Shown here in pieces: positions 1 through 64,000 of a stretch of DNA of 64,000 nucleotides. The stretch is taken from the sequence record PZ402305.1, one strand, 5' to 3'. Position numbers and translations under genes: made by a program. The notes beneath the pieces were generated by a model that made no database searches, was not told where the DNA came from, and was given only the letters and a program-made list of their open reading frames with translations. Each line of letters begins with the position of its first letter. The first letter of the stretch is position 1. This DNA is from a phage.

Positions 1-1310
1 TCGGTGTAGCTGGTAAAGGACCATATGGTTACGGAATCCCTGATGATCAATATTGCAAGAATATTACAATTCGTAACGTTTTTGCAAAACGTTGTCGTCA
101 GATTGTCCACGTAGAAGTTGGTCGTAATATCTCTATCGAAAACATTCATGGCGATCCAGACCAGACCGTATCTGTTGGGACAGGTTTGGCAACTGGCGCA
201 GTTGTAATGTATGGAAGTAAAGATTTTACGATTGACGGTGTTTACGGAGAGCCTAAAACAGACGGTAGCACACTTGCAAGTAATATCCGTATGATTTATT
301 TGGAGTGGGGAACTAACGCAGTTCTGGACGAAGAGGGTAATCCGGTAGTTCCGGCACAGGGTAGACCTTCAAACCCATGCTTTAACTATTCTGTTCGTAA
401 CATTCACACCAAAACTGGGCGTGTTTTTGCGGGAGTTTCCGCTGGGCCAGGTTATGAAAACAGAGTTAGCTTTGAAAATATTCGTTGCGCTGCATTGCAG
501 TTGTTCGGTATAGCTTCTTGGCTTTCAATGTCTAACATCACCTGTAATATCTTCGATTGTGTTGGTCAACCTGAATCTGGTCCAGGGACATTTTATGATG
601 GATTCTTCCGTAGAGAAAAATCTGTTCTTGAAATGGTTAACGTAAACTGTTACCCAGATGGCAAGACGATGGTTACTGGTCGTCCACAGTGGAGCCGTTG
701 CCGTTACTCGGATATTCATCGTGTCAACTGTAATGTTGAAGCTAATATGTATACCAATATCGCAGGTGGTATTGGAGCTATTGTAGGGACAACGGGCAAA
801 GTTTATTACTTAGAGCCTAATCCTAGTCGAAACATTGATGGAATGCATTTCCCAACAGGGAAAGAGTTTGACAAAGGTGATATGATAGTCAAGGCGGATA
901 ATACGTTCTTCCTTGTAACAACAAGTGGGGCATATATTCCAGATATCCCAGCTTTCGGTATTCGAGCTACACAGGCAGGAGATACCTTCCTGACACAGAA
1001 CTTGACTCCTAACGGGACAGCAACAAATGCTTCTTGGTTGTATCATTACCCTCTGTCAGCAGGGACACGTATTCGTATTCCTGGTGCTGGCGTAGGTGGA
1101 GCAGATTTGGACACAGTTATTACTCGTGCACCTTATCAAGATAATGATACGTGGACTAACCCAGTTAAAATAGACATTGCAGATCCAATTGTAACGCCTA
1201 CAAGTGCTGGAGTTAGAATTAAAACCATACCTAATGATTCCAGTAATGTTTCTGTAGGTAATACTGCGGTTATTCGCCCAACGCCAGTAGTAGATGTGCC
1301 AACAACCTAA
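1..1310 (+). CDS. tail spike/fibre-like structural protein, 5' end truncated by window edge
   Basis: Reading frame is open from position 3 with no upstream stop (ORF track reports only 186..1310); repetitive short beta-strand-like rungs (NITIRNV, ISIENIH) suggest a beta-helix fold; hairpin terminator follows. Confidence 0.5.
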   Translation, partial: GVAGKGPYGYGIPDDQYCKNITIRNVFAKRCRQIVHVEVGRNISIENIHGDPDQTVSVGTGLATGAVVMYGSKDFTIDGVYGEPKTDGSTLASNIRMIYLEWGTNAVLDEEGNPVVPAQGRPSNPCFNYSVRNIHTKTGRVFAGVSAGPGYENRVSFENIRCAALQLFGIASWLSMSNITCNIFDCVGQPESGPGTFYDGFFRREKSVLEMVNVNCYPDGKTMVTGRPQWSRCRYSDIHRVNCNVEANMYTNIAGGIGAIVGTTGKVYYLEPNPSRNIDGMHFPTGKEFDKGDMIVKADNTFFLVTTSGAYIPDIPAFGIRATQAGDTFLTQNLTPNGTATNASWLYHYPLSAGTRIRIPGAGVGGADLDTVITRAPYQDNDTWTNPVKIDIADPIVTPTSAGVRIKTIPNDSSNVSVGNTAVIRPTPVVDVPTT

Positions 1311-1317
1311 TGGAATA

Positions 1318-1336
1318 GAGGGGGAATCCCCCTCTT
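1318..1336 (+). terminator. hairpin after tail spike gene
   Basis: agagggggaatccccctct perfect inverted repeat directly after stop codon. Confidence 0.5.
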
Positions 1337-1371
1337 CTTCCAATAGAATGGTCTAATGATAGGAGAGATAA

Positions 1372-3396
1372 ATGAATTTAACAAGACCTAATAGTGCGAT
1401 AGCCGATCTGGTAGAAGCTACTTATCGAAAACGTCGCAGCTTTGAGGCAGGTTTTACATTACGTAATTCCCGTGAAGTTTTGCTGTTAGCAGCAGAAGGG
1501 AATTATTACCAATGGAAAGGAACTTTTCCTAAAGTAGTTCCAGCAAACTCTACGCCAGCCACCACAGGTGGTATTTCTTCCCTTGCATGGCAAAGTGTTG
1601 GGACCGCTGATGATATAGCAATTATCAATGCCAAGTTTACGGCAATGCAGCAACAAATTGATGATCTGTCGGAAACAATACCTGAAGCTGGTAAATCGGC
1701 TTATCAGATCGCACTTGATAATGGTTTTGTTGGAACAGAAGCACAATGGCTTGCCTCTTTGAAAGGGGATACTGGTGCTCAACTCAATATTAAAGGATCA
1801 TTAGCAAGCACTAGTGAACTACCATCCACAGGTAACGTTGCAGGGGATGGTTATATCGTAGGCGATGTAATCTACGCTTGGGATGGTTCTGTTTGGAAAC
1901 TTATTTCTTCTCTTGGACCAGAAGGTAAATCAGCTTACGAGGTATGGTTGGCAGATGGTAATACAGGATCTGTTTATGATTTTCTTACCTCTATAAAAGG
2001 TGATAAAGGCGATGTTGGTCCTACAGGGCCACAGGGAGCACCTGGTGTTAACGCCAACGGTTTTGATTATCGTGGAGATTTGCCTTCTACAAGTAACTTA
2101 CCACAACCTAACTCTGAAAACGTAAGCCAAGCTTATTCTATCAGTGGTAATCTTTATGTCTCTAATGGGACAGCTTGGGTCAACATGGGTAATATTGTTG
2201 GTCCTCAAGGTCCACAAGGTGAGGCAGGTAAAGACGGTCTAGATGGAACAGATGGAGATGAAGGGAAATCTGCATATCAAAGTTGGCTGGATGCTGGTAA
2301 TGAAGGGACAGAAGTAGATTTTATTGCCTCGCTTAAAGGTCCAAAAGGAGACAAGGGTGATCAAGGAGAGCGAGGTCCACAAGGCGAATTAGGTCCACAA
2401 GGACCAGTAGGCGCAACAGGATCAGGCTTAGAGATTATCGGGGTTCTGAACAGCGAAGCTGAACTTCCTCCGACTGGAGAAGTAGGTGATGCATATAAAA
2501 TTAATAATGATTTGTATGTTTGGGTCCAAGATGCTACGGAATGGATGAATGTTGGCAGTCTCGGAGGAACATCAATTACAGCTAAAGGTCATGTTCCGAA
2601 CAGTGAAGCTCTCCCTGTTTACAATAACTATGGTGATGCTTACTTAACTGAAGACACTAGTAATCTTTACATCTATACCTACGATCAAGACACCAATTCC
2701 GCATCTTTTGTTGACATGGGAAGTATTAAAGGCGACAAAGGTGAAAAAGGGGATAAAGGAGATAAGGGTGATCCTGGAACAAACGGAACCAACGGTACTG
2801 ATGGGACCAACGGTAAGGACGGCGCACAGTGGTTTGTAGCAACAACTAATCCAGTCGCAGGAGACGGTGTTATCAATGATTACGCCTTCAATACTACCAC
2901 TGGAGCAGTGTTTAAGAAAACAGATTCTTCTACGTGGACACTTATAGGAACTCTTCCTAGTATACCAGAAGCCCCTCAAGACGGCTTGACGTATGGTCGT
3001 TCTGATGGAAACTGGATCGAAATATCAGGATCAGATCCTACGGAAGCTATAACACCAACTAGAGTTACAGCAGGTTTCATGGAACTTGAAACAACTACTG
3101 CCAACTCTGGAGCATCTTGGACTCCTTCTGGAACTTCCAATATGTATGTTGTTACAGTAACTGACGCTCTGACAGTTGGAGCATGGCCTGGTGTCACTGG
3201 CTCTACAAAACCTAAAGCGTTTTCAGCAATGATTTATTTGATTCAAGATACAACGGGACACACGGTTACACTAGATGCGTCTTATGGAGCACTAAATGAT
3301 ACAGAAATAGCAACTACTGCTAACGCAGTAACAATTTTGCAATTAACGTATCCTGGTGTGGGTGATATCGTGGACATGGTTGTTGTAACACGATAA
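1372..3396 (+). CDS. collagen-like repeat tail fibre protein
   Basis: Several G-X-Y collagen-like runs (GPQGPQGEAGKDGLDGTDG; KGDKGEKGDKGDKGDPGTNGTNGTDGTNGKDG) and three copies of a GKSAYxxWLxxGNxG..DF..S(L/I)KG phage-fibre repeat; RBS aggagag upstream; strong terminator downstream. Confidence 0.75.
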   Translation: MNLTRPNSAIADLVEATYRKRRSFEAGFTLRNSREVLLLAAEGNYYQWKGTFPKVVPANSTPATTGGISSLAWQSVGTADDIAIINAKFTAMQQQIDDLSETIPEAGKSAYQIALDNGFVGTEAQWLASLKGDTGAQLNIKGSLASTSELPSTGNVAGDGYIVGDVIYAWDGSVWKLISSLGPEGKSAYEVWLADGNTGSVYDFLTSIKGDKGDVGPTGPQGAPGVNANGFDYRGDLPSTSNLPQPNSENVSQAYSISGNLYVSNGTAWVNMGNIVGPQGPQGEAGKDGLDGTDGDEGKSAYQSWLDAGNEGTEVDFIASLKGPKGDKGDQGERGPQGELGPQGPVGATGSGLEIIGVLNSEAELPPTGEVGDAYKINNDLYVWVQDATEWMNVGSLGGTSITAKGHVPNSEALPVYNNYGDAYLTEDTSNLYIYTYDQDTNSASFVDMGSIKGDKGEKGDKGDKGDPGTNGTNGTDGTNGKDGAQWFVATTNPVAGDGVINDYAFNTTTGAVFKKTDSSTWTLIGTLPSIPEAPQDGLTYGRSDGNWIEISGSDPTEAITPTRVTAGFMELETTTANSGASWTPSGTSNMYVVTVTDALTVGAWPGVTGSTKPKAFSAMIYLIQDTTGHTVTLDASYGALNDTEIATTANAVTILQLTYPGVGDIVDMVVVTR

Positions 3397-3399
3397 CAG

Positions 3400-3424
3400 A
3401 AGCCCCGAAAGGGGCTTTCTTTTT
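3400..3424 (+). terminator. rho-independent terminator
   Basis: agccccGAAAggggct stem with GAAA loop followed by ttctttttat. Confidence 0.75.
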
Positions 3425-3437
3425 ATGGAGGGTTTAA

Positions 3438-6113
3438 ATGTTTCCAATTCCAATATTTACTATTATGACCAGCACTGGTGTTGTTCCTCTGCCAGCAGGT
3501 ATTGTTAAAAAAGTAATCACTTTAGATTACCCAGATAATGCTGGTAATTCTAACAGCAGTTTAGCAATTTTGCTTAATGATGGTAGATTGTTTACTCAAG
3601 GCGCAAACCTTTTTGGTGAGATTGCAGATGGAACTCGTAGTGCACGATTCAATAATTTCCATTTAGCTTCTACTGTAGTAGCGGATGTGTTTACCGCAGA
3701 TCGTTGTTTTGTTATTAAAACTAACAGTGGGGGATGGCAATATTCAGGATTGACAGCAGGGTTGGTAGGATCTATAGCAGCAGGTGGTACGGACGCATGT
3801 GTAACTACTTGGACCAGCTTTCCATCTGTAATAACAGGGACTATCTCTTTAGCTAATCTTAAAGAGGTTAAGGGAGGATATAACAACACTCTCTGGTTAA
3901 TGAATAGTGGTGTTCTTTATGGATCAGGTCAAAACACAGTAGGCAGTTTAGGTGCAAGTACTACTAACGAAGTTTCTACTCCTCGTCAGATAACAAGTGC
4001 AGCAGTTGCTTTTGATGCAGGTTACAACCAATGCTCTTATGTCAACAATGTGGGAACCTTGCGTGTTTGTGGAGCTAGTAAAGGTTTAGCAGGTAATAAT
4101 AACACAACAACAGCTTTTGTCAATGCTAAGATATCCGCTACTGAAACAGTGTATGTCAAAGATTACATCAATACAGTTTCCCAGACAATAGTTGTAGGAG
4201 ATACCTCCGGTGGCACGGGTACAGTAAACTACTTATATGTTAGGTCTAATACAGAAACAACCTACACTAAACTGGATACCTTTGCAGCAGGTTTCTCAAC
4301 ATGGAAGTTTCCACCAAGCCGCCACTCTTTTTTCGTTGGGATCAATAATTCCTTGTGGGCTATTGGTAAGAACTACACTGCAAACTTAGGTTTGGGGTAT
4401 GATTCTGCGAGCGGAGATCCACTCCAAGTGGGAAAACCAGTTAAACCTGAAGGAGTGGGTTCTTGGGATATAAACAAGCTCACAAGCGTTCATACGCTGA
4501 ATATGGATGTTACTAACCAATTAGGTTATCAAGGAACCTTTTTCGTTTATAATGGAGATATGTATTATTCCGGTATTTGGAAAGATGGGAAAGCCTCGTA
4601 TCTGTTCAATAGCGGTCTAAACTATAATAAATTCACACCAATAGCAAGCTCCGTGATTACGGGTGATATTCTGGCAACTGGCTTAACTACAGATTCTTTA
4701 GGAATTTGTATTGTAGGTGGAACTAAACAGTTGACACATTCTGTTAGCCCAGAAGGAGGTAAACTTTTCAATATTAAATACACTTCTTCTGCCCCTGCAA
4801 ACATGACAATATCATCTACTGGTTTAATGACTTTCCATGCAGAAGGTGGTTTTGATGCAGGTATGACAGCCTTAAACGCCGAAGGAACAACTTTATCAGA
4901 TACCTCTGGAGGATATGCTTCAACATTGAGTGTTTACACCCCTAGCTTATCTGCGATGGATGTAGGAACAACACAAACAATGGTAGCAGAAATAACGCCA
5001 ACAGGAGCAGCAAGCTTACCTGGTATGGTTGTTGAGTATTTCTCTAATGACCCTACGGTAGCAACAGTTGACCCTGTTACAGGCGTTATTACAGCGGTTG
5101 CTGATGGAGGTTGTCGTATCGGTTGTAGAGCAACTTATCAAGGTGTGGTAACTGCCGAAGATAGTTCTTATCTCACAGTGAATGCTGTGGTGATTGTGAT
5201 GGATTATGATTTGACGCAAGAAACTATTCCGGCGGATGTAAAGGTCAACAGGAGTAACCGTTATGCCAGGGCTTCTGGAGATATCCTTGTACCTACAGAG
5301 AGTTCTGCTCCCGTAGCACCTTTAGAATATGTTGGTACAACTCCACAAGGTAGACGTGTTGTAGCAGCCAACCGTACACATATCTTTATCAACAATAACT
5401 TGACAACAGCTTCCCCGTGGTTGAAGACGAACTTGACAGTCACAGCATCAACAATCAACTCTCCGGTTGGAACTACGGCTAACACTTACAAGTTAACACC
5501 TTCTACAACTTCAGGACAACATATTTTATCAGCAGTGAATACAGCTTCTGATATTACAGCAGGTAAGCACTGGGCGGCATCCGTATTCTTGAAGCCAGAT
5601 GGGATCACTAAAGTGAAACTCAAATTGACTTCAGGAGATGAGATTAACGAAGGGACTTATGATCTTGTAGCTGGAACATTTACAGGTGCAGATGCAAACA
5701 TAATCGATATGGGGAATGGTTGGTATCGTGTAATTCTACACAAAGTGACAGTTGCCAAACAAGCATCTATAACCTATGAGATTATAGCTTTGAATGCAAG
5801 TGGATCAGACACTTTCGCAGGAGATGGTACGGCAGGTCTTATTGCTTGGGTTCCACAGCTTGAGATGGGTGATATGACAAATCCAGTTTGGGCGGGGACA
5901 CCATTTGTTTGTTCTTATGCACGAGACACTACCAGTGCTGTTACCTTCACTATTCCTAAGAATGGACATACTGGCGTGGACATTTACCACACTGATGGTA
6001 CTGTGCAACGAGAGGTCTTCACTGGTACAGCTACAACTTGGATGTTGACGTTCACCGCCGCAAGTGCGGATTGGGGATCGAAGTTCATTACAGGTTTGAA
6101 ATATTACGACTAA
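3438..6113 (+). CDS. large tail/fibre-associated structural protein with bacterial Ig-like segment
   Basis: 891 aa Thr/Ser/Gly-rich protein; segment VAEITPTGAAS...VATVDPVTGVITAVADGG resembles Big_2 Ig-like domains; RBS ggaggg; bidirectional terminator downstream. Confidence 0.55.
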   Translation: MFPIPIFTIMTSTGVVPLPAGIVKKVITLDYPDNAGNSNSSLAILLNDGRLFTQGANLFGEIADGTRSARFNNFHLASTVVADVFTADRCFVIKTNSGGWQYSGLTAGLVGSIAAGGTDACVTTWTSFPSVITGTISLANLKEVKGGYNNTLWLMNSGVLYGSGQNTVGSLGASTTNEVSTPRQITSAAVAFDAGYNQCSYVNNVGTLRVCGASKGLAGNNNTTTAFVNAKISATETVYVKDYINTVSQTIVVGDTSGGTGTVNYLYVRSNTETTYTKLDTFAAGFSTWKFPPSRHSFFVGINNSLWAIGKNYTANLGLGYDSASGDPLQVGKPVKPEGVGSWDINKLTSVHTLNMDVTNQLGYQGTFFVYNGDMYYSGIWKDGKASYLFNSGLNYNKFTPIASSVITGDILATGLTTDSLGICIVGGTKQLTHSVSPEGGKLFNIKYTSSAPANMTISSTGLMTFHAEGGFDAGMTALNAEGTTLSDTSGGYASTLSVYTPSLSAMDVGTTQTMVAEITPTGAASLPGMVVEYFSNDPTVATVDPVTGVITAVADGGCRIGCRATYQGVVTAEDSSYLTVNAVVIVMDYDLTQETIPADVKVNRSNRYARASGDILVPTESSAPVAPLEYVGTTPQGRRVVAANRTHIFINNNLTTASPWLKTNLTVTASTINSPVGTTANTYKLTPSTTSGQHILSAVNTASDITAGKHWAASVFLKPDGITKVKLKLTSGDEINEGTYDLVAGTFTGADANIIDMGNGWYRVILHKVTVAKQASITYEIIALNASGSDTFAGDGTAGLIAWVPQLEMGDMTNPVWAGTPFVCSYARDTTSAVTFTIPKNGHTGVDIYHTDGTVQREVFTGTATTWMLTFTAASADWGSKFITGLKYYD

Positions 6114-6139
6114 TAAAAAAGGGAACCCGCAAAGGTTCC
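6111..6139. terminator. bidirectional terminator between convergent blocks
   Basis: gggaacccgcaaaggttccc hairpin flanked by A-run upstream and T-run downstream; sits between + gene ending 6113 and - gene ending 6177. Confidence 0.7.
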
Positions 6140-6176
6140 CTTTTCTTTTATAAAAACTCTTTATAAATCAATAAGA

Positions 6177-7064
6177 TCAGAATGGAATATCATCGTCGAA
6201 GTCCATTGGAGGTTCTTCTTGATTACTTGGAGTTGGTTCTGGTTGTGGTTCAGGTTTCTTAACTTCTTTCTTCTCTTCTTTCTTAGGCTGTTCTGCGGAA
6301 CCACGAATGGCAGCAGCAACTTTATCAGACAGAGCCAGAACTTTACGAGCAGAATCAATCAGATCTTCTACAGAGACAGTCTTAATGGTATGGTCTTTAC
6401 AAGCATTGAGAATAGCGTGACCAACAGATGCCCCAAGATCATAATCATTAATATCAACGCCACGAGATTCAGCAATTTCAGATTTCAGCGTGACAGTTGC
6501 AGATTGAACAACCCCAGCGATATCGAAAGCATCGCCTTTAACACCATTACGAATCAGTTCCAGTGCACCATTTACTGCGTGACCAGTTTCCAGACCTACA
6601 GTATCACGTTTTTTATAGGACTGCTTAGGAGCAGCATCGTTGGAACCTTTATTGCCAGAAGATTTGTTAGACTTCTGAACACCATCGGTAGACAATACTG
6701 TAATACGAGATTTTTTAGTATTGTAGTAAGTTTTACCGCCTTTATTGTCAACGCGATCAATATCAATACTTACTTCTACACCTTTTTCAATAGTGATCCA
6801 ATTATCACCTTCTTTGACTTGCAGGTTTTCATAACCTTCTTTCAGTTCAATGTCACCAAGAGAAATCCAAACACCTTTCTCATCTGGTTTAGCACCTTTC
6901 TCTTTCAGAACAAGAGAAGCTCGGTGAGTTGAAACAATCGTTTTTCCTTCCCAATGGAAAGTTTTAGGTTCAGCGAATTTATCCAGTTTAACGTAGTCTA
7001 CGATACCAGTTGCATAAGTTACGGTTTTGCCTTTACGATCAGTTTCAGTATTAATTACGGACAT
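6177..7064 (-). CDS. ssb: single-stranded DNA-binding protein
   Basis: C-terminus ...PPMDFDDDIPF matches the canonical SSB acidic tail (DDDIPF); Lys/Glu/Pro-rich linker before tail; RBS gaggag. Confidence 0.65.
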   Translation of the reverse strand: MSVINTETDRKGKTVTYATGIVDYVKLDKFAEPKTFHWEGKTIVSTHRASLVLKEKGAKPDEKGVWISLGDIELKEGYENLQVKEGDNWITIEKGVEVSIDIDRVDNKGGKTYYNTKKSRITVLSTDGVQKSNKSSGNKGSNDAAPKQSYKKRDTVGLETGHAVNGALELIRNGVKGDAFDIAGVVQSATVTLKSEIAESRGVDINDYDLGASVGHAILNACKDHTIKTVSVEDLIDSARKVLALSDKVAAAIRGSAEQPKKEEKKEVKKPEPQPEPTPSNQEEPPMDFDDDIPF

Positions 7065-7080
7065 TATTATCTCCTCTACA

Positions 7081-7473
7081 TTACATTAATTTTGCACAGA
7101 AAGAGCGGAGTCTTTCCATATCATCTTGCTCTAACAGGTATTTACCTTTACCTATTCCAACTCCAATTTCACCATTAGGAAAATGAACTATTTGCACTGG
7201 GAAACCTCCGAGTTTAATTGTGGCAGCTTTGCCTTCTTCGTCTATAACGTTTCGGATTGTATCTTGTAGTGAAATGAATTCTTTGTTTGTAACAGTGGTT
7301 TCAATTATTTCAGATGTTTCGACACGAGCAGTTAGCTTCTTGTTTCCACCTTGAATAACCAAAATTTGAAAATAAAAAGAGTTGTCAAGACCTACAACAT
7401 TTTTCTCAACTAGTGTCAAACTGGTATAGTTTCCATAAACAGTTTCAACAGCTATCTTAGAACGTTCAGTCAT
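7081..7473 (-). CDS. hypothetical protein
   Basis: 130 aa ORF co-oriented in replication block. Confidence 0.5.
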   Translation of the reverse strand: MTERSKIAVETVYGNYTSLTLVEKNVVGLDNSFYFQILVIQGGNKKLTARVETSEIIETTVTNKEFISLQDTIRNVIDEEGKAATIKLGGFPVQIVHFPNGEIGVGIGKGKYLLEQDDMERLRSFCAKLM

Positions 7474-7518
7474 TGAATGCTATCCTATCATAAAATGTTT
7501 AATATTGTCAAGCTTTAA

Positions 7519-8112
7519 TTACCAAGGAATATCATCTTCTTCCAATCTGGTATCTACTTGAGGTGGACGTGGAACCTTAACCTCTTTCACAAAACGAAGA
7601 TATGGGAAACGTGTAGCAATTTTAATAACATGTTTGGCATCTTCTCTAACATCTTTGTGCAAGAAGCAGATCCCTGTTTCCAAGGTTGTTTCAAAATCTT
7701 TAGAATAATAACAGTCCTTCCCATCAAATGCAGCCTGGCAGATGGACAGATCGAACTCATTTAGAAAGGTTGTCATTACGCTTGGTTCCATAATCATAAG
7801 GTTGCAAAGCTGACCATCACGTTCAAACTCAAAAACGTGTTTAAGACCAGTAACACCTTCATAATTGTCAGAAGCCTCTTTGTTTCCTAGTTTACGAATA
7901 TTGGTTCCCATTAAAGCAGATGCAATTAATCCTTGTATTTGTTCTTCAGTCCGATGTGCAGGAAGGGATGTATAGAAATCCAGATCACGTCCAGCAATAT
8001 CAAGAATACGCCAATCACGAACAGCACCGCCAGCCAAGACAGAATTAGGATCAGCGATCTTTAGTATGGTAAGAATTTCTTTGGCAATATTGATTTGTTT
8101 TGATTTAGTCAT
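7519..8112 (-). CDS. Pol-beta-superfamily nucleotidyltransferase-like protein (CCA-adding/poly(A) polymerase head-domain motif) with SSB-like acidic tail
   Basis: GGAVRDWRILDIAGRDLDF matches the GGxVRD...DxD motif of class II tRNA nucleotidyltransferase/PAP head domains; C-terminus ...LEEDDIPW resembles SSB tail. Confidence 0.5.
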   Translation of the reverse strand: MTKSKQINIAKEILTILKIADPNSVLAGGAVRDWRILDIAGRDLDFYTSLPAHRTEEQIQGLIASALMGTNIRKLGNKEASDNYEGVTGLKHVFEFERDGQLCNLMIMEPSVMTTFLNEFDLSICQAAFDGKDCYYSKDFETTLETGICFLHKDVREDAKHVIKIATRFPYLRFVKEVKVPRPPQVDTRLEEDDIPW

Positions 8113-8323
8113 TGATACGCTCCACAGTTACTTTTACAACATCGTCCATATTAATCTCATCCCCCAAGACCTCAATAACACCTTCCTCATAAAGTCGAGC
8201 GCATTCTTCCCACACTTCAGCTTCCGTCATTCCACCTGCAATCTTATTTGCAAGACCTTTAATAACATCTTCATTTTGTTCATCAACAAGAATTGAAACA
8301 TTAAAGCTCACTAATTTACGCAT
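8105..8323 (-). CDS. hypothetical protein
   Basis: 72 aa acidic ORF, start overlaps upstream gene end. Confidence 0.45.
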   Translation of the reverse strand: MRKLVSFNVSILVDEQNEDVIKGLANKIAGGMTEAEVWEECARLYEEGVIEVLGDEINMDDVVKVTVERIND

Positions 8324-8500
8324 TGTTTTCTCCTTATACTTCTAAACGGAAAGTTTCTTTAGATACAAAATCGTATCCACCTTTTTCAAGCCAGTCATTG
8401 TAAACCTCATCGGCTTGAGACTCTATCATAAAATACCGAGTGGTAACTTCGTCTCCGACAATACGCACAATTTTATAGCAAATCATGATACCATTTCCCA

Positions 8501-8692
8501 TTAATCTTCCTCCAGATCAATTTCATTATAACAATGTATGCAGAAACCATCATTGTGCATATGTTGTTCATAAGACATATCTTTACCACAAGACCAACAA
8601 CGGATATCCCCATCGTCCCATTCACGTTCTTCTTCACCTTCAAATTCATCTGGTAGGTAAGGCATACCAAGACAATCTAAATCGTAACTCAT
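8501..8692 (-). CDS. hypothetical small Cys-rich (zinc-ribbon-like) protein
   Basis: ORF track 8501..8797 overlaps DNA polymerase; internal ATG at 8692 has RBS aggagaag and avoids overlap; CWSCG...CIHC motifs. Confidence 0.45.
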   Translation of the reverse strand: MSYDLDCLGMPYLPDEFEGEEEREWDDGDIRCWSCGKDMSYEQHMHNDGFCIHCYNEIDLEED

Positions 8693-8741
8693 ATCTTCTC
8701 CTATAAAGGGGCAGAAGCCCCTTATAAAACAATACGTTAGA

Positions 8742-11339
8742 TCAGTGACAACTGGCCCAGGAATTCCCCACATCATATCCAGCAGTAAGCTGAACATTAA
8801 GATTGTAAAATTCTCCAGCCTTAGTAACAGCTAAGGCAGCAAGTTCACCTGCCCGACTATAGGCTGTAAACCATCCACCTTTGGGAGATTCATGAATGTT
8901 AGCCCAAATTTGTCCCGTCTCTTTTTCCTTATTATGCTTCCATTCTTCAACTTTAGCAAGGCATTCTTTATCAATTTTCTTTTGTTCTTCAGGATCGTCT
9001 ACTTTCTTCCAACCTAATGATTCAGGTGAAAACCATTTAAATTCTACAAGGTTACGAGAAACTTCAAGCTGGGCTTCATCGTGATATGCAATCATTTGTT
9101 GCACGAAGTCTTTATTCTTCCAGTCATCTTTAAAGAAGTCAACACTTAGTCCTTCTTCTTCGATCATGTCGTCATAAATAACCATTGCACGTTTAGCACA
9201 GATAACCCCACCACTTTGGAACAGAGAGTTAAGAATCGCGTGAGCAGAACGAGTAGGAACCTTACGACCGTCAATACCCAAAACATATTGTTTACCAGTC
9301 TTAACCCAGAAATCGTTTAAACGTTCTTTAAGACGCGCCAATGGGAATGCAGCTTCCCAGAAAGCATCAAACACTAATTGACCTGTAAACTTATCGCTAC
9401 CAATTGTTTTAGCAACCTTGTCGGCTTGTGCACCATAGGTAATACCATACTTAACAGCTTTAGCAGGACTACGTTCAAATTTACGTCCAATAGTTTCAGT
9501 GATACGTTTTGCCATCATTGTGTGAACATCGTTAGGTTTCTCTAACAACAGAGCGTTACAATATTCGTGTGGCTCCGGCTCGTACCGCCAACAGTAGTGT
9601 GATTCAATTTTTGCTTCCAAAGAGTCGAAGTCGTAGCCGATCTGGAAGTATTTAGGAACCTCTACACCAAACAAGTTACGCATCTCCCATCCAAACAAAG
9701 ATGTGACACGAGGAATATTAGCTACAGATCTATGCTTCATACGAGAGGTTGCAGCATCACATGTAGCGGCTGGGGTAGGAATACGCCCATCCGCCCTTAC
9801 TGCGGCTAAGAAACCTTTATCGTATTCTTGATCTTCTTCATCTTCTTCCCAATCAGCACCGCCACCTAAAATAGAGTTCCTACGATGCTTATACGTTAAG
9901 TATTCTACAATCTGTGTAGCATAAGGAAACTTCTCACCCAAAGCTTGCAGGTTAGGACAAATTTCTTTTTCCTGACCTTTGGTAAAACATGGGTTAGTCA
10001 ATACTTTAAGACCGCGACCTTTACCTTTTGCTATACGCTCTTGAATCTTCCTTTCCAGGGTTTCCGGTGTGCACTCCAGATGATCACAACGATCCTGACA
10101 AAAATTAGAAGATAGAGTTTGCTCAACGTAAGCTCGAATACCTTTCTGAAGTTCTTCCTCGCTCTTTTTAATCTTGGTGCCAGATTTAAGAGTCAAGTCT
10201 TTATCTTTATATTCAGACGGTACCCAACCTAATCCTACAAGCCAGTTTTTAATATGGGTTGTATCGTTCAATGTTGCAGGAATGTTAGGATCACATAGAG
10301 GTTCATCTGCTGCAACTGGCAGTTTCCACTCTTTCCCCAACATAACTAACCACCAATCGCCATCCCTCTCTTCCAAATGACCATCATGTTTCTTAGCAAA
10401 ATTGATCATATGGTTAGTTGGCTCTAAGTTCTTTTTAATTTGCAACTTAGGTGGAATAAAAGCCTTAAGATAACCTTTTGTTGCTGGTTTAGGTGGCAAA
10501 ATAGGCTCAACGAGTAAACGAAGACGCTCCATTTCTGCATCCAAAAAAGCAAGGTTCTCTTCTGCTTGTTTCATGTTAAAAGCAAACCCACGGTGCTCCT
10601 GGCGTGTAATAATGTCTGCTACACGTTGTTCAAGTTCAAATGGACCTTCCCATTTATCATAATCACCCCATTCTTCCATAAGGTAATTATATACGCTCGT
10701 ATTGGCTTTGTTGTCATAGATACAGTAATAAAGCATATCAGCAGCAAAAGTCTTAAATCGATCTTCTTCTGGAATCTCTTTACGGAAATCTATTTTTACA
10801 TCACCACCTGCCTTTCGAGAAAGTGCTGCCAAACTATGTCCTGATTTGCCCTCAATCTTTCGATCTGGGTTTAACACTTTACTCAAAATCAAGGAGTCAA
10901 TAAGTTTTACCTTATTTTTGCCCCACGTATTATATTTAACACTGTAATCTAATCCATAAAACAGTTTTGTAGCCAACCAGTCGTAGTTGATACCGTTGTG
11001 AGCCACAGCCATTTCAACCAGATATTCAGGCTTGTCTTTAAAATAACCTTCATGATTAATAAAATCTGGGAAATCTTTTAGTTGAAAATGTGTGTAATCT
11101 TGCGCCACATACTCTTTAAGAACATATGTGTATTTACCATCTGACTCTTCATAAGGACGCCCATCAAAGATGTATTTAGGGCCATCGTGGAAAGCTACTA
11201 TTTCTCCTGTTTCATGGTTCTCTAAGACAATACAGTGCATTTGAAATGTGTCTTTGAGACGATAAGGACTAGCTAAATAATCAATAGTGTCATTATTCAA
11301 CAATCCGTTTGCTTCAATATCCCATGTAAACTTACTCAC
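8742..11339 (-). CDS. DNA polymerase, family A (Pol I / T7 gp5-like) with 3'-5' exonuclease domain
   Basis: Exo I motif DIEANGL near N-terminus; motif A DFDSLEAKIESH; motif B RSPAKAVKYGITYG (R..AK...YG..YG). Confidence 0.9.
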   Translation of the reverse strand: MSKFTWDIEANGLLNNDTIDYLASPYRLKDTFQMHCIVLENHETGEIVAFHDGPKYIFDGRPYEESDGKYTYVLKEYVAQDYTHFQLKDFPDFINHEGYFKDKPEYLVEMAVAHNGINYDWLATKLFYGLDYSVKYNTWGKNKVKLIDSLILSKVLNPDRKIEGKSGHSLAALSRKAGGDVKIDFRKEIPEEDRFKTFAADMLYYCIYDNKANTSVYNYLMEEWGDYDKWEGPFELEQRVADIITRQEHRGFAFNMKQAEENLAFLDAEMERLRLLVEPILPPKPATKGYLKAFIPPKLQIKKNLEPTNHMINFAKKHDGHLEERDGDWWLVMLGKEWKLPVAADEPLCDPNIPATLNDTTHIKNWLVGLGWVPSEYKDKDLTLKSGTKIKKSEEELQKGIRAYVEQTLSSNFCQDRCDHLECTPETLERKIQERIAKGKGRGLKVLTNPCFTKGQEKEICPNLQALGEKFPYATQIVEYLTYKHRRNSILGGGADWEEDEEDQEYDKGFLAAVRADGRIPTPAATCDAATSRMKHRSVANIPRVTSLFGWEMRNLFGVEVPKYFQIGYDFDSLEAKIESHYCWRYEPEPHEYCNALLLEKPNDVHTMMAKRITETIGRKFERSPAKAVKYGITYGAQADKVAKTIGSDKFTGQLVFDAFWEAAFPLARLKERLNDFWVKTGKQYVLGIDGRKVPTRSAHAILNSLFQSGGVICAKRAMVIYDDMIEEEGLSVDFFKDDWKNKDFVQQMIAYHDEAQLEVSRNLVEFKWFSPESLGWKKVDDPEEQKKIDKECLAKVEEWKHNKEKETGQIWANIHESPKGGWFTAYSRAGELAALAVTKAGEFYNLNVQLTAGYDVGNSWASCH

Positions 11340-12133
11340 TATTCCTCCTTTCTAATGTTCTCCAGAACCCACTGAAGTTCTTTTAAACTTAAACTTCTTA
11401 CTCCCGCAGTTTTACTAGCTTCAGCTTTAAGTAACGGGTAAGCCTCAATGATACGTGTTTTAAGATCAGAAGTCAAGGCTTTTAAAAAGTAGGTAGAGGC
11501 TTCAGATAAAGAATCCTCTTCTGATAACACTTTACCTGCACTTGCTCCCGCTCTCCTAACGGCTATGTCGTAGTCTTTACTGTTGCCTAATACGAATAGT
11601 CGATTTTCTCCTAAAACAACGGGAGAACGCTTCTCGTTGCGTTTAATCCATATCTGGAATACACAAGGAACATCCCAAGGTTCTCCATGAAGAATAAAAG
11701 ATCCTTTTGGACATTCTTCTTCGTAAAGAAGATGCATGTGGGGATTTAGTTTGTGTGCAAAAAAGATTTTTTGAAATGTGCGAGGCAAGATAAAACAAAT
11801 ACCACCTTCGTTATCCAGCATTTCAGCACAATGGTTAAAGAATTTAATGGCAAGACTAGCATTTTTTCCAAACGGAGGATTACCGACAAAAGCAGTTACA
11901 CTGCCAACAGACTCAACAGATTGAGCTAAAAAATCTGCCTCAATACAATCTTCAAACTTAGGGTCAATATCAAAAGAAGTTATGTTTTTAAAACAAGAAG
12001 AGAAAGCTCCTTCTCCCGCAGATGGTTCTACGTAGTTAGCTTCCTCTCCAAAAATTTCTTTGATCTTATCACATAAGAACCCCGCATAAGCGGGGTTAGT
12101 GTAATATTGATCAAGTGTGTTCAACTTGCTCAA
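11339..12133 (-). CDS. DNA N6-adenine (or N4-cytosine) methyltransferase
   Basis: Motif I EPSAGEGAF followed by motif IV VGNPPFGK (NPPF); 264 aa. Confidence 0.65.
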   Translation of the reverse strand: MSKLNTLDQYYTNPAYAGFLCDKIKEIFGEEANYVEPSAGEGAFSSCFKNITSFDIDPKFEDCIEADFLAQSVESVGSVTAFVGNPPFGKNASLAIKFFNHCAEMLDNEGGICFILPRTFQKIFFAHKLNPHMHLLYEEECPKGSFILHGEPWDVPCVFQIWIKRNEKRSPVVLGENRLFVLGNSKDYDIAVRRAGASAGKVLSEEDSLSEASTYFLKALTSDLKTRIIEAYPLLKAEASKTAGVRSLSLKELQWVLENIRKEE

Positions 12134-12142
12134 TAGTCCTCC

Positions 12143-12574
12143 TTAGTTGTTAGCGAACTCAATAGTGAGGTCAACTTTACCATCGTCAGAAATAACCATG
12201 TTTTTGGTATTTTTAAAGATGATATCTACTTTACCTTCACTTACACGACAGAATGCAACACCATCTGCAACTTTATCGATATAATATTTGTAAGAAAGAA
12301 TACCCACTTTACTACGACCAGCACCTTTTGTGAAAGAAGGGCTTACATCGAAACGGAAACCTTTAGAAGAAACAACACGGTAAGAACGTCCAGTTGGAAG
12401 ATGTTCAATAACAGAGACATTGTTCTCAACAACTTTTACAGCAAACTCTTCAGGATGATCCTCAACAATCATATGTGGGATGGCAAATGCCAACGCTTGT
12501 TTGTGTTTAATAACACCAGCACCCAGAGCACCAGCAGCTTTAACTTTTGCATTCAGATCGATTGTCATACGCAT
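12143..12574 (-). CDS. hypothetical protein
   Basis: 143 aa ORF with own sigma70-like promoter (rc TTGACA-17-TATACT at 12608-12636) and RBS gaggag. Confidence 0.55.
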   Translation of the reverse strand: MRMTIDLNAKVKAAGALGAGVIKHKQALAFAIPHMIVEDHPEEFAVKVVENNVSVIEHLPTGRSYRVVSSKGFRFDVSPSFTKGAGRSKVGILSYKYYIDKVADGVAFCRVSEGKVDIIFKNTKNMVISDDGKVDLTIEFANN

Positions 12575-12607
12575 TTTTACTTCTCCTCTTGTTTGGTTGA
12601 TGAGACA

Positions 12608-12636
12608 AGTATAAGTCCCTTCCGTAAAGTTGTCAA
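12608..12636 (-). promoter_or_regulatory. sigma70-like promoter for 12143..12574
   Basis: Minus strand reads TTGACA-17 nt-TATACT; preceded by cUUCGg hairpin terminator (12655-12666) after primase-helicase stop. Confidence 0.55.
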
Positions 12637-12666
12637 CAGGTATTTTTAATAAAAGGGCCGAAGCCC

Positions 12667-14445
12667 TTAATAGTTGCTATCCGTAGGCAAATTAGCAGGA
12701 TTGTTGAAATACTGCTCTTTGTCATGCAGAGTTGCAGTTCTAATGTCATAGTAAAACTGCCCTGCCGGACCAGTTTCCGAGAACTCACGGTTTTTTAGGA
12801 TAAAGCAATGAGTCGTATTGCGTTCTACAGGGTCTTCAGCGGCTTTATCTCGTTCCAAAGCCAAGGTAATACCAGCACCTTTAGCCAAGAAACTACTACC
12901 CATTGCATCGTCCTCTGTTAAGTGTTCATTGCCACCATTAGCCGACTTCTTAACGTGTGAGATGACGATAATGGTTATAGCATACTCTTTCATGATGCGC
13001 TTCAACCATGTTGCTAACTCTTCCTGGGCTTGAACATCCATACCAGAAAGCAAATCAGAATAAGGGTCGATAACAAGAATTGTTACTCCAAAATAGATGA
13101 TCATCTCCAAAACTTTTTCTTTGATAGACTCCACATCTGCTCCACGATCATCACACACATAAAAACGTGGTGATCCATCTTCTCTTTCGTAAAAATCTAG
13201 GATTTTTTCTTTATTCTCTTCCAAGATTTGAAATTTCTCTTCCGGTGTTTTCCTGTGTAGAGGAATATGCAGGAACGAGGACAACAGGTTACGAGAATAT
13301 TTCTTATAAGTTGCTTCCAAGGACAGAATACCTAGGGTATGTTCTGGGTGTGCAACAATAATATGTTTGGTGATCTCATTCACCATCAAAGTTTTACCGA
13401 TACTGGTCTTTGCCAGGATGACTGTAATCTCTTCCTCTACTAAACCACCACCCAGCATATTTGCAGCAACACGCATAAAAGGAGGCAAGGTAATCATCTT
13501 GGATTCCAAGCATTCTAATGCAGCTTCATACAAGACATTAGAAGCATAAACACCTGCTGGGGTGTATAGACGAGCACTCCAAAAAGCTTTTACGAAATCT
13601 TTTGCACGACCTTCTTCCAGATACTGATTGGCATCCTTAAGATCCATCTGCATACGGTAGACTTTGTTACGAGGCAGCACCTTAACAATATTTTCAAATG
13701 CCTCATTACCTGCTTTGTCATTATCCATGCAAACAATAATCTTCTTAAATTTTTCAAAGAAAGGATATTGTGCCTGAACTTGTTTATACATACTGGTTTC
13801 ACCAGTTGTGCCACTAACTACTGCTGGAAGTTCATATTTGTTGTCCAAGTTTTCAGACAGCATTTGATAAGCTGCCAGAGCATCGTGTTCACCACCTGTA
13901 ATTACCACAGTATGAGAACGGTCTGCAAAACGAATTTGTCCAAAAAGATCTACATCTTTACCTACTTGACCAATAGGTTTGCTGAAATCTTTAGGATGAA
14001 TACGACGCTTAAAACCAACCAACTCTTTACCGATAGTAGTTGGATATAAACAACTTTCTACTACCATCTGATCCCCTTCCTGACGGTATTCATAACGAAC
14101 ACCATAGAAAGATGAAACTTTTTCTTTAATGCCTCGATAACCACGTGGGTTGGTTGATGTTTCTTGAACAATTTTACGATGAATCTGTTTATTAAATTCC
14201 GAACCCACAATCTCCTCCTCTTCTTCTAAAACTTCACCATTTTCTCGTAACCATTCTACGCTAGGAATAGTGTATTCACACGCAAAGCACTTAGCACCCT
14301 TATGCTCTCCATTAGAATCTAATCCATAAACCATCAGGTTATTACGAGAGCGATCCTTGCCATTTTTCATGCAGCGCGGACAACCTGTATGCCCTTCCTT
14401 GCTAAGATCAACATCAAATCCATATTTAGTTATAATGTGCGACAC
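12667..14445 (-). CDS. bifunctional DNA primase/helicase (T7 gp4-like)
   Basis: N-terminal CxxC...CxxC zinc-binding segment (CPRCMKNG...CFACEY); C-terminal Walker A AKTSIGKT and Walker B-like VLVIDPYSDL. Confidence 0.75.
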   Translation of the reverse strand: MSHIITKYGFDVDLSKEGHTGCPRCMKNGKDRSRNNLMVYGLDSNGEHKGAKCFACEYTIPSVEWLRENGEVLEEEEEIVGSEFNKQIHRKIVQETSTNPRGYRGIKEKVSSFYGVRYEYRQEGDQMVVESCLYPTTIGKELVGFKRRIHPKDFSKPIGQVGKDVDLFGQIRFADRSHTVVITGGEHDALAAYQMLSENLDNKYELPAVVSGTTGETSMYKQVQAQYPFFEKFKKIIVCMDNDKAGNEAFENIVKVLPRNKVYRMQMDLKDANQYLEEGRAKDFVKAFWSARLYTPAGVYASNVLYEAALECLESKMITLPPFMRVAANMLGGGLVEEEITVILAKTSIGKTLMVNEITKHIIVAHPEHTLGILSLEATYKKYSRNLLSSFLHIPLHRKTPEEKFQILEENKEKILDFYEREDGSPRFYVCDDRGADVESIKEKVLEMIIYFGVTILVIDPYSDLLSGMDVQAQEELATWLKRIMKEYAITIIVISHVKKSANGGNEHLTEDDAMGSSFLAKGAGITLALERDKAAEDPVERNTTHCFILKNREFSETGPAGQFYYDIRTATLHDKEQYFNNPANLPTDSNY

Positions 14446-14457
14446 TTTGTTCTCCTG

Positions 14458-14736
14458 TTAAAATGGTTCGTTAGTCTCCATCATATATTCTGCTTCTAGT
14501 TCTTCCATGTGCTTTCTAAATTGGAAAGCAATTTCTGCTACAGTTACATTTAAATCTTTTTCAAAAACTTCTGTAGAGCCTTCATAAAAACGAATACCGT
14601 CAATTAAAAGCCCTCCGTGGTAATCCCAATCACTTTCACGAGAAAGCGGGTTAGGCTCTTCATAATAGTAATCCACCTCCACGACTAAGGCTTTCCCGTT
14701 ACGAGTGGTGTATTCAAAATCAAAAGTGTTAATCAT
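14458..14736 (-). CDS. hypothetical protein
   Basis: 92 aa ORF tightly packed between primase-helicase and glycosyltransferase. Confidence 0.45.
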   Translation of the reverse strand: MINTFDFEYTTRNGKALVVEVDYYYEEPNPLSRESDWDYHGGLLIDGIRFYEGSTEVFEKDLNVTVAEIAFQFRKHMEELEAEYMMETNEPF

Positions 14737-15680
14737 TATAGCTCCTCAAATAAAAGTCTACGACGCTCATTCAACACATCAATGTGATAATGAGTCCTGA
14801 CATACTTAGCTAATGCTAATCCTTTCTCCATGCAAACATCGGGAGCACTTAATAAGTATTCCGTAATATCTTTCCACTCGGAAGGTGTTTCAGCAAAGAA
14901 TAACAAATCTTTAAACTCTTGTGTATGATAATTCTCACGAGGAGAACAGATCAAAGGTAAACCCTTAGCACCTGCCTCAAGAATTTTAAGATTGCTTTTT
15001 GCATTATTAAACACGTTATCAAGCAATGGCGCAAGACTGATTTGATGACCATCGTAAGATTCCATGTAGTTGGCATATGGTCTTACACCTTCATAAACAC
15101 AAGTTGGTGCTACATTTTCTCTGATCACAGACCATTCACGACTACTTAAAACTTCAGAATCCCTACGAAAACCACATATTGTAAGATCTTTACCAAAATC
15201 GGGCAAGATAGCCAAATCTTGTTTATGTGTTTCACTTCCAGCCCAGACTAATGGAGTTTTGGAGTAGCGATCACGGGTCAACACAAATTGACCTTCATCG
15301 TAAGGAAGACCATTAGGGATTATGTGCACATTATCATTGTATTGTGAAAGTTCAACTTGCAAAGCAGGTGTCGTAGTTGTAACAAGATCGCTGTGCTCTA
15401 AAAACCATTTTAAATGTTCACGAATACCTGATTCAAAAATACCTTCTAACATGTGTCCTTTTGGAATAACTAAAGAGTCATCCAAATCCATAACCATTTT
15501 AAAGCCTAGGTTTTTAAGGGCTAAAAAGCCCTCTTTACCTTTTGTTGGCACTCCGTTAAAAACGAAAACGTTGTGTTTAGGTTGTGAAGAGAACTGCCTT
15601 GAGTAAGGCAGCACTACCCTATGGAAATCGCAGACACTATAATTGATTCCGTTACGATTGTCAAGAATTATTTGTCCCAT
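14736..15680 (-). CDS. glycosyltransferase (GT-B fold, GT4-like), paralog 1
   Basis: C-terminal KILEAGAKGLPLICS resembles GT1/GT4 nucleotide-sugar binding motif; paralogous to 15688..16635 (shared CD(F/Y)HR(V/I)V(L/I)P and KSNLKILEAGAKG). Confidence 0.5.
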   Translation of the reverse strand: MGQIILDNRNGINYSVCDFHRVVLPYSRQFSSQPKHNVFVFNGVPTKGKEGFLALKNLGFKMVMDLDDSLVIPKGHMLEGIFESGIREHLKWFLEHSDLVTTTTPALQVELSQYNDNVHIIPNGLPYDEGQFVLTRDRYSKTPLVWAGSETHKQDLAILPDFGKDLTICGFRRDSEVLSSREWSVIRENVAPTCVYEGVRPYANYMESYDGHQISLAPLLDNVFNNAKSNLKILEAGAKGLPLICSPRENYHTQEFKDLLFFAETPSEWKDITEYLLSAPDVCMEKGLALAKYVRTHYHIDVLNERRRLLFEEL

Positions 15681-15687
15681 ACTTCAC

Positions 15688-16635
15688 CTACAAACTTTCA
15701 ATAACCTGGCGTCGCAACTCGTTTGCATCTGCCAGATTATAATGTGTTCGAACATGTTCAGCCAAGAACAAGCCACGATCTTCCCGATAGTTTGGATTGC
15801 GAAGAAGCTTAACAATTTCGTAATGCCATTCTGCTTTATTCTCTGCGTAAGCAACAGCGCGAGCATCTACAGGGTTAAAATAAGGTAATACCTTAGAACA
15901 AACAATTGGAATACCTTTTGCTCCAGCTTCCAGGATTTTGAGATTACTTTTACAATTATTAAAATCATTATCTACCAAAGGAGCTATAGCAATAGCATGA
16001 CTTTCGTAAACACTCATGTAATTATCTAAATCTTTTACAGCGGCTTTATATTTGGCATTTGGTAAATTTCTGCGAATCTTAATCCACTCTTGTCCCGTGA
16101 TGCTTTGTGATGCTTCATATCCCGCAATAGTAAGAAGTTCATCATCGAAAGTATTAGAGACTAGTCGTAAGTCTGGTTCGTGACTAGCACCGCCAGCCCA
16201 TACAACAGGGGTACCGGATGAACGATCATTTGACAAAGTGAATTGTCCGCTATCAAAAGGAAGTGCATTTCGGATCACAACAACATTCCTATTTAAGTGA
16301 CGGATCTTATATGCCAAATATTCCGTAGTCACAATAACCACATCAGCAAGCTTAACCATAGCTACAATAGCATGAGTGTTTGACTCGTATAGACTTGCTA
16401 AATAATGTTCTGGATTAAGTTGGTAAAAATCATCTAAGTCTACAACAACCTTAACACCTTGACGTTTCAAAGATAAAACGTATTCTGCACCTTTAGAGTG
16501 GATACGGTTAAACACAACAACATCTTTCTTAGGTTGAATATTATTGTTGTTAAATGGTATAACAATACGATGATAGTCACAACCGCTGTGAGGTTTTGCA
16601 TCAATTTTTAGTTTAGACCATTTTTTATTTGACAT
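15688..16635 (-). CDS. glycosyltransferase (GT-B fold, GT4-like), paralog 2
   Basis: KILEAGAKGIPIVCS motif; tandem paralog of 14736..15680. Confidence 0.5.
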   Translation of the reverse strand: MSNKKWSKLKIDAKPHSGCDYHRIVIPFNNNNIQPKKDVVVFNRIHSKGAEYVLSLKRQGVKVVVDLDDFYQLNPEHYLASLYESNTHAIVAMVKLADVVIVTTEYLAYKIRHLNRNVVVIRNALPFDSGQFTLSNDRSSGTPVVWAGGASHEPDLRLVSNTFDDELLTIAGYEASQSITGQEWIKIRRNLPNAKYKAAVKDLDNYMSVYESHAIAIAPLVDNDFNNCKSNLKILEAGAKGIPIVCSKVLPYFNPVDARAVAYAENKAEWHYEIVKLLRNPNYREDRGLFLAEHVRTHYNLADANELRRQVIESL

Positions 16636-17308
16636 GTGCTAGTGCCTCCTCATAGGAAATTCGGATTTTCCCATTTTTAATATCCTCTAAAGATGCTTTA
16701 TATTCTTCCCAGTTAATCCCAATAGCAGCCTCTTTCTCTTCTTTTGTCAGGTTAGCAAAAGGCATAGGATTGTTTCCAAAAACATCGTCTGGGTGGATAT
16801 AAGCCATGATACGAAGTGGACAAGGTGTTGCCTGAATACCATGATTCAAACCAGCAGCTTGCAAACGGTGTCCCCATTCAGCATCTTCAAAACCATAACC
16901 GTGAGTGTAAGGACGGAAATAACCCATCTTCTCAACAACGGCACGAGAATACATTGCAAATTGACACATTGCAAGTTCCCAGAGAATAACTTCTCCTTTG
17001 CTTCCAACAACTTTATCTTTGAAATACTCCGGCATACCAAAGAAATCCCATCCTCCAGAGACAGCTTGATCTACAAAGTATGTTTCCCATCCCTCCATGA
17101 CTGGGTAGCAATCATCGTCAAAAATAAACCAATAATCATAACCTTCTTCATAAAACTGGTGCATAAGTTCATTCCTGGCATAAGCTACACCTTTACGATC
17201 TGGATCGTTGAATACTCGAAAATCTGCACGTGGATCTGTTACAAGGTAGTCTTTAAGTGGACGGACACCTACAGTGATAACACCCACTCCGATTTTAATA
17301 TTTTCCAT
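16625..17308 (-). CDS. glycosyltransferase, GT-A fold (DxD)
   Basis: FIFDDDCYP DxD-type motif and YGFEDAEW segment typical of GT2-like enzymes. Confidence 0.45.
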   Translation of the reverse strand: MENIKIGVGVITVGVRPLKDYLVTDPRADFRVFNDPDRKGVAYARNELMHQFYEEGYDYWFIFDDDCYPVMEGWETYFVDQAVSGGWDFFGMPEYFKDKVVGSKGEVILWELAMCQFAMYSRAVVEKMGYFRPYTHGYGFEDAEWGHRLQAAGLNHGIQATPCPLRIMAYIHPDDVFGNNPMPFANLTKEEKEAAIGINWEEYKASLEDIKNGKIRISYEEALAHVK

Positions 17309-17316
17309 TTTCTCTC

Positions 17317-17880
17317 CTAAATAGTTTTACTGTGATCATGACAGTGTAATAAATGATGTATAGACCGTTGAGGATTTGTTTGACCTAATCTGTAAATGTG
17401 AAACAGATACATTCCCCGCATCAATCCTAACCTCTTTCCTTTTTCATGTAAAGTGCGAGAGAAAATTAAGTCGAATTGGATAGATTTTTCTTCGAAAGGA
17501 ATTTCATTCCACAATGATTTTCTAAAAAGCAAAAAGAAACCTGCCAGAGGTGTTCCGAAAGGAACTTCTTCAACACTTACTTTATGATATTCTCTTGCAA
17601 TCTTAGCATATTCTATATGGTTTAGAATATCGGGATCATCGTTAATTTGGTTAGAGAAAAGCTGATAACCACTACCTAACCTGTTACAAGTTGCACCTAT
17701 TACATCAAAAGGCGGGTTTGACATAACAAGCTCTTCAAGCATAGAGGGTTGATCAGGTAGGAGGAACATTGTATCGGTATCTCTTAAACACACCCAACTA
17801 TCATCTGGAAGAACGGCAATGGCTTCATTGATAGCCTTGCCGATATTTCCTGTCAGATAGGGAGTAATATAATAAATCAT
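17317..17880 (-). CDS. putative GT-A-like glycosyltransferase
   Basis: N-terminal YITPY...NEAIAVLPDDSWVCLRDTDTMF resembles GT-A Rossmann start with DxD (DTD). Confidence 0.35.
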   Translation of the reverse strand: MIYYITPYLTGNIGKAINEAIAVLPDDSWVCLRDTDTMFLLPDQPSMLEELVMSNPPFDVIGATCNRLGSGYQLFSNQINDDPDILNHIEYAKIAREYHKVSVEEVPFGTPLAGFFLLFRKSLWNEIPFEEKSIQFDLIFSRTLHEKGKRLGLMRGMYLFHIYRLGQTNPQRSIHHLLHCHDHSKTI

Positions 17881-17896
17881 TCTCCCCTCCGTTATA

Positions 17897-18088
17897 TTAA
17901 CTGTCAGCTACAATCCCACGTTTAATCATTTCTTGTTGGATCTGAATCACACGATCTCGTGCTTCCATATATTCTTTAAAAGATTCTTGGAGATGGTCAC
18001 GGGCTACGTCCCGTAGTTTAATCAGTTTGTCGTTTGTCACTTCTTGAAGACAGATCTCGCCAGTTTCATTGGTCCCAAGCGTTTTCAT
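17897..18088 (-). CDS. hypothetical protein
   Basis: 63 aa ORF in operon context. Confidence 0.4.
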   Translation of the reverse strand: MKTLGTNETGEICLQEVTNDKLIKLRDVARDHLQESFKEYMEARDRVIQIQQEMIKRGIVADS

Positions 18089-18344
18089 TTACAACCTCCT
18101 TAATAGCTACTGCACAGTTCTTACAAATACATTGACCTTTGTTCTTAGAAATTTCAATGTAAGGTTCATTTTCGTTTTCTCCGCGTCGTGAGTCATATAT
18201 TACTGTATTGAAGCAGACAACGCAAATGTTTTTAATAACGACATATTTTTGCACTTTCTGTTTAGTGCGAAAATTGACTTCAATGACTTCTCCCATCAAT
18301 GAATCTCCCCTAAAATGTTGTTTTGAGACATTACTGCGGAGCAT
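18066..18344 (-). CDS. hypothetical protein
   Basis: 92 aa ORF, Cys pairs (CVVCF...CICKNC). Confidence 0.4.
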   Translation of the reverse strand: MLRSNVSKQHFRGDSLMGEVIEVNFRTKQKVQKYVVIKNICVVCFNTVIYDSRRGENENEPYIEISKNKGQCICKNCAVAIKEVVNENAWDQ

Positions 18345-18580
18345 TCTACAGCATCATGAGTCCTTGCAAAACGCTCCCACAACACAGCATCTACTTTAAG
18401 AACCATACAAGGATAAATACTGTCGTTGATCATGTCAATGCTATATTTATCTACATCCTTTTCATCTTCCATAAACAAAGTAGCGTATGCTTCTAAATGC
18501 TTACGGGTGTAGTATACATCCTCTTCAGTAAGACCGACAACCAGGTAACTTGCTACAACAACAGTATTATCTTCTTGCAT
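18296..18580 (-). CDS. hypothetical protein
   Basis: ORF track 18296..18643; internal ATG at 18580 has RBS aaagggga and avoids overlap with upstream gene. Confidence 0.4.
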   Translation of the reverse strand: MQEDNTVVVASYLVVGLTEEDVYYTRKHLEAYATLFMEDEKDVDKYSIDMINDSIYPCMVLKVDAVLWERFARTHDAVECSAVMSQNNILGEIH

Positions 18581-18581
18581 T

Positions 18582-19103
18582 TTAACTCCCCTTTGGTAGA
18601 TAGAAACCATGCACTTTATCTCGATAAACAAGACGCATATCACGTTCCCAGTGTGTCCTTATATTCCGTTTCTTGAAGTATAGAGCACCTTTAGTAACAT
18701 CTAAAACAGACCGCAATTCAGGAAAATGTTTCTCTAAATAAAGTAAACGCTCCGCTATTGCTTTTGCTTCCTGCCACTTATCTTTCTCTGTTACGTTAAA
18801 AGTTTTCGCATATGAGAATTGCCCTTTCTGGAACAAGACTTCTCTGACTGTGTTAGGGAAGTAGGTATCATTTCTTCTGTTGATTACCACATTCCCAACG
18901 GCATTCATTCCTTTTTTACCCAGACCGCGACCTTCTGCGTAAATTGCACAAGCTAATAGAATTTTATCATTATATTGCTTTGTACATTTGTGAACTACTT
19001 TAGCGGTTTTTACGTTTGCAGCTTCGGCTTTCGCCACAACAGGTGTAAATGTAAAAGCAGTTAAGGATAGTAACGCAACTGTTACAAAGTTTTTTATCAG
19101 CAA
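18582..19103 (-). CDS. secreted cell wall hydrolase, SleB/CwlJ-like
   Basis: N-terminal signal peptide (LLSLTAFTFTPVVAKA); AIYAEGRG...VINRR...F.KGQFSY pattern of SleB-type hydrolases; RBS aaggagg; own promoter. Confidence 0.6.
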   Translation of the reverse strand: MLIKNFVTVALLSLTAFTFTPVVAKAEAANVKTAKVVHKCTKQYNDKILLACAIYAEGRGLGKKGMNAVGNVVINRRNDTYFPNTVREVLFQKGQFSYAKTFNVTEKDKWQEAKAIAERLLYLEKHFPELRSVLDVTKGALYFKKRNIRTHWERDMRLVYRDKVHGFYLPKGS

Positions 19104-19135
19104 ATTTTGCCTCCTTTTTAAGTTAACGAATTTCT

Positions 19136-19164
19136 AGTATAACACGATAGAGGCTTTATTGCAA
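19136..19164 (-). promoter_or_regulatory. sigma70-like promoter for SleB-like gene
   Basis: Minus strand TTGCAA-17 nt-TATACT. Confidence 0.5.
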
Positions 19165-19184
19165 GAGGGGGATTTCTCCCCCTC
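19165..19184 (-). terminator. hairpin after terD
   Basis: gagggggatttctccccctc perfect stem directly downstream (minus sense) of terD stop; no clear T-run. Confidence 0.4.
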
Positions 19185-19202
19185 AAAATCATTTGTTAAT
19201 TA

Positions 19203-19805
19203 TTATGGACATTCATACCATTCTTTTTTACCACCGAAGGCCATCACCACATCACAAATATCCAGACCAGCTTTGCCTACACCATATGCTTTCAGCTTCC
19301 ATTCCCCATCTTCACGAACCAAGGAAGCCACGTGGCAGATTGTGTTGCCAGCTACTTCAGGAGCCAGGAAGTCAAAATCCAGAATTTCCACATTGCGCTC
19401 GGAGTCGAAGATTTTAAGCATACCTTCAGAAGCATGACCAAAACGTTTCAGACCTGTATCATCATCAATGGTCAGAACAAAGGCAATCTCTTGTGCATCA
19501 GGAGAGATTTTAGCCAGAGTAATATCAATCTGCTCCATGCTGCCAGTTCCATCACGAACATCGTCACCAGCGAAGGTAGAACGTTCAGGATCAAACTTGT
19601 TAGCATAGCAAACCAGATGACGTGCAGACAGCATTTCAGGATTGCCAGCGGCATTGTGACGACAAACCAGTGCACTTACATCCAGATCCAGTTTAGAATC
19701 AGATTTCCAAGAGAATTCCAGGCGCAGTTCTTTCAGAGCCGGAGCAACCTTCTTCAGGGAAATTTTTTCGCTAGAGCCTTTTTTCAGGGAAATTTTATCA
19801 GTCAT
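19203..19805 (-). CDS. terD: TerD-family protein
   Basis: N-terminal ISLKK...ISLKK start and C-terminal EDGEWKLKAYGVGKAGLDICDVVMAFGG resemble the TerD domain (compare E. coli TerD ...NGEWKFRAVGQGYAGGL...); ~200 aa. Confidence 0.8.
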   Translation of the reverse strand: MTDKISLKKGSSEKISLKKVAPALKELRLEFSWKSDSKLDLDVSALVCRHNAAGNPEMLSARHLVCYANKFDPERSTFAGDDVRDGTGSMEQIDITLAKISPDAQEIAFVLTIDDDTGLKRFGHASEGMLKIFDSERNVEILDFDFLAPEVAGNTICHVASLVREDGEWKLKAYGVGKAGLDICDVVMAFGGKKEWYECP

Positions 19806-19820
19806 CTTTTGTCTCCTCTA

Positions 19821-20090
19821 TTATTTAAGTGTAATACCAGTTACAGTCAATTCTACTTCCAAAAGCTTAGATGTGTTTTGGATTGATACTAATTGTGCAT
19901 GATGGTTTAGTTCTACAGCAGAATAATCATTTTCCCCATCATCTACTTTTAAATAAACAATAATTTCACTAAGGTCTAAACCATTTTCGTCAAATGCATT
20001 TTCATAGACGAAAGTATCTCCTACATCCAAATCTTTAATAGTAAGGCATCGTTTATTTACTTTTTGCTCATCAATTTCGAAGTTTAACAC
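19821..20090 (-). CDS. hypothetical protein, paralog of 21112..21390
   Basis: Shares DLDVG(D/A)TF...GLD...V(E/D)L(T/E)VT(G/N)ITLK with the ORF upstream of the vWA gene. Confidence 0.5.
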   Translation of the reverse strand: MLNFEIDEQKVNKRCLTIKDLDVGDTFVYENAFDENGLDLSEIIVYLKVDDGENDYSAVELNHHAQLVSIQNTSKLLEVELTVTGITLK

Positions 20091-20319
20091 TTCTTCCTCC
20101 TAATGTTATCTCCGGTTTGTATATACGAAGAATTATAGCATTTTCATTTTCTTTGTCAACCCATTCTTCATAATCAGGCCATACATGAATCTCTACTCTA
20201 CTTACAATATCTTCCATTCGCACAGTCCCAATGAAATACTCTTTGAGACTGCGCATAATGAAAGCTTCTCTCTCACGCCAATAATTTTCTATGACTTGAG
20301 AGGCAAGCTCGTCGATCAT
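20071..20319 (-). CDS. hypothetical protein
   Basis: 82 aa ORF, overlaps neighbours by few nt. Confidence 0.45.
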   Translation of the reverse strand: MIDELASQVIENYWREREAFIMRSLKEYFIGTVRMEDIVSRVEIHVWPDYEEWVDKENENAIILRIYKPEITLGGRSVKLRN

Positions 20320-21110
20320 TTTTTAGCACCTACTTTAACAACCCACTCTCCGAACTCTTCAGATAAGAGTTTGTCATAAAGCTCTGAATCTGTCAAGTCT
20401 AAATCTTTAATGCCAATAAAACCAACATTATCATAAGCATTTGCCAGTTCTTTCAGGAAGCCAAACTTCTCATTACCAACGCCAACCATGAACCAATAAA
20501 TAGGTTTATTCTTATTCTCTTCGATAAGACGACGAACAGCACTAGGATCACCATTCTCACCATCAGTCTGGAAGAATACAACACCAGGGGTAACGTCAGA
20601 ACCTGGTTCAGATACAGCTACAACTTTTTCACGCTCTACAGACACTGTTTCAGTTTTACCAAGCAGACGATTAAAGAAGCCTTTCTTTGGAGCCTCCTCT
20701 TGTACCACTTGTTTAGTGGTAATATATTTAGTAACAGTGCCAAAATACTCATCGTAGATATCCGCCATTACAGGGGCGTAATTTGTTCCACCTCCGATAC
20801 GAACATTACGCATACATTTACCAACATAGTCATCGTAAACATCTGCTGTTGCTGGAGTAAGCTCTTGGGAACTCGTATTGAAGGCCCACATATCAATTTG
20901 TTGATTATCGTCGAACAGCATACCAAAAGGAAGCAGTTTACCTACAAAATCACTCACTACCCCACTAGAATATAGACCATGCATACTACCAGAAATATCT
21001 AGAGCACATGCTACACGAAGAACAATCTTACCTTCATTCAGGTTCTTATTCTTTTTCAGAGAGAAAGCAAGGTTTTCTTGACGTTTTTTCAGGCTGATTT
21101 TCTCGGACAT
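20316..21110 (-). CDS. vWA-domain protein with TerD-like N-terminus (TerY/TerF-like)
   Basis: N-terminal EKISLKK like TerD start; MIDAS motif ALDISGSMHG (DxSxS); sits in Ter-like module. Confidence 0.65.
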   Translation of the reverse strand: MSEKISLKKRQENLAFSLKKNKNLNEGKIVLRVACALDISGSMHGLYSSGVVSDFVGKLLPFGMLFDDNQQIDMWAFNTSSQELTPATADVYDDYVGKCMRNVRIGGGTNYAPVMADIYDEYFGTVTKYITTKQVVQEEAPKKGFFNRLLGKTETVSVEREKVVAVSEPGSDVTPGVVFFQTDGENGDPSAVRRLIEENKNKPIYWFMVGVGNEKFGFLKELANAYDNVGFIGIKDLDLTDSELYDKLLSEEFGEWVVKVGAKK

Positions 21111-21111
21111 A

Positions 21112-21390
21112 TTATTTCTCCTTCTTAAGTGTAATATTGGTAACTTCTAAATCTACTTCCACCATATTTGTATCTGGTGGGATGCAATGAGTATAGCCTC
21201 GTTGTGCTAGTGATCCATTAATACAGATCGCACTGTTTGTGGAATTTTTAATGAACACCAAGTTACGGTAGGTATCCAACCCTGCGTCTTCATAGGCATC
21301 ATAATACATGAATGTGGCCCCTACGTCAAGATCTTCGAAAGCAATAGGTAAATCCTGACTTTTTTCTTCTTGAATATTGAATCTAAACAC
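21112..21390 (-). CDS. hypothetical protein, paralog of 19821..20090
   Basis: ORF track 21112..21456 overlaps upstream gene; GTG at 21388-21390 with AGGAGG RBS gives length matching paralog. Confidence 0.4.
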   Translation of the reverse strand: MFRFNIQEEKSQDLPIAFEDLDVGATFMYYDAYEDAGLDTYRNLVFIKNSTNSAICINGSLAQRGYTHCIPPDTNMVEVDLEVTNITLKKEK

Positions 21391-21946
21391 GCATACCTCC
21401 TCTACCAATTTTGAAGCCCAAATCGTAAGCTTCCTTAGTGATCTTTTGTAACTCACTTATAGGAAGTGTTACAAGAGGATCATCTTCTTCAATTTCCATC
21501 TTGTCATCTTCTGTTTCAATGAGAGTATTATGCACTTTGTGATAAGGGTTGTCAACACGTTTAAACTTATTCTTTTCTGTGCTGAAAAAACAATCTGGAT
21601 CTTCTTCACCATCACCCCAACCTTGGTTAGGATCTCCGTCAGATTGTTCTGTAGGGATTTCACCTGTAAAGTACTCTTCCAGCACCATAGCGATACCGTC
21701 CCTTGGATTTGAGGAATGCATCAAATCACAAACCTTACTCCAATCCATAGCCCATTCGAACCGTTCACGAACGCCGTTTTCATCCTCCTTTCCAGAGAAA
21801 ACACAACCATAACTATCATAGTTGCCATACATCTCTTCAATAACAACACCGTCCTTCAAAAGAAAGAGATAACAAGGCGATCCGTCGAAAGAAGTAGAAA
21901 GGGCAGCTTTGCCCGATTCTTTGCACAAAAAGCTAAAACAACCCAT
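21383..21946 (-). CDS. hypothetical acidic protein
   Basis: 187 aa ORF. Confidence 0.5.
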   Translation of the reverse strand: MGCFSFLCKESGKAALSTSFDGSPCYLFLLKDGVVIEEMYGNYDSYGCVFSGKEDENGVRERFEWAMDWSKVCDLMHSSNPRDGIAMVLEEYFTGEIPTEQSDGDPNQGWGDGEEDPDCFFSTEKNKFKRVDNPYHKVHNTLIETEDDKMEIEEDDPLVTLPISELQKITKEAYDLGFKIGRGGMRV

Positions 21947-22149
21947 TACAAACCCTCCTTCAGATTATCAAGAGCTACAGTGGTTTCACAAAAGTCTCCA
22001 TAAGTTTTATGATGTTCCAGAAAAGCTTCGGGTCCACCCCAGTCATTATCTTGTGTATTCCAGCCATCAATAAAAGCATCTTCAATGATTGTGATCAGTT
22101 CTTGTCGGGTTAACTGGATAATATTAGGATCGTTATCGTAGTTAAACAT
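21946..22149 (-). CDS. hypothetical protein
   Basis: 67 aa ORF. Confidence 0.4.
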   Translation of the reverse strand: MFNYDNDPNIIQLTRQELITIIEDAFIDGWNTQDNDWGGPEAFLEHHKTYGDFCETTVALDNLKEGL

Positions 22150-22314
22150 CCTCTTCCTCCTCTAAAATATGGAACCCGTAATTACAATAGTCCTGAAAGG
22201 TTTCGTGCGCAAGATCTTCTATATCCTCTTGAGACATATCATCTTCAATTTCGATATCCACAACCTCATTGCATCCACACCAAGCAGTTTCAATATTCAC
22301 TCGTAATATTTTCA

Positions 22315-22509
22315 TTACTCCTCCTCATTGAAGTCAATATCTGCAAGGAGTTCGAATTTACGGAAGTTACGACAACCTTCATAAATATAACAATCACGAC
22401 AAACTGCTAGAACACTTGGGGGATATATGCCTCCCATCGGTGCGAATCGTTTTTCGTCATCATAACGGACACCAATGTCTTCATCAATTATATAGATACG
22501 GATTCTCAT
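22315..22509 (-). CDS. hypothetical protein
   Basis: 64 aa ORF, stop overlaps TelA-like start. Confidence 0.4.
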   Translation of the reverse strand: MRIRIYIIDEDIGVRYDDEKRFAPMGGIYPPSVLAVCRDCYIYEGCRNFRKFELLADIDFNEEE

Positions 22510-23618
22510 TTACCAAGCCCTCGTTTCACAGCAGCTACCATCCCGTCTTCCAGAGATTGAACTTCATTAATATAATCAACACGAGCAGCACGGGCTTCCG
22601 TATTGATGCGGTTAGTTTCTTCCAGCATCTTAACCAAGTTTTCCTGATCGTGACGCAGAGTTTCAATATCCAACACTTGACGGTTAGCCAGTGCTGCTGC
22701 TTCGATCTGATTCTGTGTGGCAAGATCGCTACCCAGTTTAATTGCCAGGTTAAATTCATCAAGAACGTTATTCTGCGTCTCTGCTGCTTTCATTTGACGT
22801 AAGCTCTCGATATACATTGAGAAGTTAGCAGAGTAAGCAGGAATAACATTATTTACTATGTTACGCGCAGATCGCATTAAGCTTGCAGAAACTTTTTGCA
22901 TACCTTGTACACGCGGTCCCATTTGGACACACAGTAGGCGCAATGCTTTTAAATCTGCAATACGAATCTCCAGAAGATCCAAAGTATCTCGGATCACTTG
23001 TCGCTGTTCTACTGCATCTTCTGGAAGAGCAGCCAAAGCTTGTTCTTCTTTTTCATAGGTTGCTGTTAGAAGCTGCATATCTCGGTTCAAACTTGCAGCA
23101 TATTGTCCAATAGCTTGATGTAGCTTTTCAAGATATACCAAGGAATCTTCTTCTTTGCGAATATCCATTTGAAGGTTCTTTACCAACTCTTCAATACGGT
23201 TATTAACATTATCAAACTCCCCAAACAGGTCTTCTTTCATACCCATAACTTTTTTAATGAGTTTAGTAATACCCTTGCTTTGTTTAATAGAGTTTGGATC
23301 AAGTTGTTTTGCCTGTTTAATCAAAGCTGTGAGTCGTTCACTCATCTGATCGCCTTGATTACTACGTTGATGTTTTAATACCTCGGCATTCAAGGAACGC
23401 AAGGTTGTTCCTGCCTCTGCCCCAATCTCTTCGATCTCTTGTCGGGTCATAGAAGGCAAAACTGGAACTTCTTGCGGTGCCGCTGGTGCATAAACAGGAC
23501 TGGCATCTAACACGCTTGGAGCGAATACAGATTTACTTGCATCTGTTGTTGCAGCAAATACGCTCATTTCAGGCTTCTTCTGACCACCAGTAGCTGCTTT
23601 TAAAAATGGACTTGTCAT
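22506..23618 (-). CDS. telA: TelA-like (toxic anion resistance) protein
   Basis: 370 aa, long predicted coiled-coil/helical protein of TelA-like size in neighbourhood of terC and terD; assignment by context and composition, no diagnostic motif verified. Confidence 0.45.
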   Translation of the reverse strand: MTSPFLKAATGGQKKPEMSVFAATTDASKSVFAPSVLDASPVYAPAAPQEVPVLPSMTRQEIEEIGAEAGTTLRSLNAEVLKHQRSNQGDQMSERLTALIKQAKQLDPNSIKQSKGITKLIKKVMGMKEDLFGEFDNVNNRIEELVKNLQMDIRKEEDSLVYLEKLHQAIGQYAASLNRDMQLLTATYEKEEQALAALPEDAVEQRQVIRDTLDLLEIRIADLKALRLLCVQMGPRVQGMQKVSASLMRSARNIVNNVIPAYSANFSMYIESLRQMKAAETQNNVLDEFNLAIKLGSDLATQNQIEAAALANRQVLDIETLRHDQENLVKMLEETNRINTEARAARVDYINEVQSLEDGMVAAVKRGLGK

Positions 23619-24205
23619 TCTTCATTCTCCTCTTCTGCATCTCTTATATATGGTGAAACACCGTACTCTTTAGCTACTTTAACCCAATCGTCCCATTTAT
23701 ACAACCATAATTTTCCTTCGGTCCCTTCTTTATCTGATTTCAACCACATATTAGGTTGCTTACCTGGGTACATGCGATTAGGTTTACGATTATAACCTCT
23801 AACACATCTTGTCGCAAACCTATCTACCAGAACAAGAACATATTTATACTCGTGGTTCAACGGCTCTTTGGAAGTGGCTTTAGGATTAGCCCCTAATTCT
23901 GCTGCCAGTTTTTGCCAATGAGCACCGTGCCTACTAAACTTACCCATACAACCATCAATAGCATGAGCAATTTCGTGCTTCATTGTATCCACGATCATAT
24001 CTCTTGTGGAGTTCTTATGCAAGTGCCAATTTACAACAACAATTTTATCTCGGTAGTTGCACCAACCGAAAGAGTTATTCACTTTGTTTCTAACACAAGC
24101 TTTATATCCTGCTTCACGTAACATGTTGTAGTAAACAGGAAAATCTTCTTTTATTTCCTGCATCACTTCCCACCACAAGAGTTGCAAGTCTCTCTCGGTA
24201 TGCAT
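23615..24205 (-). CDS. SprT-like zinc metalloprotease
   Basis: HEIAHAID...HGAHW (HExxH plus downstream His) as in SprT/WLM metalloproteases. Confidence 0.5.
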   Translation of the reverse strand: MHTERDLQLLWWEVMQEIKEDFPVYYNMLREAGYKACVRNKVNNSFGWCNYRDKIVVVNWHLHKNSTRDMIVDTMKHEIAHAIDGCMGKFSRHGAHWQKLAAELGANPKATSKEPLNHEYKYVLVLVDRFATRCVRGYNRKPNRMYPGKQPNMWLKSDKEGTEGKLWLYKWDDWVKVAKEYGVSPYIRDAEEENEE

Positions 24206-24208
24206 AAC

Positions 24209-24802
24209 TTACACCTTAAAAGTGAAATGCGTGGTCGTGGCTTCAAAATCAGGACCAGATAAACGTGCACTGAAATCTGAAATATTTGTAATTAAAAAGC
24301 TTTTATGCATACCTAACACAGCCACGCTTTCAATATCTTCTACTAACATTTCAATCATGTTAGAAACATGGCTGAACGTAGAGTTTTGTTTTTTGATGGT
24401 GTAGAAAGAAAGATTCCCACCTGCTGTATAAGATACCTCTTCAAAATCTTTAATCGTATATTGTGTGCCATCAGTAAAGAAAATGGTAGCTTTATTCGTA
24501 GCACGTTTCTTGTTTTTTGGTCCTTTTTTACGTTTACTGCGAGTAGGCAAACCGTTTGGGAACACCATAGCTACAAATTCTTCAGCAGAAACCTCCTTAC
24601 CGAAATCATAACCATAAGAGACAGCATCTATAAACTCGTCATCTTCATTTTTAAAATAATGGAAATAGGGCCAATTTGAAAGATTATCAAGCATCTTATG
24701 CTCGTCCACAGCAGAGAATGTATCCCTCAAAGCGCGTGTGATTTGCAAAGCATTAGGCAACCTTTTAACACCTACGATGGAAGTACGAATAGAAATTGTC
24801 AT
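24209..24802 (-). CDS. hypothetical protein
   Basis: 197 aa ORF. Confidence 0.5.
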   Translation of the reverse strand: MTISIRTSIVGVKRLPNALQITRALRDTFSAVDEHKMLDNLSNWPYFHYFKNEDDEFIDAVSYGYDFGKEVSAEEFVAMVFPNGLPTRSKRKKGPKNKKRATNKATIFFTDGTQYTIKDFEEVSYTAGGNLSFYTIKKQNSTFSHVSNMIEMLVEDIESVAVLGMHKSFLITNISDFSARLSGPDFEATTTHFTFKV

Positions 24803-24816
24803 TGTTTTTCTCCTTA

Positions 24817-25254
24817 TTAACGTCGCTTGCTACGAGATGAACTCTTTTTACTTAAAGGGCTATTGTAAGATTTACGAGTTGTATAGCTACTATTTGTTTT
24901 AAAAGTTTGTCTCGGCTTTTCATAAGTTTTTATCTCTGGCTTAGGCTTACCATAAAAATTAGTTTTCGGTTTAGGTGTGTTATAATGTTTATTAATAATC
25001 GTTCTGTTATCGTTATAATCCCCGCTGCTACGATTACTACCGCCACTCATCATATGCCCTAACAACATACCTGTAGCAAACTCACCAACACCGCTACTAC
25101 TAGAACCGCCACCATTGTTGATAATAGTTGTATCTCCGTCAGATCCTTGTTGAGCGTATTGTTGAGGAGGTTGTTGGTATTGTGCAGGATTTGTTTCATC
25201 CTCGCAAGCTGTTAAAAAGATACAGCCAATTAAAATCAGGGCTAGTTTTTTCAT
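24817..25254 (-). CDS. lipoprotein with Gly/Ser-rich low-complexity region
   Basis: ORF track start 25329; internal ATG at 25254 gives MKKLALILIGCIFLTAC (signal peptide plus lipobox LTAC). Confidence 0.5.
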   Translation of the reverse strand: MKKLALILIGCIFLTACEDETNPAQYQQPPQQYAQQGSDGDTTIINNGGGSSSSGVGEFATGMLLGHMMSGGSNRSSGDYNDNRTIINKHYNTPKPKTNFYGKPKPEIKTYEKPRQTFKTNSSYTTRKSYNSPLSKKSSSRSKRR

Positions 25255-25437
25255 ATTTGCTTTCCTCATTTTGACTATTAATACATCTGTGTTTGAAATC
25301 TCCAGAGAAGCAATAAAGTTGCTCTCCATCTCGGTATAAACTCACTTTACTGCCGTTGATTACGCTTGTCAATACAAAAATTACAACAAACAACCCTATT
25401 GCAAAACAAATATTTTCAAACACAATCAACAAGTATT

Positions 25438-25788
25438 TCATTTTAAAAATACCTCATCATCAGTTTCATTATCCCAGAAGAACAAATCCCAACCATTCGG
25501 ATCATTCCATTTGGCTGCTGGAGAAGTCCATATTTGTTCGATATCAATATTCAAAACTTCACCGTTTCGTTTTGAAACAGCTTTAGTTAATTCCCAACGA
25601 GATACAGGCTCTACTTCCCCTGAACCACTCCCACAACAAGCTACCACGTTAGGAGGCAAATTAATTGGATCTTTGGTCACGATCATAACGCTTACCCCAG
25701 GGTAAACTTTTGAAAGATAATCTAAAACGTAATCCACATCACCAGATAAATCCCAAACAAGTTCTTGAATTTCATCAAAATTATTCAT
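25438..25788 (-). CDS. hypothetical protein
   Basis: 116 aa ORF; preceded (minus sense) by terC terminator hairpin 25807-25824 (cUUCGg loop). Confidence 0.45.
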   Translation of the reverse strand: MNNFDEIQELVWDLSGDVDYVLDYLSKVYPGVSVMIVTKDPINLPPNVVACCGSGSGEVEPVSRWELTKAVSKRNGEVLNIDIEQIWTSPAAKWNDPNGWDLFFWDNETDDEVFLK

Positions 25789-25830
25789 AAGTCTCTCCTA
25801 TAAAATAGCCTCCCGAAGGAGGCTCATCTA

Positions 25831-26805
25831 TTAAACAGCAGCTTCTTCTTTTTCAGGGAAGATAAAGCTTGCAATAACACCAAGAGCTAATGTGCCTAGA
25901 ACAATCATCAGACTTACGTTAGGGGAAATATCATGCGGGAGGAATGACCACTTGGCATGAAGTGTTTCACCGAACGGGTGATACATAAGTTTAGCACCGA
26001 CAAATACCAGAACCACAGCAACAGCTTTCTCTAAGTGAACCAGATATTTCACAGCCACACTTAACACAAAGAAAAGTGCACGTAAACCAAGAACAGCCAT
26101 CAGCATTGCAGAATAAACTAGCAGAGGTTCTTGTGTCACACCGATCACAGCCGGAACTGAATCAAAAGAGAAGACAATATCTGTAAGCTCAATAACAAAC
26201 ACACAAAGAAGAGCAGGAGTTGCATATTTAATACCATTCTTAATGGTGATGAACTTTTCACCATCCAGTGCATTGTGCACAGGCAGAACTTTACCTACTA
26301 AACGAACAGCCCAATGCTTAGAGTAATCAATATCCTCTTCTTCGTCACCACCTTTGATGATAGCCACGGCAGACCAAGCTACAATCAAACCGAACAACAC
26401 TTGGACCGACCAATGAAGGTTAAACAAAGCGGTCCCTGCTGCAACAAAAATACCTCGGAAGACAATGGCTCCTGCAATTCCCCAAAGTAAAATCTTATGT
26501 TGGAGATGTGTGCTCTTAATTCCAAAGCTTGCAAAAATTGCCATGAACACCATCAGGTTATCTACAGAAAGACTCTTTTCCAACACATAGCCACTTAGGA
26601 AAAGCGCGGCAAACTCTTTACCATGTTCTACCCAAATGAATGCGTAATATCCTAAAGCTAAAGCAATCCAAAAAACAGACCAAAGCAAAGCAGATTTAAT
26701 TCCAATTTCTTTATTCTCTTTATGACCAAAGAAATCAATACCAATAGACAATGCTAAAATACCAACTAAAACAACTACATCAATAATGGGGAAACCAAGT
26801 TGCAT
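25831..26805 (-). CDS. terC: TerC-family integral membrane protein
   Basis: 324 aa multi-pass membrane protein; YVLEKSLSVDNLMVF segment typical of TerC/Alx family. Confidence 0.75.
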   Translation of the reverse strand: MQLGFPIIDVVVLVGILALSIGIDFFGHKENKEIGIKSALLWSVFWIALALGYYAFIWVEHGKEFAALFLSGYVLEKSLSVDNLMVFMAIFASFGIKSTHLQHKILLWGIAGAIVFRGIFVAAGTALFNLHWSVQVLFGLIVAWSAVAIIKGGDEEEDIDYSKHWAVRLVGKVLPVHNALDGEKFITIKNGIKYATPALLCVFVIELTDIVFSFDSVPAVIGVTQEPLLVYSAMLMAVLGLRALFFVLSVAVKYLVHLEKAVAVVLVFVGAKLMYHPFGETLHAKWSFLPHDISPNVSLMIVLGTLALGVIASFIFPEKEEAAV

Positions 26806-26824
26806 TATTTTCTCCTTTCTCTTT

Positions 26825-26883
26825 GCGGGGAACCACTCCCCGCCTCATGTGATACATCTTACTCTATTCTAAAACTTTGTCAA
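26825..26883 (-). promoter_or_regulatory. early-type promoter with 5' stem-loop driving terC
   Basis: Minus strand reads TTGACA-16 nt-TAAGAT-gtatcacat-GAGGCGGGGAGTGGTTCCCCGC stem-loop, then RBS and terC ATG; same architecture as the 48.8-59.2 kb early promoters. Confidence 0.65.
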
Positions 26884-26886
26884 CAC

Positions 26887-27108
26887 TTATTTTGAAGAAC
26901 TTGAGGAAAAGATCCCACGTAGTACAGCCATGATAAATGCCACACACACCACAGTCCAGAAGGTGACAGGAACAGTGATATCTGTGTGACCCATCATTTC
27001 AACAACGTAGTTATAAGCCAGCAGCAGAAGCCATGCTGGAATCATACTAATCAGAAAAGCAATAACAAACACAATAATCACTGCAAGAATACCTGCTAAA
27101 ACGTCCAT
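26887..27108 (-). CDS. small membrane protein (2 TM)
   Basis: 73 aa, two hydrophobic helices. Confidence 0.45.
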   Translation of the reverse strand: MDVLAGILAVIIVFVIAFLISMIPAWLLLLAYNYVVEMMGHTDITVPVTFWTVVCVAFIMAVLRGIFSSSSSK

Positions 27109-27121
27109 AATATTTCTCCTC

Positions 27122-27595
27122 TTAAAGTTTATAAATAGTCACATCGTGACCTGTTTTTACTAAAGTTTCTTCAATCATCACTTCAATGATAGCCCAATTA
27201 CCTCCTGCCAACCCTGCTCCAATCATAGGTAAGCCGATCTTACATTTTTGGTCACGGAGAAGCAAATCGTTAGCCATAGCTATTAGTGCATCGTAAAGTG
27301 CATCATAGTCCAACTGACGACCTTTAGCATTGTATCCGTAACGGTATTGCCCGTATAGATTATATACCAAAGGGTCTGATTGTTCGTCTGGCACCCCTAA
27401 ACTAAAACAACCTAGTTTACTTTGATCACCAGCCATTGTGTCTAAGTCTGCTGCATATGCGTAAGGAAATGCTTGTTTGATTTGTGGGGCAATACCTGCC
27501 CCCATATTACACATACAGTTGCAACAATGAGCAATAACAGTTACTTCACCTGCTTTAGCGGCATCAATAAGATTACCTGTTTTCATTTTAAGCAT
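27122..27595 (-). CDS. macro-domain-like protein (ADP-ribose binding/processing)
   Basis: Start moved to ATG at 27595 (RBS taaggag, avoids overlap); GNLIDAAKAG.VTVIAHCCNC...GAGIA aligns with macro motif GDIT...VIVNAAN...GGGV.GAI; C-terminal IGLPMIGAGLAGGNW like macro P-loop. Confidence 0.5.
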   Translation of the reverse strand: MLKMKTGNLIDAAKAGEVTVIAHCCNCMCNMGAGIAPQIKQAFPYAYAADLDTMAGDQSKLGCFSLGVPDEQSDPLVYNLYGQYRYGYNAKGRQLDYDALYDALIAMANDLLLRDQKCKIGLPMIGAGLAGGNWAIIEVMIEETLVKTGHDVTIYKL

Positions 27596-27608
27596 TTTTA
27601 GCTCCTTA

Positions 27609-28436
27609 TTACAGAATGTGTTGTTTTGTGTAACGATCCAAGAATTCAAAGTTTTCAGCATACTTTGAAATTCGGTTGTAACCTTCTCCCAAGCATCCAA
27701 AGAAAAGTTGCTCTACATAGTAATGTGGCAATTGGCTAAGAATGATTTTGAAGTCTTCATGATTTTGGCCCATAAGATACTTAATAGGACGAACAAGACA
27801 CTGTGCATCACGTTCTTCATTAATCATTTTAACAAACGCTTCTGGTGTATTAATGTAGTTAAAATTCAGTTTAGCTTCGGTATCTGCTTGATTACCTTCA
27901 TATTTTGCAAAATACAGGAAGTAAACATCATTTTTAACTTGATTTTCATTAAGGATCTCAATCAGTTTGTCTTCATGCGTTCCAGTGATATTTACATCAT
28001 CAATGAATACAAGCTTCTTATCACCCCAGAATTCTTTGTTACAGTAGAATGTATCCCCATCAATAAGTTTCTTACGACTAGCTTTATCCAAGAAACCATA
28101 ATCGTTGATATAGCTAACTTTACGATGAATAATGTCCAGTTCTGCTGAACGACCTTGATCATATTGTGCTTGCAACATATTAAAGTAATTAATAAAATGA
28201 TCTGTCATCATTGTTGCAGCATTATGCACATGGTTGTAAGGAGAAGGAATGATAACAAATTGTTCCCCAATATGTTTCATTGCCACTTGAGCAAAAAACT
28301 GAAGTGCCAATTCTTTACCCATACGACGCGCAGCTTGGTTACTACCAAATTTCAATTTTGAATAATCTTGGATATCAAAAGTAGCAGTTTCCAGGTCATC
28401 AAATTTATTTGCAAAAATTTGAGTTTGATTACGCAT
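27609..28436 (-). CDS. phosphoribosyltransferase (type I PRTase fold)
   Basis: KLVFIDDVNITGTHE matches PRPP-binding motif (hhhhDD..TGGT). Confidence 0.55.
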   Translation of the reverse strand: MRNQTQIFANKFDDLETATFDIQDYSKLKFGSNQAARRMGKELALQFFAQVAMKHIGEQFVIIPSPYNHVHNAATMMTDHFINYFNMLQAQYDQGRSAELDIIHRKVSYINDYGFLDKASRKKLIDGDTFYCNKEFWGDKKLVFIDDVNITGTHEDKLIEILNENQVKNDVYFLYFAKYEGNQADTEAKLNFNYINTPEAFVKMINEERDAQCLVRPIKYLMGQNHEDFKIILSQLPHYYVEQLFFGCLGEGYNRISKYAENFEFLDRYTKQHIL

Positions 28437-29085
28437 TTACAATTTCTCCTCTTTTAAGTTTCTCTAGTAAGTCGTTAGGGTTCTTAATATGACAGAAGTT
28501 AAACCCTAAGTCAACACATTTTCCATCATATTCTTCACTATCGCCTACGTGCAACACTTCGTGCCCTAACAGAGGGATCGGAGAATACGTGAGCGTGCGA
28601 GCAAAGAATCGCGGATCTGGTTTACAAAGTAAAGCTTCATCCGAGAAATGGGTGAACTCAAAACAATTCCAACTATCAAACTTACAAGCACGACGCAGAA
28701 TATCCCCTGATATGAAGTTGGTATTGCTCTTAATACTCAAATCATAACGCCCAGAAAGATACAGCAAGTACATCGGCAGATCTACGGCTACGTGTGGTGG
28801 AAACTTAAGAAACCACTGTTCACACTCGAAACGAAGCTTTGCAGACTTCCAAGGCGTTATCCCAAGTTCAGAACCAAGTCTTTCCCAGGCGTATGCTGCA
28901 CACTCGGCTTTGCCTTGAAGTGCTGCATTATCCAGTTCCTTTTTGATCTTTTTATAAGCTGCTCTTGCTTCAACTTCCGTAATATCTCCATATTTTGCGA
29001 TAGTCCAGGCTCGCATGTCTGCGTAATTGGAGTTTGCTGTGATCAGTGTGTTCCATACATCAAAAGAGATATGTTTAATAGTCAT
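28429..29085 (-). CDS. HAD-superfamily-like hydrolase
   Basis: N-terminal ISFDVWNTL (HAD motif I-like, variant) and C-terminal VGDSEEYDG (motif IV-like). Confidence 0.4.
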   Translation of the reverse strand: MTIKHISFDVWNTLITANSNYADMRAWTIAKYGDITEVEARAAYKKIKKELDNAALQGKAECAAYAWERLGSELGITPWKSAKLRFECEQWFLKFPPHVAVDLPMYLLYLSGRYDLSIKSNTNFISGDILRRACKFDSWNCFEFTHFSDEALLCKPDPRFFARTLTYSPIPLLGHEVLHVGDSEEYDGKCVDLGFNFCHIKNPNDLLEKLKRGEIVNA

Positions 29086-29086
29086 A

Positions 29087-29692
29087 TTAAGCCCACCATG
29101 CGTCTAAGTTAAGATTACTGTCCACTACCACTTGTTCTATGTGGTAGCCTTTTATCTGTATCCCACTGTTCAAGAGCATATCATACGCTTCATTGAAACG
29201 CAACTTATCTTCTGCGGAATATAAGCGAGCATTATAAAATCGGTAATCAATTTCTTCAGCATTAGAAGAAATACGGAAGAAGTTTGTTTCTACTTCGGGA
29301 TCACTTGCTGAAGTCTTAATGTGAACTTCTCCATAATTTTCTTTACTTAGATCCATGAAAAGAACACAGGCAACATGTTTAAACATTCGTTCCAGTTTGT
29401 AACGAACAACATTGAAACCTGCATTCTCAAGTTTTTCTACACACTGCAACATTAAAGTAGTGTCGAGATCGCTTTGATACTTTGTTAACATACGATCACG
29501 TTGAGACTTTGTATCCCGATGTAAATCAATTGTTGTGCATTTGGCACCAATAATCTTAGCTGCTTTCATCAACTCTTCAGAACTAACGTTAGATAAAGTA
29601 AGATGAAAATGGGCTTTCCACACTTTTTTAGCAGGGACACCAAAAGATTTATCCCCACTATTCGGCATGTTGACTACTACACTATGTTGCAT
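29087..29692 (-). CDS. hypothetical protein
   Basis: 201 aa ORF adjacent to HAD/PRTase genes. Confidence 0.5.
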   Translation of the reverse strand: MQHSVVVNMPNSGDKSFGVPAKKVWKAHFHLTLSNVSSEELMKAAKIIGAKCTTIDLHRDTKSQRDRMLTKYQSDLDTTLMLQCVEKLENAGFNVVRYKLERMFKHVACVLFMDLSKENYGEVHIKTSASDPEVETNFFRISSNAEEIDYRFYNARLYSAEDKLRFNEAYDMLLNSGIQIKGYHIEQVVVDSNLNLDAWWA

Positions 29693-29707
29693 TACTTATC
29701 TCCTCAC

Positions 29708-29932
29708 TTAAAATGGAAGTCTTTGAAGTTCATCTCCTCCGATATCAAGTAATTTAGCAACATCTCGATCAGAAAGCAACTCTTTTCTTTGTAAAATATC
29801 CACAAGGGTTGCAAGAATGTCCTTAACGTCCCGATCACTGTTCTTCAAAAGTTCTCCTGCCGTCCCTACTCTATCTCCTACAGCAAAATATGTAACCATG
29901 AAACCTCCTAAGTTAATCTGATTGCCAACCAC
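29708..29932 (-). CDS. hypothetical protein
   Basis: 74 aa ORF. Confidence 0.4.
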   Translation of the reverse strand: MVGNQINLGGFMVTYFAVGDRVGTAGELLKNSDRDVKDILATLVDILQRKELLSDRDVAKLLDIGGDELQRLPF

Positions 29933-30383
29933 TTGCCGTTTTGGTCCATAATCTTTGATTATCTGACCCTCTGAAAGGTTTTGTAGTTGGATTGTTTATT
30001 TCATACTTTCCGTCTACAATAATGTCAACAAGATTTTTAATATACAAAGGCACTTCCTCAAAAGTATATCCTGTATACACCATTATATCTTTGCTTGACC
30101 CATAAACATCTCTAACCTTTTCTATAAGGTTTTTAACATTGTAAATATTCTGCGGATCTAATGGCTCTCCTCCTAAAATTGTTAAACCTTTTACAAACGG
30201 TCTTGACAAATCTTTTAAAACTTGCTCTACATTTTCGTGAGTAAACGGTTTCCCATAAGAATAAGACCAGGCTTTTTGGTTAAAACAGCCACGACAACCG
30301 TGGCTACAACCACTAACCCAGAGTGAGCACCTAACTCCCTCGCCATTAATAAGATCTACAGGTTCATATCCTGCAAAATTCAA
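29913..30383 (-). CDS. nrdG: anaerobic ribonucleotide reductase activating protein (radical SAM)
   Basis: CSHGCRGCFN (CxxxCxxC radical-SAM cluster motif) near N-terminus; 156 aa; directly downstream of nrdD. Confidence 0.8.
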   Translation of the reverse strand: MNFAGYEPVDLINGEGVRCSLWVSGCSHGCRGCFNQKAWSYSYGKPFTHENVEQVLKDLSRPFVKGLTILGGEPLDPQNIYNVKNLIEKVRDVYGSSKDIMVYTGYTFEEVPLYIKNLVDIIVDGKYEINNPTTKPFRGSDNQRLWTKTASGWQSD

Positions 30384-32194
30384 AGATGTTTCTCCCTTTG
30401 CAAAACTTCCTGCATTTTACCTTTGTTGTAAGGGCGTGAATTAGGGGCAGAAAGATACCCTGACACACGTCTAACTACAGAAATAGTTTCTTCTTCATGG
30501 TTGCCACAATCAGGACACTCAAACCCTTTAGCCGTTGCCTTAAATTCTCCATGAAAACCACACTTAAAGCATTGATCCACGGGCTGATTAATACCAAAAT
30601 AGTGAATATGTTCATAAGCGTAGTCTACTAAAGTCTCCAAAGCTTCTAAGTTATTCTTTAAGTTTGGTGTTTCGACATAACTTATGTTACCACCATTACT
30701 AATCTGTGCAAAACCTGCTTCATAATCCCATTTTTCAAAAGGATTTGTTACCAGCCATACAGGTTGATGAAAAGAGTTAGTAAGATAGTCTCTTTCTACC
30801 AAACCTGGGTATTTTTCATTTAAAGCTGTTGCAAACTTATAGCACAAGGATTCTGCTGGAGTTCCATAGAGACTAAACGCCAGCTTAGATCGTTCTTTAA
30901 ACACAGCACACACATCTTTCATATGTTGCAGAATGCTTTTACCAAGTTCCTTTTTATCTTTTTCTTCTGGATAAAGGATTTCCAAAGCTTCGGCAAGACC
31001 TACATAACCAATACTAATAGAAGCATAACCACCTTCAAACAAAACACCAATTTCATCATTGGCATTTAAACGCGCTAAAGCCCCTTCCATGAAAAGAATA
31101 GGGTTTTCAGATGCTTTGGTATGTCTGATACGGTTTACACGTAGCATGTGAGCATCATAGGCTATCTCCATATGTTTATTAAGAAGATCGGTGAAAGATT
31201 CTCCTTTACTTCTCGCTTCCGCAGCGATCAGAGGTAAGTTGATAGAAACTACTCCAAGGTTGAATCGTCCATCGTATTTTTCTCCTTGTTCGGTGGCATA
31301 GTACGACAAAAAGGAACGACAACCCATACTCGTAACAGTACCATCTGCTGATCCCGTAACTTCTTTGTTCAAAGGAACAGAAATAAAATCTGGATAAATA
31401 CGATCAGCACAACATGCCAAAGCTTGTTGCTTAAGATCATAGTTAGGATCACTAGGTTTCATGTTAACACCTTCTTGTAAAAAGAAAATAACTTTAGGGA
31501 ATACAGGCGTTACATGATCTTTGCCTAGACCGTTACTATGCACTTTAAGATAGTTGGCTGTGATCATTCTGCCAAAAACAGAGGTATCCAGACCCATACT
31601 GATTGTAATAAAAGGAGATTGTCCATTAACACTCATTAAAGTATTAACCTGATACAAGAGAGTTTGCATAGCATCGTATACATCTTGTTCGGTCATTTCT
31701 AGGGCTTCTTTCCTTGCATAACAACCGTAGCGACGTTTGGTTATCTCCATGTTTTTAAGGAAACTAGCTTCAACATAAGGACTAAGACCTTTATCAATGT
31801 GCGCACACGTCTGACCTCCATACTGACTGGAGGCAACAGCTTGGATGATTTGAGTTAGCACTGTGGTAGCTACTCCAATAGATTTTGGTTTTTCTATCTG
31901 TGCAGCACCGATCTTAAAACCATTTTCTAACATATCTTGATAATTAACAAGACAACAGTTTGTAAGAGGAGAGAGCAGATAATCCAAGTCGTGAATATGT
32001 CCAAAACCTTCTGTATGCCATTCTGACAAGCTTTTTGGCAGTATCTGTGTCATTGCCATGTGTTTGCTTAAAATCCCCGCCAAGAGATCCCTGTGCGTGT
32101 TAACGAGGTGGGAAGGTTTGTTTGCATTCTCTCTAGTGTATGTTTCTGAAGTGCGATCTAAAAAAGAAAAAACATCTTGGTACAAATCTTTCAT
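30380..32194 (-). CDS. nrdD: anaerobic ribonucleoside-triphosphate reductase (class III)
   Basis: 604 aa; C-terminal zinc ribbon CFKCG...CPDCG and glycyl-radical motif RRVSGYL. Confidence 0.85.
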   Translation of the reverse strand: MKDLYQDVFSFLDRTSETYTRENANKPSHLVNTHRDLLAGILSKHMAMTQILPKSLSEWHTEGFGHIHDLDYLLSPLTNCCLVNYQDMLENGFKIGAAQIEKPKSIGVATTVLTQIIQAVASSQYGGQTCAHIDKGLSPYVEASFLKNMEITKRRYGCYARKEALEMTEQDVYDAMQTLLYQVNTLMSVNGQSPFITISMGLDTSVFGRMITANYLKVHSNGLGKDHVTPVFPKVIFFLQEGVNMKPSDPNYDLKQQALACCADRIYPDFISVPLNKEVTGSADGTVTSMGCRSFLSYYATEQGEKYDGRFNLGVVSINLPLIAAEARSKGESFTDLLNKHMEIAYDAHMLRVNRIRHTKASENPILFMEGALARLNANDEIGVLFEGGYASISIGYVGLAEALEILYPEEKDKKELGKSILQHMKDVCAVFKERSKLAFSLYGTPAESLCYKFATALNEKYPGLVERDYLTNSFHQPVWLVTNPFEKWDYEAGFAQISNGGNISYVETPNLKNNLEALETLVDYAYEHIHYFGINQPVDQCFKCGFHGEFKATAKGFECPDCGNHEEETISVVRRVSGYLSAPNSRPYNKGKMQEVLQREKHL

Positions 32195-32294
32195 TATTAA
32201 TCCTTATTTTGTGAGTAGAACTATTATTCTACCTCTTCTAACCGAAAAAAGCTTTGAGGAAAATCAAAAAAGGCGCAAAGTGCGCCTTTAAGTT

Positions 32295-33683
32295 TTATCG
32301 TTTGGAGAGGAATTGTCTTCCCATGATCTTACCGTTCTTTACAGCGGTCCCATCGTGTCCATTATAATCCCAAGTTCCATCAATGTTACGCAAGAAGCTA
32401 TCACGAACAGTGTAGGCTTTACCGTTCTCTACTTTACTTTCTTCAACAATGATTGCCATAACAAGCTTATTTTCAATTTCGGTAGTAACCGATTCTTTAA
32501 TACCCTCTGTAACTTCACGATCATATTGGATATAAACTCGCTCCTCGGTCACTTGCACGTCTACCACATTTTTAAATGTGTATGTCTGCTGTGTAGTGTA
32601 AAGGACACGAACAACACTCTTCTTACCTACTGGCGGCTTCTTACGAGGCTTACGGTAACGTGGTTTAGGGTTGTTAGTTGGAAGCCAACCAACAATATCC
32701 CGATCATATCCAACATGACCCCAAGTGAAATGCGTAGCCGATCCACTATCCGTAGTTCCGTCACGAAAGAGAACTTCTACGTGACCACCACAAGGGCGGT
32801 GTCCACCATTATTATAGTTGTATTTTGCCGTGCGCGGGAGAATGAAGTATTCTTTAATCGCCCACTCTTCCAGATTGTCGATATTCCAAGTGAATACTGT
32901 TCCCTTAGCAACATCTGTTTGACCATTGTTGAAGCGAACCTGCACGAAATCTTCTGAAGGCATAACACCTGTGTTCGGCAGATATTCAAATGCAGTATCT
33001 TCCGCTACAAACTGTTCTTCCTCTTGCTCCTCAATACTTGGCACAGGCGCAGCTTCATCGTATTTCGCAGCAAACATATTTTTAAATTCTTGGGCCGTGA
33101 CTTCTACAAGGCCGCGATCACCAGTAGCAGCAGAGTGTGGGCGTGGTAAATCCCCAACTTCAATATGCATTGCATCTAAACCTGCTTGACGATCAAAGAA
33201 GATAACCTTGCGGAATTGTTTATCTTTATATTGTGGTAGTTCATACATACTTGGGTCGATTGTCTTTAAACGTTCAGCATCTTCTGGCTTCCAGAAGCTT
33301 TTACCTGTTGCAAATCTAAAGTCTACCAGTAGTTTAACAACATCTCCTAATGATAAACTATCTGCATCTACGAAAACGTCTTCGATTCCCAATAACCCTG
33401 ATTTCTTAAGAATCAGATCTAACATGTAACCTCCTGTGGTTTGTTCTGCGTCTGGATAACGATCAACACTGGTGCTGGTTACACCGTTTATTTCACCAGT
33501 GGAGGCATTGTAGGAAATATATGGGAAGGTCATATCGTTCATTGCAAAATCACCTGAACAGGTTGGATCATCTTCTCCCTCCCAGCCATACACCTTCACA
33601 ATACCTTCACACAATTTGTCATACACACCAGCGCGACGTGCTGCTTCAGCAACTTCCTGTTTACGGGCAAATTTATTAATCAT
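32295..33683 (-). CDS. hypothetical protein
   Basis: ORF track 32295..33713; ATG at 33683 has perfect AGGAGG RBS and overlaps upstream stop (ATGATTAA). Confidence 0.5.
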   Translation of the reverse strand: MINKFARKQEVAEAARRAGVYDKLCEGIVKVYGWEGEDDPTCSGDFAMNDMTFPYISYNASTGEINGVTSTSVDRYPDAEQTTGGYMLDLILKKSGLLGIEDVFVDADSLSLGDVVKLLVDFRFATGKSFWKPEDAERLKTIDPSMYELPQYKDKQFRKVIFFDRQAGLDAMHIEVGDLPRPHSAATGDRGLVEVTAQEFKNMFAAKYDEAAPVPSIEEQEEEQFVAEDTAFEYLPNTGVMPSEDFVQVRFNNGQTDVAKGTVFTWNIDNLEEWAIKEYFILPRTAKYNYNNGGHRPCGGHVEVLFRDGTTDSGSATHFTWGHVGYDRDIVGWLPTNNPKPRYRKPRKKPPVGKKSVVRVLYTTQQTYTFKNVVDVQVTEERVYIQYDREVTEGIKESVTTEIENKLVMAIIVEESKVENGKAYTVRDSFLRNIDGTWDYNGHDGTAVKNGKIMGRQFLSKR

Positions 33684-34233
33684 GATTCCTCCTGTTAATT
33701 GCCATAGATGCACGAGGTTCGGCTATGGCTGTTGCATAAATATATGGATGACCTTGTGGGGACAATCTTGTTCCGAATGACCCTAATTCTAAACCATTCA
33801 TGTCTTCCACGTCAAGCCCTATTTCTGTTTCTACAATTCTTGTTTGGACTTTGTAGTAGGTCCAGAAGAAGTATCGCATTTCTTCGGCATACTCTTTCAC
33901 TTCACCAAAGCTGGGATAGAACTCAATCAACTCCAGTTTCAAGAAGATGTTGAAGTGAGAATCATCCAACACTTCCTCTGTGCGGTAACATGGTGTCAGG
34001 GCCATGTAGGGATGACCAGCGATAAACTCGTAGCCATCCTTTTCCATTTGCAAGAATGATTGCTCGGCACTGGCAACATAAAACTTCCCATTAGGATGCC
34101 CCAAAGGAGCATCTTCTTTGCCAGGTGGCAGTGTGAATGCCAAAATATCTGCATCCACTAAATAAGGAACATCTAACATTTCAGCAAAGCGTCCATAACT
34201 CTGGATGGCTTCGGCAATCACACCTGTGTTCAT
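33676..34233 (-). CDS. hypothetical protein
   Basis: 185 aa ORF; no confident family. Confidence 0.5.
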   Translation of the reverse strand: MNTGVIAEAIQSYGRFAEMLDVPYLVDADILAFTLPPGKEDAPLGHPNGKFYVASAEQSFLQMEKDGYEFIAGHPYMALTPCYRTEEVLDDSHFNIFLKLELIEFYPSFGEVKEYAEEMRYFFWTYYKVQTRIVETEIGLDVEDMNGLELGSFGTRLSPQGHPYIYATAIAEPRASMAINRRNHD

Positions 34234-34481
34234 GACCTTCCTCCTGTGCGAAACGCACGTTTAGTAATGTTTGACATAATGATCAAATCTTGTAAAGTCA
34301 TATCTGGGAACTGTTGTTCTAAAACTCCCTCGACAGCACCTATAATATCTGACAATTCAACAAGTTGCATTATTTTGCAATCCTGCTCAACAGCATCAAA
34401 AAGTTCTTCTACTTCCTCTTTAATCTTTTCTATGCTGCCATAAGGTTGTTTCTTAATGTCTGTTATGTGATACCCCGCCAT
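34230..34481 (-). CDS. hypothetical protein
   Basis: 83 aa ORF. Confidence 0.4.
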   Translation of the reverse strand: MAGYHITDIKKQPYGSIEKIKEEVEELFDAVEQDCKIMQLVELSDIIGAVEGVLEQQFPDMTLQDLIIMSNITKRAFRTGGRS

Positions 34482-36074
34482 TTAACGATCCTCTCTGATT
34501 TGATTAATCTTACGAGCAAGGGCAGCTATAAGCTTATCTTCTTCGGATACAGGAGCCGTGCTCTTACCTAAACGATGCATGTCTAAAATCTCTTGAACAG
34601 TCCGGTTCCATTGCAGACATTTAATACAACGTGTATGTGCAACATACAGAAGATTTCGTTCTGATTCTTCAAGACCTACCCACTCACCCTTCTTATCATA
34701 ATTGGAAGGGAAGTCATTTGCAACAATAACCTGATCCCACTCCAAACCTTTTGATTTGTGGGCTGTAGTTAAAGTAACTTTAGCCGTTGGAGAGTTACGG
34801 TGCATACGTAAAGTATATGCAATATTATTAGCTTTACCAGAAACAACAATGTTTAAAAGTCGTTTTGCATCAGGATCTGATTCTGCACACTCTACAAATT
34901 CTTCCCAAGAAGTGTAAGGGAGAACTGTCTCATGCTTAACTTTGTCCAAATCACCTCTACGTAAAGCATTAACACTATCAACCATAGAAATGAAATCTTT
35001 GGTATCTACGTTAATAATAATCTCTTCTCCGTTAGCGATTCGGTCCATAGCTTCGAGCAACAGAGTCAAATTCTTACGGAAAATAATGGTGTAAGGTTTA
35101 CTATAATCTACCACATCAGAATGAAAACTTCCAGTGACAGTATCATAACCTTTGCCTACCAGCGGATGCTTCAGAGGTGAACGATCAGAAAGGATCGCAT
35201 TAGCAATTTCCGCAACTTTAGGACCAAAGCGAAAACAAGCTGTCAGAGGCAACTCAACCCCATATGTAGCCGTTTGCTTCATCATGTTCTGGCTTCCACG
35301 GAACTGATAAATACTCTGAAATTCATCACCCACAACAACAATACGTTTAGCCGATTTAGCATTGCGAAGGATAGACAGGAATGCAGGGTTAACATCCTGG
35401 AATTCATCTCCAAAAATAATATCGTATCCTAAGTCTTCTTTGCTCAATTCAAAGAGTTTCACATAGGTGTCATGAGTCATAATGGTTTCTGATTTAGGAT
35501 CAATACGCTCACGCCAAAGTTGCTTTGCATATTTAACAACTTCGTTAATAAGTTTTTGTTCGTTGATGTTCTTACGTTTAAGATCTGACATATGCACTTT
35601 AGGAAAATGTTTATGTCCAATATGTTCATCGTCAGAAAACTCGTATTTAGCTAGAGTTTGTTTTACCATTAACCCGATCATTGCACGAGTCAGTAGCACT
35701 TTACCATTCTTATCGATCAAGTTTTGAATCTTGAATTTCTTGGCAATCTCACTACCAGTTCCAGCTACGTTAACATATTGACCTTCTGGACGAGATAATT
35801 TGTGTCGAAGGTTTTGTGGAAGACGCTGGTAACAGATTGAATGTAGCGTTCGGCACATAACGTTAGGCGGCATTTTACGTCGAGCTTCCTCTGCCATACT
35901 TTTGTTAAATGCCAAATATAGAATACTATCATTTGTGCCATTAGCCAACATATACAGTGTTGACGTTTTACCTGATCCAGATTTAGCTTGAATTGTAACG
36001 AAACGATTTTCTTTATACCCGCTTTCAATAGCGTATTGTTCATCAGTAGGTGTAAAACTCAATTGTGTAGACAC
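34482..36074 (-). CDS. SF1 DNA helicase, UvrD/Rep-like
   Basis: Walker A AKSGSGKTS; motif VVVGDEFQSIYQFRGS (UvrD motif III GDxxQxIYxFRGA). Confidence 0.75.
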   Translation of the reverse strand: MSTQLSFTPTDEQYAIESGYKENRFVTIQAKSGSGKTSTLYMLANGTNDSILYLAFNKSMAEEARRKMPPNVMCRTLHSICYQRLPQNLRHKLSRPEGQYVNVAGTGSEIAKKFKIQNLIDKNGKVLLTRAMIGLMVKQTLAKYEFSDDEHIGHKHFPKVHMSDLKRKNINEQKLINEVVKYAKQLWRERIDPKSETIMTHDTYVKLFELSKEDLGYDIIFGDEFQDVNPAFLSILRNAKSAKRIVVVGDEFQSIYQFRGSQNMMKQTATYGVELPLTACFRFGPKVAEIANAILSDRSPLKHPLVGKGYDTVTGSFHSDVVDYSKPYTIIFRKNLTLLLEAMDRIANGEEIIINVDTKDFISMVDSVNALRRGDLDKVKHETVLPYTSWEEFVECAESDPDAKRLLNIVVSGKANNIAYTLRMHRNSPTAKVTLTTAHKSKGLEWDQVIVANDFPSNYDKKGEWVGLEESERNLLYVAHTRCIKCLQWNRTVQEILDMHRLGKSTAPVSEEDKLIAALARKINQIREDR

Positions 36075-36088
36075 GTATTTCTCCTCTC

Positions 36089-36604
36089 TTAATAAAAACT
36101 CTTGACAATCCTCATCATTTCCTTAGCTCTGCTGGCGTAAGGTTCTTTTAGATTAGGTGGCAAATGTGCATTAATGTACCCCATTTGTTTTTCCCATGTC
36201 CACTTATCTTTAAATCTTGGCATGGTGTCTCCTGCTAAACTGTTTTCTTTTCGTGTTTGAATAATCCAATTACATGGAAAATGCACACCACCTTTACGGA
36301 AGGGAATATAATGTCCCAATGTGAATGCCTTATTGTTCTTTAAACGTCCAGCTAAATTAAGATTAACAATAAGACTACGAAACACGTAGTATTGATAAAG
36401 ATTGTCAACAGTATATACAGAGTAGTATGCTCTAAGTGCATTATCTCGACTAAGATTACCAACATCCAAACTACACCAGTTTAAATTACTTGGATCATAG
36501 TTGTGATTATCAATCCATTCTTCTCTTTCCTCAAATTCTGCATTAACAGCAGATTGCCCTGCTGTAGATACAAAAAGAGAATTTGCATCAAAGAACATAC
36601 TCAC
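36089..36604 (-). CDS. hypothetical protein
   Basis: 171 aa ORF. Confidence 0.5.
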   Translation of the reverse strand: MSMFFDANSLFVSTAGQSAVNAEFEEREEWIDNHNYDPSNLNWCSLDVGNLSRDNALRAYYSVYTVDNLYQYYVFRSLIVNLNLAGRLKNNKAFTLGHYIPFRKGGVHFPCNWIIQTRKENSLAGDTMPRFKDKWTWEKQMGYINAHLPPNLKEPYASRAKEMMRIVKSFY

Positions 36605-36612
36605 TCCCTCCT

Positions 36613-36966
36613 TTAGTTTACATCGTTTAAAGCATTACCAATCTTTAAGATAATAACATCGTTAAGAGCTTCTTCTCCATTAAGGCCAGAGAAAGCAGGA
36701 GTAACGAAAGTTACCATGTAATAATGGTCTTCTTGTAGGATTGCGATAACGCCGTCTAGTTTAACATCTCCTGTGAAACGAAAAACTTTCAACTTTTGTT
36801 CTAAAGGAAGATCTCCTTCAACATTTAAAACCATATCTCCGACACCAAACTTTTCTGCCCCGATGTAGATGTAAGCTTGGTCCTCTTTTTTATGATAATA
36901 CAGTGTTGCTTGTTTGTCTTGTAGTGTTGTGATACCAAACACATCCACATCAATAATATTTTTCAA
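36613..36966 (-). CDS. hypothetical protein (probable TTG start)
   Basis: ORF track 36613..37023 overlaps upstream gene by 61 nt; TTG at 36966 preceded by GGGAGGAG RBS removes overlap. Confidence 0.35.
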   Translation of the reverse strand: MKNIIDVDVFGITTLQDKQATLYYHKKEDQAYIYIGAEKFGVGDMVLNVEGDLPLEQKLKVFRFTGDVKLDGVIAILQEDHYYMVTFVTPAFSGLNGEEALNDVIILKIGNALNDVN

Positions 36967-37331
36967 AAATTCTCCTCCCAAATCCAATAATTGTCTACAT
37001 AAGTAGGATGCCTTTTGTCCCACTCTTTTCTAGCCCAAGCTACGGCTGCTACCAATACATCTCCATGACAAGGTTGAGGTGAGCAGAAGCAAACTAAATC
37101 TTTCCCTTCTAACTCTAATAAATCTTCAAGAGTGATCTTACCACAACGAATTTGCTCCCACAACCACTCTTTATACCTTTGTATAGTTGATCCTCGTGGT
37201 TCATCATCTTTTAACTTAAAAGGGTTTGCAAACTTGGAGGCTTTTAGCCCCATGTGTGGCATTGCTCTACCAATATAAACAGCACCTTCTGGGATTGTTT
37301 TGCCTAAATGGTAAAAGTTTAATACCTTCAT
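36963..37331 (-). CDS. DUF4326-like protein
   Basis: 122 aa; CFCSPQPCHGDVL segment resembles DUF4326 family common in phages. Confidence 0.4.
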   Translation of the reverse strand: MKVLNFYHLGKTIPEGAVYIGRAMPHMGLKASKFANPFKLKDDEPRGSTIQRYKEWLWEQIRCGKITLEDLLELEGKDLVCFCSPQPCHGDVLVAAVAWARKEWDKRHPTYVDNYWIWEENF

Positions 37332-37332
37332 A

Positions 37333-37695
37333 TTAACCTAAACACATACGTGCGATCAGACCCTGGATGAGCTTATCTGCTTCTTCACGATCATAGTCGG
37401 TATCTTCTATACCACCATCTTCGTCACGATAAACTTTACCTTCCAGGTACCCAGCATCGATCAAACCAATAATCAAATCGAACTGCCAGCAAGAGTTACC
37501 GAAAGGGCGTTTTCCACTGAAACTATCTTCTTCTTCCCAAAGCGTAGAGAGCAGTCGTCTGAAATATTCACGTACAGTAACAGTGCCAAGATCATCGTCT
37601 TCAAAAACAACATCTAAAGCATCTGGTTCAGCTTTCTCTACAACAGGCACATAACGTTGACCATTAATAACAACATCTACGATTGTTTCTCTCAT
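37333..37695 (-). CDS. hypothetical protein
   Basis: 120 aa acidic ORF. Confidence 0.5.
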   Translation of the reverse strand: MRETIVDVVINGQRYVPVVEKAEPDALDVVFEDDDLGTVTVREYFRRLLSTLWEEEDSFSGKRPFGNSCWQFDLIIGLIDAGYLEGKVYRDEDGGIEDTDYDREEADKLIQGLIARMCLG

Positions 37696-38054
37696 TTTTC
37701 CTCCTTTTTGTATTCAATGAACATATCTGCATAGTAAGCTTTACGTTCTTCAAATTTAGCAGGGTTTACCACAATGAACAACACCTTTCTGTTGTCTTGT
37801 GGTTCTTTGACTGTAATATATAAATCTTTTGTGCAATAGAAACCTGTGGCTTTGTAAGCGTCACCCCAATTATCCACTCCACGATCTATACGATCAAACT
37901 TACAGTTATACTTTTTATCATCCACCTGGTAGACAGCTTCACCACCATACCAAGTGAAGAATTGGCTACCTTCCACCCCAATCTTGAAACCATCACGGGC
38001 GGCTGTAGCATTGGTGGCAATCATCAACATCAGGACACAAAGTAGCCTTTTCAT
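37692..38054 (-). CDS. secreted hypothetical protein
   Basis: Signal peptide MKRLLCVLMLMIATNATAA. Confidence 0.5.
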   Translation of the reverse strand: MKRLLCVLMLMIATNATAARDGFKIGVEGSQFFTWYGGEAVYQVDDKKYNCKFDRIDRGVDNWGDAYKATGFYCTKDLYITVKEPQDNRKVLFIVVNPAKFEERKAYYADMFIEYKKEEK

Positions 38055-38360
38055 TTAGAATTCCTCTTCAGTCTTCTGTCGGTTTTTGAAGAATACTACG
38101 TCATATACCTCTCCGTAACCATCATTTACACAGAACATAATAAAACGATCATCTTCTGCTGTTGGTGCGCGATGTTCAAGTTCAAAACTTTCAATAAAAC
38201 CGCGTGAATTTACGTAGTAGATTTCATCCTCACCAGAGAACATCCAATCCCTGTCTATCAGATGGAAAGCTAAACTCACAGGCGACAACTCATCCTTCAC
38301 AGAATCATTGTACAGCATGTGGGCTGCAACTGCCAAACTTAAAGTCGTATTGTGCCGCAT
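38055..38360 (-). CDS. hypothetical protein, tandem paralog A
   Basis: Shares LSLAV..H..Y...VKD...P...F....G......E.YF....G......Y..ELE(H/Y)RAP..EDD..IM(F/Y).VN(D/N)G.GE...VVF with 38360..38671. Confidence 0.5.
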   Translation of the reverse strand: MRHNTTLSLAVAAHMLYNDSVKDELSPVSLAFHLIDRDWMFSGEDEIYYVNSRGFIESFELEHRAPTAEDDRFIMFCVNDGYGEVYDVVFFKNRQKTEEEF

Positions 38361-38671
38361 TACATTTCCTCGTCGGACTTCAAGGCTTTAGAGAATACTA
38401 CATTAAACGTTTCACCGCAACCATTATTAACATAATACATGATGTAATTATCATCTTCGTCTACAGGCGCACGATACTCCAATTCATAACTATACAAATT
38501 AGAATTACTTGTGCAACCTTGTGGATACCAAAAGTAAAGTTCACCACAAGATTCTACCCACTTAAGACCGGTCCGATCTTCAAATACTAATGTAGATGGA
38601 TTTTCTGAATCTTTTACAGCTTCTTCGTAATACTGGTGCACCGTAACTGCTAATGATAATGTACTCATCAC
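38360..38671 (-). CDS. hypothetical protein, tandem paralog B
   Basis: Paralog of 38055..38360. Confidence 0.5.
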   Translation of the reverse strand: MMSTLSLAVTVHQYYEEAVKDSENPSTLVFEDRTGLKWVESCGELYFWYPQGCTSNSNLYSYELEYRAPVDEDDNYIMYYVNNGCGETFNVVFSKALKSDEEM

Positions 38672-38884
38672 GCCTCCAAATAGTGTTTACAAATGACAAA
38701 ACGCCATGTTTGTTTGTAATAGTCTCTTTTTTCAAGAGCCTCTTTGTAAGAGGGTATACGTTGCGACAGAAGCATCCATTCACAATCTGCACCCATTCTT
38801 CCATAAAGCGCGTAACGGATGTTACTTTGTTTATCTCCCATAAACGCCTCCTTAATCTTGTTTACAAGTATACCCTCTAATTAG

Positions 38885-39082
38885 TTACACTTTTTCCCAA
38901 GTACCAAAAGCACAGGAAGGGTAGATTCCAACTTGAGGGTTTCCGTTATCATCTTTGAAAGTAAAACTGTTGTTGTCTTTATCAAGAACTGTAGAATAAA
39001 TCTTACCAACAGTAACGCAGTTGGAAGCTTGACCCAGTTCAGTGAGAGTAAGACATTTCATTTTCTGTTTCTTTGTAGCCAT
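38885..39082 (-). CDS. hypothetical protein
   Basis: 65 aa ORF. Confidence 0.35.
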   Translation of the reverse strand: MATKKQKMKCLTLTELGQASNCVTVGKIYSTVLDKDNNSFTFKDDNGNPQVGIYPSCAFGTWEKV

Positions 39083-39164
39083 TTATAAAATCTCCTTAGT
39101 AAGTGAATCTTTATTCTACACAAAGAGCTTTGCACATGTCAAGTAACTCTTTGTCAGATTAGTC

Positions 39165-39434
39165 TTAATGATTAGTGATGTTGATGACAATCTTAGTTTC
39201 AACCTTAGCCCAACAGTAATCTGCTTCATTAAAACGACTAGTCACAATGTATTCTCCTGCACGAGAACCTGTTAAGCACACTGCACCTGTATCTGTAGCT
39301 AAGTAGTAGTCCCGTTCTTGTTCACTTACTTCTGAATCGTAGTAGTAGAAAACAGACATAGGTTCAATTTCAGATAAACGGTATAACTTTGGAACAGGGG
39401 ATTTCTCGATAAACTCAACAGAAGTTTTACTCAT
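39165..39434 (-). CDS. hypothetical protein
   Basis: 89 aa ORF. Confidence 0.45.
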   Translation of the reverse strand: MSKTSVEFIEKSPVPKLYRLSEIEPMSVFYYYDSEVSEQERDYYLATDTGAVCLTGSRAGEYIVTSRFNEADYCWAKVETKIVINITNH

Positions 39435-39667
39435 TTGTTTTCTCCTAGATCTAAACTAATTAAGAAGTCACGAAGGATGATCATTTGTTCTGTAGACAAT
39501 GATAATACACCTTCTCCATAAATATCACCAGACCATTCAGCAGTTAGATCTAGCGTACCAGTACCAGGAAACCAATCAATAGTGATCTGATTACCATTAG
39601 AGTCAGGTAGTATTTCACTGACTAACATAACACACTCTCCTATTATTGTTCTTGATCTTACGATCAT
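39431..39667 (-). CDS. hypothetical protein
   Basis: 78 aa ORF, 4-nt overlap with downstream gene. Confidence 0.45.
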   Translation of the reverse strand: MIVRSRTIIGECVMLVSEILPDSNGNQITIDWFPGTGTLDLTAEWSGDIYGEGVLSLSTEQMIILRDFLISLDLGENK

Positions 39668-39797
39668 CTACCGATAAGAACAAGTACTTAAATCTCTGTT
39701 CTTCGAACATCTAACGATAGAGATTAATCTATTACATAATCTATACTCGCTATCGCTCGACCCTTCGGGGTTAGGGTAGCATATTTTTTGAAAAAAG

Positions 39798-40121
39798 TCA
39801 ACACTTATTTTTGGTAAGTAGATAAATCAATTGTTCACCTGCCTCTGGTGCATATAGTGCTTTAGTATCGAAGTCAAAGAAGTGAGTGACCCCTGTTACT
39901 TTGGATGCCTGAATAGATAATCGTGCAAGCTTAAGCAGATTATCCATTTCCGCAATCTTTGCACGAAACACTGCACGTGTAGCGTCAAAAGCTGCATGTG
40001 GCATGTATTTACGATTTAGACTACTACGTTTAAATTTACGATAATCTGCAATGATCCTGTTACGTTCTTTGTTCAAGTGCTTTACCAGTGCAGTATATAC
40101 GTGTGGTTCTTTGTTAGCCAT
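39798..40121 (-). CDS. hypothetical basic protein
   Basis: ORF track start 40154; ATG at 40121 with RBS gaggag overlaps upstream stop as ATGGCTAA. Confidence 0.45.
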   Translation of the reverse strand: MANKEPHVYTALVKHLNKERNRIIADYRKFKRSSLNRKYMPHAAFDATRAVFRAKIAEMDNLLKLARLSIQASKVTGVTHFFDFDTKALYAPEAGEQLIYLLTKNKC

Positions 40122-40326
40122 TGTTAATCTCCTCTTCATATGTTGGTAGTGCATGGTATGCGATCACAGGTGCCAAGTCAAAATAAAAATGACCATTGAT
40201 AACAGCTATCGTGCCATTGCGTGTTTTGTTAACTTCACAGAATCCCTTCTTGCCGTTTGCCATGATTACAAGCCACTCTCCGATAGGAACATCCTCGGTA
40301 CCAGATACTTTAATCCATCCACTCAC
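40114..40326 (-). CDS. hypothetical protein
   Basis: 70 aa ORF. Confidence 0.4.
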   Translation of the reverse strand: MSGWIKVSGTEDVPIGEWLVIMANGKKGFCEVNKTRNGTIAVINGHFYFDLAPVIAYHALPTYEEEINNG

Positions 40327-40583
40327 TTTACTTCCCCTTTGTAATCGGACACTACACCAGGTCTTACTTTTGCCTTAAGATGTTTCAACTCTGCCATAGG
40401 AGTTGCCACTTGTATAAGGTTAATAATTTCAACCTCGTAGATAGTATACTCATAACCCGCATACTTCCCGATGGAATGCAGGTATTTGATAGCATGTTCA
40501 GGTGAATCTGCTTCAACATACCCCAAATCTTTTGTAGTGCGGCCTTCACAGTCGCCTTCTGTAGTTACGTGATAAAGTGTCAT
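40323..40583 (-). CDS. hypothetical protein
   Basis: 86 aa ORF. Confidence 0.45.
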   Translation of the reverse strand: MTLYHVTTEGDCEGRTTKDLGYVEADSPEHAIKYLHSIGKYAGYEYTIYEVEIINLIQVATPMAELKHLKAKVRPGVVSDYKGEVK

Positions 40584-40725
40584 AAAACCTCCTCATAGTA
40601 AGGTAAAGCCTTGATCAGTTGTTCTGAAGTGCCATTTTGCACCCACGTAACACCCTTGTCAAGAGAAACATACCCTTTCTTATTGATAAATTTACGGAGA
40701 CAACCAGTGAACTTGTTTTTGTAGA

Positions 40726-41169
40726 TCATTTCTTCTTTCCTTTCTTTAATTTGTTGTGACCTTTACCCTTATAAAGCTTGTGATTACGAGCAGACGGGTT
40801 ATTTAGGTTCTCCAGTCGGCTAACAGGTGTATTCCAAAGGTTTCCTGCTACAAAAGATGCTGCCACAAGTTCTTCCAGGTATACAAAATCCAAAGCAGGT
40901 ATCTTTGTTTCCCTCATCTCGCGTTCTACATTAGACAACACGCCTTCTTCCTTACTGTCTTCTTTTTCAATTACAGACCAACCCTCTTCCTGCCAAGCTT
41001 CCCCTCTGAACCAAGTTTCCATGTTATAACCTTGTTCGTCGAGAATAACACCATCTCGCATCTCAAACCATTCGCCACCACAAAAATGGCGGTGCTCAAC
41101 ACGTCTACCTTCCTTCATTGCTTCTTTAGCTTCGGGCCAAGTCAGTTTGATGTTTTGGATGTTTTGCAT
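40726..41169 (-). CDS. hypothetical protein
   Basis: 147 aa ORF, first gene of minus block after divergent region. Confidence 0.5.
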   Translation of the reverse strand: MQNIQNIKLTWPEAKEAMKEGRRVEHRHFCGGEWFEMRDGVILDEQGYNMETWFRGEAWQEEGWSVIEKEDSKEEGVLSNVEREMRETKIPALDFVYLEELVAASFVAGNLWNTPVSRLENLNNPSARNHKLYKGKGHNKLKKGKKK

Positions 41170-41283
41170 TTGTTTTCTCCTTTTGTTTGGTAGGAGTTGA
41201 TCTTAACAAGATTAAAAAGTATGTCAATACTTGATCTGAAATTATTTTCAGGTATCATGTATGAACATTAACAAGAGAGGTAG
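41170..41283. promoter_or_regulatory. divergent promoter region between minus and plus gene blocks
   Basis: AT-rich 114 bp intergenic with TTGATC and TTGAAA/TATCAT-like hexamers on both strands. Confidence 0.4.
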
Positions 41284-41577
41284 ATGATGAACATTACTTT
41301 AGCAACTAAGAATATTTCTGAAACAATTAACGGTTTTGGTGTGATTGTAGCCTTGCACGGTAACAATGAGAAATGGTTGGCTTCTTTTGAAGAGGATCGT
41401 CAGCACAACATCATTTTAGACGCTCCTATAAAAGTTATGCATATTGTTGGTGAAAGCAAAGTGCTCACTTCCTCCCGTTCAAAGGAACAAATTACAAACG
41501 AATTAGTAAAACTGCTTGACAATGTTCTTAACATGTTTGATAATGCACCCATCGACACAAAACGTGTCTTAATGTGA
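41284..41577 (+). CDS. hypothetical protein
   Basis: 97 aa ORF with RBS gagagg. Confidence 0.5.
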   Translation: MMNITLATKNISETINGFGVIVALHGNNEKWLASFEEDRQHNIILDAPIKVMHIVGESKVLTSSRSKEQITNELVKLLDNVLNMFDNAPIDTKRVLM

Positions 41578-41590
41578 AAGGAGAAATACA

Positions 41591-42082
41591 ATGGCTTACC
41601 CTGACTACATCGACGAACGTGCTACTGGCTTCTTCCGTAACTTCTTAGTCGGTCGTTCTCACGGAGATGATGGTTCCAGTTATAAAACAAGCTGGGATAG
41701 TCAATGTGGCGCTAAGGCTACCAAAACTTTGAAAATGCCGGGTCGTCCGTTGTGCGCGTATTGTGGTAATGAAGCCTTAGCTCTTCAACCTGGTATTGAA
41801 CATGGTGATTATACTATTAAAGGTTACACTTGTGTCTGCAAAGGTGCAATGGACGAGGCGGATTGGGTAAAAGAAAAAGCAGAGATGGAGGAACGTCATA
41901 AACGAGAAGTTTATGAAATGGAAAAACGTATGCCTGTTCCAGATTTGCAAGTTAAGAAAAATATTGTTGCGAAAATGATGGAAAAAGTCCAGAAAGCAGA
42001 GACGGAAGAAGACCTAAACCGTGCACTGGAAAACTTGCGTAATTTTAAAGAAGAAAAAGAGTTGCGCGAGATTATGTGGTAA
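41591..42082 (+). CDS. hypothetical protein
   Basis: 163 aa ORF, RBS aaggag. Confidence 0.5.
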   Translation: MAYPDYIDERATGFFRNFLVGRSHGDDGSSYKTSWDSQCGAKATKTLKMPGRPLCAYCGNEALALQPGIEHGDYTIKGYTCVCKGAMDEADWVKEKAEMEERHKREVYEMEKRMPVPDLQVKKNIVAKMMEKVQKAETEEDLNRALENLRNFKEEKELREIMW

Positions 42083-42119
42083 GGTATACTATTTCCATCA
42101 ATTAAGAGAGGAGAACCAA

Positions 42120-42407
42120 ATGTATTATTCACAAGATGAAGTAGCAAACATTAAACTGGCAGTGGGCGATCTTATTGTGTCACCTAACTACTATTGGGAT
42201 AACACAGATTTGGTTGAAGTAGTAACCTATGTTGGAGTTGAAGGTATTGTGCTCTACACACTAGGTGGAGGTGTTGTTGGGGAAATGGAACGTTATACGA
42301 CAACGAAGAAACTGGTAAGCTCTTATCACATGTTTTTACACCAAGGTTCGGAAGAGTATACAGCTTTCTTGTTGAAATTAGATGCAGATCGGGAGAAGGC
42401 ACGATGA
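42120..42407 (+). CDS. hypothetical protein
   Basis: ORF track start 42021; ATG at 42120 has RBS agagaggag. Confidence 0.45.
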   Translation: MYYSQDEVANIKLAVGDLIVSPNYYWDNTDLVEVVTYVGVEGIVLYTLGGGVVGEMERYTTTKKLVSSYHMFLHQGSEEYTAFLLKLDADREKAR

Positions 42408-42760
42408 AAATTGTACACGATGAAATTCAAATAGAAGAAAGTGACCTGATGGATTTGGATGCAGCTTTGGGGAAGGTAATCTATGCAGGAATTAAAGCCT
42501 TCCGTGAGAAGGCAAACAATAGCACGTTTGTCATGATCCCCACTAAACTGATGCGTGTTTTGTATCCAAATAGAAGTGCGCCGTATACAGATGAAGAAGA
42601 GGAGACAGGTAGAAGAGAGTGGTTAAATATTTTAGAAAAGATGGAGAATGCTTTTATTGATAGTGGTAATCCAGAAATCGTGTATGCTGAAGATCAAAGG
42701 AAGGCACGATTAGAGGGCCGTCTTTTATTCGCTAGTTATTTTGATAATCTTTGGAGCTAA
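42404..42760 (+). CDS. hypothetical protein
   Basis: 118 aa ORF. Confidence 0.5.
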   Translation: MKIVHDEIQIEESDLMDLDAALGKVIYAGIKAFREKANNSTFVMIPTKLMRVLYPNRSAPYTDEEEETGRREWLNILEKMENAFIDSGNPEIVYAEDQRKARLEGRLLFASYFDNLWS

Positions 42761-42939
42761 ATATGTCTGAATTCTTCACAATGGCTTTCTTAGGGATCTA
42801 TCTGATTATTAGTGCTGTTGGCTTAATCATGTCTCTAATAGAGGAAATGGGAATTAAGTGGAATTGTGTATTCGGTACAGCTCTTATGCTCACTCCAGTT
42901 TGGATTTACATTTGCAAATCGGTTGAACTAATTGGTTAA
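42751..42939 (+). CDS. small membrane protein
   Basis: 62 aa, two hydrophobic segments. Confidence 0.4.
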   Translation: MELNMSEFFTMAFLGIYLIISAVGLIMSLIEEMGIKWNCVFGTALMLTPVWIYICKSVELIG

Positions 42940-42949
42940 TGGAGGTAAT

Positions 42950-43288
42950 ATGTTTAGTAAAGAAATGAGAGAGGTAATCGCTACTCTGGTAGTTGATCAT
43001 GGTGTTGAAGTTGAGCGTCACGTTTGGAAAGATGAGCCTCCTTTCTTTGATTTGGCATCACGGGCTAAAAGTCACATGTATCTCCTTGAAGATGATAAGG
43101 ATTTTATTCTGCGTATGCGTTATGATCGAGAGTTTAGAATTCCTCTTGACACAGATCCTGATGATGTAGTATTGTGGTTGGCAGAGCATTTCGCATTTAA
43201 CGCTCTACATGGAAGAAGTTTTGGTAATGAACGTTGGGATACCATTTGTCGTAAACATAATATTGAACCAGAATACGGGAGTATGTAA
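42950..43288 (+). CDS. hypothetical protein
   Basis: ATG at 42950 with RBS ggagg. Confidence 0.5.
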   Translation: MFSKEMREVIATLVVDHGVEVERHVWKDEPPFFDLASRAKSHMYLLEDDKDFILRMRYDREFRIPLDTDPDDVVLWLAEHFAFNALHGRSFGNERWDTICRKHNIEPEYGSM

Positions 43289-43539
43289 TGTTAAGCGTTA
43301 AGCCTAAGATGATCAGTGAAGACCAGAAAGATTTCATTTACAAGTGTGGACGAATCTGGAGAGAGTATACCAAGGGTAACGAGGTCGTGGTGGTTACTGA
43401 ACACCAGATTGAAATCTCTGATCTTTTCGGTGATTATTTGCAAGTGATCAAATTAGGCATTGACAGAGGTTTGGTGCAGGTGTTAACATTATCCCAAGTT
43501 GAAGCAGAACACTTAGACAAAATCATTGTCGAATTCTAA
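43288..43539 (+). CDS. hypothetical protein
   Basis: 83 aa ORF. Confidence 0.45.
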   Translation: MLSVKPKMISEDQKDFIYKCGRIWREYTKGNEVVVVTEHQIEISDLFGDYLQVIKLGIDRGLVQVLTLSQVEAEHLDKIIVEF

Positions 43540-43552
43540 GAGGAGAAAGAAT

Positions 43553-43717
43553 ATGATCTCTTTAGAATCAATAGCTTTTAAGAAGGGGTATACCGCAGGG
43601 TTCAAGTTTGGTATGTTTAATAAAGTAAATCCATATTGTCCAAAGACACACAAAAAGGAATTCGAAGAATGGGAAGATGGATTTTCTAAAGGCTACCAGG
43701 CAAAGGGTTGGTTGTAA
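43553..43717 (+). CDS. hypothetical protein
   Basis: ATG at 43553 with RBS aagaggag. Confidence 0.4.
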   Translation: MISLESIAFKKGYTAGFKFGMFNKVNPYCPKTHKKEFEEWEDGFSKGYQAKGWL

Positions 43718-43726
43718 GGAGAGAAT

Positions 43727-43891
43727 ATGATTTTAAACTTCATCATCAACTTGTGTTTGACATTGGGACTACTTTGTGCAATAGTATCCCCTCTGGTTGG
43801 TGAATATTGTTCTGAACTGGCGATGTTTATAGTTCTTGGTGCGGCTATTGCTAATATGTTTGTCGCTGCGATTTGTATGTTGTGGGAATAG
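43727..43891 (+). CDS. small membrane protein (54 aa, below ORF-track cutoff)
   Basis: RBS taaggagag 6 nt before ATG; two hydrophobic helices (MILNFIINLCLTLGLLCAIVSPLV...FIVLGAAIANMFVAAICMLW). Confidence 0.4.
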   Translation: MILNFIINLCLTLGLLCAIVSPLVGEYCSELAMFIVLGAAIANMFVAAICMLWE

Positions 43892-43902
43892 GAGGGAAGT
43901 TT

Positions 43903-44259
43903 ATGAAAAAATTAATCTTAGCCACATTGCTGGCTACCGTAAGCTTCACCACTTACGCTCAAAAATTTGTAGCAGTTAAAACAGATATTGGTAAAGATGT
44001 TGTGATCACAGGCAACAAGTTTTACTATACACCTGGAAATGGTGTTCTAGAAGAGTGTAAAGATGTTGAGGCATATACAGGAAAAGAAGATAACACGGAA
44101 CGTCCTTTTTATTCGATTATAGCCACTTGCAAAAATGAAATAGTAGCTATTAAACAGTATAAAGATGCCCCTGGAGGAGAATACTTATTAGTCAAGAATA
44201 TTAAGAGTGAAAAAACTGCAAAGTTTACAGTAATTATTTTAAAAGGAGAAACGTTCTAA
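43903..44259 (+). CDS. secreted hypothetical protein
   Basis: ATG at 43903 after RBS taggaggg; signal peptide MKKLILATLLATVSFTTYAQ. Confidence 0.5.
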   Translation: MKKLILATLLATVSFTTYAQKFVAVKTDIGKDVVITGNKFYYTPGNGVLEECKDVEAYTGKEDNTERPFYSIIATCKNEIVAIKQYKDAPGGEYLLVKNIKSEKTAKFTVIILKGETF

Positions 44260-45398
44260 TGAAATACACTATTTTTGGAGATGTGGCTGTTGTAAATAAG
44301 GAATATGGTGTTGAAGCTAATAAACTTCCTGCTGGAGTTTGGGTTGTCAACTGCGATCCGCACGGTAACTACTCTTTAGTGCGTGGCGAAAGTTTCTCTC
44401 TTCCGAACACTCTTTATGGGGAAACTAAAGACCGCGCCGCACATGTTATTAAAACATTTGCTCGTCGTAGTAAAGAAGGTAAAAATACTGGGGTGTTACT
44501 GACAGGCACAAAAGGCAGTGGTAAGACGATGTTAGCTAAACTAATTAGCATGTCCCTAATGTCCACAGAAGGTTTAGGTATTCCAACCATTTTGGTTACA
44601 CAGCCTTACACAGATGCTGGCTTCTTAGAATTTATGAGTAAAATTACAGATCGTGCTGTTGTTTTATTTGACGAATTTGATAAAGTGTACGCTAAGAAAG
44701 AAGATCAGGAAGCACTGTTGACCTTGTTGGATGGAACAGGAAGTGGGAATAAACTTTACATCCTAACTAAAAATAGTGGTTATATCTCGGAATATTTTGT
44801 AAACCGTCCTAGTCGTATCTATTACAGTTTCAATTACGATAAACTGTCTAGTGAAACTATGTTAGATTACTTGGATAAGAACTTGGTAAATAAAAAACAC
44901 GTAGATAACTTCCAACGTTTATGGGATGTTAGCACAGAGTTGTCTTTCGATGTTATTCAAGGTATTGTAGAAGAATTGAATTTCTATCCAAAAATGACTT
45001 TTAAAGAATGTCTTGAAATGATGGGTATTTCTTTAGGCAACGATGCTAAATGGAATGTGGCTTCTATCGTAGCTAATGGCAAAACGCTGAAGGTGAATTG
45101 GATCAATAACTGGCACGACTTCACCCCTACTAAGTTTTTGTCGGGTGCTTGTTCCCTGAACATCTATCTACAAAGTTTGAAAGATGATGAAGTGGAAGCA
45201 ATGGAAACCAACAGTTATGTTATCCTGGATGAAGATGGTGATCCACATATTGATCTATGTGCAACGGCTGATGGTCTAACTTGTGATCTGATTGAAGGTG
45301 GTAAGATTCTGGTTATGAGCACTACACCAGGAAACACTCTGCGAGTGGTGCTGGAGCCTGTAACACAACGTTCCACTACCCTGGGTAGCGTATTCTGA
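44259..45398 (+). CDS. AAA-family ATPase
   Basis: Walker A GTKGSGKT and Walker B VVLFDEFD. Confidence 0.6.
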   Translation: MKYTIFGDVAVVNKEYGVEANKLPAGVWVVNCDPHGNYSLVRGESFSLPNTLYGETKDRAAHVIKTFARRSKEGKNTGVLLTGTKGSGKTMLAKLISMSLMSTEGLGIPTILVTQPYTDAGFLEFMSKITDRAVVLFDEFDKVYAKKEDQEALLTLLDGTGSGNKLYILTKNSGYISEYFVNRPSRIYYSFNYDKLSSETMLDYLDKNLVNKKHVDNFQRLWDVSTELSFDVIQGIVEELNFYPKMTFKECLEMMGISLGNDAKWNVASIVANGKTLKVNWINNWHDFTPTKFLSGACSLNIYLQSLKDDEVEAMETNSYVILDEDGDPHIDLCATADGLTCDLIEGGKILVMSTTPGNTLRVVLEPVTQRSTTLGSVF

Positions 45399-45414
45399 TA
45401 CAGTACAAATAGCT

Positions 45415-45438
45415 AAACCCGCTTCGGCGGGTTTTGTT
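45415..45438 (+). terminator. rho-independent terminator
   Basis: aaacccgcUUCGgcgggtttt stem-loop with T-run after ATPase gene. Confidence 0.7.
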
Positions 45439-45467
45439 ATATTGATTTCAGTTTAACAGGGAGATAA

Positions 45468-46466
45468 TTGTTAGATATGCCAGTAAAGAAGAGTATTGAA
45501 CAATATATTGAAGAGTGTCAACCTATTGCTGCTGCTAAAGGGATTGAGATTATTGGAATTGTTGAGCCGTTTACAGGACAACACACGAAAATGATCAATC
45601 GTTGTCAGTATGCTCATGAATGGAACACTACAACATTTAAAAACTTTAAAACTGGTCGTGCTGGTTGTCCTGTCTGTGCAATTGGGAAAGGATTTGGGAA
45701 AGGAGGTAAGACAGACGATCAGCACATAAAAGATTTCATTAACACAGGAAAGTTTAAACCTGGTACCATTTTCACCAATACAGGCAAACGTAAAGGGAGT
45801 CATATTCTCTGGATGGTTGAATGTCCTGTTTGTTCTCATGATGAATACGTACAAGCAGGAGTGTGTGATGGTAAATTTTACATTGCAGGGAACGATCTTA
45901 AAAAAGGGATTATCCCTTGTCGTTGTACTAGAGTTTACCGTTATACAAAAGATCAGATCACTTACAAGGTGAGAAAAGGTTTAGAAAGTAAAGGATATAT
46001 CTGGATAGAGTGGATTAGTAAACCTTCCTCAACAGGAGAGTTTAAATATGGATGTAAGGATCACGGGGAGCAAATAGGGAATGCTGACCACTTATTACAT
46101 AAGGGGCGTGGTTGTCCGAAGTGTAAAGGGCATACACAACAACAGGCATACATCAACTATATCTACGATGAACAAAATCTTCTCTGTGCTTTGAAGTTTG
46201 GTATTGCCAATAGTAGTGATCGCCGTATCAAAGAACAAAATAGTCATAATGTGTTTACTATGAAACAGAGCCAAGTGTGGCACTTCCCTACTGTGAAGCA
46301 ATGCAAAGATGCAGAAAAGCGTTGTAAGCGTGTCCTTCACACGGAAGCAGTGAGCAAATATTCTATGCCAGATGGCTACACAGAAACAGTAGAGTTATCT
46401 TGCATGGCCTCAATACAAAACATTTATAAACTTTATGGTGGAACATTACAGGAGGAAACATGTTAG
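45468..46466 (+). CDS. Cys-rich (multi zinc-ribbon) hypothetical protein
   Basis: Repeated CxxC pairs (CPVCA, CPVCS, CPKCKGH); start either TTG 45468 or ATG 45477. Confidence 0.5.
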   Translation: MLDMPVKKSIEQYIEECQPIAAAKGIEIIGIVEPFTGQHTKMINRCQYAHEWNTTTFKNFKTGRAGCPVCAIGKGFGKGGKTDDQHIKDFINTGKFKPGTIFTNTGKRKGSHILWMVECPVCSHDEYVQAGVCDGKFYIAGNDLKKGIIPCRCTRVYRYTKDQITYKVRKGLESKGYIWIEWISKPSSTGEFKYGCKDHGEQIGNADHLLHKGRGCPKCKGHTQQQAYINYIYDEQNLLCALKFGIANSSDRRIKEQNSHNVFTMKQSQVWHFPTVKQCKDAEKRCKRVLHTEAVSKYSMPDGYTETVELSCMASIQNIYKLYGGTLQEETC

Positions 46467-46825
46467 TTGACGTTCAAATTATGCGCAACGAAAGAATGGA
46501 CTTCTTTGAAGCAGTAGAGAAACATCTGATCAGATGGGACTATGAATTTGTTCCTGCTGGATGTGGACCAGTAGAGCATTTAGCGGAAGACGACGATGTA
46601 TACATGATCATTCGTCAAGTGTACCAGACAGACCAGTGTGAAGAAACTCCCGAACTAATTTTGTTTGAGTGCAAAGATCTTGCAAAATATTTTGACTATG
46701 GCGGAAAAGAGGGTCATAATCTCTCCAGATACAATAAACGCCTACTTATCTTAGACTACATGCGGAACAACAAACACAAACTAATCGACGCAGACGCAGT
46801 TTATGGCTACTGGTGGATGGATTAA
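46460..46825 (+). CDS. hypothetical protein
   Basis: 121 aa ORF. Confidence 0.45.
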   Translation: MLVDVQIMRNERMDFFEAVEKHLIRWDYEFVPAGCGPVEHLAEDDDVYMIIRQVYQTDQCEETPELILFECKDLAKYFDYGGKEGHNLSRYNKRLLILDYMRNNKHKLIDADAVYGYWWMD

Positions 46826-46838
46826 CAAAGGAGAAACT

Positions 46839-47018
46839 ATGGCACGTTTAGCAGATCATGAAATCTTTAAACCTATTCTGAACCACTATGATGAACTTAA
46901 AGCAGTGTTGGATTGTTATAAAGAGGATGAAGAACGCTTGGAAGTCAATCTTAAGATAGTTCTGATGAAAGCTTTTCAAGACGGGCAAGCTAAAGTCTTA
47001 GAAGGTATGAAAAAATGA
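46839..47018 (+). CDS. hypothetical protein
   Basis: ATG at 46839 after RBS aaaggagaa. Confidence 0.4.
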   Translation: MARLADHEIFKPILNHYDELKAVLDCYKEDEERLEVNLKIVLMKAFQDGQAKVLEGMKK

Positions 47019-47557
47019 GAATAACTGACGAATATGTATTCTTCTTTTCACATAAAGATGTTTTTAGTAATTGGTATATTGCACCCTTTACAGAAACCGA
47101 ACCAGGTTACAATCAGACATTTAATTGTGTCGAACAATACATGATGTGGCGTAAAGCTTTGCTTTTTAATGACCACAACACTGCACAGGCTATTCTGACT
47201 CATAGTTTGATACGGAAAGATGAGAAGATCCAAGCTTATTACAAACGTATGGGTAGGGCAGTGTCGGATTTTGATAACAACGTATGGGAAGAGAACCGTG
47301 AGCGTATTGTTATGCGAGGTTTATGCTTGAAATATGTACAGAATCCAGATTTGTATGCAGACTTACACCTTTACCAATACAAAACGTTTGTTGAAGCAAG
47401 CCCCTACGATAAGGTTTACGGAATTGGAATGGGGATGTATGAACCAGGGGTGCTAAACCCTGCCACCTGGAAAGGGCAGAATCTTTTAGGCAAATATCAT
47501 AACAAACTGATCGAAATACTTTTCCCAGACAAAATACCGCAAAGACGATATTTGTGA
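47015..47557 (+). CDS. NADAR-family protein (YbiA-like)
   Basis: FFFSHKDVFSNWY...FNCVEQYMMWRKA and C-terminal EASPYDKVYGIGMG align with E. coli YbiA pattern (FYS...FSNF...EHYFQAQKF ... E.T.ND.YWGDG). Confidence 0.65.
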   Translation: MRITDEYVFFFSHKDVFSNWYIAPFTETEPGYNQTFNCVEQYMMWRKALLFNDHNTAQAILTHSLIRKDEKIQAYYKRMGRAVSDFDNNVWEENRERIVMRGLCLKYVQNPDLYADLHLYQYKTFVEASPYDKVYGIGMGMYEPGVLNPATWKGQNLLGKYHNKLIEILFPDKIPQRRYL

Positions 47558-47613
47558 TATTTTAACTTTTTTCATTTTTAGAACAAAGGTGTCACTTTGT
47601 AGCACAGAAATAA

Positions 47614-47652
47614 GGCTCCTACAACACTGTAGAGAGCCTATTATTTTGTCCT
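47614..47652 (+). terminator. imperfect hairpin with T-rich tail after NADAR gene
   Basis: ggctcctacaacactgtagagagcc followed by tattattttgtc. Confidence 0.4.
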
Positions 47653-47800
47653 ATACAAACACTTATCTTTTTCAGTTTGCATCATTAGGATTCGATCTAG
47701 GTGGGTTCCTGAAGGTCTGCCAATAAGATTAAAGGTTATCTCAAATTACCCCTACTTGTTATCTCAAAAATTCCTCAAATTATTTAAACTTTTTAAGAAT

Positions 47801-47986
47801 TTACAAAAGTGAAAGTTGAAAACCAAAATTTAAAGTTTAGGAAAATTATCTTAAAATGTTAGATACAAAACAAAACTCAAAAGTCAAGGAAAATTTTAAA
47901 AATTTTGCGCGCCCACAGTATTTAAAGTTTTTTTGCTTTTACAAAAATGAAAGTACAAAAGCAAAATTTAAAGTTTACAAAAATTT
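47801..47986. repeat. two ~47 bp direct repeats (iteron-like) in AT-rich non-coding region
   Basis: ttacaaaagtgaaagttgaaaaccaaaatttaaagtttaggaaaatt (47801-47847) vs ttttacaaaaatgaaagtacaaaagcaaaatttaaagtttacaaaaattt (47939-47986). Confidence 0.6.
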
Positions 47987-48024
47987 ATGCAGATGGGAAT
48001 GAGAAGAGTTCTCATATGGAAATG

Positions 48025-48046
48025 CAAATGATAATGATTCGCATTT
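48025..48046. promoter_or_regulatory. Fur-box-like near-palindrome A
   Basis: caAATGATAATGATTCGCATTt; resembles GATAATGATAATCATTATC. Confidence 0.35.
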
Positions 48047-48083
48047 AGGTTTATAAATGAGATTGATTCTTATTCGATAAGGT

Positions 48084-48104
48084 AAATGATAATCATTCTC
48101 ATTT
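48084..48104. promoter_or_regulatory. Fur-box-like near-palindrome B
   Basis: AAATGATAATCATTCTCATTT; one mismatch to core TGATAATCATTATC; 21-bp quasi-palindrome. Confidence 0.4.
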
Positions 48105-48362
48105 AGAGAATGACGCGCAGGGGCGGTGTTTGTCTCGCGTTCCCGTGTCCCCTCGCCATGTAATAAGAATAACAGATCCAGCCAGGAAAGCAAGCGATTA
48201 TTTCATCTTTACATTTCTTTACAAATATATAGCGCCCAGCCTACCGGCGATCAACCTTCCAACCAGTGCCCCTGGTATGTTAGCCCCGCCTTTACGCCGT
48301 GGGGTGGCGCTTCCTCTTCTGTATGTAAAACAGTATAAGCCCGATCCCTGGGCTTGTCAAGA

Positions 48363-48629
48363 TTATTTTTTGTTTTCTTGCCAGGATAGGACACCTAACC
48401 AAAAATACATATCGCCCCGCGCCCCTGGCGGGATCTTGCTTTCCCCGCCGCCACTGCAAGCCCATAGATAACCATTTGCGAACGTATCAAAATGATCTAT
48501 CTCTTCCACCTTATGATCGCCCAGGTTGAGAACGGTTTCAACCTTTAAGCCCGTTGCGCTTGCTACCTGGTGCACCGTGCCGCCTTGCCAGCCCAATGAG
48601 TGCATAAGGTGTAATGTAGTAGTTGTCAT
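48363..48629 (-). CDS. hypothetical protein in GC-rich island
   Basis: 88 aa ORF with RBS-like aaagggcg upstream; distinct GC-rich codon usage; followed on minus strand by TTGACA-17-TATACT promoter at ~48318-48346. Confidence 0.3.
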   Translation of the reverse strand: MTTTTLHLMHSLGWQGGTVHQVASATGLKVETVLNLGDHKVEEIDHFDTFANGYLWACSGGGESKIPPGARGDMYFWLGVLSWQENKK

Positions 48630-48737
48630 GGTATCGCCCTTTCTTTGTTGTGCGCCCTGGTTGGCGCGGTAGAAAGATGATAGCCCTTTCCTTTATATAT
48701 AGCAAGCAAAAAGAAAATAAAAAGATTGAAAAAGTGG

Positions 48738-48797
48738 TTGACGTTCGCCAGGTGGCGGCATAATATTTACCACGTAGGGCGGCAATGGTGCCGCTCA
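48738..48797 (+). promoter_or_regulatory. early promoter P1 + 5' stem-loop
   Basis: TTGACG-17-TAATAT-ttac-CACGTAGGGCGGCAATGGTGCCGCTCA; stem GCGGCA/TGCCGC. Confidence 0.7.
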
Positions 48798-48815
48798 CTA
48801 TTTGGAGTTAAGATC

Positions 48816-49013
48816 ATGGCAACATTGCACATTGTGGCGAAAGCTGGACAAATCAACGTAATAGTAAACGGTTTTACTGAGTTCAGTCATCCCCAGGATG
48901 ATCATGAAACGGTTTTATCTTTCATTGATTCACTGTTAGAAATGGGAGTAATTACAGAAGATCAGCATACTGCAAAATGCAAGCGCGTTAAGCAGATTGC
49001 AGGAATAGAATAA
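48816..49013 (+). CDS. early small protein (65 aa)
   Basis: ORF track start 48726 lies upstream of promoter P1; ATG at 48816 follows RBS ggag. Confidence 0.55.
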   Translation: MATLHIVAKAGQINVIVNGFTEFSHPQDDHETVLSFIDSLLEMGVITEDQHTAKCKRVKQIAGIE

Positions 49014-49018
49014 AAGTC

Positions 49019-49076
49019 TTGACAACAAGCCACAACCTGATAAGATGTATCACATAGGGGCGACAAGCGCCCCGCC
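49019..49076 (+). promoter_or_regulatory. early promoter P2 + 5' stem-loop
   Basis: TTGACA-16-TAAGAT-gtat-CACATAGGGGCGACAAGCGCCCCGCC. Confidence 0.7.
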
Positions 49077-49097
49077 TAACAGAAGAGAGAAATCATC

Positions 49098-49370
49098 ATG
49101 GCATCATATAGCGCAACAATGATCGTAACTGGCACCACTGGTAAACCGATGAGCGGTGGCGGATCTTTCGCTAATATCAATATTGACGGGCGTTTATCCC
49201 TGGACGCAGCGATTGCCATTGCACGGGAAACATTTAAGAAAGAATGTAATTTCAACAAGCAAGATTATCTCGGTTTCGCTATTGAAAAAACCGCGCGCTT
49301 TGTTGATTATAAAAGCCCGAAAATGGTTGATACTACACTAAAAGCGCAAGATGTAGCGTTTTTGCTTTAA
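49098..49370 (+). CDS. early small protein (90 aa)
   Basis: RBS agaagagag; follows P2. Confidence 0.6.
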   Translation: MASYSATMIVTGTTGKPMSGGGSFANINIDGRLSLDAAIAIARETFKKECNFNKQDYLGFAIEKTARFVDYKSPKMVDTTLKAQDVAFLL

Positions 49371-49373
49371 GGC

Positions 49374-49429
49374 TTGACATTAACGAATAATTTGTTAATA
49401 TGTTACATAAAGCGGGAATAGTTCCCGCT
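49374..49429 (+). promoter_or_regulatory. early promoter P3 + 5' stem-loop
   Basis: TTGACA-17-TAATAT-gtt-ACATAAAGCGGGAATAGTTCCCGCT. Confidence 0.7.
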
Positions 49430-49446
49430 ATTTGTAAGGTGGTAGA

Positions 49447-49704
49447 ATGTTTTACATCAAATTAAAAGGTCACGTGATCGCGTTCAAAGATAACGCTTTT
49501 TACAGATTAGCAAAATATGCGTTAATACATCCCCACTATGTTTATATAAGGGGGCGTGACGAAATAAATATTTTTGATCAAACAACATGCGAAAACATCG
49601 AGATCCGCAAGGTTGGCGTACGTGATTATCGTACATCTTTCTACCCTTGCAAGGATTCAGCAAGTCTTTTTAAGGTATGTCAATTGTTGAAAAAAGGTGG
49701 TTAA
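49447..49704 (+). CDS. early small protein (85 aa)
   Basis: RBS aaggtgg; follows P3. Confidence 0.6.
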   Translation: MFYIKLKGHVIAFKDNAFYRLAKYALIHPHYVYIRGRDEINIFDQTTCENIEIRKVGVRDYRTSFYPCKDSASLFKVCQLLKKGG

Positions 49705-49705
49705 T

Positions 49706-50263
49706 ATGGGCCGCGAATATGTGATCCAGTCTTGGGTAAAACATGAAGCAGATGATCCGCGCATCATTCCCGATCATCTTATCGATGAATCCACGGGATA
49801 TAGCGGTGAGCAAATAGGTAGCAGATTAGCACGTAGTAACGGCAACGTAAAAGCGCGTTATGTGCGCCCTGGCTGGCTGGCAAATGGTAACGCTGATTTA
49901 TCCAGTGCGGAAGATGCGAGCGACGGCGCGAAAGATAATCCTTTGTACAAAGTTGATCCGGCTTTTCGTGTCCTGGATGAATACCCCAGCAAGATAGCGG
50001 CGCTCGATCAGGCCCTGGAAAGTAAGCGCATCACCTGGACCGCTTACAACATGGCAAAAAACGTACTTGATGGTAAATTGATTCAAGCTGAAAGAAAATT
50101 AGCCAAAATTGCAGCCATAGCCCAGGAGGAAGACGAGGAGACAACGGAAGAGGAAGAGTACGAAGAGATCCCGCCGTTGTTGTGCGTTGATGCTTTTCCT
50201 GATTATCAGCCGACAGAGGAAGAAAAAAGGATCGCACTAGAAAACTTTGAAAATAGTCTTTGA
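49706..50263 (+). CDS. early acidic protein (185 aa)
   Basis: ATG at 49706 after RBS aaaaggtgg (ORF track GTG 49697); C-terminal third strongly acidic (EEDEETTEEEEYEE). Confidence 0.55.
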   Translation: MGREYVIQSWVKHEADDPRIIPDHLIDESTGYSGEQIGSRLARSNGNVKARYVRPGWLANGNADLSSAEDASDGAKDNPLYKVDPAFRVLDEYPSKIAALDQALESKRITWTAYNMAKNVLDGKLIQAERKLAKIAAIAQEEDEETTEEEEYEEIPPLLCVDAFPDYQPTEEEKRIALENFENSL

Positions 50264-50319
50264 CATATCGCCGCCACTGGCATAATATTTACCACGTAGG
50301 GCGGCAATGGTGCCGCTCA
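50259..50319 (+). promoter_or_regulatory. early promoter P4 + 5' stem-loop
   Basis: TTGACA overlapping preceding stop; CATAAT -10; stem-loop identical to P1. Confidence 0.7.
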
Positions 50320-50345
50320 TAGTGAAATTATGCAAGAGGCTTACA

Positions 50346-50441
50346 ATGATTAATAAAGAAAATAGCTTGACGGTTGGAACGATTAACGCTATCATTTTCG
50401 CCGTTCCATTTTGGGTTGTATTAGCGGCTATTATTTTCTAA
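50346..50441 (+). CDS. early hydrophobic micro-protein (31 aa)
   Basis: Not in ORF track (<60 aa); ATG after agagg; MINKENSLTVGTINAIIFAVPFWVVLAAIIF is a single TM helix; sits between P4 and P5. Confidence 0.35.
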   Translation: MINKENSLTVGTINAIIFAVPFWVVLAAIIF

Positions 50442-50451
50442 AAAAATATTC

Positions 50452-50512
50452 TTGACAACGTTTTTTAATCTGATAAGATGTATCACATAGGGCGGCGGAA
50501 TACTTCCCCGCC
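50452..50512 (+). promoter_or_regulatory. early promoter P5 + 5' stem-loop
   Basis: TTGACA-16-TAAGAT-gtat-CACATAGGGCGGCGGAATACTTCCCCGCC. Confidence 0.7.
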
Positions 50513-50533
50513 AAAACAAAAAAGGGTAACACA

Positions 50534-50896
50534 ATGAGCAAGCAAATCAATACTATCATGTTTAATCTGGTATCTTTCCGCGATGATATGAAAAATTTAC
50601 CACGTGAAACGGTTGATATTCATGTTTCAGCTTATCGCGCCCTTATTGATATGTTACCGCTAAAACGTGATCAACATGCCGCTAATATGATGCTTAATGC
50701 TATGCTTAAAAAGATGATTCAAACGGATCTTACTCTGGCGTATGAGTATCAAGGGCGCTTATATGCTACTTACAACAAAGCGGTACCTGGTCTGGGAAGT
50801 ACCGAAGAGTTGCACGGCTTAAACCTGGATCAAAACACTTGGGATAGTATGCGCCGCGTTATGGTATGGGCCGAAAGCGGTAAAATTTACGAATAA
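50534..50896 (+). CDS. early small protein (120 aa)
   Basis: RBS aaaggg; follows P5. Confidence 0.6.
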   Translation: MSKQINTIMFNLVSFRDDMKNLPRETVDIHVSAYRALIDMLPLKRDQHAANMMLNAMLKKMIQTDLTLAYEYQGRLYATYNKAVPGLGSTEELHGLNLDQNTWDSMRRVMVWAESGKIYE

Positions 50897-50902
50897 AAAC
50901 GG

Positions 50903-50959
50903 TTGACACTGTTTAAAATTCTGGTATAGTTTATCACGTAGGGCGGCAATGGTGCCGCC
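50903..50959 (+). promoter_or_regulatory. early promoter P6 + 5' stem-loop
   Basis: TTGACA-17-TATAGT-ttat-CACGTAGGGCGGCAATGGTGCCGCC. Confidence 0.7.
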
Positions 50960-50979
50960 AATAATAAAAGGTTAACATC

Positions 50980-51159
50980 ATGGCTATCATTGCAAAAACT
51001 GAGATTATAGGTTTAGATTCGATCCTCCTGGCTTATGAGGAAACTTTAAAAATGTATGTAGTGACCTATGGTGATTATGTGCGTGAATACGAATACATTG
51101 ATCTTGCTTTCGAATGTTACATTCGCCAGGTCAATAAAGCCTATAACGATTATCGTTAA
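50980..51159 (+). CDS. early small protein (59 aa)
   Basis: Not in ORF track; RBS aaaagg; ATG at 50980 follows P6. Confidence 0.45.
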   Translation: MAIIAKTEIIGLDSILLAYEETLKMYVVTYGDYVREYEYIDLAFECYIRQVNKAYNDYR

Positions 51160-51178
51160 AAGTTTTAGTCTTATACTA

Positions 51179-51230
51179 TTGACAATGAGTGATAGTATAA
51201 GCATAATAACTTTTATCGGGAATACTTCCC
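51179..51230 (+). promoter_or_regulatory. early promoter P7 + 5' stem-loop
   Basis: TTGACA-...-CATAAT-...-CGGGAATACTTCCC. Confidence 0.6.
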
Positions 51231-51256
51231 ACTAACCAAAAAGAGAGAGTGACACC

Positions 51257-51622
51257 ATGGCTATTAATATCAATGTTTCCGTTTATGCTACCCTGGCTGA
51301 CACGGCTAAAATTGAATTATCCAGCATTGAGGCGGTGCATATTAGCGCCCGTCGCTGGTTTCAACAGTCCTACGGTAACACATATTTTTCTTTAATAGTT
51401 GACGTTGAGATCGGCGGTAAACTGATCGAGGTGGTTAACGTTCCGTTTCAATATGGCTATGGTGATCATTTTGATACCGTCGCCCTGGAAGAATTTAGCA
51501 AGGTTATCAACCTTGAGGGCAAGGAATTTTCACGCGGCGCGTATCTTTCCCGTTTTTGCCGTGACAATGGGATCACTGTATACAGTCATGCAAGCGATGT
51601 AAAACGTAAAAAAGATTTATAA
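51257..51622 (+). CDS. early small protein (121 aa)
   Basis: RBS aagagagag; follows P7. Confidence 0.6.
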   Translation: MAININVSVYATLADTAKIELSSIEAVHISARRWFQQSYGNTYFSLIVDVEIGGKLIEVVNVPFQYGYGDHFDTVALEEFSKVINLEGKEFSRGAYLSRFCRDNGITVYSHASDVKRKKDL

Positions 51623-51627
51623 AAGTA

Positions 51628-51690
51628 TTGACAGCACGAATAAAAAGAGTAAACTGTATTACATAGAGAGCGGGAACACTTCCCGCCTCA
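51628..51690 (+). promoter_or_regulatory. early promoter P8 + 5' stem-loop
   Basis: TTGACA-16-TAAACT-gtatt-ACATAGAGAGCGGGAACACTTCCCGCCTCA. Confidence 0.7.
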
Positions 51691-51710
51691 CTGAAAAAGA
51701 GAGAAAAATC

Positions 51711-51950
51711 ATGGCTAAATCTAAAATGTACAACGGTCACAAAAACAAAACTCATTGGAATGTAAGCCTTTGGATTAATAACGATGAATCATTATATCGG
51801 TTGGCGAAAGAATTTATCGCCGCTAATACTAATCGTAATGATGCTGCGCGGGATATGATGCTTTTTCTGGAACAAACTGGACAAGATAAAACGCCAGACG
51901 GTTTCAAATATAGCACTACTGCGATCCGCGCCGCGATGGTTGGAATGTAA
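51711..51950 (+). CDS. early small protein (79 aa)
   Basis: RBS aaagagag; follows P8. Confidence 0.6.
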   Translation: MAKSKMYNGHKNKTHWNVSLWINNDESLYRLAKEFIAANTNRNDAARDMMLFLEQTGQDKTPDGFKYSTTAIRAAMVGM

Positions 51951-51959
51951 TAAAAACAG

Positions 51960-52019
51960 TTGACAACGTTTAAAATTAGTGTAAGATGTATCACATAGGG
52001 CGGGAAGTGGTTTCCCGCC
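51960..52019 (+). promoter_or_regulatory. early promoter P9 + 5' stem-loop
   Basis: TTGACA-16-TAAGAT-gtat-CACATAGGGCGGGAAGTGGTTTCCCGCC. Confidence 0.7.
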
Positions 52020-52041
52020 AACAACAGAGAGATTAAAGATT

Positions 52042-52269
52042 ATGGCTATCAATATTGTTCGCGTATCCGGCACCGTTGGCACTTCCCAGGTTATTGCAGT
52101 TGTAACAAACAAAAAGATTAATGATGTATGTGAGATCTTGAATAAGTGGGCTATTGCTAATTTTGGGGAATATGCAAGCGTCGAGTACATCGAATCCTAC
52201 CAGGTGCCAACCATCAGCCTAACCGATCTCAACGTTGATCGCCTGTTATGCCTGGATGAATTAATCTGA
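52042..52269 (+). CDS. early small protein (75 aa)
   Basis: RBS agagag; follows P9. Confidence 0.6.
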   Translation: MAINIVRVSGTVGTSQVIAVVTNKKINDVCEILNKWAIANFGEYASVEYIESYQVPTISLTDLNVDRLLCLDELI

Positions 52270-52278
52270 AAAAGATTG

Positions 52279-52337
52279 TTGACACGGGAAAGAAAAAGAG
52301 TAAACTATATTACGTAGGGCGGCAATGGTGCCGCTCA
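52279..52337 (+). promoter_or_regulatory. early promoter P10 + 5' stem-loop
   Basis: TTGACA-16-TAAACT-atat-TACGTAGGGCGGCAATGGTGCCGCTCA. Confidence 0.7.
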
Positions 52338-52359
52338 CAACAGAAGAGAGATTATCACG

Positions 52360-52572
52360 ATGGCTAATATCCGCACACTGTTAAAAAATGCAAAACAAGT
52401 TTTATTTTCTGATCACAATCATTTTAATAAAGATATTACAGGCGTGAAGAATATCAAAGATGTAAAAAGTGTTATGGGTATATATTGCAATGTTAAACGT
52501 GTTGGAACGTTCGGTGACAAGGTATTGTATCAATCAGGTGATTACAATTTTACTTTGACGATTATTTCATAA
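52360..52572 (+). CDS. early small protein (70 aa)
   Basis: RBS agaagagag; follows P10. Confidence 0.6.
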   Translation: MANIRTLLKNAKQVLFSDHNHFNKDITGVKNIKDVKSVMGIYCNVKRVGTFGDKVLYQSGDYNFTLTIIS

Positions 52573-52577
52573 AACGC

Positions 52578-52638
52578 TTGCAATACTGCAAAAATAAAGT
52601 AAACTGTATTACATCAAGGCGGGGAATGGTCCACCGCC
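52578..52638 (+). promoter_or_regulatory. early promoter P11 + 5' stem-loop
   Basis: TTGCAA-...-TAAACT-gtatt-ACATCAAGGCGGGGAATGGTCCACCGCC. Confidence 0.65.
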
Positions 52639-52662
52639 TAACAAAGAGAAGAGGAAAACATC

Positions 52663-52830
52663 ATGATTACTTTTACTACCCGTGAAGCCGCTCGCAACGT
52701 TGCACGTAAAGTTAACGCCGCCAACCTGGGTGCTACGCTTAAAGCCCCTGTAAAAGATGAATCAGGCAAATGGATCTTCCCTGGTCTGCGTCATGCTGAC
52801 AAGTTAGGTACTTTAAGCCTTAAAAAATAA
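52663..52830 (+). CDS. early small basic protein (55 aa)
   Basis: Not in ORF track; RBS agaggaaaa; follows P11. Confidence 0.45.
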   Translation: MITFTTREAARNVARKVNAANLGATLKAPVKDESGKWIFPGLRHADKLGTLSLKK

Positions 52831-52833
52831 TCG

Positions 52834-52871
52834 TTGACTTTTCGTTATAGCGCCTTATAATGGGCGCTATA
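52834..52871 (+). promoter_or_regulatory. early promoter P12 with -10 embedded in palindrome
   Basis: TTGACT then TATAGCGCC-TTATAAT-GGGCGCTATA perfect inverted repeat enclosing the TATAAT hexamer. Confidence 0.55.
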
Positions 52872-52908
52872 GAGAAGAGAAACCAATCACCAGAAAGAGA
52901 GAAAGAAA

Positions 52909-53127
52909 ATGGCAATCCGTAAAATTAAAGTTGTTTGCATTGAATCAACTGGTGGCGCGTTTGTAGTTGGTCAGAAGTATAATGCGGTTTTAATGGGCGT
53001 GGATTGGAAGGTTAAAGGTCTTGACGGTTACGAATACGGCACTACTCGCGGCTTGCGTGGTCGAATCGGATACGTGAGCTTTGACAACAAAGAAAAATTT
53101 GTTTTCGATACTGTTATGAGTAAATAG
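52909..53127 (+). CDS. early small protein (72 aa)
   Basis: RBS agagagaaag; follows P12. Confidence 0.6.
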   Translation: MAIRKIKVVCIESTGGAFVVGQKYNAVLMGVDWKVKGLDGYEYGTTRGLRGRIGYVSFDNKEKFVFDTVMSK

Positions 53128-53200
53128 CACGAATTGCTAAAAACTAATCTGCGAATTGCTGTAATATCAACTAATCGAAACACATAAAGAGAAAAACATC

Positions 53201-53422
53201 ATGATCACTTTCGCTATTGTCACCGTTGTCGCTGGTCAAGTTTACGTAAATGAGACATTTACTACAGAAGACAAAGCAGCAGGAGATATAACCGCCGTTT
53301 ACAACGAGTGCAAGGCAGTAGAAAGGATGTTAGCGCCTTGTATGCTAATGAGTGAACGCCAGGACGGGATAACAGTGTTTAGCAACATTGAAACAGGGTA
53401 CCAAATGGTAGTAACAAAATAA
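53201..53422 (+). CDS. early small protein (73 aa)
   Basis: RBS aaagagaaa; upstream promoter less clear (TTGCTA / TGTAATAT), no stem-loop. Confidence 0.55.
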   Translation: MITFAIVTVVAGQVYVNETFTTEDKAAGDITAVYNECKAVERMLAPCMLMSERQDGITVFSNIETGYQMVVTK

Positions 53423-53425
53423 AAC

Positions 53426-53483
53426 TTGACACAGATTTAATTTTCAGTAAACTGTTACACATAGGGCGGGAATAGTTCCCGCT
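53426..53483 (+). promoter_or_regulatory. early promoter P13 + 5' stem-loop
   Basis: TTGACA-...-TAAACT-gtta-CACATAGGGCGGGAATAGTTCCCGCT. Confidence 0.7.
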
Positions 53484-53500
53484 AAAAAGAGAGAAAGACC

Positions 53501-53854
53501 ATGAAAGCACAAAATGCAATTAAAGAGTACATCCTTGCCGCTATCGATTTTAATGATTATGGTATTACAACCGAAAAAGAGAAGATCGCGGAATTGATGC
53601 GCCGTTTTAATTCCGAGTACTGGTACCCTGATAATCAATCACGTTTTAATTATAGTATTGTTAAAGCACTTGCATCATGGTTACAAGGTTTGCCATCAGA
53701 CATTAATATCGCTTTCGAATATTGGGAAATTGATCGTTTGTTAACATCCTGGGGATACATTAAAGAGAATAGCAGCGATGATAAAATCCAACGAGAAAGG
53801 GAAAATTATTGGCTTTATATTGCAGGCGTGATCCTTGCTTGCTCTTATGAATGA
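53501..53854 (+). CDS. early small protein (117 aa)
   Basis: RBS aagagagaaag; follows P13. Confidence 0.6.
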   Translation: MKAQNAIKEYILAAIDFNDYGITTEKEKIAELMRRFNSEYWYPDNQSRFNYSIVKALASWLQGLPSDINIAFEYWEIDRLLTSWGYIKENSSDDKIQRERENYWLYIAGVILACSYE

Positions 53855-53860
53855 TAAACC

Positions 53861-53917
53861 TTGACAATTTTACAAAACAGCTTAAATTAATAATATAGCG
53901 GCAATGGTGCCGCTCAT
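53861..53917 (+). promoter_or_regulatory. early promoter P14 + 5' stem-loop
   Basis: TTGACA-16-TTAAAT-taatat-AGCGGCAATGGTGCCGCTCA. Confidence 0.65.
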
Positions 53918-53933
53918 ATAAAGAGGAAACAAA

Positions 53934-54080
53934 ATGAATACATCTAATCGCGCAGAAAAAATTCAATCTCCCAAGATCCGCAAGGCCTGGAACGAGGAAG
54001 TGATCCGCAAAGGCGACAAGCGTAATAAAACAAAGCGCGGGAAGAGTGACAAATATAATTGGATGGATTTAGAGGATTAA
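53934..54080 (+). CDS. early small basic protein (48 aa)
   Basis: Not in ORF track; RBS aagaggaaa; Lys/Arg-rich; followed by strong terminator. Confidence 0.4.
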   Translation: MNTSNRAEKIQSPKIRKAWNEEVIRKGDKRNKTKRGKSDKYNWMDLED

Positions 54081-54086
54081 CATAAC

Positions 54087-54114
54087 AAGGGCGCACCAAG
54101 CGCCCTTTCTTTTT
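54087..54114 (+). terminator. rho-independent terminator (copy 1)
   Basis: aaGGGCGCaccaaGCGCCCtttcttttt; identical core to terminator at 59172-59200. Confidence 0.8.
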
Positions 54115-54135
54115 ACATGTAGAGGATAAACAAAA

Positions 54136-54321
54136 ATGACTTTAAACGAGCTTAAAACAGCCTACAACGCAACGTTAAAAATAGCCGTGCGTTACCGTGA
54201 CGAATACGGTTTTATTGCGCAGGGCGTGATCCTGGGCTTTTCTGACGATGGTTTGATTTATGTTGATGCACATCACAACAAGGTTAAACCGGAAAACGTT
54301 ATCAGTATAAAATATCTTTAA
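54136..54321 (+). CDS. early small protein (61 aa)
   Basis: RBS agaggataaa. Confidence 0.5.
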   Translation: MTLNELKTAYNATLKIAVRYRDEYGFIAQGVILGFSDDGLIYVDAHHNKVKPENVISIKYL

Positions 54322-54327
54322 AAGTGG

Positions 54328-54388
54328 TTGACACCATAACCGGACCTGTTAAACTGTATTACATCAGGCGGGGGAATAGTTCCCCACC
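54328..54388 (+). promoter_or_regulatory. early promoter P15 + 5' stem-loop
   Basis: TTGACA-...-TAAACT-gtatt-ACATCAGGCGGGGGAATAGTTCCCCACC. Confidence 0.65.
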
Positions 54389-54407
54389 ATACAAAAAGGT
54401 AAATATT

Positions 54408-54614
54408 ATGATCACCGCAAAACAAGAAAAAATCATTATCGACGTTGCAGCCGTTGCCGCTATTGCTATTATTGGATCTTATTATGATACCCGTTTCCCG
54501 TCGGCTATGCATGAGGTCGCCGCCGTTGCATCAGTTGGCGTACTGTTTTACGTTGGTAAACGCTATTTATCACCAATGATTAACAAGCTGACACCGTGGA
54601 AAAATAAAGGTTGA
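54408..54614 (+). CDS. early small membrane protein (68 aa)
   Basis: ORF track start 54324 is upstream of promoter; ATG at 54408 after aaaaagg; hydrophobic helix VAAVAAIAIIGSYY. Confidence 0.5.
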   Translation: MITAKQEKIIIDVAAVAAIAIIGSYYDTRFPSAMHEVAAVASVGVLFYVGKRYLSPMINKLTPWKNKG

Positions 54615-54668
54615 TCCTGTTTTATATTGTGTTATAGTTATCGTGTAGGGCGGCAATGGTGCCGCGCC
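54611..54668 (+). promoter_or_regulatory. early promoter P16 + 5' stem-loop
   Basis: TTGATC-...-TATAGT-tatc-GTGTAGGGCGGCAATGGTGCCGCGCC. Confidence 0.6.
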
Positions 54669-54685
54669 CCTTTGAGGATGCAATC

Positions 54686-54970
54686 ATGAGTAAAGCTAAC
54701 ACCGTGCTAATGTTTTCCCTGATTAATGATCCCGCTTACTTGTCCAACATGACGCAGGAGGGTAACACATTAACGGCAACATTCACCAATAAGCTTGACC
54801 GAGTGATCATCATCTCACTGAAAACAGTTAGTAAAGGCTTTTACTCGTTAGCTTATCATTGGATCACTGATACCGATGAGACAAGCCAGGACTATAGCGC
54901 CCCTTTCCCTGAATCAATGGCACGGGAGATCATCGCCGCCGTTGTAAATGATGGTTTGTTTACTGCATAA
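54686..54970 (+). CDS. early small protein (94 aa)
   Basis: ORF track start 54656 overlaps stem-loop; ATG at 54686 after gaggatg. Confidence 0.5.
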   Translation: MSKANTVLMFSLINDPAYLSNMTQEGNTLTATFTNKLDRVIIISLKTVSKGFYSLAYHWITDTDETSQDYSAPFPESMAREIIAAVVNDGLFTA

Positions 54971-54985
54971 AAATTTAGAAAAGGC

Positions 54986-55042
54986 TTGCAATAATTTTGA
55001 GATAGTGTATATTTAATTCATAGGGCGGCGGGAATAGTTCCC
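54986..55042 (+). promoter_or_regulatory. early promoter P17 + 5' stem-loop
   Basis: TTGCAA-...-TATATT-taat-TCATAGGGCGGCGGGAATAGTTCCC. Confidence 0.6.
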
Positions 55043-55065
55043 AAAGCAAACGAGAGGATTACACG

Positions 55066-55185
55066 ATGAGCAAGTACACAGTAGAATACACGGTAGAGAA
55101 TCCGGCAGTATCCGAAGGTAAAAAGATGACATTTGCCATCAGTATAATCGCTTTCGTTGTCACTATCTTATCAATCATCTTATAA
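55066..55185 (+). CDS. early hydrophobic micro-protein (39 aa)
   Basis: Not in ORF track; RBS gagagg; C-terminal TM helix FAISIIAFVVTILSIIL. Confidence 0.35.
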   Translation: MSKYTVEYTVENPAVSEGKKMTFAISIIAFVVTILSIIL

Positions 55186-55195
55186 GGTGCACACC

Positions 55196-55357
55196 ATGAA
55201 AATAACAGACATTATCAAAGAGATCGCCCTTGCCGCTGGCGTTGAAGTCGAGGAAGTGATCGCGCTCAATCTTACAGAAAACGATCTGCGCAACTATGAA
55301 GCGGAAAGCGTGAAAGCAAGCGGCGCGGTCCTGGTATATGATCCGGCTAACAAGTAA
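55196..55357 (+). CDS. early small protein (53 aa)
   Basis: ORF track start 55157; ATG at 55196 after taaggtg. Confidence 0.45.
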   Translation: MKITDIIKEIALAAGVEVEEVIALNLTENDLRNYEAESVKASGAVLVYDPANK

Positions 55358-55366
55358 GGGGATAAC

Positions 55367-55477
55367 ATGAATCCGAAAGATATGCAAGCATGGAAAGGGT
55401 ACGACGATCTAAGCGCCTTGCGCAATAAGTCAAGCCGTAACCTTAGACGGTTGGAAGCAAAGAAAAAGAAAAAATAG
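55367..55477 (+). CDS. early small basic protein (36 aa)
   Basis: Not in ORF track; RBS aagggga; ends in KKKKK. Confidence 0.3.
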   Translation: MNPKDMQAWKGYDDLSALRNKSSRNLRRLEAKKKKK

Positions 55478-55478
55478 T

Positions 55479-55537
55479 TTGACAAGTCCGCGTAGTCTGA
55501 TAATATGTATCTTGTAGGGCGGCAATGGTGCCGCTCA
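55479..55537 (+). promoter_or_regulatory. early promoter P18 + 5' stem-loop
   Basis: TTGACA-17-TAATAT-gtat-CTTGTAGGGCGGCAATGGTGCCGCTCA. Confidence 0.7.
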
Positions 55538-55555
55538 CAAGAAGAGAGAAAAATC

Positions 55556-55840
55556 ATGAAAATTACAAAAAGCCTAACTAATTATGCAGCACGTCGCGGA
55601 TTATGTTTAACCGTTGAAAACTTAGGGAAAGAAGACTTTTTGTGTTTTTGGGAGCTTGAAAATGATTGCGAGTGGATGTTTTCTTATTCTATCTGCGAAG
55701 ATCAAAACGGTTGTTTGTTAACCTGGCGCGGTAATATCTATTTACCGGAAGAAATCAAAGAGGAACTACCAGGCACGATCATGACTGAGAAACAGCTTAA
55801 GGAAGTGATCAATTTTGTAGGGCAAAACATTAAAAAATAA
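55556..55840 (+). CDS. early small protein (94 aa)
   Basis: ORF track start 55505 is inside promoter; ATG at 55556 after agaagagagaaaa. Confidence 0.55.
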   Translation: MKITKSLTNYAARRGLCLTVENLGKEDFLCFWELENDCEWMFSYSICEDQNGCLLTWRGNIYLPEEIKEELPGTIMTEKQLKEVINFVGQNIKK

Positions 55841-55841
55841 T

Positions 55842-55907
55842 TTGACAGTAGGCAAACAACGTAGTAAAGTTTATTACATAGAGCGGCGGAATGGTCCACC
55901 GCTCACA
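55842..55907 (+). promoter_or_regulatory. early promoter P19 + 5' stem-loop
   Basis: TTGACA-...-TAAAGT-ttatt-ACATAGAGCGGCGGAATGGTCCACCGCTCA. Confidence 0.65.
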
Positions 55908-55925
55908 ACAGAAGAGAAACAAATC

Positions 55926-56096
55926 ATGATCCCGACTATGTTTTATGTATCGCGCAAAGGTCACAATATTTTTTGGTCTGAAGATTTAAATGAAGCTATG
56001 ACGTTTGCCCGTAATCGTGTTGCTATCGGTGGCGTTAACATCACCGTAACCGATGAAAATGGCATTGAATACTATAACGGCGACGATGAAGAATAA
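55926..56096 (+). CDS. early small protein (56 aa)
   Basis: ORF track start 55842 overlaps promoter; ATG at 55926 after agaagagaaac. Confidence 0.5.
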   Translation: MIPTMFYVSRKGHNIFWSEDLNEAMTFARNRVAIGGVNITVTDENGIEYYNGDDEE

Positions 56097-56101
56097 TTAA
56101 T

Positions 56102-56128
56102 GAGGCGGGGGGAGTATTCCCCGCCGTC
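56102..56128 (+). promoter_or_regulatory. promoter-less GC stem-loop (terminator/processing-site candidate)
   Basis: GAGGCGGGGGGAGTATTCCCCGCCGTC hairpin of the same type as the 5' stem-loops but without upstream TTGACA. Confidence 0.4.
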
Positions 56129-56174
56129 AATATGGCGGGGCAATAAGGCAACGCCCATTAATGAGGGTAAAATC

Positions 56175-56279
56175 ATGTTAGAGAAAATTTTCACGGTTGC
56201 AGTGGTTGGCCTGGCGTTATCGGTTGGAGTGGTTGCAACTATGGCTAACATGATCCTATCTTCCCACGGTATCGGTTAA
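56175..56279 (+). CDS. early hydrophobic micro-protein (34 aa)
   Basis: Not in ORF track; RBS gagggtaaa; MLEKIFTVAVVGLALSVGVVATMANMIL is a TM helix. Confidence 0.35.
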   Translation: MLEKIFTVAVVGLALSVGVVATMANMILSSHGIG

Positions 56280-56289
56280 GGTGAAACAA

Positions 56290-56505
56290 ATGATCACGAA
56301 CAAAACAGGCAAAACGGAATTTTTACGCGGCTTACAAGTTGGTAAGCCTGAGATCTGGCATTGCACGAAGTCCGCGCATAATGAAATGAAAGATTTCACC
56401 GCTACTTTACAACGTGTTAAAATATCTATTACACAGAAAAAAGCCTTGTTAGTAGTAGAAAACGAGATCCCACAAACTATTATTATTGTCGAGCGTACAG
56501 CATGA
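56290..56505 (+). CDS. early small protein (71 aa)
   Basis: ATG at 56290 after taaggtg (ORF track GTG 56281). Confidence 0.5.
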   Translation: MITNKTGKTEFLRGLQVGKPEIWHCTKSAHNEMKDFTATLQRVKISITQKKALLVVENEIPQTIIIVERTA

Positions 56506-56888
56506 AAACAGAAATCATTATTGAAATCATCAACGGCTATAAAGAAGCTTTTATTTTTGCTGAATCAGCAAGGGATCATGAAGGTAATTTTATTGATAAC
56601 TTAGACGATTATGATTTTTCTCCTAGCGCGGACGAACGGATCGCCCAGGATGTAACAGCCTTTATTAATGCTAATCTTGCCGCTATCTCTGAGGCAATGA
56701 GCGACGGCGCAACAGCCAACCAGATCGGGAATGATTTACATTTTACCCGTAACAGTCACGGCGTAGGCTTTTGGGATCGCCCTGAAATATACACCACTAA
56801 CACGGCGAACCGCCTAACCAATGCAGCTAAGTTTATGCCGAACGTGTCGGCTTACATTGGTGAAGATAATTTGATTTATATTGAATAA
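56502..56888 (+). CDS. early protein (128 aa)
   Basis: 4-nt overlap with upstream gene. Confidence 0.55.
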   Translation: MKTEIIIEIINGYKEAFIFAESARDHEGNFIDNLDDYDFSPSADERIAQDVTAFINANLAAISEAMSDGATANQIGNDLHFTRNSHGVGFWDRPEIYTTNTANRLTNAAKFMPNVSAYIGEDNLIYIE

Positions 56889-56894
56889 AAAGTA

Positions 56895-56953
56895 TTGACA
56901 CAGATCGCCAGTGTGCTAATATTTACCACGTAGGGCGGCAATGGTGCCGCTCC
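56895..56953 (+). promoter_or_regulatory. early promoter P20 + 5' stem-loop
   Basis: TTGACA-17-TAATAT-ttac-CACGTAGGGCGGCAATGGTGCCGCTCC. Confidence 0.7.
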
Positions 56954-56971
56954 CCGAAAAAGGTAAACATT

Positions 56972-57163
56972 ATGGAAACCATCTCCTACCTGGAATCGAA
57001 TAACATGTTTTTTGCGCCCGTTGATGAAATCATCGAAGCATTAAACAACGAGGAAGGGATCAAAGGTTTATCTTATAGCCAACTTTTAGGAATGGTTGCA
57101 GCAAATGAAGAGCTTGCTTACTATGTTGAAAATTTTGATGAAGCTGTAATCTTTACAAAATAA
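56972..57163 (+). CDS. early small acidic protein (63 aa)
   Basis: RBS aaaaagg; follows P20. Confidence 0.55.
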   Translation: METISYLESNNMFFAPVDEIIEALNNEEGIKGLSYSQLLGMVAANEELAYYVENFDEAVIFTK

Positions 57164-57166
57164 TCC

Positions 57167-57223
57167 TTGATCTAATCTCTTAGATAACTTATATTTAATG
57201 CGTAGGGCGGCAATGGTGCCGCC
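57167..57223 (+). promoter_or_regulatory. early promoter P21 + 5' stem-loop
   Basis: TTGATC-...-TATATT-taa-TGCGTAGGGCGGCAATGGTGCCGCC. Confidence 0.6.
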
Positions 57224-57241
57224 GATAATGAGGAAAGTAAA

Positions 57242-57541
57242 ATGGAAACTATCGCTATTGTTACCGTAGAAAAACTGGTTGTTGGTGATGTATTCGCGTT
57301 AATGGTGCCTAACAGCAGCAAACTGGGCGCTTATGAAGTAATGGATCATAAAAATGAATCATTTGGCGACGGTTGCACAATGGCGGTAAAATCTTTAAAG
57401 GATGGAATCATCCGCCAGGCTAACTGGCACAAAGGGAATCAAGTCGGTTTAATATCAGCTAATTTCTTGCCAGAAGAGCAAACGTTAGACCAACTATCAG
57501 GCGGTAAGACGTTAGCCGAGCTACTGGAAACAGCGATCTAA
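57242..57541 (+). CDS. early small protein (99 aa)
   Basis: RBS gaggaaag; follows P21. Confidence 0.6.
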   Translation: METIAIVTVEKLVVGDVFALMVPNSSKLGAYEVMDHKNESFGDGCTMAVKSLKDGIIRQANWHKGNQVGLISANFLPEEQTLDQLSGGKTLAELLETAI

Positions 57542-57549
57542 TCAACAAA

Positions 57550-57565
57550 GGGGCGGCAACGCCCC
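57550..57565 (+). promoter_or_regulatory. promoter-less GC stem-loop
   Basis: GGGGCGgcaaCGCCCC perfect hairpin between genes, no T-run. Confidence 0.4.
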
Positions 57566-57585
57566 ACATCAGAAAGGAAAAGATT

Positions 57586-57822
57586 ATGAGTATTGCAACA
57601 GTATTAAACGCCGTTAAAACCGCTGAATCATCCGGCTTGCATGTTGAGCTTATAGATCAACCAGGTGGCGATCTCCTTGTCCAGGTTTACCCGCCGAAAG
57701 TAGGGGATGATCATTATTGGTGCTATTCTGATACGTTCGAACAAGTAGACACGAAAGCGATCACGGCTTTTATTTTAAAAGCTATTGAAGAAAATAACTT
57801 TCATTATAACATCAATCAATAA
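57586..57822 (+). CDS. early small protein (78 aa)
   Basis: RBS aaaggaaaag. Confidence 0.55.
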   Translation: MSIATVLNAVKTAESSGLHVELIDQPGGDLLVQVYPPKVGDDHYWCYSDTFEQVDTKAITAFILKAIEENNFHYNINQ

Positions 57823-57879
57823 ACTTTAAGCAGGGGGCGGTAACGCCCTATTAAACGCAATAGGAAGAGGATAGAAAGC

Positions 57880-58170
57880 ATGAAAAAGATGATCGCAGTA
57901 GTTGCCCTGGTTGTTGGTATTAACGCGCCTGTAATGGCTAATGATTTGCCTGAATCCATCGCGTTAACCGATATCAACGCGGTAAACCGGATCGGCGTTA
58001 ATTATCGCCTATGCCTTGCCGCTAAAACTTTCCAGGACGGCACGACAGAATACCACGGATTCGAGGGTGTCCGGTGCGGTGAGCTTGCACGCGACCTTAA
58101 GGAAGATCCAGACCTTGAGGCCATACCGATGACCGTAAACGGTAAAGCTTACGTAAACCGCCAACAATGA
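57880..58170 (+). CDS. early secreted small protein (96 aa)
   Basis: Signal peptide MKKMIAVVALVVGINAPVMA; RBS aggaagagg. Confidence 0.55.
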   Translation: MKKMIAVVALVVGINAPVMANDLPESIALTDINAVNRIGVNYRLCLAAKTFQDGTTEYHGFEGVRCGELARDLKEDPDLEAIPMTVNGKAYVNRQQ

Positions 58171-58181
58171 GAAAGGTAATC

Positions 58182-58409
58182 ATGACAATGGGGATCATAG
58201 TAGCAACGCTGGCGCTGATCCCCTTCCTGGTTGAATATGTGCTGATTAGTGTTGTCCTGGTAGTCAGTGACTTATTGGAAACGGTTGGCACCTGGGAGCA
58301 GGGGAAGATAATCACCGGACGACCCCGCTATATATTGATAGCTAACATCTATCAAACAACAAAACATCAAAGAGATAAACTATCAAATCTTTACAATCCT
58401 ACCTATTGA
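58182..58409 (+). CDS. early small membrane protein (75 aa)
   Basis: ATG at 58182 after gagaaagg (ORF track 58167); two hydrophobic helices. Confidence 0.45.
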   Translation: MTMGIIVATLALIPFLVEYVLISVVLVVSDLLETVGTWEQGKIITGRPRYILIANIYQTTKHQRDKLSNLYNPTY

Positions 58410-58464
58410 CACCGGATCACGCTTACATTATCATTTATCACGTAGGGCGGGAATGTTTCCCGCC
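58406..58464 (+). promoter_or_regulatory. early promoter P22 + 5' stem-loop
   Basis: TTGACA-...-CATTAT-...-CACGTAGGGCGGGAATGTTTCCCGCC. Confidence 0.65.
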
Positions 58465-58482
58465 TGATTTAGGAGTCATATC

Positions 58483-58716
58483 ATGATCGAACAAATTAAA
58501 AGCACTAAACCAAATGTTAACGGTAATGTTTCTCACTTTATCGGGGATAATGAAAGAGGTACACCGTACGCCGCCGTAACCGTTCAACCGAACGGGGATT
58601 ATTGGTTTACCGTGTACGGATCTTACTCTTTTGGACGTTCGGCACATGATAAGATCTTGCAAGTGGTTAAGCCTACTGGGAAGAATATCACAGCAGAAAA
58701 ATTTTATAAAAAATAA
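58483..58716 (+). CDS. early small protein (77 aa)
   Basis: RBS taggag; follows P22. Confidence 0.6.
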   Translation: MIEQIKSTKPNVNGNVSHFIGDNERGTPYAAVTVQPNGDYWFTVYGSYSFGRSAHDKILQVVKPTGKNITAEKFYKK

Positions 58717-58727
58717 CTTGCTTTATA

Positions 58728-58777
58728 GCTCCTGTTAACTTATAGTTATTGCGTAGGGCGAGCAATACAGCAAGCCC
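58728..58777 (+). promoter_or_regulatory. early promoter P23 + variant 5' stem-loop
   Basis: TTGCTT-...-TATAGT-tatt-GCGTAGGGCGAGCAATACAGCAAGCCC. Confidence 0.5.
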
Positions 58778-58794
58778 ACAAAGAGGAAAAGAAG

Positions 58795-59163
58795 ATGAGC
58801 AAATCAGCAATTAAAGCACTTGAAAAAGCACAAGAAGTGATCGCAACGTCAACCACTGGCGCAAAGGTTAATCTCGTTGGTTATCTGACAGATGAAACTA
58901 TCCGTAAAAATTGGCGTAATGCTGATTTACTGGCTTGCTTATTGATTAATAGTGTCGCTAATGCTTTCCAGTGTGAAACAGCCGAGAGCCTGGAGGAAAA
59001 CTTGTTTGATAATATGGATCAAGCCATTGAAACCTATATACAATCAAACATGGATAGCTGGAACAGTAAAACATGGCCCGACAATTTACGCGATACAACT
59101 GATCAACTGATCCGCCTTGCCTTGATGGTTGAACGCGATAACGTTCACAACCGCACAAAGTAA
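58795..59163 (+). CDS. early protein (122 aa)
   Basis: RBS aagaggaaaag; last gene of block. Confidence 0.6.
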   Translation: MSKSAIKALEKAQEVIATSTTGAKVNLVGYLTDETIRKNWRNADLLACLLINSVANAFQCETAESLEENLFDNMDQAIETYIQSNMDSWNSKTWPDNLRDTTDQLIRLALMVERDNVHNRTK

Positions 59164-59171
59164 GATTATAC

Positions 59172-59200
59172 AAGGGGCGCACCAAGCGCCCTTTCTTTTT
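59172..59200 (+). terminator. rho-independent terminator (copy 2)
   Basis: aaGGGGCGCaccaaGCGCCCtttcttttt; same core as 54087-54114. Confidence 0.8.
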
Positions 59201-60273
59201 GCCCGAATAATGTTGATAGATTCCGCCTATGGAAAACCGACACAGAACAAAACTGAATAAATAGCGGTATCGAGCTAATCAACCATTAAACGAATAACCA
59301 TACCTCCCAGGGTAACAGGCTGTTAGAGAGCCATTTAGAGCGGTTAAAATCGATCAACAACCAACAAAAAACCATCAAAAACACCCTTTTACCTCCTTTC
59401 TAGTGCAATGATAACCATTATCATCTATCCATGTTTATCTATGCAATATAAGTGCATAACTATAATGTTGATAATAGTTCGCAACAACTAACTAACCAAC
59501 AACCTAAAACAATAAGCAAACTAATCATAATCAAAGGAATAATAGCAAGATGATTGATAACGACAAACAATCAAACCATGATGAATACTAAGCAAGATAA
59601 CGATAACACGACAAAACAACCAACTAACGAACAATAACAAACGAAACCATTAAAATAATAACTATTAGCAAAATAGTGCCTGAATGAAATCATTACAAAA
59701 CGAATCATTCACAGGATCATCATTAGCACGCTATGCCGGACACATAGCGAGCTAATAATAAGCCAACTACACCCCAACAATCATAACCATCGGTGATGGT
59801 TATTTCTTGTTACTGCGTAGCTTGCAATAATTGCAAGCGTAATACGCTTACACTTATTGCGCTGGCTTATTATTAGCATTATATGTAATTACCAAGATCA
59901 TAACATTAGCGCAATAACAATAATCATTGTGGTAATTACAAGATGAAATAATCGCTATCGCTCAAAGATCATTAGCAAGATGAATAATTGCACGTAGCAA
60001 CATGAGCGAATAGCGACAGGTTGCATAGTGTGCACATAGATGTACACGTAGTGTATAAACATACAGGAAAATAAAGGCTAATCTTTTGGGGGCGAATACT
60101 ATCGCGTAGCGATATGTTGAGCACTAAGAGAAGAGATAAACCTTAATCATGGGGGCGTAAATATCCGCAGGATTGCCAACGGCGATCCGGTAGGATGTTG
60201 AGCATCTTCTCTTAAACGTAAATAAAATCAGAAAATTCTTGATTTATTTTAGTTTTTATGTTAATAAACGTTT

Positions 60274-60295
60274 AAATAATAATCATTCTCATATG
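60274..60295. promoter_or_regulatory. Fur-box-like near-palindrome C
   Basis: AAATAATAATCATTCTCATATG; shares ATAATCATTCTCAT core with box B at 48084. Confidence 0.35.
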
Positions 60296-60452
60296 AATAA
60301 TAGTCTGCTTGTCATGAGCGGGATCAGTTGACAATGTTCCGTCATATGATGAAGTTGCCAAACCATTGATAAATAAGTGTTTGTGTGATTTATAATCAAG
60401 TGGCCCACCTTGTCGCTATGTTGGCATGAGCCTTGCATAAGTCATTGAATAC

Positions 60453-60478
60453 GAATGATAATTATTCTCATTCGCATG
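60453..60478. promoter_or_regulatory. Fur-box-like near-palindrome D
   Basis: GAATGATAATTATTCTCATTCGCATG; shares GATAAT..ATTCGCAT with box A at 48025. Confidence 0.35.
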
Positions 60479-60813
60479 ATATTTGAGAATTGTCGCTGCG
60501 TGGACCTGACGGCCCGAAAATTCGCGTTAAGCACTTCTTACGTATGCGCCATGATTTTTGCCATATGATATTGATTCTATTAGATATTCTTGCCATGATT
60601 GCCATGAAACAGGGTGTCCCGAAATAATCTCTCCCCGTAGATATTTTGGGTTACTTTTTATACAAGAGTGGGGTGTCAAAAATAATCGGTATATATGGGA
60701 TAATTGATAGGAATCCCCTATGATAATTCGATTGTAATTCCCTGAGATTGATCGTATGATGTTGGTGATTGATGATTGCCATGAAAGATGGCTAACAATG
60801 AGAGGAGATTATC

Positions 60814-61158
60814 ATGCAAGAGAGTAAAAATGTTCCGTTGAGTAGTTTACGTCTAATGAAGTTTTACAAAGCTTGGCTTGCTGGTGAGGTAGAAGGTCAC
60901 ACAACGAGTGGTTTGTGCATATGTTTGATTAAGTATGTAGAGGGAACATATCCTGATGAACTGTTACCTCGTCTACAACAGGAGATGAAATCACAGTTTA
61001 TTGGTGCAGGACTGGATTACAATTTCCCGTTTAATGAAGGTGGTTATGAGGAATACACCTTCGAACATAAAAAACATATTTGCCATAAAAACAAACATCG
61101 TATACAATGGGTGCTAGATAGAATTCAAGATTACGAAGGAGAGAAAAATGACAAATAG
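60814..61158 (+). CDS. hypothetical protein, tandem paralog 1
   Basis: RBS gagaggag; shares (F/L)YKAW(L/I)A...TTSGLC.CL..YV......R....(M/K).QF..AGLDYN.PFN...........H.N..R(I/L)QWV.DRI(Q/E)D with next gene. Confidence 0.55.
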   Translation: MQESKNVPLSSLRLMKFYKAWLAGEVEGHTTSGLCICLIKYVEGTYPDELLPRLQQEMKSQFIGAGLDYNFPFNEGGYEEYTFEHKKHICHKNKHRIQWVLDRIQDYEGEKNDK

Positions 61159-61516
61159 TATTCCGTTGAGCAGTGCAACATTGCTTCGCTTCTATAAAGC
61201 ATGGATTGCCAACTATCCTGCAATGAATCGCACAACGAGTGGCTTATGTGGTTGTCTGGTAGATTATGTAAATGATTTTGTTGGTGAGACAACCAGAGAA
61301 GAAGATAGAAGATGGCGGGATAGTTTGTTGGACCGTTTGAAATATGAAATGAGGAAACAATTTACATGTGCAGGGCTGGACTACAATCTTCCGTTCAATA
61401 CAGATTGCATGGATTACCTTTCAGAGTGTATAAACTTGGCGTGTCATACCAACACGTTACGTCTTCAATGGGTGAAAGACAGAATTGAAGATGCAAATAA
61501 TGCTTGCATTGAATAA
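61148..61516 (+). CDS. hypothetical protein, tandem paralog 2
   Basis: Paralog of 60814..61158. Confidence 0.55.
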   Translation: MTNSIPLSSATLLRFYKAWIANYPAMNRTTSGLCGCLVDYVNDFVGETTREEDRRWRDSLLDRLKYEMRKQFTCAGLDYNLPFNTDCMDYLSECINLACHTNTLRLQWVKDRIEDANNACIE

Positions 61517-61566
61517 AGATGTTTGTATAATGGATGACATAACAGATAGCCAATGAGGAGATTGAA

Positions 61567-61776
61567 ATGTCAAATATGAAAACTGTATCCTTGTATTTAG
61601 CTAACACGGATCGTGTGCACACCCTTGCTAATGCAAGTCGTGTACTCGTGCAGTTCCGAAACTTTGCACCGTCCGTTGTGACAGGCAGTGAAACGTGTGT
61701 TATCGATTTCATTAACGAATACTTCCGAGGGAATCCGGTTGGTCGTTATTTCATTAAGGGTCTGAAGGATGCATAA
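61567..61776 (+). CDS. hypothetical protein
   Basis: 69 aa ORF, RBS gaggag. Confidence 0.5.
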   Translation: MSNMKTVSLYLANTDRVHTLANASRVLVQFRNFAPSVVTGSETCVIDFINEYFRGNPVGRYFIKGLKDA

Positions 61777-61777
61777 T

Positions 61778-61999
61778 ATGAAACGCATGAAAATTCGTAT
61801 TGAGAATGATGGTGGTTATAAAGGATTGGCACATGCAAAATTTCCACTTGTGCTGGAAGCTACGGTGGAATACAGTGGGCTTGCTCATGTGCGATTCTCG
61901 AAGATGATGGAAGTGCAGGAATGGTTTTGGGACGAGATAGATGCACGAGAAGGGGAAGATTATGTTTTCTTTCCTCACGAATATGAAATTGTTTATTAA
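61778..61999 (+). CDS. hypothetical protein
   Basis: ATG at 61778 just after upstream stop (ORF track 61769 overlaps). Confidence 0.45.
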   Translation: MKRMKIRIENDGGYKGLAHAKFPLVLEATVEYSGLAHVRFSKMMEVQEWFWDEIDAREGEDYVFFPHEYEIVY

Positions 62000-62002
62000 A
62001 GG

Positions 62003-62251
62003 TTGTGTGCAATGATCACACCACAACAGAATGAAGCAGCAATGGATCTTCTTGACAGTTTGTATTTCGATAATTGGTACTCTGAATGTGAATGGATGAA
62101 TATGCAAACTCTGAAAGAGAAGACAAAAGCGTTGATTACAGTAGATCAATTTCTTACAGAGACGGAAAGAATGAATTATGATATGGCATCTCGCGCACGA
62201 CGCGTTTCCATTTTCAATAAAATGTTAGCATTATGGGGAGGTAGAAAATGA
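62003..62251 (+). CDS. hypothetical protein
   Basis: 82 aa ORF. Confidence 0.45.
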   Translation: MCAMITPQQNEAAMDLLDSLYFDNWYSECEWMNMQTLKEKTKALITVDQFLTETERMNYDMASRARRVSIFNKMLALWGGRK

Positions 62252-62709
62252 GACAACCATCTATACTGGAAGCGCATGTGCAATGTGTTGTAGATTATGT
62301 CAAAGAACACTCAAGTTTGTTGAATGTAACCTGTGCAGTGCAAAACGATGTAGGTATTGTCTGTGTGCAACATATCTTATCTGAAACTCGTTATGAAGTA
62401 TTTCGTGCCACGTTGTTTGGATGTGATCGAGTGCATGTAAACTTCCTGGACTCCAATTATCGTTATGCTTTAGAAAATATTGATGATTATCTTCCTTGCT
62501 CTCCGACAGGATATGTAATGGTAACAGCAAACGAAGTAACACCGAGCAACAGTGAACAGGAAGCTTTGTTACGGAAGAAAATACGCCAACTGCAAGTGTT
62601 GAATGAACTGAAAGAAGAGATTGAAAAAGAACTAAAAGAAGATTTTGGTATGCTTCCAAAAGACGCTTTGAAATGGTATGATGAGTTAGGAGGAGAGAAC
62701 AATGTTTAA
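62248..62709 (+). CDS. hypothetical protein
   Basis: 153 aa ORF, 4-nt overlap with upstream gene, RBS ggggagg. Confidence 0.5.
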   Translation: MRQPSILEAHVQCVVDYVKEHSSLLNVTCAVQNDVGIVCVQHILSETRYEVFRATLFGCDRVHVNFLDSNYRYALENIDDYLPCSPTGYVMVTANEVTPSNSEQEALLRKKIRQLQVLNELKEEIEKELKEDFGMLPKDALKWYDELGGENNV

Positions 62710-63160
62710 AGAAGGTCATGTCTACCGTTTCCAGGATGAGGATTATATGCGATTATATTCTACCTTTGATAACAGTATTGCTGCTATCATTGGAGAGAAT
62801 TTTTTCGAGGTGTTGAGCACTGATGCAAATGGTAATATCTTGTCAATGGTTGTGATAGGTATGAGAGATGGTATTATCACTGCTAGTGATGGGGATCGTT
62901 ACATAATCAATTCTGCTCATATAGATTATTTTGTTGACGGTGGTATTCGTGGTGGTCGTGGAAAACCACAAGAAGAACCTGTTGATACAACAAAAGAAGA
63001 GTGGTATGTTGTAATGACTGATGACACCTGTATTTCTGGATTTGAAAGTTATGAAGAAGCTTTGAAAGAGGCAGCAGAGCATAAAATGTCTAATCCTACA
63101 GAAGAGGTTGAAGTTTATAAACGTTTGGTTGTTGCTACCATCGGCGTATCTTTTGTTTAA
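62702..63160 (+). CDS. hypothetical protein
   Basis: 152 aa ORF, RBS ggaggag. Confidence 0.5.
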   Translation: MFKEGHVYRFQDEDYMRLYSTFDNSIAAIIGENFFEVLSTDANGNILSMVVIGMRDGIITASDGDRYIINSAHIDYFVDGGIRGGRGKPQEEPVDTTKEEWYVVMTDDTCISGFESYEEALKEAAEHKMSNPTEEVEVYKRLVVATIGVSFV

Positions 63161-63173
63161 AAAGGGGAATGTT

Positions 63174-63611
63174 ATGTTTAAAGTTAATGCTGTTTATTGT
63201 TTCAAAAGTAAAGCTGCCTGTGAAGCTTTCTCTATGATCTCTGATGAAAATTTCAAAATGGCAGCTTTGATTGAAGGGTCTTGTTTCCGCGTCGAGGATG
63301 TTAGTGAATCAGGGTCTGTTTGCTCATTGACTTTATTGGACAGCGGGGATATTATTGAAGCTGGACAGTATCCGTTCAGGAGTTGGGAGATATTGTTAGC
63401 TCGCGGAGAGCGTAACTTTTTTATGTGCGTGTCTGCGGGGGAAGTTGTGAAAGAAACTAAGGATGTTTCTGTTTACAATTCTGAATTTATAAGTTATAGT
63501 GAGTATCAACATCTGGAAGGCATTGTTGGTCACTTGTTATCTCTGATTGACATTGAATGTGACCTGCCTGAATCATTGAAAGAAGAGTTGAAAGCATTAG
63601 ATCTGCTGTAA
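63174..63611 (+). CDS. hypothetical protein
   Basis: ORF track start 63108 overlaps upstream gene; ATG at 63174 after aaaggggaa. Confidence 0.5.
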   Translation: MFKVNAVYCFKSKAACEAFSMISDENFKMAALIEGSCFRVEDVSESGSVCSLTLLDSGDIIEAGQYPFRSWEILLARGERNFFMCVSAGEVVKETKDVSVYNSEFISYSEYQHLEGIVGHLLSLIDIECDLPESLKEELKALDLL

Positions 63612-63638
63612 TGTTTCGCACAACGAAAGGAGAATAAG

Positions 63639-63938
63639 ATGAATCTGACCGAACAGTTACGCCGTATTGCAAAAGAAGCTTCCTTCAACTTCCCTGTTGA
63701 AGAAGTGATCGAGACATGTTTTGCTGAAGCACGAGCGGGAAACTCTTCAAGAAATTTCACGCCATCTGATTTTGGTCTGAATAATTCTCCCACCCACCCA
63801 GAGCAGATCTACAATCAGGTGAAGTGGATGGATGAAGCAGTAGCAATTCTTCGTGAGCGTGGGCTTATTGTTTATAAAGAAATGGATCTGAACGGGGCAT
63901 ACGAGTGGATCACTATTGATTGGTCCGAGGTGAAATGA
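63639..63938 (+). CDS. hypothetical protein
   Basis: 99 aa ORF, RBS aaaggagaa. Confidence 0.5.
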   Translation: MNLTEQLRRIAKEASFNFPVEEVIETCFAEARAGNSSRNFTPSDFGLNNSPTHPEQIYNQVKWMDEAVAILRERGLIVYKEMDLNGAYEWITIDWSEVK

Positions 63939-64000
63939 TGAAAGGTAACAAGATGAAAGTTAATCAAGTGCCGAGCGCATACACTTTGTGGCTTGCGCGA
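63935..64000 (+). CDS. hypothetical protein, 3' end truncated by window edge
   Basis: ATG overlapping upstream stop (ATGA); frame open to window end. Confidence 0.3.
   Translation, partial: MMKGNKMKVNQVPSAYTLWLAR

What the first reader, a model, noticed from the sequence alone, without database searches (positions are those of the whole stretch)
19203..29692. Phage-borne Ter-like module with nucleotide-metabolite enzymes
Within about 10 kb on one strand lie a TerD-family protein, a second protein with TerD-like N-terminus fused to a vWA (MIDAS) domain, a TelA-like protein, a TerC membrane protein, a type I phosphoribosyltransferase, a HAD-like hydrolase, a macro-domain-like protein and an SprT-like metalloprotease. 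Published comparative genomics of bacterial Ter systems predicts that TerD paralogs, TelA and TerC act with PRTase and HAD phosphatase enzymes that make a nucleoside-like metabolite. Finding a compact version inside a virulent phage replication block suggests the phage uses it during infection, for stress or membrane management or for making a modified nucleotide. Only TerD and TerC rest on strong motif evidence here.
Basis: partly seen in the sequence, partly recalled or inferred. Interest (0 to 1): 0.8.

Follow-up and report, generated by a model that had tools for sequence, protein, structure and literature searches.

The report
Phage-encoded Ter (tellurite-type) membrane stress module
A virulent E. 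coli phage of the phAPEC8 group carries its own compact copy of the bacterial "Ter" membrane stress and phage-exclusion system plus a two-enzyme unit predicted to make a nucleoside-like molecule; the gene set is real, but phage Ter systems are already published and their function has not been tested.

Summary
All eight domain calls pass profile tests: TerD, vWA-TerF-like, TelA, SprT-like, TerC (Alx subfamily), Macro, PRTase_3 and a HAD-IA hydrolase.

The window is a Phapecoctavirus, 97-99% identical to more than 60 deposited genomes.

Comparison across 18 PRTase_3 lineages gives three results:
- HAD-then-PRTase_3 is an invariant adjacent pair (18/18).
- TerD, vWA-TerF, TelA and TerC travel with the pair in about half of the lineages, in shuffled gene orders, so they are functionally linked to it.
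- Macro, SprT and the 201-aa protein are lineage-specific neighbours, not Ter core.

A bacterial MAG carries the same pair inside a cluster with TerD genes and TerY-type vWA and PP2C genes. Rhizobium plasmids and phages carry the pair alone.

Phage Ter systems with PRTase and HAD were already described (Iyer et al. 2021, PMC7824862), and tellurite genes were noted in the phapecoctavirus ZCKP1.

The most likely role is an early-expressed, envelope-associated complex that protects or closes off the infected cell (superinfection exclusion), tuned by the metabolite the pair makes. This is inference only.

A role in DNA modification is unlikely. The kind of system is already known. Interest is moderate, because its function is unsolved and this phage is tractable.

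The parts
28429..29085 (-). HAD-IA hydrolase, the first gene of the invariant HAD-PRTase pair. It overlaps the PRTase start by 8 nt.
   Evidence: A family profile hits PDB 2om6 at 5e-19. NCBIfam gives weak hits to DREG-2 and YjjG; PHROG 14393 'hydrolase'. Asp9, Ser120/Asn121, Lys155, Asp182 and Asp187 are invariant. Trp11 sits at the Asp+2 position in at least 90% of the homologues. The gene lies directly upstream of PRTase_3 in 18/18 lineages.
27609..28436 (-). Type I phosphoribosyltransferase of family PRTase_3 (ComF-like); its base substrate is unknown.
   Evidence: Pfam PF15610, E 4.5e-42. The PRPP loop FIDDVxITGTHE is invariant in 16 homologues. Only marginal PDB matches, limited to the PRPP loop of HGPRT and UPRT.
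27122..27595 (-). Stand-alone macrodomain of the TARG1/SCO6735/DarG class. It is an accessory neighbour, 13 nt downstream of the PRTase.
   Evidence: Pfam Macro, 22.9 bits against a cutoff of 22. PDB 5e3b 3e-13 and TARG1 7e-7. PADLOC DarG 3e-10. Found within 10 kb of the pair in only 4 of 18 lineages.
26887..27108 (-). 73-aa protein with two transmembrane segments. It forms one exchangeable cassette with TerC.
   Evidence: Hydropathy analysis. Conserved in phi92. Diverges together with TerC relative to phage tuntematon.
25831..26805 (-). TerC/Alx-type integral membrane protein with about 9 transmembrane segments.
   Evidence: PF03741, E 3e-40. TIGR03718, 319 bits against a cutoff of 246. Nine hydrophobic segments, agreeing with PMC10698182. 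No riboswitch upstream.
25807..25824 (-). Intrinsic-terminator-like hairpin (AGCCTCC-TTCG-GGAGGCT followed by AUUUUAU), 7 nt after the TerC stop codon.
24817..25441 (-). Two small envelope proteins: an 81-aa protein with one transmembrane segment (25196-25441) and a lipoprotein (24817-25254, with an LTAC lipobox after the internal Met).
   Evidence: Both are conserved in phi92 (gp181 and gp180; gp180 is annotated with a signal peptide).
23615..24205 (-). SprT-like zinc metalloprotease (HEIAH motif), overlapping the TelA start by 4 nt. A lineage-specific accessory.
   Evidence: PF10263, 36.7 bits against a cutoff of 25.6. Absent from the phi92 locus. Present in 2 of 18 lineages.
22506..23618 (-). 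TelA-family protein. It has a disordered N-terminal region of about 55 aa followed by very long helices.
   Evidence: PF05816, E 3e-33. AF2 model with pLDDT 74.5 and helices at 130-197 and 203-367. No significant PDB match by fold; the best natural hits are ClyA-family toxins and F-BAR domains, at E>0.03. No PDB match by sequence.
21112..21390 (-). 92-aa protein (GTG start, GGAGG ribosome-binding site), a paralogue of the 89-aa gene at 19821-20090. It lies directly upstream of the vWA gene.
   Evidence: BLASTP E 3e-13. Start codon read. A promoter-like site matching 11 of 12 consensus positions lies at 21555-21527.
20316..21110 (-). vWA-TerF-like protein with an intact MIDAS site (D38-x-S40-x-S42, T109, D183).
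   Evidence: PF10138, E 1.6e-37. The MIDAS residues are invariant in 8 phage homologues. The N-terminus shares only a short motif with TerD.
19821..20159 (-). Perfect sigma70-type promoter (TTGACA, 16-nt spacer, TG-n-TATAAT; 20159-20132), followed by the 89-aa paralogue directly upstream of TerD.
19203..19805 (-). TerD-domain protein. Its Ca2+-binding loop is shortened and partly de-acidified.
   Evidence: PF02342, E 3e-28. PDB 2kxt at 1.5e-15. Loop alignment.
29087..29692 (-). 201-aa protein of unknown function, inside the stated range but not a Ter component.
   Evidence: No Pfam or NCBIfam hit. AF2 model with pLDDT 83 shows tandem ferredoxin-like repeats, with no PDB match. Hits the PADLOC 'AbiEi' model at 4.7e-13. 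Homologues occur without Ter genes.

Best explanation
This is a phage-encoded Ter system.

Its conserved core has six genes: HAD, PRTase_3, TerC, TelA, vWA-TerF and TerD. In this phage subfamily the core is joined by small membrane proteins (a two-TM protein, a one-TM protein and a lipoprotein).

Proposed mechanism:
1. The genes are transcribed early, from the replication-gene arm and from two near-consensus host-type promoters.
2. PRTase_3 joins PRPP to an unknown base.
3. The adjacent HAD enzyme removes a phosphate, giving a nucleoside-like small molecule.
4. TerD (a metal- or ligand-binding beta-sandwich), the MIDAS-containing vWA protein and the long-helical TelA assemble under the inner membrane with the Alx-type TerC transporter.
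5. This complex changes membrane and ion properties so that the infected cell is closed to later invaders (superinfecting phage DNA, pore-forming colicins) and kept intact until programmed lysis.

What is shown: gene identities, intact catalytic and MIDAS motifs, the invariant HAD-PRTase pairing, and recurrent co-location with Ter genes.

What is inferred: the chemistry of the product, its binding by TerD, assembly of the complex, expression timing, and the exclusion phenotype.
For: Identities:
- Profile hits for all components.
- The PRPP loop and the HAD nucleophile and Mg2+ motifs are invariant.
- The MIDAS site is invariant.

Linkage:
- HAD lies immediately upstream of PRTase_3 in 18/18 lineages.
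- Within 10 kb of the pair, the jackhmmer search finds TerD in 9 lineages, vWA-TerF in 8, TelA in 6 and TerC in 5 of 18, in at least five different gene orders. Separate Pfam hits add a TerC/DUF475 membrane protein in two more lineages.
- A TerB gene lies near the pair in one further lineage.
- A Haliea MAG carries TerC-like, TerD, TerY (vWA plus TerY_C), PP2C, TerD, HAD and PRTase_3 genes in one cluster.

Envelope focus: four membrane or lipoprotein genes are interleaved with the core and conserved in phi92.

Expression: a perfect sigma70 promoter lies upstream of s89-TerD, an 11-of-12 promoter upstream of s114-vWA, and a terminator directly after TerC.

Conflict-type evolution: the s73-TerC cassette exists as two alleles about 72% identical that are exchanged between genera, while the flanks stay about 99% identical.

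Published precedent: bacterial and plasmid Ter systems give phage inhibition and colicin resistance, and the same exclusion role was proposed for phage copies (PMC7824862; PMC8386662; PMC6141743).
Against: - No experiment on any phage Ter gene was found.
- About half of the PRTase_3 lineages carry the pair with no detectable Ter gene within 10 kb. These include Rhizobium phages, XaC1 and Rhizobium plasmid pRL10. The pair can therefore work alone.
- Many phages have TelA or TerC without the pair.
- The HAD family lacks the Asp+2 general acid/base of canonical phosphatases (Trp instead), so 'phosphatase' is not secure.
- The TerD Ca2+ loop is degenerate in this lineage.
- The total count of promoter-like sites is not above chance (58 against 49.8 +/- 7.2).
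- The TelA fold search gave nothing significant.
Confidence: 0.4

Rival explanations
1. Housekeeping of the infected cell rather than exclusion. The Alx-type TerC, with TerD, vWA and TelA, adjusts Mn2+/Ca2+ and membrane integrity. This keeps phage metallo-enzymes (the RNRs encoded just upstream) supplied and stops the secreted endolysin from acting prematurely. In short: metal homeostasis or lysis-timing support.
For: - TerC passes the Alx subfamily model. Alx is described as a Mn2+ exporter, and TerC proteins as metal chaperones or zinc- and tellurite-resistance factors (titles and abstracts of PMC10197570, PMC12096827 and PMC12054061).
- No terminator-like site was found between nrdD/nrdG and TerC, so they may form one transcription unit.
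- The endolysin follows TerD directly in phAPEC8-like phages and with one intervening gene in phi92, and has a hydrophobic N-terminus.
- A Na+/Ca2+ exchanger sits next to the pair in an Akkermansiaceae MAG.
Against: - It does not explain why a dedicated small-molecule synthesis pair is linked.
- It does not explain why TerC alleles are swapped like conflict genes.
- Proximity to a peptidoglycan hydrolase is weak evidence in phage genomes.
- No metal data exist.
Confidence: 0.25
2. Two unrelated things sit side by side. HAD-PRTase_3, perhaps with the macrodomain, is an autonomous nucleotide or ADP-ribose-related unit (salvage, or production or destruction of an immune signal). The Ter proteins act without it.
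For: - The pair occurs alone in about half of the lineages and on Rhizobium plasmids.
- In Brevundimonas phage Papperlapapp the PRTase lies about 37 kb from TelA and TerC.
- A macrodomain of the DarG/TARG1 class follows the PRTase here.
- NAD-salvage-type genes (PnuC, AAA_28) lie near the pair in one contig.
Against: - Co-location with TerD, vWA, TelA and TerC recurs in at least 8 lineages despite gene-order shuffling, including a bacterial Ter-type cluster (Haliea MAG) that carries TerD genes with TerY-type vWA and PP2C genes. Such recurrence is the usual signature of functional coupling.
- The macrodomain is near the pair in only 4 of 18 lineages.
Confidence: 0.2
3. The pair makes a modified nucleotide that is incorporated into phage DNA to evade restriction.
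For: - A PRTase makes a nucleoside 5'-monophosphate.
- The genes sit in a nucleotide-metabolism block (RNRs).
Against: - The partner enzyme is a hydrolase of the phosphatase superfamily, which would remove the phosphate that needs to be extended. No kinase is present.
- No base-exchange or DNA-modifying enzyme is linked.
- The conserved partners are membrane proteins.
- The same pair sits in non-viral contexts: a bacterial Ter cluster and Rhizobium plasmids.
Confidence: 0.05
4. It is an auxiliary gene set that gives the host tellurite or xenobiotic resistance.
For: - The family names and database annotations say 'tellurite resistance'.
- This role is suggested for Pseudomonas syringae phages (PMC11256456).
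Against: - A virulent phage kills its host within one cycle.
- Tellurite is rare in nature.
- The authors of that paper themselves say the presence of these genes does not imply resistance.
Confidence: 0.03

Closest known systems
Phage-borne Ter operons described by Iyer, Anantharaman, Krishnan, Burroughs and Aravind 2021 (PMC7824862). Examples are Acinetobacter phage vB_AbaM_ME3 (with PRTase and HAD) and Caulobacter jumbo phages (TerD, TerC, TerF, TelA).
   Same: - The same component families: TerD, TerC, TelA, the TerF-type vWA, PRTase and HAD.
- Also carried by a phage.
- The same proposed role against superinfection.
- That paper explicitly mentions 'certain other related smaller tailed phages'.
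   Different: - This is a non-jumbo (about 150 kb) virulent E. coli phage.
- Added here are the invariance of the HAD-PRTase_3 pair, its occurrence without Ter genes, the interleaved small envelope proteins, and the exchange of TerC alleles.
Bacterial and plasmid Ter systems: terZABCDEF of IncHI2 R478 and E. coli O157, TerY-kinase-PP2C clusters, and the Bacillus yceC-H/TelA genes.
   Same: - TerD fold, TerC membrane protein, TelA, a vWA with MIDAS, and a linked PRTase plus HAD.
- A Haliea MAG has the same HAD-PRTase_3 pair inside a cluster with TerC-like, TerD, TerY-type vWA and PP2C genes.
   Different: - The window has no TerB, no TerZ/A/E/F paralogue expansion, no TerY_C, kinase or PP2C, and no ATP-grasp.
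- There is a single TerD, with a degenerate Ca2+ loop.
- PRTase_3 homologues were not found on enterobacterial ter plasmids, only on Rhizobium, Sinorhizobium and Hymenobacter plasmids.
- The phage TerD matches the Klebsiella TerD structure only distantly (E 1.5e-15), so this is an old lineage and not a recent capture from the host.
E. coli Alx and other TerC-family metal transporters.
   Same: The phage TerC scores above the curated Alx subfamily cutoff and has about 9 transmembrane segments.
   Different: - No yybP-ykoY riboswitch is present.
- The gene is embedded with TelA, TerD and vWA genes.
- It is paired with a co-varying 73-aa two-TM protein.
Classical phage superinfection-exclusion proteins (T4 Imm and Sp, T5 Llp lipoprotein); the comparison rests on general knowledge.
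   Same: - They would work alike: early-expressed inner-membrane or lipoprotein factors that close the infected cell to later phages.
- The module includes a lipoprotein and small transmembrane proteins.
   Different: - No sequence relationship.
- The Ter module is far more complex and includes enzymes.
TARG1 / SCO6735 / DarG-type macrodomains.
   Same: The 157-aa protein matches these by sequence.
   Different: - It lacks the DarT-binding C-terminal domain of DarG.
- Its NCBIfam DarG score (35 bits) is far below the cutoff (250).
- Its substrate is unknown, and it is not a conserved Ter partner.

Membership tests
Ter system (Anantharaman/Aravind sense) | TerD-domain protein | tested here: met
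   PF02342, 98.9 bits against a cutoff of 25.3. PDB 2kxt at 1.5e-15.
Ter system (Anantharaman/Aravind sense) | TerC-family integral membrane protein | tested here: met
   PF03741, E 3e-40. TIGR03718, 319 bits against a cutoff of 246. Nine hydrophobic segments.
Ter system (Anantharaman/Aravind sense) | TelA-family protein | tested here: met
   PF05816, 115.7 bits against a cutoff of 30.
Ter system (Anantharaman/Aravind sense) | TerF/TerY-type vWA protein with a MIDAS site | tested here: met
   PF10138, 130 bits against a cutoff of 29.4. The DxSxS, T and D residues are invariant. It carries no TerD domain, only a 20-aa N-terminal motif.
Ter system (Anantharaman/Aravind sense) | Linked PRTase plus HAD 'biosynthetic' genes | tested here: met
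   PF15610, E 4.5e-42. HAD profile against 2om6 at 5e-19. Adjacent in 18/18 lineages.
Ter system (Anantharaman/Aravind sense) | Conserved gene neighbourhood across distant genomes | tested here: met
   the same families recur in shuffled order in at least 8 lineages with PRTases under 70% identical, including one bacterial MAG.
Classical terZABCDEF / TerY-P operon | TerB, multiple TerD paralogues (TerZ/A/E/F), and a TerY_C-kinase-PP2C triad | tested here: not met
   Pfam found no such domain in any of the 20 ORFs scanned in the region. There is only one TerD.
Ter system | Phenotype: tellurite resistance, phage inhibition, colicin resistance | not testable with these tools
   Requires experiments. 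No published test of a phage copy was found.
TerD (Ca2+-binding beta-sandwich) | Acidic Ca2+-binding loop GDNxTGxGDGDDE | tested here: inconclusive
   The window and phi92 have GDDVRDGT--GSME (two residues shorter, three acidic positions lost). Other phage and bacterial TerDs keep the canonical loop.
Type I phosphoribosyltransferase | PRPP-binding loop (acidic pair followed by T-G-x-T) | tested here: met
   FIDDVNITGTHE; D146, D147, T151, G152 and T153 are invariant in 16 sequences.
Type I phosphoribosyltransferase | Identified base substrate or product | not testable with these tools
   Only loop-level similarity to HGPRT and UPRT (E 0.2-1). No paper mentions the family.
HAD phosphatase | Motif I nucleophile Asp, motif II Ser/Thr, motif III Lys, motif IV acidic pair | tested here: met
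   D9, S120, K155, D182 and D187 are invariant.
HAD phosphatase | Asp+2 general acid/base in motif I (DxD) | tested here: not met
   The motif is [FL]D[VF]W[NGQ]T. Trp replaces Asp+2 in at least 90% of the phage and bacterial homologues aligned, and in PDB 2om6.
Macrodomain (TARG1/DarG class) | Macro fold or profile match | tested here: met
   Pfam Macro is just above its cutoff. 5e3b at 3e-13 and TARG1 at 7e-7.
DarG antitoxin | Full-length DarG with the C-terminal DarT-binding domain | tested here: not met
   Only 157 aa. NCBIfam DarG gives 35 bits against a cutoff of 250.
Riboswitch-controlled Alx | yybP-ykoY Mn2+ riboswitch upstream | tested here: not met
   No Rfam match in the whole window.
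SprT-like metalloprotease | HExxH zinc motif and profile match | tested here: met
   HEIAH is present in the sequence. PF10263, 36.7 bits against a cutoff of 25.6.

The most novel reading that the evidence does not exclude
HAD-PRTase_3 is a self-contained, invariant two-enzyme synthase of a still unidentified riboside. The HAD enzyme has unusual chemistry (Trp at the Asp+2 position). The riboside is the ligand that switches a TerD / vWA / TelA / TerC-s73 envelope complex. Phages use this switch as an early, multi-target superinfection and colicin exclusion device, and the inter-genus swapping of the s73-TerC cassette reflects an arms race between competing phages. Identifying the riboside in this tractable E. 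coli phage would give the first biochemical handle on Ter systems in general.
Probability: 0.25. Interest if true: 0.7.

Novelty: already known. Interest (0 to 1): 0.35.

Why it matters
Ter systems are widespread in bacteria, plasmids and phages. They have been linked to phage inhibition and colicin and tellurite resistance since the 1990s, yet their metabolite, ligand-sensor pairing and membrane mechanism are still unknown.

This phage copy has six core genes. Near-identical relatives (for example tuntematon and anhysbys) are recorded with E. coli K-12 MG1655 as host. That gives a small, genetically accessible version in which the predicted nucleoside-like product and the exclusion phenotype could be tested directly.

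For phage therapy, this genus is often proposed as a therapeutic. A built-in exclusion system would matter for cocktail design.

Tried and rejected
- **p201 as a Ter component.** Rejected: homologues occur without Ter genes. The PADLOC 'AbiEi' hit is kept only as a lead.
- **TelA fold assignment.** The model is of moderate quality, and only non-significant resemblance to ClyA-type toxins and F-BAR domains was found.
- **A Mn2+ riboswitch upstream of TerC.** None found.
- **PRTase substrate from solved structures.** Only the PRPP loop aligns.
- **The same PRTase on enterobacterial ter plasmids.** Not found; only Rhizobium-type plasmids, which carry the pair alone.
- **Unannotated 310-430 aa proteins in other phage Ter loci.** No Pfam family.
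- **Small ORFs in the window.** No informative Pfam hits.
- **Source papers.** The Anantharaman 2012 Ter paper and the phi92 genome paper are not held. Their content is used only as summarised in PMC7824862.
- **Experimental data.** Literature searches for work on phage Ter genes or on PRTase_3 found none.

Full report
**What the window is**

The 10.5-kb region is 97-99% identical over its full length to more than 60 deposited phage genomes of the genus Phapecoctavirus, such as phAPEC8, ZCKP1, tuntematon and EF1-1. In these genomes it lies on one strand. Upstream are DNA helicase, class I RNR and anaerobic RNR genes (nrdD/nrdG). Downstream are the endolysin, four glycosyltransferases and the primase/helicase. 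Base composition is uniform, at about 38-40% GC.

**Checking the observation**

Twenty-one minus-strand ORFs fill 19203-29692.
- TerD (E 3e-28).
- vWA-TerF-like (1.6e-37).
- TelA (3e-33).
- SprT-like (4e-9, with an HEIAH motif).
- TerC (3e-40).
- Macro, just above the Pfam cutoff.
- PRTase_3 'ComF-like' (4.5e-42).

TerC also passes the curated Alx subfamily model.

The macrodomain is best matched by SCO6735 (3e-13), BT1257 and TARG1 and by the PADLOC DarG macro model. Its true start is probably the ATG at 27595, as annotated in related genomes.

The HAD protein is below the Pfam cutoff on its own. A profile built from 14 homologues hits PDB 2om6 at 5e-19 over the full length, plus 44 other PDB sequences, nearly all HAD-fold.

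The 201-aa ORF at the upstream end has no family.

The vWA protein carries an intact MIDAS site that is invariant across lineages. It has no TerD domain. Only a motif of about 20 residues at the N-terminus (hydrophobic-x-L-x-K, repeated) is shared with TerD.

**Which genes belong together**

I compared PRTase_3-containing loci from four sources:
- Annotated phages: phi92, XaC1, Rhizobium phage TM30 and tuntematon.
- Metagenomic and IMG/VR contigs.
- Three bacterial MAGs.
- A Rhizobium plasmid.

I searched their ORFs iteratively with the window proteins. Clustering the PRTases at 70% identity gave 18 lineages.

- **The pair.** HAD lies immediately upstream of PRTase_3, on the same strand and usually overlapping it, in 18 of 18 lineages.
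- **The Ter genes.** Within 10 kb of the pair, the jackhmmer search finds TerD in 9 lineages, vWA-TerF in 8, TelA in 6 and TerC in 5. Separate Pfam hits add a TerC/DUF475 membrane protein in two more lineages. A TerB gene is present in one more lineage.
- **Gene orders differ.** Examples are TerC-vWA-TerD-TerD-TelA-HAD-PRT; TelA-HAD-PRT-vWA...TerD; TelA-vWA...HAD-PRT-TerD; and TerC...TerD...vWA-HAD-PRT.
- **This is not chance.** Each family occurs in only about 0.3-0.4% of phage records, so repeated co-location after rearrangement is good evidence of functional coupling.
- **A bacterial parallel.** A Haliea MAG has the same pair at the end of a cluster that holds a TerC-like protein, TerD genes, a TerY-type vWA and a PP2C phosphatase.
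- **The pair alone.** It stands without Ter genes in XaC1, Rhizobium phages, several viral contigs and Rhizobium plasmid pRL10.
- **Ter genes without the pair.** Many phages carry TelA or TerC without it.
- **Accessories.** Macro is near the pair in 4 of 18 lineages. SprT and p201 are each present in only 2 of 18, both within the Stephanstirmvirinae. p201 homologues sit in phages with no Ter genes, once beside an Acb1 gene.

The conserved core is therefore HAD, PRTase_3, TerC, TelA, vWA-TerF and TerD. The other three named genes are neighbours.

**Anatomy in this phage**

- **Transcription signals.** A strong hairpin terminator follows TerC directly. No terminator-like site was found between nrdD and TerC, so nrdD-nrdG-s74-p201-HAD-PRT-Macro-s73-TerC may form one transcription unit. 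Downstream are a perfect sigma70-type promoter with an extended -10 element (20159-20132) and a second promoter matching 11 of 12 consensus positions (21555-21527). Each is followed by a small paralogous gene (89 and 92 aa, E 3e-13) and then by TerD or vWA. The total count of promoter-like sites is not above chance, so only these two near-perfect matches carry weight.
- **Envelope proteins.** Four are interleaved and conserved in phi92: a two-TM 73-aa protein, TerC (about nine TM; also reported in PMC10698182), a one-TM 81-aa protein and a lipoprotein with an LTAC lipobox.
- **TelA.** It is predicted as a disordered N-terminus followed by very long helices. It has no significant structural neighbour.

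**Details that qualify the textbook reading**

- **HAD chemistry.** The family keeps the nucleophile Asp and the Mg2+-binding motifs. Trp occupies the Asp+2 general acid/base position in at least 90% of the phage and bacterial homologues, and in 2om6. 'Phosphatase' is therefore an inference.
- **TerD loop.** The Ca2+ loop is shortened and loses three acidic residues in this phage and in phi92. Other phage TerDs keep it.
- **PRTase.** The PRPP loop is invariant. Nothing indicates the base substrate, and no paper in the library mentions the family.

**What is already known**

Iyer et al. [quoted passage not shown] They include a 'relatively complete' system with PRTases and HAD. They summarise the model as follows: PRTase and HAD make a nucleoside or nucleotide signal; TerB and TerD sense it; TerC acts in the membrane; TelA and the TerF vWA form sub-membrane structures. 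They propose a role against superinfecting phages.

The ZCKP1 paper (a phapecoctavirus) notes four tellurite-related genes and gives the same rationale. The phiKp34 paper lists terC, terF-vWA, terD and telA.

I found no experimental test of any phage copy.

**Most likely mechanism**

I favour an early-expressed, envelope-associated Ter complex that closes or stabilises the infected cell against later phages and pore-formers, modulated by the product of the pair (confidence 0.4).

Support comes from:
- The linkage data.
- The envelope-rich gene content.
- The host-type promoters.
- The bacterial and plasmid phenotypes cited in the literature.
- The evolution of the s73-TerC cassette. It is only 60-88% identical in DNA to that of phage tuntematon, while the flanks are about 99% identical. 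Tuntematon's TerC is 95% identical to the TerC of phi92, which belongs to another genus.

Rivals are metal or lysis-timing housekeeping (0.25), an autonomous HAD-PRTase unit merely parked beside Ter genes (0.2), DNA modification (0.05) and tellurite resistance for the host (0.03).

**Verdict**

The kind of system is already known. Interest is moderate. It rests on the unsolved biochemistry of Ter systems and on the tractability of this phage group.

Noticed in passing
window 25815-27208 (s73 + TerC): The two-TM 73-aa gene and TerC form a mosaic cassette. DNA identity to phage tuntematon is only 60-88% here, against about 99% in the flanks. Tuntematon's TerC is 94.8% identical in protein to that of phi92 (a different genus), whereas the window's TerC is 71-73% identical to both. 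Two TerC alleles are therefore being exchanged across the Stephanstirmvirinae.
   Followed up: yes
window 19821-20159 and 21112-21555: Two small paralogous proteins (89 and 92 aa, 33% identical, E 3e-13) have no known family. Each follows a near-consensus sigma70 promoter and lies directly upstream of TerD or vWA. phi92 has only one copy.
   Followed up: partly
window 29087-29692: The 201-aa protein defines an uncharacterised family. Residues HxHxT, ExHxK and RFYNxR are invariant. The AF2 model shows tandem ferredoxin-like repeats with no PDB neighbour. It matches a PADLOC 'AbiEi' model over its full length (E 4.7e-13). Homologues occur in Rheinheimera phages and once beside an Acb1 (anti-CBASS) gene. 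It may be an anti-defence gene.
   Followed up: partly
window 28429-29085 and homologues in L002-L007, L012, L014, L022-L029: This HAD family carries Trp instead of the canonical Asp at the Asp+2 position of motif I ([FL]D[VF]W[NGQ]T) in at least 90% of homologues. The uncharacterised archaeal structure 2om6 shows the same feature.
   Followed up: yes
window 19203-19805: The TerD Ca2+-binding loop is two residues shorter and has lost three acidic positions in this phage and in phi92. Other phage TerDs and bacterial TerDs keep GDNRTGxGDGDDE.
   Followed up: yes
L032 (Rhizobium johnstonii 3841 plasmid pRL10, 8346-9819) and Rhizobium phage L004: The HAD-PRTase_3 pair occurs alone, with no Ter gene within 9-10 kb, on conjugative Rhizobium plasmids (next to repA) and in Rhizobium phages.
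   Followed up: partly
window 18582-19103 and 16625-17880: The endolysin sits directly downstream of TerD and begins with a hydrophobic, signal-like segment. In phi92 one gene separates it from TerD. Four glycosyltransferase genes follow further downstream. Both features could bear on envelope modification or lysis control.
   Followed up: no
L005 5392-8486, L006 4603-8029, L007 3989-6561 and 11530-12468: Other phage Ter loci carry recurrent unannotated proteins of 310-430 aa between TerC, TerD and vWA. They have no Pfam family and may be further Ter-associated components.
   Followed up: partly
one search hit list: Records labelled as Campylobacter, Acinetobacter and Pseudomonas phages are 90-98% identical to E. 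coli phapecoctaviruses across this locus. Their host labels look doubtful.
   Followed up: no
window 22010-22214: An indel or replacement relative to tuntematon: a 67-aa gene here against a 132-aa gene there, within the run of small genes between TelA and p187.
   Followed up: no

What the first reader, a model, noticed from the sequence alone, without database searches (positions are those of the whole stretch)
26805..26883. The same promoter/stem-loop unit drives terC on the opposite strand
On the minus strand upstream of terC the sequence reads TTGACA, 16 nt, TAAGAT, gtatcacat, then GAGGCGGGGAGTGGTTCCCCGC, then RBS and ATG. The gtatcacat spacer and hairpin are the same as in the 48.8-59.2 kb early units. 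So terC is wired into the early regulon although it lies in a different block, implying the membrane protein acts early in infection.
Basis: seen in the sequence. Interest (0 to 1): 0.6.

Follow-up and report, generated by a model that had tools for sequence, protein, structure and literature searches.

The report
Early-type promoter–hairpin cassette upstream of terC
The phage's TerC membrane-protein gene has its own copy of the host-type promoter plus 5' hairpin cassette that otherwise occurs only in front of about 20 small genes in one cluster, so it is probably switched on with them; the promoter is already annotated and the cassette type resembles one known from T4-like phages.

Summary
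On the minus strand, TTGACA (26883-26878), a 16-nt spacer, TAAGAT (26861-26856), GTATCACATGAG, a 7-bp G/C hairpin (26843-26825), GGAG and the terC ATG (26805) fill the whole intergenic gap.

A covariance model built from 19 window units scores it 75.8 bits (E about 1e-13). It is the only minus-strand copy in the window and in the whole 147.7-kb phAPEC8 genome. All other copies lie at 48.7-58.8 kb on the plus strand. A Justusliebigvirus genome shows the same "cluster plus terC" layout.

The terC hairpin is kept in five lineages through compensatory changes. None of 46 distinct units has a U-tract, so these are not classic terminators. The stems start about 9-12 nt after the -10 box, which would put them at the 5' end of the mRNA.

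The window and phAPEC8 differ by small-ORF cassettes whose junctions lie inside the units, as described for PeSL elements of T4-like phages.

The phAPEC8 GenBank record already annotates the terC promoter. Early timing is inferred, not shown, and read-through from the nrdD side is not excluded.

Verdict: real and modestly interesting. It is a PeSL-like cassette family in a subfamily where it had not been described.

The parts
26884..26894 (-). A-rich stretch upstream of the -35 box (CAAAATAAGTG). It resembles an UP element and overlaps the stop codon of the upstream 73-aa ORF.
   Evidence: the consensus of the 19 units is A-rich in these columns.
26878..26883 (-). -35 hexamer TTGACA
   Evidence: TTG is invariant in all 19 aligned units.
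26856..26861 (-). -10 hexamer TAAGAT, 16 nt after the -35 box
   Evidence: The phAPEC8 record annotates this as a 'host dependent promoter'.
26844..26855 (-). Conserved discriminator and start region GTATCACATGAG. The predicted transcription start is about 26848-26850 (inferred, not measured).
   Evidence: The position of the start follows from the usual 6-8 nt distance after a -10 box.
26825..26843 (-). Hairpin: 7-bp stem GCGGGGA/TCCCCGC with loop GTGGT. The 60-nt leader containing it has a minimum free energy of -15.6 kcal/mol, and the 43-nt unit segment -14.3. The hairpin is followed by AAAGAGAA, with no T-run.
   Evidence: Orthologues keep the hairpin through compensatory changes.
26806..26824 (-). 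Purine-rich, unstructured leader with a Shine-Dalgarno GGAG (26815-26812), 6 nt before the ATG
25831..26805 (-). terC coding sequence, 324 aa, TerC family integral membrane protein
   Evidence: Pfam PF03741, 138 bits. Orthologues occur across Stephanstirmvirinae.
25797..25824 (-). Terminator-like hairpin AGCCTCC-ttcg-GGAGGCT followed by ATTTTAT, directly after the terC stop codon. It closes the cassette.
   Evidence: Conserved in four relatives. Annotated as a terminator in the ASO2A record.
48727..48809 (+). cluster unit (promoter + hairpin) before a 65-aa ORF
   Evidence: 61.5 bits; ORF
49008..49090 (+). cluster unit before a 90-aa ORF; exact TAAGATGTATCACAT
   Evidence: 57.3 bits
49363..49442 (+). 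cluster unit before an 85-aa ORF
   Evidence: 56 bits
50249..50331 (+). cluster unit
   Evidence: 67.5 bits
50441..50524 (+). cluster unit before a 120-aa ORF; exact TAAGATGTATCACAT; second closest paralogue of the terC unit (78%)
   Evidence: 75.8 bits
50892..50973 (+). cluster unit before a 59-aa ORF
   Evidence: 83.2 bits
51617..51700 (+). cluster unit before a 79-aa ORF
   Evidence: 55.4 bits
51949..52031 (+). cluster unit before a 75-aa ORF; closest paralogue of the terC unit (84% over 62 nt, same GTGGT loop)
   Evidence: 71.6 bits
52268..52349 (+). cluster unit before a 70-aa ORF
   Evidence: 76.4 bits
52567..52650 (+). cluster unit before a 55-aa ORF
   Evidence: 57.4 bits
53415..53496 (+). 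cluster unit before a 117-aa ORF
   Evidence: 71.4 bits
53850..53928 (+). cluster unit before a 48-aa ORF
   Evidence: 64.3 bits
54317..54400 (+). cluster unit before a 68-aa ORF
   Evidence: 59.9 bits
54600..54680 (+). cluster unit before a 94-aa ORF
   Evidence: 62.7 bits
54975..55058 (+). weaker cluster unit (TTGCAA -35) before a 39-aa ORF
   Evidence: 29.7 bits
55468..55549 (+). cluster unit before a 94-aa ORF
   Evidence: 73.6 bits
55831..55917 (+). cluster unit before a 56-aa ORF
   Evidence: 58.5 bits
56884..56965 (+). cluster unit before a 63-aa ORF that is absent from phAPEC8. It is the left partner of a cassette indel whose junction lies inside the hairpin.
   Evidence: 79.3 bits
57156..57237 (+). 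cluster unit before a 99-aa ORF; right partner of the same indel
   Evidence: 64 bits
58395..58477 (+). cluster unit before a 77-aa ORF that is absent from phAPEC8; left partner of a second cassette indel
   Evidence: 56.9 bits
58707..58790 (+). weaker cluster unit before a 122-aa ORF; right partner of the second indel
   Evidence: 23.8 bits

Best explanation
The 81-nt gap upstream of terC is one copy of a repeated regulatory cassette found in phAPEC8-type phages (Stephanstirmvirinae). The cassette has these parts, in order:
- an A-rich upstream element;
- a near-consensus host sigma-70 promoter;
- a conserved start region;
- a G/C-rich hairpin that would sit 3-6 nt from the 5' end of the transcript;
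- a purine-rich unstructured leader with a strong Shine-Dalgarno sequence.

The unmodified host RNA polymerase should recognise it as soon as the DNA enters the cell. terC would then be transcribed on its own, as a transcript of about 1.05 kb ending at the hairpin-plus-T tail at 25824-25797. This would happen in parallel with the roughly 20 single-ORF cassettes at 48.7-58.8 kb.

The hairpin is most likely a 5'-terminal mRNA element. It would protect the transcript from 5'-end-dependent decay (RppH/RNase E) and shield the ribosome-binding site from upstream context. It is unlikely to be a terminator.

Because the units are 60-85% alike, they also act as patches of homology at which small-ORF cassettes are gained, lost and swapped.

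Shown: the anatomy, the copy census, conservation, compensatory changes, the absence of U-tracts, and indel junctions inside units.

Inferred: promoter activity, start site, early timing, and mRNA stabilisation.
For: Anatomy.

Census:
- In the window plus the whole phAPEC8 genome, strong model hits occur only in the plus-strand cluster and once on the minus strand at terC (75.8 bits, E about 1e-13). There are none in the structural-gene half of the genome.
- Justusliebigvirus alia has the same layout: about 14 clustered units plus one at terC.

Conservation of the terC unit: it is present in phiWec190, tuntematon, phi92 and Klebsiella phage KP13-26. Their stems are GCGGGGA/TCCCCGC, GCGGGGAA/TTCCCCGC, GCGGAGGA/TCCTCCGC and AGAGGGAG/CTCCCTCT, so pairing is kept while the sequence changes.

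Across 46 distinct units:
- All 46 have a predicted stem-loop downstream of the -10 box, with fold energies of about -12 to -21 kcal/mol.
- The G/C stem starts 9-12 nt after the -10 box in about three quarters of them. Most smaller values reflect extra outer pairs added by the folding program.
- None has 5 or more T in the 8 nt after the stem.
- 82.8% of pair cells are paired, 32 cells changed on both sides, and 0 of 500 shuffles reach these values. Sliding the 3' partners by 1-3 columns lowers the paired fraction to 47-72%.

Real terminators with T-runs exist elsewhere in the same cluster (54087-54107 and 59172-59194), so the phage uses a different design where it terminates.

Every cluster unit precedes one small ORF of 39-122 aa of unknown function.

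Cassette indels between the window and phAPEC8 have their crossover inside the shared hairpin.

5'-terminal stem-loops are established mRNA stabilisers in E. coli (Emory 1992 and Bouvet & Belasco 1992, as listed in PMC3997798).
Against: - No transcription start sites or time-course data exist for this phage group, so 'early' and the start position are inferences.
- For terC, the predicted unpaired 5' tail is 4-6 nt. From my memory of the ompA work, that is at the upper limit for protection.
- No terminator lies between nrdD (about 32.2 kb) and the terC promoter, so read-through may supply much of the terC mRNA.
- Some PeSL stem-loops of T4-like phages cut downstream reporter expression as strongly as a terminator (PMC2839356). 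An attenuator role is therefore not excluded.
- Folding the single terC leader is not better than shuffled sequence (z = -1.3). The support for the structure comes only from comparison between units and between phages.
- In KP13-26 and phi92-type phages the terC hairpin differs in sequence from the cluster hairpins. Any sequence-specific co-regulation would not hold there.
Confidence: 0.6

Rival explanations
1. The hairpin is a terminator or attenuator that stops transcription coming from the upstream gene, as in the PeSL model and the ASO2A annotation. Each gene would then be insulated and expressed only from its own promoter. At terC, it would block read-through from the nrdD-nrdG genes.
For: The ASO2A record annotates the terC hairpin as a rho-independent terminator. 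A PeSL stem-loop inserted before lacZ reduced expression as strongly as rrnB T1 (PMC2839356). The hairpins lie between genes and are G/C-rich.
Against: None of 46 units has a T-run after the stem; the median is 0-1 T in 8 nt. The terminator scan does not flag the terC hairpin, yet it flags the hairpin after terC. The stem sits at a near-fixed distance downstream of the unit's own -10 box, so it would also attenuate the unit's own transcript. The same cluster contains classic hairpin-plus-T terminators.
Confidence: 0.15
2. The hairpin, as RNA or DNA, is the binding site of a phage-encoded factor that controls the whole set together. This could be shut-off of early transcription or translation, or a tag that spares phage mRNAs from phage-induced decay. 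terC would then be a true member of that regulon.
For: Within one phage the stems are more alike than pairing alone requires: GGCGG...CCGCC cores, a recurrent AATGG loop, and a conserved CAC(A/G)TAGGG before the stem. In this phage the terC unit shares these features.
Against: Three stem types coexist in the window. In KP13-26 the terC stem is AGAGGGAG/CTCCCTCT, whereas that phage's cluster stems are GGCGGGAA/TTCCCGCC. The similarity is explained equally well by common descent and by recombination among the units. No candidate factor was identified.
Confidence: 0.12
3. The conserved 20-mer is a phage-specific promoter, as in the phAPEC8 GenBank annotation ('putative promoter determined with PHIRE'). 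It would be recognised by a modified or phage-encoded transcription machinery.
For: The phAPEC8 record labels GTAGGGCGGCAATGGTGCCG and its variants as promoters.
Against: The 20-mer is a palindrome that always lies 9-12 nt downstream of a complete sigma-70 promoter. Pairing rather than sequence is what is conserved. The ORF start follows within about 20-30 nt. PHIRE only reports repeated words.
Confidence: 0.03
4. The unit at terC is a passive remnant. It would be a copy of an early unit placed there by recombination, with no particular role, and terC would be expressed mainly by read-through with the nucleotide-metabolism genes.
For: The units are recombination-prone. The terC region is mosaic between relatives. 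There is no upstream terminator.
Against: The promoter, hairpin and terminator around terC are conserved across at least three lineages in which TerC is only 71-88% identical, and the hairpin has compensatory changes. That argues for long-term selection on the unit.
Confidence: 0.1

Closest known systems
PeSL (promoter-early stem-loop) cassettes of T4-like phages RB49/phi1, PST and nt-1/KVP40 (Arbiol et al. 2010, PMC2839356; Comeau et al. 2014, PMC4122927)
   Same: - A repeated intergenic motif of about 80 nt with an A/T-rich upstream part, a near-consensus sigma-70 promoter, a G-run/C-run stem-loop, then a Shine-Dalgarno sequence and a start codon.
- Tens of copies, clustered in front of small ORFs of unknown function.
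- Close relatives differ by ORF cassettes whose junctions lie inside the motifs.
   Different: - It occurs in a different phage lineage (Stephanstirmvirinae, with weaker matches in Vequintavirus).
- The stem-loop is nearly always at one position, just downstream of the predicted start. PeSL stem-loops occupy five different positions and are mostly between or over the promoter boxes.
- No U-tract is present, so a role as a 5' mRNA element fits better than a terminator role.
- Promoter activity, termination and mini-circle formation have not been tested here.
5'-terminal stabiliser stem-loops (E. coli ompA and papA 5' UTRs; the T7 gene 10 leader used in pET vectors, which I cite from memory)
   Same: A stable hairpin within a few nucleotides of the predicted 5' end, followed by an unstructured A/G-rich leader and a strong ribosome-binding site.
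   Different: The start site has not been mapped and the mRNA half-life has not been measured. The predicted 5' tail at terC (4-6 nt) is longer than in most cluster units (about 3-4 nt).
Moron-type autonomous gene cassettes (promoter - gene - terminator) in phage genomes
   Same: terC is bracketed by its own promoter and its own terminator-like hairpin, inside a block of otherwise tightly packed genes.
   Different: The terC cassette is conserved at the same position across genera rather than sporadic. Its promoter belongs to a repeated family.
yybP-ykoY manganese riboswitch, which controls bacterial TerC-family genes such as alx
   Same: Both are regulatory 5' leaders of a TerC-family gene.
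   Different: There is no match to the Rfam model, even at a permissive threshold. The leader here is only about 45 nt.

Membership tests
PeSL cassette (architecture class) | [quoted passage not shown] | tested here: met
   TTGACA, 16 nt, TAAGAT, with an A-rich upstream stretch. TTG is invariant in the 19 aligned units.
PeSL cassette (architecture class) | An adjacent stable stem-loop, often a G-run followed by a C-run, inside the same intergenic motif | tested here: met
   Hairpin at 26843-26825. All 46 distinct units carry one, and covariation is above the controls.
PeSL cassette (architecture class) | Many copies concentrated in a variable region, each just upstream of a small ORF of unknown function | tested here: met
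   21 units at 48.7-58.8 kb, each before a 39-122 aa ORF. The terC copy is the exception: its gene is larger and belongs to a known family.
PeSL cassette (architecture class) | Close relatives differ by ORF insertions or deletions whose crossover lies within the motifs | tested here: met
   Window 56951-57187 and 58450-58742 are absent from phAPEC8, with junctions in CGTAGGGCGGCAATGGTGCCGC and CGTAGGGCG. The replacement at 50415-51959 is bounded by units.
PeSL cassette (architecture class) | The stem-loop terminates or attenuates transcription, and the promoter is very strong in reporter assays | not testable with these tools
   This needs lacZ or in vitro transcription assays. The sequence argues against classic termination, since no unit has a U-tract.
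PeSL cassette (architecture class) | Formation of circular cassette DNAs (mini-circles) during infection | not testable with these tools
   This needs inverse PCR on infected cells.
Intrinsic (rho-independent) terminator | A G/C-rich hairpin immediately followed by a run of T/U | tested here: not met
   The tail after the terC hairpin is AAAGAGAA, with 0 T. None of 46 units has 5 or more T in 8 nt, and the scan does not flag the hairpin.
5'-terminal mRNA stabiliser stem-loop | A hairpin at or within a few unpaired nucleotides of the transcript's 5' end | tested here: inconclusive
   The G/C stem starts 12 nt after the -10 box at terC and 9-12 nt after it in about three quarters of the units. 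That gives about 3-6 unpaired nt if transcription starts 6-8 nt after the -10 box. The start site has not been measured.
5'-terminal mRNA stabiliser stem-loop | The hairpin lengthens mRNA half-life in an RNase E/RppH-dependent way | not testable with these tools
   This needs half-life measurements with stem mutants.
yybP-ykoY riboswitch | A match to the Rfam covariance model in the TerC-gene leader | tested here: not met
   No Rfam hit at gathering score across the whole window. At E up to 5, 26600-27100 gave only chance-level hits to unrelated families.
TerC family protein (the gene driven by the unit) | A match to Pfam PF03741 above its gathering score | tested here: met
   138.3 bits against a cut-off of 27.8.

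The most novel reading that the evidence does not exclude
The 5' hairpin may be a recognition tag that defines an immediate-early regulon. One possibility is that it marks phage transcripts to be spared from phage-induced, RNase E-dependent mRNA decay. Another is that it is the target of a phage shut-off factor. Tellurite-resistance-type proteins would have been deliberately recruited into this regulon: TerC here, and also TerD in a Klebsiella relative. That would point to an unrecognised early role of Ter-family membrane or ion-homeostasis proteins in host takeover or superinfection exclusion.
Probability: 0.12. Interest if true: 0.6.

Novelty: new member of a known kind. Interest (0 to 1): 0.35.

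Why it matters
The result gives a concrete, testable prediction for a widely isolated group of therapeutic coliphages. TerC, one of the few accessory genes of known family in these genomes, should be made from its own host-type promoter at the very start of infection, together with about 20 unknown small proteins.

It also corrects conflicting database labels: the hairpins are called 'promoters' in one record and 'terminators' in another.

Finally, it extends the PeSL idea to a second, unrelated group of large myoviruses. In that idea, repeated promoter/stem-loop cassettes serve both as expression signals and as recombination sites for shuffling small genes.

None of this is surprising to a phage transcription specialist, and the promoter itself was already annotated.

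Tried and rejected
- **Generic promoter scan.** Consensus hexamer matches in 22-34 kb are at chance level (31 against 32.7). The hexamers alone therefore prove nothing, and the whole-unit model was used instead.
- **Single-sequence folding.** The terC leader gives z = -1.3, which is not informative.
- **MAFFT plus RNAalifold on the 19 units.** Only 4 pairs were recovered, because stems of different length were put out of register. I replaced this with a model-based alignment and per-unit folding.
- **Rfam.** There were no hits at gathering score and only chance-level hits at a permissive threshold. A riboswitch, or any known nut- or put-like RNA family, is therefore excluded.
- **Literature searches.** I looked for transcriptomics or promoter/hairpin descriptions in phAPEC8-, phi92- and rV5-like phages. 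Nothing went beyond promoter lists.
- **PHROGs on nine cluster ORFs.** All belong to families of unknown function.
- **The unit as crossover point for terC allele exchange.** The identity profiles place the breakpoints inside the first ~100 nt of terC and at its 3' end, not cleanly in the unit. I do not claim this.

Full report
**What the window is.** The region around the finding is 99.2-99.4% identical to Escherichia phage phAPEC8 and vB_Ec-G1, which belong to Phapecoctavirus in the subfamily Stephanstirmvirinae. The gene downstream of the finding is a TerC-family membrane protein (Pfam PF03741, 138 bits).

**Checking the observation.**
- The stop codon of a 73-aa ORF lies at 26889-26887.
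- TTGACA lies at 26883-26878, followed by a 16-nt spacer and TAAGAT at 26861-26856.
- GTATCACATGAG follows, then a 7-bp G/C stem with a 5-nt loop at 26843-26825.
- An A/G-rich leader with GGAG (26815-26812) leads to the ATG at 26805.

The unit fills the whole 81-nt intergenic gap. The 15-mer TAAGATGTATCACAT recurs exactly three times in the 49-52 kb region. The hairpin 22-mer has no second copy within three mismatches, so the hairpin is a variant rather than "the same".

Hexamer matches alone are at chance level in this region. I therefore aligned 19 units from the window and built a covariance model from them. The terC unit scores 75.8 bits, E about 1e-13, among the six best window hits. Its closest paralogue is the unit at 51949-52031. 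The two are 84% identical over 62 nt without gaps, including the functionally unconstrained spacer, and they differ by one compensatory G-C/A-T pair in the stem. The units are therefore related by descent, not merely by convergence on a consensus.

**Census.** I fetched the complete phAPEC8 genome and scanned it together with the window.
- Strong hits above 40 bits fall only in one plus-strand cluster. This is window 48.7-58.8 kb, equivalent to phAPEC8 143.6-147.6 kb plus 0.2-4.5 kb.
- There is exactly one strong hit on the minus strand, at terC.
- The structural-gene half of the genome has none.
- Ordinary sigma-70-like promoters without a hairpin score 15-24 bits (for example window 12583-12647 and 20094-20170, both minus strand). 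The hairpin-bearing class is therefore distinct.

A complete Justusliebigvirus genome (OZ035799) shows the same layout. About 14 units lie in one plus-strand cluster, and a single minus-strand unit lies directly upstream of terC (TerC position). In Klebsiella phage KP13-26 the two blocks I scanned hold a plus-strand cluster of units, one minus-strand unit at terC, and further minus-strand hits. One of those sits in front of a TerD-domain gene.

**Conservation of the terC cassette.** TerC is present throughout the subfamily at 71-100% amino-acid identity. In phiWec190, tuntematon, phi92 and KP13-26 the gene is preceded by a -35/-10 pair, a hairpin at the same place and a purine-rich leader. It is followed by a UUCG-loop hairpin with a T-rich tail. 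The 5' stems are:
- window and phiWec190: GCGGGGA/TCCCCGC
- tuntematon: GCGGGGAA/TTCCCCGC
- phi92: GCGGAGGA/TCCTCCGC
- KP13-26: AGAGGGAG/CTCCCTCT

Pairing is kept while the sequence changes. Across 46 distinct units from four phages, 82.8% of pair cells are standard pairs and 32 cells changed on both sides. No shuffle out of 500 reaches these values, and sliding the partner columns by 1-3 lowers the paired fraction to 47-72%. This alignment was fitted to the model, so it leans towards the structure. The independent per-unit folds agree with it.

**What the hairpin is not.**
- It is not a classic terminator. None of the 46 units has five or more T in the eight bases after the stem. The tails are purine-rich, and the terC tail is AAAGAGAA. 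The cluster contains true hairpin-plus-T terminators at 54087-54107 and 59172-59194, and terC has one at 25824-25807.
- It is probably not an independent promoter. The G/C stem begins 9-12 nt after the -10 box in about three quarters of the units; smaller values come mostly from extra outer pairs added by the folding program. [quoted passage not shown]
- It is not a known RNA family. No Rfam family matches, including the manganese riboswitch that commonly precedes bacterial TerC genes.

**Most likely mechanism.** The anatomy is a strong host-type promoter, a 5'-terminal hairpin, an unstructured A/G-rich leader and a strong ribosome-binding site. This fits a design for fast, high expression from unmodified host RNA polymerase. 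The hairpin would act as a 5' mRNA protector and context insulator, as shown for ompA and papA in E. coli (references collected in PMC3997798). This step is inference, because no start-site or half-life data exist for these phages. An attenuator role cannot be excluded, because a PeSL stem-loop behaved like a terminator in a reporter (PMC2839356).

**The units as recombination sites.** I compared the cluster with phAPEC8 by BLASTN and inspected the junctions.
- Window 56951-57187 carries a 63-aa ORF between two units. phAPEC8 has a single chimeric unit there, with the crossover inside the shared CGTAGGGCGGCAATGGTGCCGC.
- Window 58450-58742 (an ORF of 77-81 aa, depending on the start codon) is likewise missing from phAPEC8, with the junction at CGTAGGGCG.
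- A 1.5-kb replacement (50415-51959) is bounded by units.

This is the behaviour described for PeSL cassettes of T4-like phages.

**What was already known.** The phAPEC8 GenBank record already marks TGTTGACA...GTATCACAT upstream of terC as a "putative host dependent promoter". It marks the cluster hairpins as "putative promoter determined with PHIRE". The ASO2A record calls the terC hairpin a terminator. I found no paper describing the composite unit, or the link between terC and the cluster, in this phage group.

**Verdict on the interpretation.** It is well supported that terC carries a bona fide member of the cluster's cassette family and that this is conserved. It remains a reasonable but untested inference that the cluster is "early" and that terC therefore acts early. 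On the minus strand no terminator lies between about 32.27 kb and the terC promoter, so read-through from the nrdD-nrdG genes may add to or even dominate terC expression.

I rate this a real, ordinary-to-modestly-interesting regulatory feature: a PeSL-like cassette family in a new lineage, with one conserved outlying copy at terC.

Noticed in passing
window 19203-19805 (-); L013:15677-16279 and L013:16298-16380: The phage also encodes a TerD-domain protein (Pfam PF02342, 98.9 bits), 6 kb downstream of terC on the same strand. In Klebsiella phage KP13-26 the TerD gene has its own promoter-plus-hairpin unit. In the window it lies two ORFs downstream of a hairpin-less TTGACA-N17-TATAAT promoter at 20159-20131.
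   Followed up: partly
window 25866-26716 compared with L007 (tuntematon) and L009 (phiWec190): The body of terC exists as two alleles only about 65-72% identical, while the flanks are 96-100% identical in tuntematon. In phiWec190 a 400-nt patch holding the 73-aa ORF and the unit is 100% identical to the window, against a background of about 75%. The locus is a recombination mosaic.
   Followed up: partly
window 50415-51959, 52886-53193, 56951-57187, 58450-58742; phAPEC8 1268-1626 and 4950-5489: These are the cassette-sized differences between the window phage and phAPEC8 in the small-ORF cluster. Most are bounded by promoter/hairpin units. One is bounded by two copies of the same terminator, AAGGG(G)CGCaccaaGCGCCCTT.
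   Followed up: yes
window 48311-48371 (-): A minus-strand TTGACA...TATACT promoter has an inverted repeat (AGCCCAGGGATCGGGCT) between its two boxes. It points into about 0.8 kb (47.56-48.3 kb) with no long minus-strand ORF and runs antisense to the ORF at 48130-48471. It could make an antisense or small RNA. There is no Rfam match.
   Followed up: partly
window 52834-52885 (+): In this promoter the -10 box TATAAT is the loop of an 11-bp palindrome (TTATAGCGCCT/GGGCGCTATAG). This is a different promoter/stem-loop arrangement from the main family. It sits at the edge of a 300-nt indel relative to phAPEC8.
   Followed up: no
window 56104-56160 (+): Two adjacent G/C hairpins (GGCGGGGGG..TTCCCCGCC and GGCGGGGCAATAAGGCAACGCCC) have no recognisable promoter. 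They lie between an ORF end and the next start codon.
   Followed up: no
window 59200-60810: A 1.6-kb A/T-rich stretch right after the cluster's last terminator has no ORF longer than 50 aa. It is unannotated in phAPEC8 (5513-7021). It contains several short direct and inverted repeats. It could be an origin of replication or a genome-end region.
   Followed up: partly
GenBank records found: Near-identical genomes are deposited as Campylobacter, Acinetobacter and Klebsiella phages (B15, ABPW7, ZCKP1). Their TerC proteins are 99-100% identical to that of this coliphage. The host labels in some records look doubtful.
   Followed up: no
search hits H115, H116, H124, H130: Weaker matches to the unit (about 75% identity over about 90% of its length) occur in Vequintavirus phages such as FV3. 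The cassette family may therefore extend across the wider rV5-like group.
   Followed up: no
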